Positions 1 to 20,211 of a DNA stretch of 20,211 nt are shown in pieces (positions within the stretch are counted from its first letter, which is position 1; each line of letters starts with the position of its first letter). The stretch is from Nanobdellota archaeon (GTDB taxonomy: Archaea; Nanobdellota; Nanobdellia; Woesearchaeales; GW2011-AR4): NCBI GenBank assembly GCA_038046385.1, contig JBBSWH010000013.1, positions 1 to 20,211 on the forward strand, written 5' to 3'. The position numbers and the translations under genes were made by a program. The notes under the pieces were generated by a model that was not told the DNA's origin, did no database searches, and saw nothing but the letters and a program-made list of their open reading frames with translations.

Positions 1-1
1 A

Positions 2-48
2 CGACCTGAAGGTCGGGGAATTAAACCCCAGTGCTCGCTACGCTCGCA
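2..48. repeat. GC-rich short hairpin cluster (REP-like or IS200/IS605-end-like), probably truncated by the window edge
   Basis: CGACC-TGAA-GGTCG (2-15) and GGGG-AATTAAA-CCCC (15-29), followed by a GCTCGC direct repeat (GCTCGCTACGCTCGC), in otherwise AT-rich DNA. No transposase is present in the window. Confidence 0.35.
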
Positions 49-145
49 TTAAAAAGTCCTCGGTTTTGAGCTTCGGGTTGCCATAGCTCAGCTTGAATTT
101 TATTGTTGGATTGCATTTTCATATGAAATTTAAAATTTTCGAGTG

Positions 146-228
146 TGCTCGTAAATCTAGGATTTACGACATCTCTCTGGAATGTCAAAAATCAATGATT
201 TTTAAGCATACGCAAATCTTTAGATTTG
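146..228. repeat. Cluster of three short palindromic repeats, AAATC-N3/4-GATTT family
   Basis: TGCTC-GTAAATC-TAG-GATTTAC-GACAT (146-172); ATGTC-AAAAATC-AAT-GATTTTT-AAGCAT (182-209, opposite orientation); CAAATC-TTTA-GATTTG (213-228). The same family recurs at 9243-9323. Confidence 0.7.
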
Positions 229-312
229 ATTTACCTCAAAAAATGTTTGATTCGCTTCTTTGATAGGCTTTGCATATTGATGGTAACCTTCAATTTTTTA
301 AAAATACCGCCA

Positions 313-332
313 GAAAAACAAAACTTTTAAAA
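313..332 (+). promoter_or_regulatory. Putative archaeal BRE/TATA promoter for the leader peptide and aro operon
   Basis: Purine-rich GAAAAACAAAAC followed by TTTTAAAA (325-332), 25 nt before the ATG at 358. Similar spacing occurs before the ATGs at 10646, 12126, 13098, 14931, 15958, 18767, 18887 and 19342. Confidence 0.5.
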
Positions 333-357
333 AGAGAGAGGGATTAACATATTTAAG

Positions 358-426
358 ATGGAAAATATTGCTTCAAATTCAAATGTGAAATTCTTTTCTT
401 TTAGATATTTCTATTTCTGGCAGTAA
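358..426 (+). CDS. Putative Phe/Tyr/Trp-rich attenuator leader peptide, 22 aa (MENIASNSNVKFFSFRYFYFWQ)
   Basis: Translated by hand from ATG 358 to TAA 424-426. It has 5 Phe, 2 Tyr and 1 Trp within the last 11 codons and none in the first 11. It ends 104 nt upstream of the DAHP synthase gene. Confidence 0.75.
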   Translation: MENIASNSNVKFFSFRYFYFWQ

Positions 427-521
427 GCCAGACTACTACAGTTATTTGCGGCATTTACAATTTAAGTCCTGATAGGGCTATGTTAATTTTTAGCCAATAA
501 TAAGATTCAAACAGATGGAGG
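416..521 (+). promoter_or_regulatory. Leader region with short alternative hairpins and the SD of the first gene
   Basis: TCTGGC-AGTAA-GCCAGA hairpin (416-432) over the Trp codon and stop. GTCCT/AGGGC (466-478) and GGCTA/TAGCC (476-495) are mutually exclusive. SD GGAGG at 517-521. Confidence 0.45.
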
Positions 522-530
522 AAAAATAAA

Positions 531-1547
531 ATGATAATCGTATTAAAACCAAACGTGTCAAGGGAAGAAATAGAAGATATATCAAACAAACTAAAAGAAA
601 GAAGCCTAAAACCGGTGGAATTCGACGGGGTTGAAAGAACCGTAATCCACGTCCTGGGAAACGTGACTGATGAAATTGCAAGCCATTTTGGCTCCTTCAA
701 TTGCGCTGAAAGTGTAGTAAGGATAATGAAGCCCTTCAAGTTAGCAAGCAAAGAACATCAATCCCAAAAAACAGTGATAAGAGTCGGAGATGTATCAATA
801 GGGAATGGTGATGTGGTGATGATTGCAGGGCCTTGTTCAGTAGAATCAGAAGAGCAGATAATGGAATCTACGGAGATGCTAAAGAAACTAGGCGTTAAAA
901 TAATGAGGGCATCTGCATTCAAGCCAAGAACTTCCCCATATGAATTTCAGGGACTTGGGATAAAAGGATTAAAGCTGTTAAAGAAAGCAAGGGAGAAAAC
1001 TGGAATCCTAGTTGAAACGGAAGTTATGGATGTAAGAGATGTTGCAATTGCAGCAGAGTATGCTGATGTTTTAAGGGTTGGAGCAAGAAACATGCAAAAC
1101 TATGACCTATTGAAGGAGCTAGGAAAGATAAACAAGCCAGTTATATTAAAAAGAGGAATGTCAGCTACAATAAATGAATTCGTAATGGCAGCTGAATACA
1201 TATTATACCACGGCAATACAGATGTAATATTGTGCGAAAGGGGAATAAGAACATTCGAGACAGCTTACAGGAACACTTTGGATATAGGGGCAGTTGCAGT
1301 CTTAAAGAACTTAACCCATCTTCCTGTTATAGTTGATCCCAGCCATGCAGCCGGAAACAGAGAATTAGTTCCACCGTTAAGCAAGGCAGCAGTTGCTGCA
1401 GGAGCTGACGGGTTATTAATAGAAGCGCATCCTCACCCGGATAAAGCCTTAAGCGATGCAGCGCAATCGTTGTACCCAGAGCAACTGGCAAAGCTAATGG
1501 AAGAATTGAGGCCAATATGCAAAGCTGTGGGAAGGAAGTTAGCATAA
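531..1547 (+). CDS. aroF: 3-deoxy-D-arabino-heptulosonate 7-phosphate (DAHP) synthase, type I-beta, with N-terminal ferredoxin-like/ACT regulatory domain
   Basis: Motifs [47 protein letters not shown] and ALSD. N-terminal MIIVLK...GVERTVI regulatory domain. SD GGAGG. Confidence 0.96.
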
Positions 1548-1548
1548 A

Positions 1549-2649
1549 ATGGAAACAATAAATGCAAAAATAAAGATAAGAGAGAAGGAATACCAACTCT
1601 TTGTAGGCAGTAATATATTAGGCAAACTGGCAGATTTTGTAAAAAAAAATCATCTAGGGAAGAAAATTGCCGTCATAATAGACGAAAACACAAACAAACT
1701 GCACAAAGACAAAATAAATAAGGTATTAAAAGACTTAACCCCTTTATTCATAACAGTTCCTTCTGGAGAATCAAGCAAGTCAAGGGAAATGAAGGAAAAG
1801 ATTGAAGACAGGATTTTAGATAATAAATTCGGAAGAGACAGCTTGATTATCGCAATTGGCGGCGGAGTAATTGGAGATCTGTCAGGATTTGTGGCTTCGA
1901 CTTTCAACAGGGGAATTCCGATAATTCATGTGCCAACAACTTTATTGGCTATGGTTGATTCTTCAATCGGCGGAAAAACCGGAATTAACACAAAACATGG
2001 AAAGAATTTGATTGGAACAACCTACCAGCCTGCTGCAGTTTTTGCAGACATGGATTTTCTGGAAACATTATCTGATGAAGAATTTAGGAATGGGCTGGCT
2101 GAAGTAATCAAGATTTCAATAATTATGGACAAGGCAATGTTTGAGTCACTGGAGAAAAACAGCAAAAAAATACTTGCGAGGGATAAATCTACCATGCAAA
2201 AACTAATCAAAAGAAACATTGAACTAAAAAAAGAAATTGTGGAAGAAGATGCAGAAGAAAAGGGATTAAGGCAGGTTCTAAACTTCGGGCATACTTTTGG
2301 CCATGCTTTGGAAGCATATTGTAAATACAAAATCAGGCACGGCTATGCTGTAAGCCAAGGGATGCTTGTAGAGTCAAAAATATCTGTTGCGGTCAATAAT
2401 CTAAGCAAAAATGAAGAGAAAAGGATAAGGAACCTGATAAGGCTATTCGGCTTTCCTTTGACAGCAAACATGGATGTTAAAGCATCTAAAATCATTGAGC
2501 TGATGGGGTCTGACAAGAAATCAATAAATAGCAATCCAAGATTTGTTTTGATTAACTCTATAGGCAAAGTAAAATCCAAAGATAATCATTTCTCGTTTGA
2601 AGTGGGAAGGTCTGCAATAGAAAAATCCATTGAAGAATACAAATATTGA
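1549..2649 (+). CDS. aroB: 3-dehydroquinate synthase (bacterial type)
   Basis: Motifs GGGVIGDLSGFVAS, RGI..VPTTLLAMVDSSIGGKTGIN, KNLIG, GLAEVIK, LNFGHTFGHALE, HGYAV and DKK. Confidence 0.96.
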   Translation: METINAKIKIREKEYQLFVGSNILGKLADFVKKNHLGKKIAVIIDENTNKLHKDKINKVLKDLTPLFITVPSGESSKSREMKEKIEDRILDNKFGRDSLIIAIGGGVIGDLSGFVASTFNRGIPIIHVPTTLLAMVDSSIGGKTGINTKHGKNLIGTTYQPAAVFADMDFLETLSDEEFRNGLAEVIKISIIMDKAMFESLEKNSKKILARDKSTMQKLIKRNIELKKEIVEEDAEEKGLRQVLNFGHTFGHALEAYCKYKIRHGYAVSQGMLVESKISVAVNNLSKNEEKRIRNLIRLFGFPLTANMDVKASKIIELMGSDKKSINSNPRFVLINSIGKVKSKDNHFSFEVGRSAIEKSIEEYKY

Positions 2650-2678
2650 TACAATAAAAAAGCAGGAAACACGATAAA

Positions 2679-5600
2679 ATGACTGAAATAAATCCAATTA
2701 AAAATCTGAATGCGACTGTTTTAGTTCCAGGAAGCAAGTATATAGCAAACAGGCTTTTGGTTATATGCGCATTGGCTGATGGAATTTCAATTCTAAAAAA
2801 TGTTCCGGATAATGAGGATATAAACAACTCAATAAATGCTTTGCAGCAATTTGGGATAAAGATTGAAAAGAATAACGGCACATTGACAATAGTCGGGACT
2901 GGCGGGAAGCTAAAAGCTCCAAAAAATATGATAAATGTAGGAGATTCTGGCACTTTGCTGAGGTTTATTGCGGGATTTGCAGCTTTAGTAGCAGGAAAAA
3001 CAACAATAACCGGGAGCAAAAGAATACAGGAAAGGCCTATCTCTGAGTTATTGAAAAGCCTAAGTGATTTGGGTATAAAGTGTAAATCAACTGACAGCCA
3101 CACACCAATTACAATAAGAGGAGGTAATCTTAAAGGAGGCAAAACAGGAATCAACGGAAGCGTAAGCAGCCAGTTCATTAGTTCCCTGCTTATGATAGCC
3201 CCTTTTGCTAAAAACAATGTTGAAATAGATATAGGCGGAAAACTGGTTTCTTCTGAATATGTTGATTTGACAATCAGCCTGATGAAAGAGTTCGGAGTTA
3301 AAGTTGAAAGGAAAAGAAATCAATTCAAAGTAAATTCGAATCAGAAATACAATCCGGGAAATTTTACAATTCCTGCAGACTGGGCTTCTGCAAATTACTT
3401 TTTAGCGGCTGCAGCCATAGTTCCTGGAAAGATTATGATAGGCAATCTGGATTTTAATCTGAAGCAGCCGGAATCTGGGTTTTTCAGGTTATTGGAAAAA
3501 ATGGGCTGCAAAGTTTCAATTAGTGCAAACTCAATAAAAATTATTGGGAATAATAAATTAAAATCTATTGACGCCGATATGTCATCTATGCCGGATTCAG
3601 CGCAAACTCTGGCAGCTATTGCATTGTTTGCAGACGGAAAAACAAGAATAAAAAATATTGGAAATTTGAAATTCAAAGAGTCAGACAGGATTAGTGACAC
3701 TGCAAGCGAATTAAGAAAGTTAGGTGCAAATGTTAAAGTAAAAAATGATGAATTAATAATAACAAAATCGCAATTAAAGCCTGCAATTATTGATTCGCAT
3801 AATGACCACAGGATGGCAATGAGCTTTGCCATTGCAGGATTGAAAATTCCTGGAATAAAAATAAATAATCCTGAATGTGTGAACAAGTCATTTCCGGAAT
3901 TTTTTGATAAGCTAAAAAGCATGTGGTCTCAATCAAGCCAATCCAAAAACATTGTCCTTATAGGATACAGGGGCGCCGGAAAGACTTCGATAGCCAAAGA
4001 GCTGTCAAAACTTGCAGGAATGCCAATTATTAGCACAGATGAAGAAATTTCAAAAAAAGCAGGAATTAAGTTGGAAGATTTAATCAGAAAATCAGGCTGG
4101 AAAAAATTTAGGGGTTTGGAAAATGAAGCCATCAGCAATTTAGAAAACACAAGCGGAGCAATAATAGACTGTGGTGGGGGAGTTGTTGAAAATAAAAACA
4201 ATATCAAGACGCTAAAAAAAAATGGGACTGTATTTTGGCTTAAAGCCCCTGTAAAAGTTTTGGCTGGAAGGATAGAATATTCAAGAAACCGGCCGTCAAT
4301 AACAGGGAAAAAATCTTTTACAGATGAAATTGGAGAAGTTTTAGAGAGGAGGACCCCGCTATACAGGAAAGCCGCGGATTTTGAAATTGAAACCTCAAAT
4401 AAAAGTCCGATTAAAGCTGCAAAAGCAATAATGGAACTAAAAAATAATGTGATGAAAACAAAAATCTGTGCAGTCATAACCGCAGATAATGTAAAAGATG
4501 CACTTAATGATATGGGGAAATCAGTATCGGCAGATTTGATGGAATTAAGGCTGGATTTTATCAGGGATATCGACAATAATAAGGTCGAATCATTAATTAA
4601 AAATTCATCAAAACCGATTATTGCAACATGCCGCCCTGCTAAATTTGGAGGAATGTTTAAAGGAAATGAAAAAGAAAGGCTGAAATTATTGAAAACTGCA
4701 ATGGATAGCGGCGCGGATTTCGTTGATGTTGAATTTGGATCAGAAGTTGCGAAGATTATAGCCGATATCGGCGCAGCTTCCAAAATAATAATCTCACATC
4801 ACAATTTCAAAGAAACTCCTTCGCTGGCAAAACTTGATTCATTGTACAGAAACATGAAAAAATTGAATCCCGATTTGATAAAAATAGTAACTGCTGCTAA
4901 TTCAATTAATGACAATTTTATTATATTTAATTTGTTGAAAGGAAAAAAAGATTTGATTGCATTTTGCATGGGGTGGAAAGGGGAGATATCAAGAATCCTT
5001 GCAGGAAAATTTGGATCAAGGCTGGCTTATTGCTCTATAAAAAAAGGGGAAGAATCTGCGCCGGGGCAAATTACACTGGATGAAATGCAAAATCTTTATC
5101 ATGCCAGCTTAATAAACAGGGAAACAAATGTCATAGGGATTATAGGAGAATTTGCGGAAAATTCAATGTCAAAATACATGCACAACCCAAATTTTTTGAA
5201 AAATGATGCGGATTTTGTTTATGTTCCGTTCAAAGCGGCAAAAAACGAATTGAAATATTTCATGAAAAACTTCAGAAAATTTAATTTTAAAGGAGCTGCA
5301 GTCACAATCCCGCATAAAGAGGAAATAATAAATTATATTGATGAGCTTGATGAAACTGCAAAGCAGATTGGGGCAACAAATACTTTGGTCAATAAAAATA
5401 ATAAGATTACGGGGCACAATACAGATTACTATGGCGCTGTTCATGCTTTGAAGGAACAGGCCAAAATCAAAAGCAGGAAAATCCTCGTCCTGGGGTCAGG
5501 AGGAGCCGCAAGGGCAGTTGTTTACGGATTAAAGAAAGAAGGAGCTAAAATCACAATAGTCAACAGGACAGATGAAAAATCAAGGAGATTAGCGAATGAA

Positions 5601-5945
5601 TTTAAAGTTCAGTTTGGTAAATTCAGCAATATAAACAGTTTAGTTAGAGACAATGACATCATAATTAACACAACCAGCGCTGGAATGTCTCCAAATGAAA
5701 ATGATTCAGTTTTGGGTGAAGAGGATTTAGTTAAAGGCAAGATTGTGATGGACATTGTCTACAAGCCGGTTAATACTAAATTAATAAGGATGGCAAAGAA
5801 AAAAGGATGTAAAACCATTACTGGGGACAGAATGCTTATACATCAAGCTGTAAGGCAATTTGAATTATGGACCGGAACAAATCCTGGGTTTAAGAGTATG
5901 GAGAAAGAATTAGTAAAACAAATTAATAAAACTGAGAAAAGGTGA
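2679..5945 (+). CDS. aroA: Tetrafunctional AROM-like protein: EPSP synthase (AroA) + shikimate kinase (AroK) + type I 3-dehydroquinate dehydratase (AroD) + shikimate dehydrogenase (AroE)
   Basis: AroA, aa ~1-415: PGSK, SGTLLRF, SSQFISS, KESDR, DHRMAMS, KSFP. AroK from aa ~423 (nt 3945): [18 protein letters not shown]. AroD from aa ~592 (nt 4452): ELRLD, TCR, SHHNF, KIV, FCMG, SAPGQ. AroE from aa ~815 (nt 5121): [41 protein letters not shown]. Confidence 0.94.
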
Positions 5946-5949
5946 AACT

Positions 5950-7044
5950 ATGTCTGGAAATTCATTCGGAGAGTTGTTTAAAATAACCAACTGGGGAGAA
6001 AGTCATGGAAAGGCGATTGGAGTTGTTGTAGATGGATGTCCATCGATGCTGGAGCTGGATGAGATTTATATCCAAAAATTCCTTGACAGGAGGGCGCCGG
6101 GACAAAGCGAGGTTACAACACAAAGGCAGGAGCCAGATAAGGTGGAAATAATTTCAGGCTTATTCAACGGAAAGACAACAGGAACGCCAATATGCATGAT
6201 TATCTTCAACAAAGAGTTCAAAAGCGCAGATTACAATGAAATTTCAAAAGCATTCAGGCCAAGCCACTCAGATTTTACATATGAGAAAAAATATGGGATA
6301 AGGGATTCATCAGGAGGGGGAAGAAGCTCTGCAAGGCTTACAGCAGGAAATGTTGCAGCAGGAGCGATTGCATACAAAATCCTTAATGAAAGGTTTGGAA
6401 TAGAGATTATTGCTTATGCAAAGCAGATTAAAGATATTAAAGCGGAAATTGATTCTGAAAAAGTTTCAAAGAAAGATATAGATTCAAATATAGTTAAATG
6501 CCCTGATAAAAACGCAGCAAAAGAAATGATAAAACTGATTGAAACTGCAAAAAACAACGGAGACTCAGTAGGCGGGATTATAGAATGTGTAATAAGGAAT
6601 GTCCCTGCTGGGCTTGGAGAGCCGATATTTGACAAATTGGAAGCTGATTTGGCAAAGGCAATGCTTTGCATTAATGCAACAAAGGGATTTGAAATAGGTT
6701 CAGGATTTGAAGGAATTAAAATGCTCGGCAGCCAGCATAATGATTCTTTTGTAATGAAAAGCGGAAAAATAATGACAAAAACAAACAATTCAGGAGGAAT
6801 ACAGGGCGGAATTTCAAACGGGATGCCTATAATTTTTCGGGTTGCTTTCAAGCCGACATCTACAATTCAAAAAGAACAGGATACTGTTGACATCAAAGGG
6901 AAATCCGTTAAAATGGAAATAAAGGGAAGGCATGATCCATGCGTTTTGCCAAGGGCAGTCCCGATAGTCGAGGCAATGGCCTCCTTGGTTCTTTGCGATC
7001 ATTATTTAAGGCAAAGAGCGCAAAATGGTGATAAATTTGATTGA
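5950..7044 (+). CDS. aroC: Chorismate synthase
   Basis: Motifs [39 protein letters not shown] and GRHDPC. SD AGGTGA upstream. Confidence 0.97.
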
Positions 7045-8047
7045 TGAGTTAAGAAAATCGATTGATAAATTGGACAGGGAAATATTGAATATTCTTTCCA
7101 AGAGAAAAGGCTTGGTAAAAGAAGTTGGAAAACTAAAAAAAAGCTTAAACTTCCCTGTTTTTGATAAAAAAAGAGAAGATAAAATTATAAGCAATATATC
7201 AAAAGAAGCAAAACGATTGGGATTGGACGCAGATTCTGTCTCTGATATTTTTAGTTCTATTTTCCAAAGTTCAAGGAGCGAGCAGCAGAAACAAATGCAT
7301 AAAATAGACTGCAGTGTCAAAAAAATAGGCCTTATTGGATTTGGAAGATTCGGAAAGCTGATTGTCAGGCACCTTTGCAGTGATTTTGAGTTTTATGTTT
7401 ACGATAAATATGACAAGAAAAAAGAAATTTTGGAAAATAATGCAAACCCTGCGACATTAAGCGAGGCATGCATCCAAAAAATAGTAGTGCTTGCTGTCCC
7501 CATCTCAGAAATTAAAAACACATTAAACAATATAAAAAACCTGCTGAAAAATGATTCGGTTGTGATTGATGTTTGTTCTGTAAAAGAATATCCTGTTAAG
7601 CTTATGAAGAACATACTGCCCAAAAATGTCCAGATTCTTGCAACTCATCCGATGTTCGGGCCTGATACGGCTCATGGCTCATTGGAAGGGAGGAAAATAG
7701 TTTTGTGCAGGGTAAGAATTGACAATAAGTCATATTTGCAGATCAAAAGGTTCCTCGAAAGCAAGCAGCTTAGCGTAATAGAGGCAACTCCTAAGCAGCA
7801 TGACAGAGAGATAGCCAAGTCCCTTGTATTGACCCACTTTATAGGGAGGGCTTTGATTGATATGAAAGCATCTTCTTTGGAAATTGACACAAGAGGGTAT
7901 CGTGATTTAATCAAAATACTGGATACTGTAAAGAATGACACATGGCAGTTATTTGATGATATAAACAAGCACAATAAAAATTCGGCAGAAGTAAGAAAAA
8001 ACCTTATTAAATCATTAAATAATGTAGAAAGGAGGCTAAAAAAATGA
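7025..8047 (+). CDS. tyrA: Bifunctional chorismate mutase (AroQ) / TyrA-family prephenate or arogenate dehydrogenase
   Basis: N-terminal [14 protein letters not shown]...VG..K...D..RE chorismate mutase domain. Rossmann [22 protein letters not shown] and HD motifs. Overlaps the end of aroC; TTG at 7037 is a possible alternative start. Confidence 0.9.
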
Positions 8048-8865
8048 AAGTTGCATACCAGGGCATAAAGGGAGCTTACAGCGAAGCTGCAGTTTACAGG
8101 CATTTTGGGGATGGTGCCGAAGCGTCCGGATTTGATCTTTCAGAAGAGGTTTTTGATGCCTTAAAAATGGAAAATGTGGATTTTGGCCTTTTGCCTTTTG
8201 AAAATACAATTGCAGGAAGTGTTGCAATAAACTATGACCTGCTTCTCAAAAGCGAAACTAAAGTTATAGCTGAAGTTTATCTTCCTGTAATCCACTGCCT
8301 TTTGGCATGCAAAGGATTTAAACTGAGCGATATCCATACGGTTTATTCACACCCTCATGCCCTTGAACAATGCAGAGAATTCATAAGGAAGAATAAGCTA
8401 AAAGCAATTCCTGAGTATGACACTGCCGGCGCAGCGAAAATAGTCTGGGAAAATCTTAGGAAAGGGGAGGCTGCAATATCTTCTGAATACTGTGCCAAAA
8501 TATATGGGCTGGAAGTGCTTGAAAAGGGGATAGAGACTAATAAGAATAACATAACTAAGTTCCTTGTTTTTGTCAGAAGCGATAAATTTCCTGGCGGGAT
8601 AAAAAAAGAAAAGACAAGCATTGCATTTAAGACAAAGCATTATCCTGGAGCATTAATAAACTGCCTGCAAAGGCTTGCAAAGCACAACATAAGCCTGACA
8701 AAGCTCGAATCAAGGCCTATTCCTGAAAATCCGTGGGAATATGTGTTTTATGCTGATTTTGAAGGAGGGATTGATGATGAAAAAGTTAAGCTCGCACTTA
8801 GTGAAATGGAAGCATCTTCTCTGTTCCTAAAGATATTAGGCAGTTACCCTAAAGGAAAATTATAG
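8044..8865 (+). CDS. pheA: Prephenate dehydratase with C-terminal ACT domain
   Basis: Motifs VAYQGIKGAYSEAA, PFENTIAGSV, SHPHALEQC, DTAGAA, NITKF, PGAL and LTKLESRP. ATGA overlap with tyrA. Confidence 0.95.
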   Translation: MKVAYQGIKGAYSEAAVYRHFGDGAEASGFDLSEEVFDALKMENVDFGLLPFENTIAGSVAINYDLLLKSETKVIAEVYLPVIHCLLACKGFKLSDIHTVYSHPHALEQCREFIRKNKLKAIPEYDTAGAAKIVWENLRKGEAAISSEYCAKIYGLEVLEKGIETNKNNITKFLVFVRSDKFPGGIKKEKTSIAFKTKHYPGALINCLQRLAKHNISLTKLESRPIPENPWEYVFYADFEGGIDDEKVKLALSEMEASSLFLKILGSYPKGKL

Positions 8866-8928
8866 TTCGCTTATTAAAATAGCAATGTTTTTATACCCTT
8901 ATTCCAATTGTCATCTTGGTGATGTACT

Positions 8929-9147
8929 ATGTGTTTATGCAAAAAATGCAGTAAATTAACAGGAGTTATGGTATTGGTTCTTGGCGTTTTGTTTCTGCTG
9001 AGAGACCTTAATGTGTGGGGTTTTTGGAACGTAAGCTGGTGGACAGCAATGTTTTTAGTGGCAGGAATGATAATGTATGGTTCAACATGCTGCCCTGAAT
9101 GCCAGACAGCGTGCTGTGATATGCCGGCAAAGGGAAAGAAGAAGTAA
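8929..9147 (+). CDS. Small Cys-rich two-TM membrane protein (DUF5668/LiaF-TM-like)
   Basis: GVMVLVLGVLFLL...WW...LVAG hydrophobic hairpin flanked by CxCxxC and CCxxC..CC. SD GGTGAT, a TTTTATA box upstream and a T-rich tract downstream. Confidence 0.7.
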   Translation: MCLCKKCSKLTGVMVLVLGVLFLLRDLNVWGFWNVSWWTAMFLVAGMIMYGSTCCPECQTACCDMPAKGKKK

Positions 9148-9151
9148 ACTA

Positions 9152-9173
9152 TCTTCTTTTATTTTTTTATTTT
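9152..9173 (+). terminator. Oligo-T tract, possible archaeal terminator
   Basis: TCTTCTTTTATTTTTTATTTT directly after the stop at 9147. Confidence 0.4.
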
Positions 9174-9242
9174 GCCAACAAACCTTTATATACCAAAATT
9201 AAAACCTTGTTCTTATGTCGATAAATCCATAGTATTTTCGAT

Positions 9243-9323
9243 CATGCTCAAAAGCACAAAAATCTTTAGATTTTTGGCTCCCGAAAATCTTCGATTTTCG
9301 TGGAATACTCAATTTTTGACATG
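9243..9323. repeat. Composite palindromic repeat (MITE/REP-like) abutting the tRNA 5' end
   Basis: Outer arms CATGCTCAAAA (9243-9253) and TTTTTGACATG (9313-9323) enclose CAAAAATC-TTTA-GATTTTTG (9257-9276) and CGAAAATC-TTC-GATTTTCG (9282-9300). Confidence 0.7.
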
Positions 9324-9443
9324 CCGAGATGGCACAACCTGGCACTGCGTAAGCCTGGAAACTTGCTTTTGGGCAAGTCCCGAACGCAAGTGAGGCAAGC
9401 TTATTTCCGAAAGGATTTCTGAGTTCAAATCTCAGTCTCGGCG
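9323..9443 (+). tRNA. tRNA-Ser(GGA) with a 37-nt anticodon-loop intron (about 9361-9397)
   Basis: Acceptor stem GCCGAGA/TCTCGGC with G73. D stem GCA/TGC with GG in the loop. Anticodon stem TAAGC/GCTTA with spliced loop CT-GGA-AA. Long variable arm TCC-GAAA-GGA. T arm CTGAG-TTCAAAT-CTCAG. No encoded CCA. T tract at 9444-9458 and TTTATATA at 9185-9192. Confidence 0.9.
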
Positions 9444-9506
9444 TTTTTTATTTTTTGTACCCCGAGGAGGGATATTTCTAAATCCGTTATCGTTTTTTGA
9501 GCAGAA

Positions 9507-10646
9507 TCAAGCCAGAATCTCAACTTCCATCTCGAGCTGGTCTGCAGTTGGATACTCTTTCACAATTGCAGGAACCAATCCGATTGATATAAAATATTTC
9601 TTATGTTTTAGAACGTAACTTTTTAGTATCAGAATCCGCGGCTTTTTTTCATCAATCAAGATGAATTTGCTGTTTATCTTAAGCCTGTTTTTTATTTTCC
9701 CTAAAAGCGGATTTAACTTGTTCAGAAAATGATTTTTATCGATTTGTTTTAGTTTCTTTCTGTAACCAAACCCCGGCTGAAGTTCTGGAAGGTACAAGGC
9801 TCCGCGCGTAAGCAGCCCTTCTGAATCGACTTCGTCAAAGCTTCTTTTGACGTTAAAGCCCTGCCGCTTTATTCGATTTGTAAGCTGAATCGAATCTTTT
9901 AATTTTGCGGTGCATGCGTGAATCGGGATGGATACCTTTTGCTTCTTTGCGTATTTGATAAGTGTTAAACCCAGTTCAAGAGAGCCCTTTATAGCATAGC
10001 TTAGCTTGCTTTTCACATTAAATCCCATCTCGCTTAATTTGGAAGATGAATTGTCAGCAATCTCGAGCTCATTGAGGTTAAGAAAATCGACCTTGTCTTG
10101 GACAAAATCAATTAAGCTCATAGTTTCTTTTTCCTTTCCCGGAATCAGTGGAATTTCAACACCAGTGTCCCAGTCATACTCCTTGGCATAGTTTAGATTA
10201 TTCCATAATTTTTTTGAATCCAAATCAGGATGGAACCTTATCTCATCAAGCCCGGCTTTATGAAGAAGGCTAAGACGCTCATTGTTTACGAGATTAAGCG
10301 AGGTATAGAGGTGTATATGGAACTTTTTTCCAAATCTTTTTTTTAGTATTTTGATGTAATGGCAAGTTCTGTCGATTCTCGCAAGAGGGTCTCCTCCGGT
10401 AATTCCGGCGCCCTTTGCGTTCATATTTTCTGCCTCTCTAATTACTTCCTCATCAGATATAATCTCTTGCTCATTTGCAAAAGTACAGTCTTTTCTGATC
10501 TTTTCATCCGATACAGGGCAGAAATAGCAGGCTCGCGGACATACTCCTGTGACAAACAAAACTAATTTTTCACCCTTTACGCAAAGCTTGCACCCGAGAG
10601 GAAGCGTGCCAGTGTTAAATGAATGATACTTGTTTTTTGAAACCAT
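9507..10646 (-). CDS. Radical SAM protein, archaeal COG2108-like (PFL-activase-related), function unknown
   Basis: GCKLCVKGEKLVLFVTGVCPRACYFCPVS (CxxxCxxC), ITGGDPL, HIHLYT, GLDEIRFHP, GVEIP, FLNLNELE and EYPT. Confidence 0.85.
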   Translation of the reverse strand: MVSKNKYHSFNTGTLPLGCKLCVKGEKLVLFVTGVCPRACYFCPVSDEKIRKDCTFANEQEIISDEEVIREAENMNAKGAGITGGDPLARIDRTCHYIKILKKRFGKKFHIHLYTSLNLVNNERLSLLHKAGLDEIRFHPDLDSKKLWNNLNYAKEYDWDTGVEIPLIPGKEKETMSLIDFVQDKVDFLNLNELEIADNSSSKLSEMGFNVKSKLSYAIKGSLELGLTLIKYAKKQKVSIPIHACTAKLKDSIQLTNRIKRQGFNVKRSFDEVDSEGLLTRGALYLPELQPGFGYRKKLKQIDKNHFLNKLNPLLGKIKNRLKINSKFILIDEKKPRILILKSYVLKHKKYFISIGLVPAIVKEYPTADQLEMEVEILA

Positions 10647-10814
10647 CCATTCAAGTGCTTTAGTTTTATTTTTAAAGCTACCTACTATGATTGTATTCTA
10701 GAACTTCGAATTTGATTAATCTCGGTTTCTGCGTTTTTATTCATTAATATTTCTAATTTCTACAGAAAATTTATATACTGTTCTCTGAATCATATGTGTT
10801 GGGAGTGATTTTCA

Positions 10815-11696
10815 ATGCTAAATCATGTTGACTGTATTGCTATAGCTAAGAAGTTTTCGCATGAATATCATAAAAAGAGAACTGCTGTAAAGGGTTTTTT
10901 AAAGACAATAGTTGGATCCGTCATAATATATATTATTGCTGCAATTGTTCTAACACTATTAAAAAAAAGTAACTACATCAGCACATTTAGCATTATTCTA
11001 TTCATTTTGACAGCACTTATTGTAATAAAAAACCTTCGTGTTGCTTTATCTGTTAATATTAATCCAAAACAAAATTTATTATATCAAATATGTAAATTGT
11101 ATTCTATCCTCTCTCAATATCGAAATAAAAATTCTTCAGATCCTACAGAAGTAATTGAGGCTACAGGAAGAATGAAAAATTTACTGGCAGATTTAGGTAG
11201 TGACTTGGTACTTGTGGGTAAGTCTGGCTATTCTTTTAGTGATAATTTTTTTACATTCTTAAAACTCCTTCGTAAATCAATTAAAGCGTATTTTCTTCCA
11301 AAACTTGAAAAAGCAGAAGATATTGATAAAATCCTTTACGCTCTTCAGGAGATAGCAAATCGTATTGAATCAGAGAAATTTGATGATAGCGCGGCATATT
11401 TTGAATCTATAGGGGTTAAACTTAATAAGGGAAATTCATGGAAAGATTTTTGGGAGCGTTTTAATAGATTTAAGTTACGTGACACATCCATCGCACTTGT
11501 GATATGTATCCTAATATTAATTCTTTATTGGTGGATATCAAATAAATATGGTTTGTTTACTAAATTATCTATGCCTGGTTGGATTACCCTCCTTATTGCT
11601 TTAGCAACTGTAACTTACAAACTTGCAGAACTTTATGTCCCAGTTATAATAGAACTTGTTAACTTACGTCTTAAGAAAATTAATACTAAACTGTAA
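10815..11696 (+). CDS. Hypothetical membrane protein (2 N-terminal and 2 C-terminal TM segments around a helical soluble region)
   Basis: 293-aa ORF with hydrophobic stretches. TTTATATA box and GAGTGA SD upstream. No family recognised. Confidence 0.7.
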   Translation: MLNHVDCIAIAKKFSHEYHKKRTAVKGFLKTIVGSVIIYIIAAIVLTLLKKSNYISTFSIILFILTALIVIKNLRVALSVNINPKQNLLYQICKLYSILSQYRNKNSSDPTEVIEATGRMKNLLADLGSDLVLVGKSGYSFSDNFFTFLKLLRKSIKAYFLPKLEKAEDIDKILYALQEIANRIESEKFDDSAAYFESIGVKLNKGNSWKDFWERFNRFKLRDTSIALVICILILILYWWISNKYGLFTKLSMPGWITLLIALATVTYKLAELYVPVIIELVNLRLKKINTKL

Positions 11697-11739
11697 TCGG
11701 ACTTACCACTGCAATCTAATTTTTATGAAAGAATTGTAA

Positions 11740-12126
11740 TTAATCAAAATATCTTGGATCATCACTTCTTACGGTGGTTGTTGTTTTTCCTGAAGAATTG
11801 GTTGTTTTGCTTGAATAATATGGCTTGTTTTCATTGCTAATTTTAGGATTATCTGTTTCATTGAACTGTTTTCTTGGCTTTATAGTATTGATTTCCATCA
11901 TTTTCTTCATGTTCATATTGCCGCATTTCATGCACGAAAAGAAAACTCCGAATTTGCCGTGCAGAATATCAAGAGTTTCTCCGCACACACACTTTAAATT
12001 GTCAAGAGTCTCTTCCATGTGGGCAGTGCAGACAGGAACTTTCTGGGAATTCATTATTGTTGATGATTTATCGCAGAAAGGGCACTTATCAATTTTGCTT
12101 TGGCCGTATTTTTTCGGAATGTACAT
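11740..12126 (-). CDS. Small zinc-ribbon protein, hypothetical
   Basis: CPFC...CTAH and CVCG...GKFGVFFSCMKCG, the second resembling topoisomerase I C4 zinc ribbons. ATG at 12126 is preferred over TTG at 12129. TTTAAATA box upstream. Confidence 0.75.
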   Translation of the reverse strand: MYIPKKYGQSKIDKCPFCDKSSTIMNSQKVPVCTAHMEETLDNLKCVCGETLDILHGKFGVFFSCMKCGNMNMKKMMEINTIKPRKQFNETDNPKISNENKPYYSSKTTNSSGKTTTTVRSDDPRYFD

Positions 12127-12183
12127 CAAAATAAGGTATTTCTTTTATTTAAAAGAGTTATCATTAAATTTAGAATTTTAAAA

Positions 12184-13098
12184 CTAAATATTCGATTTTT
12201 TCTTAGCTACTGCCTTGATGTATGGCTCAATGTGCACAAGCACGTTTGTAATCCTCTGATTGGATGATTTAAGCACATCTTTTACCCTATGCGAGAGTTT
12301 ATGGCCTTTATTTACAGAAATCTTGCCGTCTACAACTAGATGGAGATCAACATAAAAATCAAACCCTACTTTTCTTATGTAGCATTTGTCCAGCCCCATC
12401 ACTCCCTTTACAGACATCGCAATTTCCCTTACTTTTCGCTCCATCTCTTTGGAAGGTGATTTGTCCATAAGCTCCTCAACAGCAGGCTTTATCATCCTGT
12501 ATGCATTAAAAATGATAATCAGCGACGCAACCATTGCGGCCCAGTCGTCAGCCATCTCAAATCCGGGGCCGCCGATAAGCGCTATGGATATTCCAATGAA
12601 AACCGCTGCAGAGGTTATCGCATCGCTCCTGTGGTGCCATGCATCAGTCTTTACAGCAGTGCTGTTTGTAATCTCTCCGACGCCGAAATTCCTCCTAAAC
12701 AATAATTCCTTTACTATTACTACTACAACCAGTACAATAAGGGTAAACGGCGCAGGGGCATGATGAGGCATCCTGATCTCCTTAATGCTTTGTACTATTA
12801 TTACAAAAGCAGCAACGAAAAGCGCAGCTGAAACTACAACTGCTGCCATGGGCTCTGCCTTCCCGTAGCCGTAAGGGTGCTCTTTGTCAGCAGGCTTTGA
12901 TGCAATCTTAAGTCCAATCCAAACAATGAATGAGCTTACAATATCTGATGTTGATTCTATTGCGTCGGCAATCAATGCATAAGAATTTCCAAGGATTCCT
13001 GTAACTACTTTTACTATCGCAAGCAGCGTATTTACCAAAATACCAAGAAGAGTGGTGCGCATTCCAATTTCCCAAGGCTTGTCTTTTCTTGCTGCCAT
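12184..13098 (-). CDS. Cation diffusion facilitator (CDF/FieF-like) divalent metal efflux transporter
   Basis: Motifs SYALIADAIESTSD, KPADKEHPYGYGKAE and DAWHHRSD, plus a C-terminal dimerisation domain ending VLVHIEP. ATG at 13098. Confidence 0.92.
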   Translation of the reverse strand: MAARKDKPWEIGMRTTLLGILVNTLLAIVKVVTGILGNSYALIADAIESTSDIVSSFIVWIGLKIASKPADKEHPYGYGKAEPMAAVVVSAALFVAAFVIIVQSIKEIRMPHHAPAPFTLIVLVVVVIVKELLFRRNFGVGEITNSTAVKTDAWHHRSDAITSAAVFIGISIALIGGPGFEMADDWAAMVASLIIIFNAYRMIKPAVEELMDKSPSKEMERKVREIAMSVKGVMGLDKCYIRKVGFDFYVDLHLVVDGKISVNKGHKLSHRVKDVLKSSNQRITNVLVHIEPYIKAVAKKKSNI

Positions 13099-13125
13099 CA
13101 ATAAAATAATAATATTGGGACTTAT

Positions 13126-13164
13126 TAATCTTACGCTTTAAAAGATTAGACTTAAAAGATTAGA
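13126..13164. repeat. Tandem 13-bp repeat and inverted repeat in the CDF promoter region
   Basis: TTAAAAGATTAGA at 13138-13150 and 13152-13164. TAATCTT (13126-13132) is inverted with AAGATTA (13142-13148). Confidence 0.55.
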
Positions 13165-13173
13165 ATAAAAAAA

Positions 13174-14931
13174 TTACCCGTTATCATCAACAAAATCATC
13201 ATCTTTATTCAGCAAAATGTTTTTCTGGTCCTTCTTCTCTCTGAAAGTTCTTGGAACGTGTATCTTTTCCCTAGTCATCGGGTTCTCTCCGGTGTAATAC
13301 ATTGCCGTGGATAGAGTGCCGGGTGTCGGAGTAAAAACCTGCGTCAAATTTACAAAAAGCTTGTTGTCTTTGCAGAACTTTTTTGTGTCTTCCATGTCTT
13401 TTATTGTGCTTCCCGGATGCGCGGCGACAAAATAAGGCACAAGGTTCTTGTTTGTTTTCTGCTCTTCATTCACTTTTTTGTACTCTAAAAGAAATTCTTT
13501 GAACGCAGCCCCTGTTGATTTGTTCATCTGCTTCAGCACAGTGTCGCTTATATGCTCAGGCGCAATTTTCAATCTTGAGGTGAACTGCATTATCTTTCTG
13601 AAAAGCTGCTTTTGGTCAAGTATTATGTCGTGGCGTATCGCGCTTCTTAATTCCAATGATGTGTTTTCATATTTTTTGTTAAGCTTCTCAACAGCTTCGA
13701 GCAGCGGATAAAGGTCGTCGCTTAAAACACGGTACTGGCATCCTGCGCACTGCTGGTTGCAGTAATCTTTTTTGTCGTGAACTGTGATTGTTTCTTCTGT
13801 TATCGGAGAATGAATTTTTGACTCATATTTGTAAAGCGCGCATCTTGAGCCGTACATGTTCAATGTAGGCAAAGTCAAATCATTTATTTTATTTGTTCCT
13901 GATGCGTACATCATCTCGATTTCTTTTACTATACTTTCTTTGCTTCTTTTCGCAACTTCCTTGCCCTGCACAAGAGGGATTATGCAGAACGAGCACGAGC
14001 CCCAGCAGCCTCTTCCAATTATTACAGATGACTGGAGATTTTGCACCATTCGCTGGTTGAATTCAAAATTCTTTGACATTGGATGCAGGTCTCTTGTAAA
14101 ATGGACATCATAAATGTAGTCCATCTCTTCTTCTGTCAGCGTGTGGCACGGCCTGTTGTGCTGTATAAAGCCGCTGCCGCAGCCTTCAATAAAAGCATCG
14201 TCGGGAAGAAGATAAAATGTTCTCGTAAGAAGATTGAATTTTTCCTTGTCTGCAACGCAATCTTCAAATGACGGCAATTGCCTTATCTTTTTGTCTATTT
14301 CTAATTTTTTTATCCTGAAAGAAACGCCTTCAATTGAATCTAGATTTAATTTTTCTTTTACAGCTTCAAATTTATTTGCTGCGGTTTTGTTCGATTCTAT
14401 TTTTTTCATTCTTTCAAGAAGCTCAAGAATAGAGCGCTCTGCATTGCCAAAAAGAAGCAAATCTGCTTTTGTATCGTTTAGAATTCCTCTTCTTAATTTA
14501 TTGTCCTTGTAGTCAAAATGAGTAAATCTCCTGATTGTCGCTTCGACTCCGCCAAGCACAGTTATTGAATTTTTGAAATGCTGCTTTATTTTTTGAGTGT
14601 AAACCTGCAATGCGCGCTCTGGAACAATTATGCTGTCTCTTTTTTTGAGCATCGGAGTATAATTTGCGAGCATCGAGTCCAATAATCCGGATGTGATGCA
14701 GAAAAAATATTTCGGGCGTCCGCAAATCTTGAATTCTTCTTCTGTTTCCGGCTGCGCAATAATCCCTACTTTGTAGCCTTTCTTGTCAAGCAGTCTTGAT
14801 ATTATTGCCATTCCGCTTAAAGGATGGTCATAGTAAGGGTCGCCTGTGACAAAAACTACATCAAATTCCTTGAAATTTTTGTAGTACTCTTTTCCCTCGT
14901 CCAATGATGCCGGCAAAAATCTCTTGTCCAT
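13174..14931 (-). CDS. ygiQ: YgiQ/UPF0313-family radical SAM protein
   Basis: MDKRFLP, VFVTGDPYYDHP, GIIAQP, SG.LDSMLANYT, GGVEATIRRFTHFDY, RGCWGSCSFC, LKIAPEH, PYFVAAHPG, QVFTPTPGTLSTAMYYTG.NP. Start placed at ATG 14931, with a TTTTTAAA box about 23 nt upstream. Confidence 0.9.
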   Translation of the reverse strand: MDKRFLPASLDEGKEYYKNFKEFDVVFVTGDPYYDHPLSGMAIISRLLDKKGYKVGIIAQPETEEEFKICGRPKYFFCITSGLLDSMLANYTPMLKKRDSIIVPERALQVYTQKIKQHFKNSITVLGGVEATIRRFTHFDYKDNKLRRGILNDTKADLLLFGNAERSILELLERMKKIESNKTAANKFEAVKEKLNLDSIEGVSFRIKKLEIDKKIRQLPSFEDCVADKEKFNLLTRTFYLLPDDAFIEGCGSGFIQHNRPCHTLTEEEMDYIYDVHFTRDLHPMSKNFEFNQRMVQNLQSSVIIGRGCWGSCSFCIIPLVQGKEVAKRSKESIVKEIEMMYASGTNKINDLTLPTLNMYGSRCALYKYESKIHSPITEETITVHDKKDYCNQQCAGCQYRVLSDDLYPLLEAVEKLNKKYENTSLELRSAIRHDIILDQKQLFRKIMQFTSRLKIAPEHISDTVLKQMNKSTGAAFKEFLLEYKKVNEEQKTNKNLVPYFVAAHPGSTIKDMEDTKKFCKDNKLFVNLTQVFTPTPGTLSTAMYYTGENPMTREKIHVPRTFREKKDQKNILLNKDDDFVDDNG

Positions 14932-15038
14932 ACAGATGAGGATAGAATAAGTGTTTAAAAATGTAGTTATGCACAATTTTTTGGGGGCTAAAACATAGAA
15001 TGGAGCAATTAAATTTACCAGTAATAACTATTTTTCCG

Positions 15039-15070
15039 ATATATATATATATATGTATATATATGTGCAT
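15039..15070. repeat. (AT)n microsatellite / alternating purine-pyrimidine tract
   Basis: (AT)8 GT (AT)4 GTGCAT in the divergent intergenic region. Confidence 0.8.
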
Positions 15071-15104
15071 TATTATAAGTGTAATTAAAGAGGTGAATTT
15101 AAGG

Positions 15105-15722
15105 GTGAAACTTTCTCTACTAAATCTATTCGCTTTTTTAATATCTGCTGGTGCATTTGCAGCATTACTTTATTTATCGAGAAAGTCTAGACTATTAAAA
15201 AAATCCATACTGCTAATTTCAATAGGAATATTTATAGCTATGACTTTTCATTCCTTGACAGAATATTTTGAATCAATCGGGTATCTGAATCAGAATATGT
15301 TATTTATTATAATGCCAATCTTTATTAGCATTGGTTCTATAATTTTAGTTCTTGGAATTAAAAAAATACTAAATGATGTAGTAAACCCTTTAAGAAAAAT
15401 TATAATAATAATTAACAAGAAACAAATAAGAAAAGAGGATATTGGTGAATTCGGGGATTTATTAAAAATGGATAACGAACTTGGTGAAATGTTCTCCGCT
15501 TTATTTGACTCAACAACGAAATTGGAGATAGCAAAAGAAGAGCTTCAAAATAATGTCAATGAAAAAACTGAAGAATTGAGAAAGAAAAATAAAGAGTTAG
15601 AAGAAACTTTGGAAGAATTTTATACTGTTCGAGTTGGAACTCAAAGGGATTTAGAAAGTGGAAAGATAAAAGAGGAAAACAAAAAAATAAGAGAAAAATT
15701 AGATCGACTGAAAAATGATTAA
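15105..15722 (+). CDS. Membrane protein with HAMP-like linker and coiled-coil signalling helix, no output domain
   Basis: GTG at 15105 with SD GAGGTGA (15090-15096). About 3 TM helices, then VVNPLRKI...DNELGEMFSAL (HAMP-like) and LQNNVNEKTEEL (S-helix-like). Confidence 0.7.
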   Translation: MKLSLLNLFAFLISAGAFAALLYLSRKSRLLKKSILLISIGIFIAMTFHSLTEYFESIGYLNQNMLFIIMPIFISIGSIILVLGIKKILNDVVNPLRKIIIIINKKQIRKEDIGEFGDLLKMDNELGEMFSALFDSTTKLEIAKEELQNNVNEKTEELRKKNKELEETLEEFYTVRVGTQRDLESGKIKEENKKIREKLDRLKND

Positions 15723-15809
15723 CATAATTGGACGACTTTAGCACTCCTAGTTAAAAATTGCCACTTAATGTAATTCTTAATTGCTCACCTTGTTCGTCAG
15801 ATAGAAACG

Positions 15810-15911
15810 AGCCCCCGAAAAACTTCGCTTCGCAACCCCGTTGCATTCTCCTTTCAGTCGGGGCGTATAACAGAAATTCCTTAAGTTATGCGCAGCTTTT
15901 CCTTCGGCTGC
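15810..15911. repeat. GC-rich structured intergenic element with nested inverted repeats
   Basis: CCCCG (15836-15840)/CGGGG (15859-15863); GCGTATAAC (15863-15871)/GTTATGCGC (15885-15893); GCAGC/GCTGC (15892-15911). Confidence 0.4.
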
Positions 15912-15957
15912 ATGGATTAGGGAAGATTTATAAATTTCTTAAAATAGTTTTAGATTA

Positions 15958-16821
15958 ATGGTGCGGTTTATGAACTATAAAGATTTCACAAAATCTATTT
16001 TTAGGGGAATTGGCCAGGTAATGCTTCAGAATAATGCAATCACTGGATTTATTTTTCTTATTGCTGTTGTTTACTCTTCGTGGCTGATGGGAATTGGGGC
16101 ATTGATTGGCACGGCAACTGGGACGCTAACTGCAATAATGCTAAAATACAAAGAAAAAGATGTTTTGGGCGGCCTTTATGGATTTAACGGAACTCTAGTC
16201 GGAATCTCATTGTTATTTTTCTTCAAACCTACTGGATTTCTGTTTATAATTTTAATAATTGCAGCAGCTATTTCAGCAATAGTTATGAATTTTATGCATA
16301 AGAAAAAATTTATGCCATACACATTTCCTTTTGTTTTAACTGCCTGGGTGTTTATCTTTCTGATAAAAAGTTTTAATATTGTGCCTTCTTCCATTCCAGA
16401 AACGGTGTATTTTACGCAGGCTGATATTTTATCGGCAATAATTCTGGGCTTCAGCCAGGTTATGCTTCAGGCAAGCGTAATAACCGGAATATTATTCTTT
16501 ATTGGAATACTGATAAATTCCAGAATTTCTGCAGTGTATGCATTAGCCGGCTCAACAATCGGATTATTAACCGGCCTATTGTTTTTTCCTTCTTTGATTA
16601 ATCTGATAAATATCGGGATTTTTGGGTTTAACGGAGTGCTATGCGGCATTGCTTTCTCAGATAAAAAAAGGCATTCTTTTATTTTTGCAGTAACTGCAAT
16701 TATTCTATCTGCAGGCATTATTTACGGATTTATAGCGTTAAACTTTATTGCGCTGACAGCGCCATTTGTTTTTGCAGCATGGATAACGGTGTTTGCTAAA
16801 AATAAAATTCATAAAATTTAG
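15958..16821 (+). CDS. Urea transporter (UT family)
   Basis: Internally duplicated motifs GIGQVMLQNN/GFSQVMLQAS, GLYGFNG/GIFGFNG and YTFPFV/LTAPFV, with about 10 TM segments. TTTATAAA at 15927-15934. Alternative start ATG 15970. Confidence 0.9.
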   Translation: MVRFMNYKDFTKSIFRGIGQVMLQNNAITGFIFLIAVVYSSWLMGIGALIGTATGTLTAIMLKYKEKDVLGGLYGFNGTLVGISLLFFFKPTGFLFIILIIAAAISAIVMNFMHKKKFMPYTFPFVLTAWVFIFLIKSFNIVPSSIPETVYFTQADILSAIILGFSQVMLQASVITGILFFIGILINSRISAVYALAGSTIGLLTGLLFFPSLINLINIGIFGFNGVLCGIAFSDKKRHSFIFAVTAIILSAGIIYGFIALNFIALTAPFVFAAWITVFAKNKIHKI

Positions 16822-16838
16822 AAATAAGATTTATTTTT

Positions 16839-18767
16839 TCATACAACTTCCAAATCATTCACGCATTTGTTGACCAAGTCCTGGCAGTTGCTTAGCATGT
16901 CGCGCAGGCTCCTGTCCTGTGTTGCGCTTTTTATCTGCCCGAGCTTGTCAACTATCTGCCTGAAAAAGCGTATTAAATCGCCTTCAAGCAAGTTAGTATT
17001 TGACAGTATCTTGAACAGATCGCTTCCGGTGTAGCACAAATGGATCATTGAAGTTAAATTATCAATTTCCCTAAACCTTTTTTCCTTGCTTAAGAAATCA
17101 TCATCCCAGAGCATTTTCTTAAGGTCATTTGTCTGTCTTGAGTGGAATGTTTTGTAAAACTCCGTTCTTTCCCTTGCTTCGTAGCAGACGCAAGCAACTA
17201 CCATCAGCATCTGGTATTCATTTAATTTTTTGTAGAATTCTGTTGCAAAAATTTCGCCTATCAAAATTTCTTCGGAATATATCTGGGAGGCAAATTCTCC
17301 TTTTTCTGTCAGTTTGTTTCCTATAGCATATCCCATCTTTTCCAGTTTCTTTTTGTAATTGTAAAACGCATTGTGGCTTATTGCGTTTTCTATCCTCATG
17401 AAATTTTTGCCGTATTTCTGGAAAGAGTGGAAGCTTTTGCTCAGAATTTCGTCAATTTCTTTTTCATTGTGCTGCTTTATGAGATTTAACACTGTGTTTA
17501 TGGAAAGCTTGAATTGGGATTTTATCGGGGTTGTGTCGGAATGGACTGTTTTTTTCACCCTGTCATATTCAAAATTTTTCCTCTCAATCATGATGTAAAC
17601 AAACCCCTCTGTGTCTATGCCCCTTCTTCCTGCGCGCCCTGCAATCTGGAAATATTCTTTTGAGTTCATCAATCTGAAAGAAACCCCGTCAAATTTTCTC
17701 ATTGACTCAAAGCATACGCTTTTTGCCGGCATGTTGATTCCTACAGCAAATGTTTCTGTTGTGTAAAGCACTTTGATTAATCCTTTTTCAAAAAGCTCCT
17801 CTACAATCTCCTTTAAAATCGGAAGAATGCCTGCATGATGAAATCCTATTCCGTATGGAAGCGTTTGCCTCAAAATTTTTGTTGATTCAAGCCTGTTTAT
17901 TTCTGGGTTTGAATTTGCAAGCTTTTCCCTGACAAAATTTGTTATTTCCTGATTGTACGAAAATAGGTTTGCTTTTGCAAGAGAAATTGCATTTTTCTGG
18001 CACCCCTGCCTTGAAAAGCTGAAGAACATGCACGGAAGCTTGTCCTTTATATCCCTTATCAGATCTATATGATTCGGCATTTTAGGCCTTTGGTGATGCT
18101 GATATTGCCCTCTTTTTCTAACAACTTTGCGATAATCTGAAATGTCTAAATGATCTTTTAGATTTTTTAATGTTGTAATTCCAATCTCTGCGTCAAAAAA
18201 ATTCACGTGCAATGGAACCGGCCTTTCGTCGTGCTTGACAACAACAACTTCATGGTGCTTTATCGCATGAATCCAGTCTGCAAACTCCTGCGCATTCGGG
18301 ATTGTGGCAGAAAGACAGAGTATTCTTACATTTGGCCTTGAGAAAATAACAGACTCTTCCCAGACATATCCCCTTTCAATATCGTTGATGTAGTGTATTT
18401 CATCAAAAATAACATATGAAACATCATGGATGAAAGGATCGTTAATCATTACCATATTCCTGTAGATTTCTGTTGTCATTATCAGGATTAGCGCATCGGG
18501 ATTTTTCTGCACATCTCCTGTGAGGATTCCCACGTTTTTTGCGCCGTAGGTTCTTGAGAATTCCTTGTATTTTTGGTTTGACAGTGCTTTTATCGGCGCA
18601 GTGTAAATTACCCTTATGCCTTTCTTGAAATCACGGTCAATTATGAAATCTGCAATCAGTGTCTTTCCTGATCCTGTCGGAGCTGAAACTACAACAGACT
18701 TGTTTTGCTCAATTGCATGTATTGCATCTTCCTGAAACTTGTCAAGAACTAAGCCTTTGTATTCCAT
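16839..18767 (-). CDS. Ski2/HelY-like superfamily II DEAH-box RNA helicase with C-terminal DSHCT domain
   Basis: APTGSGKT, YTAPIKALSNQK, MTTEIYRN, DEIH, LSATIPN, HHAGI, TETFAVGINMPA, QIAGRAGRRG and C-terminal EGDLIRFFRQ. Confidence 0.92.
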   Translation of the reverse strand: MEYKGLVLDKFQEDAIHAIEQNKSVVVSAPTGSGKTLIADFIIDRDFKKGIRVIYTAPIKALSNQKYKEFSRTYGAKNVGILTGDVQKNPDALILIMTTEIYRNMVMINDPFIHDVSYVIFDEIHYINDIERGYVWEESVIFSRPNVRILCLSATIPNAQEFADWIHAIKHHEVVVVKHDERPVPLHVNFFDAEIGITTLKNLKDHLDISDYRKVVRKRGQYQHHQRPKMPNHIDLIRDIKDKLPCMFFSFSRQGCQKNAISLAKANLFSYNQEITNFVREKLANSNPEINRLESTKILRQTLPYGIGFHHAGILPILKEIVEELFEKGLIKVLYTTETFAVGINMPAKSVCFESMRKFDGVSFRLMNSKEYFQIAGRAGRRGIDTEGFVYIMIERKNFEYDRVKKTVHSDTTPIKSQFKLSINTVLNLIKQHNEKEIDEILSKSFHSFQKYGKNFMRIENAISHNAFYNYKKKLEKMGYAIGNKLTEKGEFASQIYSEEILIGEIFATEFYKKLNEYQMLMVVACVCYEARERTEFYKTFHSRQTNDLKKMLWDDDFLSKEKRFREIDNLTSMIHLCYTGSDLFKILSNTNLLEGDLIRFFRQIVDKLGQIKSATQDRSLRDMLSNCQDLVNKCVNDLEVV

Positions 18768-18886
18768 ATTAAATAGGAGGCATTATAGTGTTAATAAATG
18801 TATTTGGAGGATTGAAGCAGGCATCACCCTCGATTGGCTGCCCAAAAAGGCAAGATATTTATATCAAAAGGCACAGGTTACTGATT

Positions 18887-19039
18887 ATGGACACAATAAC
18901 CCTTCCAAGATCAGAGCTTGAACAGCTGCATAGGGAGATAGAAACACTCAGAAACTCAGGACTTTACAAAAGACTCTTGGAGTTTGAGAAGAATATTTCA
19001 GAAGGTAGCAAATTTACCAGAAAGGATTTAGGATTTTAA
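18887..19039 (+). CDS. Small 50-aa protein, candidate antitoxin
   Basis: MDTITLPRSELEQLHREIETLRNSGLYKRLLEFEKNISEGSKFTRKDLGF, resembling short archaeal TITIPxxE...IETL...EG antitoxin-like proteins. TTTATATC box about 22 nt upstream of ATG 18887. Confidence 0.6.
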   Translation: MDTITLPRSELEQLHREIETLRNSGLYKRLLEFEKNISEGSKFTRKDLGF

Positions 19040-19342
19040 TTTTTTCTTTATTTTTTCTATAGTGCTCTGCTGTTTTTCGCTGCTTGTCTTCATTTCAAAT
19101 TCAAACACGTAGATTTCATCCGTAAGCCTACTGTGCTTATAATACAGCCTAATCGGGGGATGTTTGTTTTTTAATTCATAAATAAAAAGCCCTGAATCCA
19201 GAAGTTCTCCGGCATCTTCACCCGATTGTTCTAGCCTGTCAAGCATTCTTGTTAAAATAGTTTTAATTTGCTGGTTTTTGCCTGCTTTTTTAAGCTGTTT
19301 TATTATAACATCATCAAAAACCAGAGGATACCTTTTTTCCAT
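19028..19342 (-). CDS. RelE/ParE-superfamily toxin-like protein
   Basis: 104 aa and basic, with pattern YPLVF...KQLKK...LDRL...G..L..G.FIYELK....IRLYY......IYVF.F.MKT. ATG at 19342, with TTTAAATA 23 nt upstream on the minus strand. Confidence 0.65.
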   Translation of the reverse strand: MEKRYPLVFDDVIIKQLKKAGKNQQIKTILTRMLDRLEQSGEDAGELLDSGLFIYELKNKHPPIRLYYKHSRLTDEIYVFEFEMKTSSEKQQSTIEKIKKKLKS

Positions 19343-19382
19343 AATGGTTAAACGCACAAACTTTTATTTAAATTTGCCTATT

Positions 19383-19994
19383 TCACATATAGAATTTCTG
19401 ATAAACCAGCCCTATAATCAATGCCAGCAGCAGCCCTATCAGCAGCCCCTGCACAAACTCTGCTGTGAAGAATTTCTGGTTCCTCTTTGAAGAAAGCGCA
19501 GCAAGCTCTTTTTCCATGTGCTCTTCAACTTCGAGTATTTTTTCTTCGCGTTTTGATATTTCCTTTTCTTTTAGCAGTATATCGTTAATCTTCTCCAGGG
19601 AAATCTCTGAATAATGCGAAGGTTCCGGCTTCGGCTCTTCTTTTTTAGTTTCTTCTTTTTTGTTTATTTCCTTTGCAGAGCTTTTTATGAAAGGGAATGC
19701 CTTAAGCAGCGGCCCGGAAAATGAAATGCGCGGCTTGATTTCCGACTCTATGGCTTCTATTGCCTCAATTGTCCGCTCTCTTGAGGACATGCTGAGAATC
19801 TTATTTGCCAGCTTTTCATTTTTGAAAACGTCCCTGACCCAGTTGGCGAAGTCGTTCTTGTGCTCGTTGACATGATTGCTGAATGCTGCATCATCCATTG
19901 CCTTTAACGCATCAAGAAGCTCATCAATGTTTTTCAGAGCAGTGCCATTTGAAAGATAGAAATATTGGTTTGGCTCTATGTCTTTATCACTCAT
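19383..19994 (-). CDS. DUF5752-like domain protein with coiled coil and C-terminal membrane anchor
   Basis: YFYLSNG..LKNIDEL..AL..MDD..F..HV...KNDFANWVRDVF....LA domain and C-terminal GLLIGLLLALIIGLV. SD GAGGT upstream. Confidence 0.75.
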   Translation of the reverse strand: MSDKDIEPNQYFYLSNGTALKNIDELLDALKAMDDAAFSNHVNEHKNDFANWVRDVFKNEKLANKILSMSSRERTIEAIEAIESEIKPRISFSGPLLKAFPFIKSSAKEINKKEETKKEEPKPEPSHYSEISLEKINDILLKEKEISKREEKILEVEEHMEKELAALSSKRNQKFFTAEFVQGLLIGLLLALIIGLVYQKFYM

Positions 19995-20193
19995 TAATCT
20001 ACAACCTCTTTTTTTACTATACTATTTGAGAACTGGTATTTAAATGTTTCCGATGATTAAGAAGAGGTACCTAAGTTAGAGTTTATCCACAAAGCCATGT
20101 TTTTTATCCCAAAATTATAAGAAAATTTAAATATATGTTACCCTAAAGAGTAAATGGGGGTCTTGGTATCAAAAAACTAAGAGGGTGGTTTCT

Positions 20194-20211
20194 ATGAAGA
20201 TGAATAAATCG
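20194..20211 (+). CDS. Probable 5' end of a gene running off the window (MKMNKS...)
   Basis: SD-like GAGGGTG before ATG 20194 and TTTAAATATA further upstream. Only 6 codons are visible. Confidence 0.35.

Follow-up and report, generated by a model that had tools for sequence, protein, structure and literature searches.

An aromatic leader ORF ahead of the shikimate/Phe/Tyr operon

We analyzed a stretch of 20,211 nucleotides (the window) at the start of contig JBBSWH010000013.1 in assembly GCA_038046385.1, from an uncultured Nanobdellota archaeon of the Woesearchaeales. Near its beginning lies an ORF of 22 codons at positions 358-426, with its ATG at 358 and its TAA at 424-426, that encodes MENIASNSNVKFFSFRYFYFWQ. 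Ten consecutive codons (391-420) include five for Phe, two for Tyr, and one for Trp. A gap of 104 nt separates this ORF from a DAHP synthase gene (531-1547), the first of six genes that Pfam matches assign to the shikimate pathway and its Phe and Tyr branches. As in leaders of the trpL, pheL, and hisL type, the codons are cognate to the operon that follows, eight of ten being aromatic. The initial annotation, made from the letters of the window, had described both the aromatic ORF and its position before a shikimate/Phe/Tyr operon, and it was right on both. The features of the locus are the following.

321-334, forward strand: archaeal promoter, composed of an A-rich BRE-like stretch and a TATA box, conserved in the groups of related loci
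358-426, forward strand: leader ORF of 22 codons, probably leaderless, with no Shine-Dalgarno sequence 5' of it
391-420, forward strand: U-rich aromatic codon run FFSFRYFYFW, the proposed ribosome stall site
416-432, forward strand: hairpin H1, TCTGGC (416-421) with GCCAGA (427-432), with the stop codon in the loop
452-481, forward strand: conserved box CATTTACAA ... TGATAGGGCTAT, from alignments, which includes the weak hairpin H2
465-479, forward strand: H2, six pairs between 465-470 and 474-479; a simple scan calls H2 and its tail terminator-like
487-491, forward strand: run of five T (T5), a candidate archaeal oligo-T termination signal in the spacer, from reading the sequence
517-521, forward strand: Shine-Dalgarno sequence GGAGG of the DAHP synthase gene, from reading the sequence; relatives have GGAGG or GGTGA before the aroF ATG
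531-8865, forward strand: operon of six genes proposed as regulated, from Pfam matches and ORF coordinates
531-1547, forward strand: DAHP synthase with an N-terminal, ferredoxin-like FXD domain (Pfam)
1549-2649, forward strand: DHQ synthase (Pfam)
2679-5945, forward strand: AroA-AroK-AroD-AroE fusion of 1088 residues (Pfam)
5950-7044, forward strand: chorismate synthase (Pfam)
7025-8047, forward strand: chorismate mutase-prephenate dehydrogenase (Pfam)
8044-8865, forward strand: prephenate dehydratase-ACT (Pfam)

The hairpin at the stop codon (416-432) and the weak hairpin with its T5 (465-491) had not been mentioned in the initial annotation. Rfam models gave no gathering-score match in the window and chance-level matches only over 300-560 at E values up to 10. 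Among the leader regions of 20 related loci there was no leader or riboswitch match; the single match was a 5S rRNA gene upstream of one leader (L036). No repeats of note flank the operon.

The locus belongs to an archaeon

Among the genes of the assembly (1.28 Mb in 19 contigs, 85% complete) is one for a TATA-binding protein (TBP), and the TBP search on control genomes gave matches in four archaeal controls only. The public records with the closest AroF proteins are labelled Candidatus Woesearchaeota, Nanoarchaeia, or Nanoarchaeota. In two relatives the TBP gene is on the very contig that carries the leader and aroF, about 40 kb apart (contig 9 of G001 and contig 15 of G024). The window's own contig encodes a Ski2-like helicase and a tRNA gene (9323-9443) that was missed by ARAGORN and bears an intron, a 39-nt insertion in the anticodon region. 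The linkage to TBP in relatives, together with the intron-bearing tRNA, the helicase, and the genes of leaderless type with TATA spacing on this contig, makes a bacterial origin of the contig unlikely, and the archaeal host assumed at first is retained. As to the labels themselves, some automatic ones read "uncultured Methanosarcinales."

Conservation of the leader in relatives

The aromatic density of the window ORF is by itself not beyond chance. The six frames of the 1.28-Mb genome contain 51 stop-to-stop segments with at least eight aromatic residues in ten, and among random 700-nt windows 10% contain a short ORF with at least six aromatic residues in the last 12 and 0.8% one with at least eight. 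When the genome was scanned for ATG ORFs of 15-45 codons with a TATA-like hexamer 27-33 nt upstream, 153 were found, and an aromatic tail (at least 6 of 12) was present in the window ORF alone. It is the conservation in relatives that places the leader well beyond chance. The genome has a GC content of 38%, and Phe and Tyr codons are T-rich.

An aroF gene is present in 24 of the 43 genomes of the genus, and 24 of 26 genus loci have a short upstream ORF ending in an aromatic run; as for all locus counts given here, these related genomes are non-independent samples. The two exceptions are L026, a partial match, and L110, which, with its public record L030, is the closest relative (aroF 89% identical) and has no leader in the 134 nt that remain before the contig end, a sequence that does not align. 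Among the public loci with an archaeon in the title, 25 of 32 carry an aromatic-tailed ORF, defined by at least 6 aromatic residues among the last 12 and a position at most 700 nt upstream of aroF. Of the seven misses, L030 corresponds to the truncated L110; L075 has a transketolase gene immediately 5' of aroF; L046 has a recognizably homologous leader with Cys, Ile, and Leu in place of several aromatic residues; L095 has an aromatic cluster away from the C terminus; and in L043, L066, and L083 no leader was seen within 700 nt upstream. The comparison of orthologous aroF regions that had been proposed as a check on the leader thus came out in its favor, with synonymous variation in one group of leaders (group B, below).

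After de-duplication, 38 distinct archaeal leaders remain, 15-38 residues long. Aromatic residues account for 61.6% of their last 12 positions (Phe 38%, Tyr 20%, Trp 3%), compared with 6.5% in the six operon genes, and in all 38 a distance of 0-2 codons separates the last aromatic codon from the stop. Between leader and aroF lie 70-521 nt, with a median of 103 nt. Several groups can be distinguished. Group A, which includes the window, ends in ...SF(R/S)YFYFWQ; group B has the form M.KIENLMA.IGFAFYRLFSSF(K/R)YFFFYFKY; group C comprises forms such as ...KLD.F.YF.YF.; and single forms come from other families and from one record labelled Micrarchaeota. These groups have little in common except the aromatic tail, a diversity that is hard to explain without selection on the tail.

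These leaders bear on which amino acids could be sensed. One leader integrating all three aromatic end products had been proposed initially, and this part was not sustained: no TrpA, Chorismate_bind (anthranilate-synthase-type), or HisG family was detected in the genome, which is 85% complete, the last genes of the operon belong to the Tyr and Phe branches, and Trp makes up 3% of the tails. The group B leaders that were read out have no Trp. Because genes for Trp and His were not found, the operon leads to Tyr and Phe, and Trp is rare, the specificity of the sensor is best read as Phe/Tyr.

An archaeal promoter at a conserved distance

The TATA-like box of the window, TTTTAAAAA, lies at 325-333. 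The conserved upstream box has the general form AAA..TTTAAA(T/A)A; group A has cTTTAAAAA at this place, and the other groups have TTTAAATA. A box and a start were found in 34 of the 38 loci examined, and in 24 of these the first T of the box precedes the leader ATG by 28-32 nt, a range of distances favored by the search window of 20-40 nt upstream. There is no Shine-Dalgarno sequence between the TATA box and the leader ATG. In three other genes of the window, too, a TATA-like box precedes the ATG by about 31 nt and a Shine-Dalgarno sequence is missing, so that the match in spacing to other apparently leaderless genes, pointed out in the initial annotation, is borne out. Since the TATA box precedes the leader ATG by about 30 nt and no Shine-Dalgarno sequence intervenes, the mRNA is probably leaderless, and the leader ORF would be its 5' end, with a start site deduced from these signals.

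Evidence for translation

The signature of a translated ORF is clearest in group B. Over the last 27 codons of its 12 loci, two of them identical, the entropy at the three codon positions is 0.27/0.30/0.75; mean dN is 0.13, mean dS is 1.21, and the median dN/dS is 0.10. Stops interrupt both alternative frames of every sequence. Group A has an open frame from ATG to stop in seven of seven loci (20-24 codons), and its alternative frames contain stops save for one frame in L117. The first ten codons of this group have an entropy of 0.69/0.73/0.71, with no third-position excess, and for this reason the coding evidence in group A rests on the kept frame and the aromatic tail. The N-terminal half of the window's group thus seems free to change, with only the frame and the tail held, a pattern expected of a leader and not of a working protein. 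The ORF proposed initially as a leader is conserved and, in group B, under purifying selection.

Conservation of this kind raises the question of whether the ORF encodes a small functional protein, aromatic and hydrophobic, that shares an operon with aroF and is not a sensor. The group B peptide is as conserved as AroF (identity 0.78 versus 0.79; 0.67 at non-aromatic positions), which leaves room for a role of the nascent chain, its dN/dS is close to 0.1, and a K/R-L-D motif before the run is common to group C leaders. Across groups, however, only the C-terminal aromatic run, the position of the stop, and the hairpin are kept; the length varies from 15 to 38 residues, and the N-terminal half is free to vary in the window's group. 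The ORF is always the first one, followed by aroF or by a gene located in front of aroF, and only one of the ten leader ORFs that we looked up is present in the protein collection, where it has no name. We regard a small functional protein as very unlikely.

A second possibility is that the selected entity is a DNA or RNA element, a T-rich tract with a hairpin that serves as a terminator of upstream transcripts or as a protein-binding site, of which the ORF would be a by-product. Phe and Tyr codons arise readily from T-rich DNA, as illustrated by the 51 comparable segments of the genome, and oligo-T is the terminator signal at the gene ends of the window. Such an element would not account for the codon periodicity of the synonymous variation in group B, for interruptions of the T-run that give Tyr or Phe and not Leu, Ile, Val, or Cys in nearly all leaders, for an in-frame ATG at a fixed distance from a conserved TATA box, or for a frame that survives insertions and deletions. 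We give this explanation the lowest probability of those weighed here, slightly below that of a small protein. One leader, L046, is an exception to the pattern of interruptions and has Cys, Ile, and Leu at these places.

Hence, a leader ORF of cognate codons before an aromatic operon in an archaeon is well supported by these sequence comparisons.

A hairpin at the stop codon

In all leader groups a hairpin is found at or just after the stop codon, and its stem sequences are unrelated among groups. In the window, the Trp codon is part of an arm of this hairpin, H1; L112 has a GGCTG/CAGCC stem at the same place. Group B has a stem of 9-10 pairs that begins within the stop codon. Over ten pairs, 90.7% of its cells are paired, versus 18-46% in slid registers; both sides change in four of the ten pairs, and none of 500 shuffles reached its covariation score. 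In group C, the stems have 7-14 pairs and start 0-7 nt past the stop.

Folding energies point to the same region. The 75 nt starting ten nucleotides before the stop folded better than dinucleotide shuffles in 20 of 20 loci, with a mean z of -1.68, versus a mean z of -0.16 for the preceding 75 nt (negative in 12 of 20). The window itself is a weak representative, with an H1 of six pairs only: its stop-proximal 75 nt have a z of -0.68, a fold little better than that of shuffles, and the fold of its whole leader is no better than shuffles (z of +0.80). Judging from established footprint sizes, the 5' arm of H1 would be held in the mRNA channel of a ribosome decoding the last codons.

The spacer downstream of H1

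Groups A and B share a box after H1, CATT... followed by TGATA...CTAT, which in group B reads CATTG ... TGATAAAACTATA. Its distance is constant to H1 and variable to aroF. Within it, the pairing of H2 is kept in L001, L004, and L111 and degenerate in L002, L003, and L112, as judged by eye. At least four T occur within about 15 nt after the box in six of seven group A loci, with none in L117. Runs of at least five T are present in the spacers of 10 of 19 loci and are hence not general. The gene ends of the window have oligo-T runs and no hairpins. An internal promoter in the box was considered and rejected, given a distance to the aroF ATG that varies from about 16 to about 50 nt.

The terminator scan and folding found no GC hairpin with a U-run before aroF in the archaeal loci, in agreement with what had been noted at first for the window. 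The terminator-like element of the window is a six-pair hairpin with T5 starting 8 nt after it, and other archaeal loci have no U-run after H1. In groups A, B, and C, RNAalifold detected the stop-codon hairpin alone, with no second, competing helix in groups A and B, and H1 is the only structure supported as conserved. In group C there is a second conserved helix that crosses the first, CTAAACC/GGTTTAG in L034 versus CTAAATCT/AGATTTAG in L037 (by eye). Two other pairings were discarded: an outer AU helix joining the aromatic tract to A-rich tracts further downstream, often predicted in shifting registers and best taken as opportunistic, and base pairing between leader codons -16 to -10 and the start of aroF (5-7 pairs in 11 of 13 loci, 11 pairs in two), which does not go beyond composition.

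Translational attenuation is another conceivable output. The tract or the H1 region would pair with the purine-rich ribosome-binding site of aroF and prevent initiation, and a stalled ribosome would free the site, for which a mycobacterial system offers a precedent (bioRxiv 10.1101/834739). In minimum-energy folds, the partner of the aromatic tract is often the Shine-Dalgarno region or an A-rich tract downstream, and in group B UUUUUUUACUUU could form 12 pairs with AAGGUGAGAAAA, three of them G-U (by eye). Over 33 loci, the modelled accessibility of the site rises from 0.40 in the free leader to 0.48 when a ribosome occupies the aromatic codons; placing the ribosome at the stop gives the same 0.48, however, so the model does not separate the two states, and in the window the values are 0.45 free, 0.43 stalled, and 0.37 at the stop. 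The registers differ among loci, and AU/GU duplexes of 6-7 pairs are expected from composition.

The context of the module also speaks to this. Leader, H1, and box are intact in L005 and L010, where the next gene is an acetyltransferase-like gene without a Shine-Dalgarno sequence, and in L004 and L111, despite a GC-rich insert of 130-200 nt before aroF. No tRNA genes were found in the long spacers. The intact module in these four loci argues for an output local to the spacer over a pairing with the aroF ribosome-binding site, and we consider translational attenuation unlikely as an account of the locus.

A probable ribosome-mediated sensor of Phe and Tyr

We think it likely, from these comparisons, that the leader acts as a ribosome-mediated sensor of Phe and Tyr, whatever its output, and that it controls the shikimate/Phe/Tyr operon of this DPANN archaeon. 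Of the reading proposed initially, the conserved cognate leader, the archaeal host, and the absence of a bacterial terminator stand, and the integration of three end products is unsupported.

The sensor could work as follows. Transcription would start at the ATG or within a few bases of it, as the TATA spacing suggests, and the first ribosome would translate about 20 codons before reaching the Phe/Tyr run, whose end is 0-2 codons from the stop. A shortage of charged tRNA-Phe or tRNA-Tyr would make the ribosome dwell on the U-rich run, cover it, and keep H1 melted. With a good supply, it would reach the stop and leave, baring the U-rich tract and allowing H1 to fold. The bared U-tract, together with H1, the box, and the T-run, could then cause the transcript to end or to be cut within the spacer of about 100 nt. 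A stalled ribosome would prevent this ending, and the operon would be switched on by shortage. We infer the stalling, the effect of stalling on H1, and the output; what the sequences show is the conserved ORF, the aromatic run, the promoter spacing, the hairpin, and the archaeal origin.

For the output, we favor ribosome control of the ending or processing of the transcript over occlusion of the ribosome-binding site. If the leader is a sensor, an ending or processing of the transcript in the spacer is a plausible output, which we put forward tentatively; occlusion of the aroF ribosome-binding site is a less probable one, and the remaining probability goes to some other output. The masking of the U-rich tract from FttA/aCPSF1 by a stalled ribosome, proposed initially, would be one of the two leading ideas for the action of the element. 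The most specific version would be a form of attenuation of the archaea's own, in which the Phe/Tyr run at the end of a leaderless ORF doubles as a U-tract terminator and a starved ribosome hides the run and H1 from oligo-U recognition by FttA/aCPSF1 or from cleavage, with readthrough as the result. This could be widespread in DPANN and might have a counterpart for Trp; taken as a whole, we see this version as speculative and rather improbable.

Such a system would have implications beyond this operon. Leader-peptide attenuation is a textbook bacterial mechanism that needs translation and transcription to be coupled. The locus offers a concrete and conserved archaeal candidate with parts that can be mutated: the start codon, the aromatic codons, H1, and the downstream box. 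Because there is no bacterial terminator, knowing the output could reveal how the ribosome's position is linked to archaeal termination or RNA processing. DPANN archaea are usually regarded as dependent on hosts; some of them, as this locus shows, synthesize Phe and Tyr and seem to control this synthesis.

Leaders before other operons of the order

A scan of other operons for cognate leaders had been suggested along with the leader itself. In the genome, 939 short ATG ORFs located before long ORFs were scanned and gave no convincing run of Trp, His, or other codons; the few candidates with aromatic or Thr codons lay before unrelated or dubious ORFs or were oligo-T terminators. In the wider order, a TrpE-like gene is present in 48 of 301 genomes. 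Among 27 trpE-like loci, a set that leaves out three loci from unpublished genomes, 11 are preceded, at 53-206 nt, by a conserved mini-ORF that has 8-14 codons, one of them an invariant Trp codon. Its forms include MKSDCPWR, MISDCPWQN, and MSSDCRWL, each followed by the stop (pattern M-x-SDC-x-W), and it has a TATA box on its 5' side, a conserved box on its 3' side, and insertions in threes. Because all three codon positions of its core are conserved, a peptide and an RNA motif are indistinguishable. No consensus structure and no Rfam match were found for it. As a possible Trp counterpart of the aromatic leader, this mini-ORF is a lead, not a result.

For His, no leader was found among 27 hisG loci scanned in the order, in many of which hisG follows another coding gene. 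A run of four His codons in L176 was rejected, as it has no ATG, GTG, or TTG start in frame and is absent from L178 of the same genus.

Comparison with known systems

Searching the full-text literature, with subscription papers outside this scope, we found no report of a leader-peptide attenuator for an archaeal amino acid operon or of the locus itself. Upstream ORFs are said in general terms to regulate in archaea too (in a tool paper, PMC10219788), and ribosome profiling in Haloferax reported upstream ORFs, with no demonstration of attenuation (PMC7261190).

Homologous counterparts are bacterial loci under the labels Bryobacteraceae, Solibacteraceae, and Acidobacteriota, with AroF proteins 54-57% identical, which also have short ORFs with clusters of Phe, Trp, and Tyr, such as ...SFRFWWYYRITRV... 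and MSLFDAKSFTYWYWGFTLSG. Their clusters SFRFWWYY and SFTYWYWGF are close to the archaeal SFRYFYFW. All of them have a GC-rich hairpin and a U-run before aroF, whereas the archaeal leaders have H1 instead. The ORF extends 6-11 codons beyond the cluster in two of three bacterial leaders that were read out and stops right after it in the third, versus 0-2 codons in the archaeal leaders. By their sequence features, these bacterial leaders are classical attenuators; two of them have no matching Rfam model. A quick AroF tree with 96 rows, rooted at the midpoint, shows archaeal rows interleaved with bacterial ones: groups A and C fall together in one clade, adjoining a Vicinamibacteria clade that has no leader ORF, and group B forms a separate one.

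Classical attenuators, hisL among them, follow a model of four segments and alternative hairpins. The archaeal loci resemble pheL, trpL, and hisL in having a run of cognate codons in a short ORF before the cognate operon. They differ in that neither the terminator/antiterminator alternative nor the intrinsic terminator of those leaders was found in them.

The review PMC11802643, which describes trpL and pheL as leaders, also describes one of the nearest known systems, the aroR leader that precedes aroF in Corynebacterium glutamicum (work of Neshat et al. 2014). It is likewise a short ORF, with Phe-Tyr-Phe codons, directly before a DAHP synthase gene; it is bacterial, is described there as acting by transcription attenuation, and enters this comparison by its description. 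Unlike aroR, the window locus is archaeal, its mRNA is probably leaderless, its aromatic run abuts the stop, and it has no GC hairpin with a U-run.

The mycobacterial leaderless short ORFs with polycysteine codons, in which the ribosome frees a ribosome-binding site (bioRxiv 10.1101/834739), are also a leaderless first cistron, sense charged tRNA by cognate codons, and need no intrinsic terminator. Their host is bacterial, and there, according to the preprint, mutations demonstrated a stable RNA duplex that masks the ribosome-binding site, whereas at the window locus such a duplex is unsupported.

For the output local to the spacer that we favor, the analogy is with tnaC and Rho in the tna operon of E. 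coli, where TnaC senses free tryptophan through its nascent peptide and the factor is Rho. In both cases, a ribosome held at the end of the leader would mask the RNA near the stop from a termination factor. In the archaeal leader, unlike in tnaC, the proposed signal would be the charging of tRNA, and an archaeal factor such as FttA/aCPSF1 would take the place of Rho.

Genes within and downstream of the operon

The aroF operon and the region on its 3' side contain several further features. The first is a fusion of four enzymes of the shikimate pathway in one protein of 1088 residues, in the domain order EPSP synthase, shikimate kinase, type I dehydroquinase, and shikimate dehydrogenase. Adjoining the operon on its 3' side is a short ORF with a long oligo-T tract at its end. 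It is followed by a tRNA gene, which was missed by ARAGORN and by the Rfam scan of the whole window and was found by a local search. Its anticodon region carries a 39-nt insertion, corresponding to the intron, its variable arm is long, and the gene is followed by TTTTTTATTTTTTG.

2679-5945, + strand: four-enzyme shikimate-pathway fusion, 1088 residues
8929-9147, + strand: 72-residue ORF, weak match to LiaF-like transmembrane regions
9323-9443, + strand: tRNA gene with intron, Rfam tRNA, 38 bits in the local search

AroF lineages and the surroundings of the leader

Two distinct AroF lineages, corresponding to leader groups A and B and approximately 53-58% identical, are present in a single genus. 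One genome of this genus (G017, contamination 4%) carries both of them (L002 and L025). In a quick tree of AroF, archaeal and bacterial sequences were interleaved.

The surroundings of the leader, i.e., the short Phe/Tyr-rich ORF preceding aroF, also vary. At one locus, a 5S rRNA gene precedes the leader ATG by slightly under 100 nt:

L036, 1100-1215: 5S rRNA gene

Other loci have additional sequence between the leader module (leader ORF, stop-codon hairpin, and conserved box) and aroF. In L005 and L010 this is an ORF of ~145-168 residues lacking a Shine-Dalgarno sequence, which we named acetyltransferase-like by eye, and in L004 and L111 it is a GC-rich insert of 130-200 nt that is apparently structured. 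A search of the inserts at these four loci for tRNA and Rfam families found none.

The leader itself can diverge. In a record labelled uncultured Methanosarcinales (L046), the homologous leader has the same stop-proximal hairpin, with several aromatic residues replaced by Cys, Ile, and Leu (...LDSILICFCFYC*). This leader may be decaying, or it may have changed specificity.

A Trp-containing mini-ORF upstream of TrpE-like genes

Among the 27 TrpE-like loci analysed in the same order, 11 (L125, L130-L133, L135, L138, and L141-L144) carry a conserved mini-ORF 53-206 nt upstream of the TrpE-like ATG. The mini-ORF is 8-14 codons long, follows the pattern M-x-SDC-x-W-..., and has a single invariant Trp codon. 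It is flanked by a TATA box on the 5' side and a conserved box on the 3' side. Neither a consensus structure nor an Rfam match was found at these loci. The mini-ORF could represent either a Trp leader or an RNA motif.

Resemblance to known attenuators

Classical attenuators, composed of a Phe/Trp/Tyr leader ORF, a GC hairpin, and a U-run, were found upstream of aroF in records of the Acidobacteriota type (L068, L078, L085, L089, L090, L098, L099, and L103); an Rfam scan of two of them (L090 and L099) gave no match. At a single archaeal locus, L008 of group B, two AU-rich hairpins take the place of the usual one at the stop codon; they overlap and have the segment TGAAATTTTT in common. Since a T-run follows one of the two, this pair looks like a terminator/antiterminator alternative.
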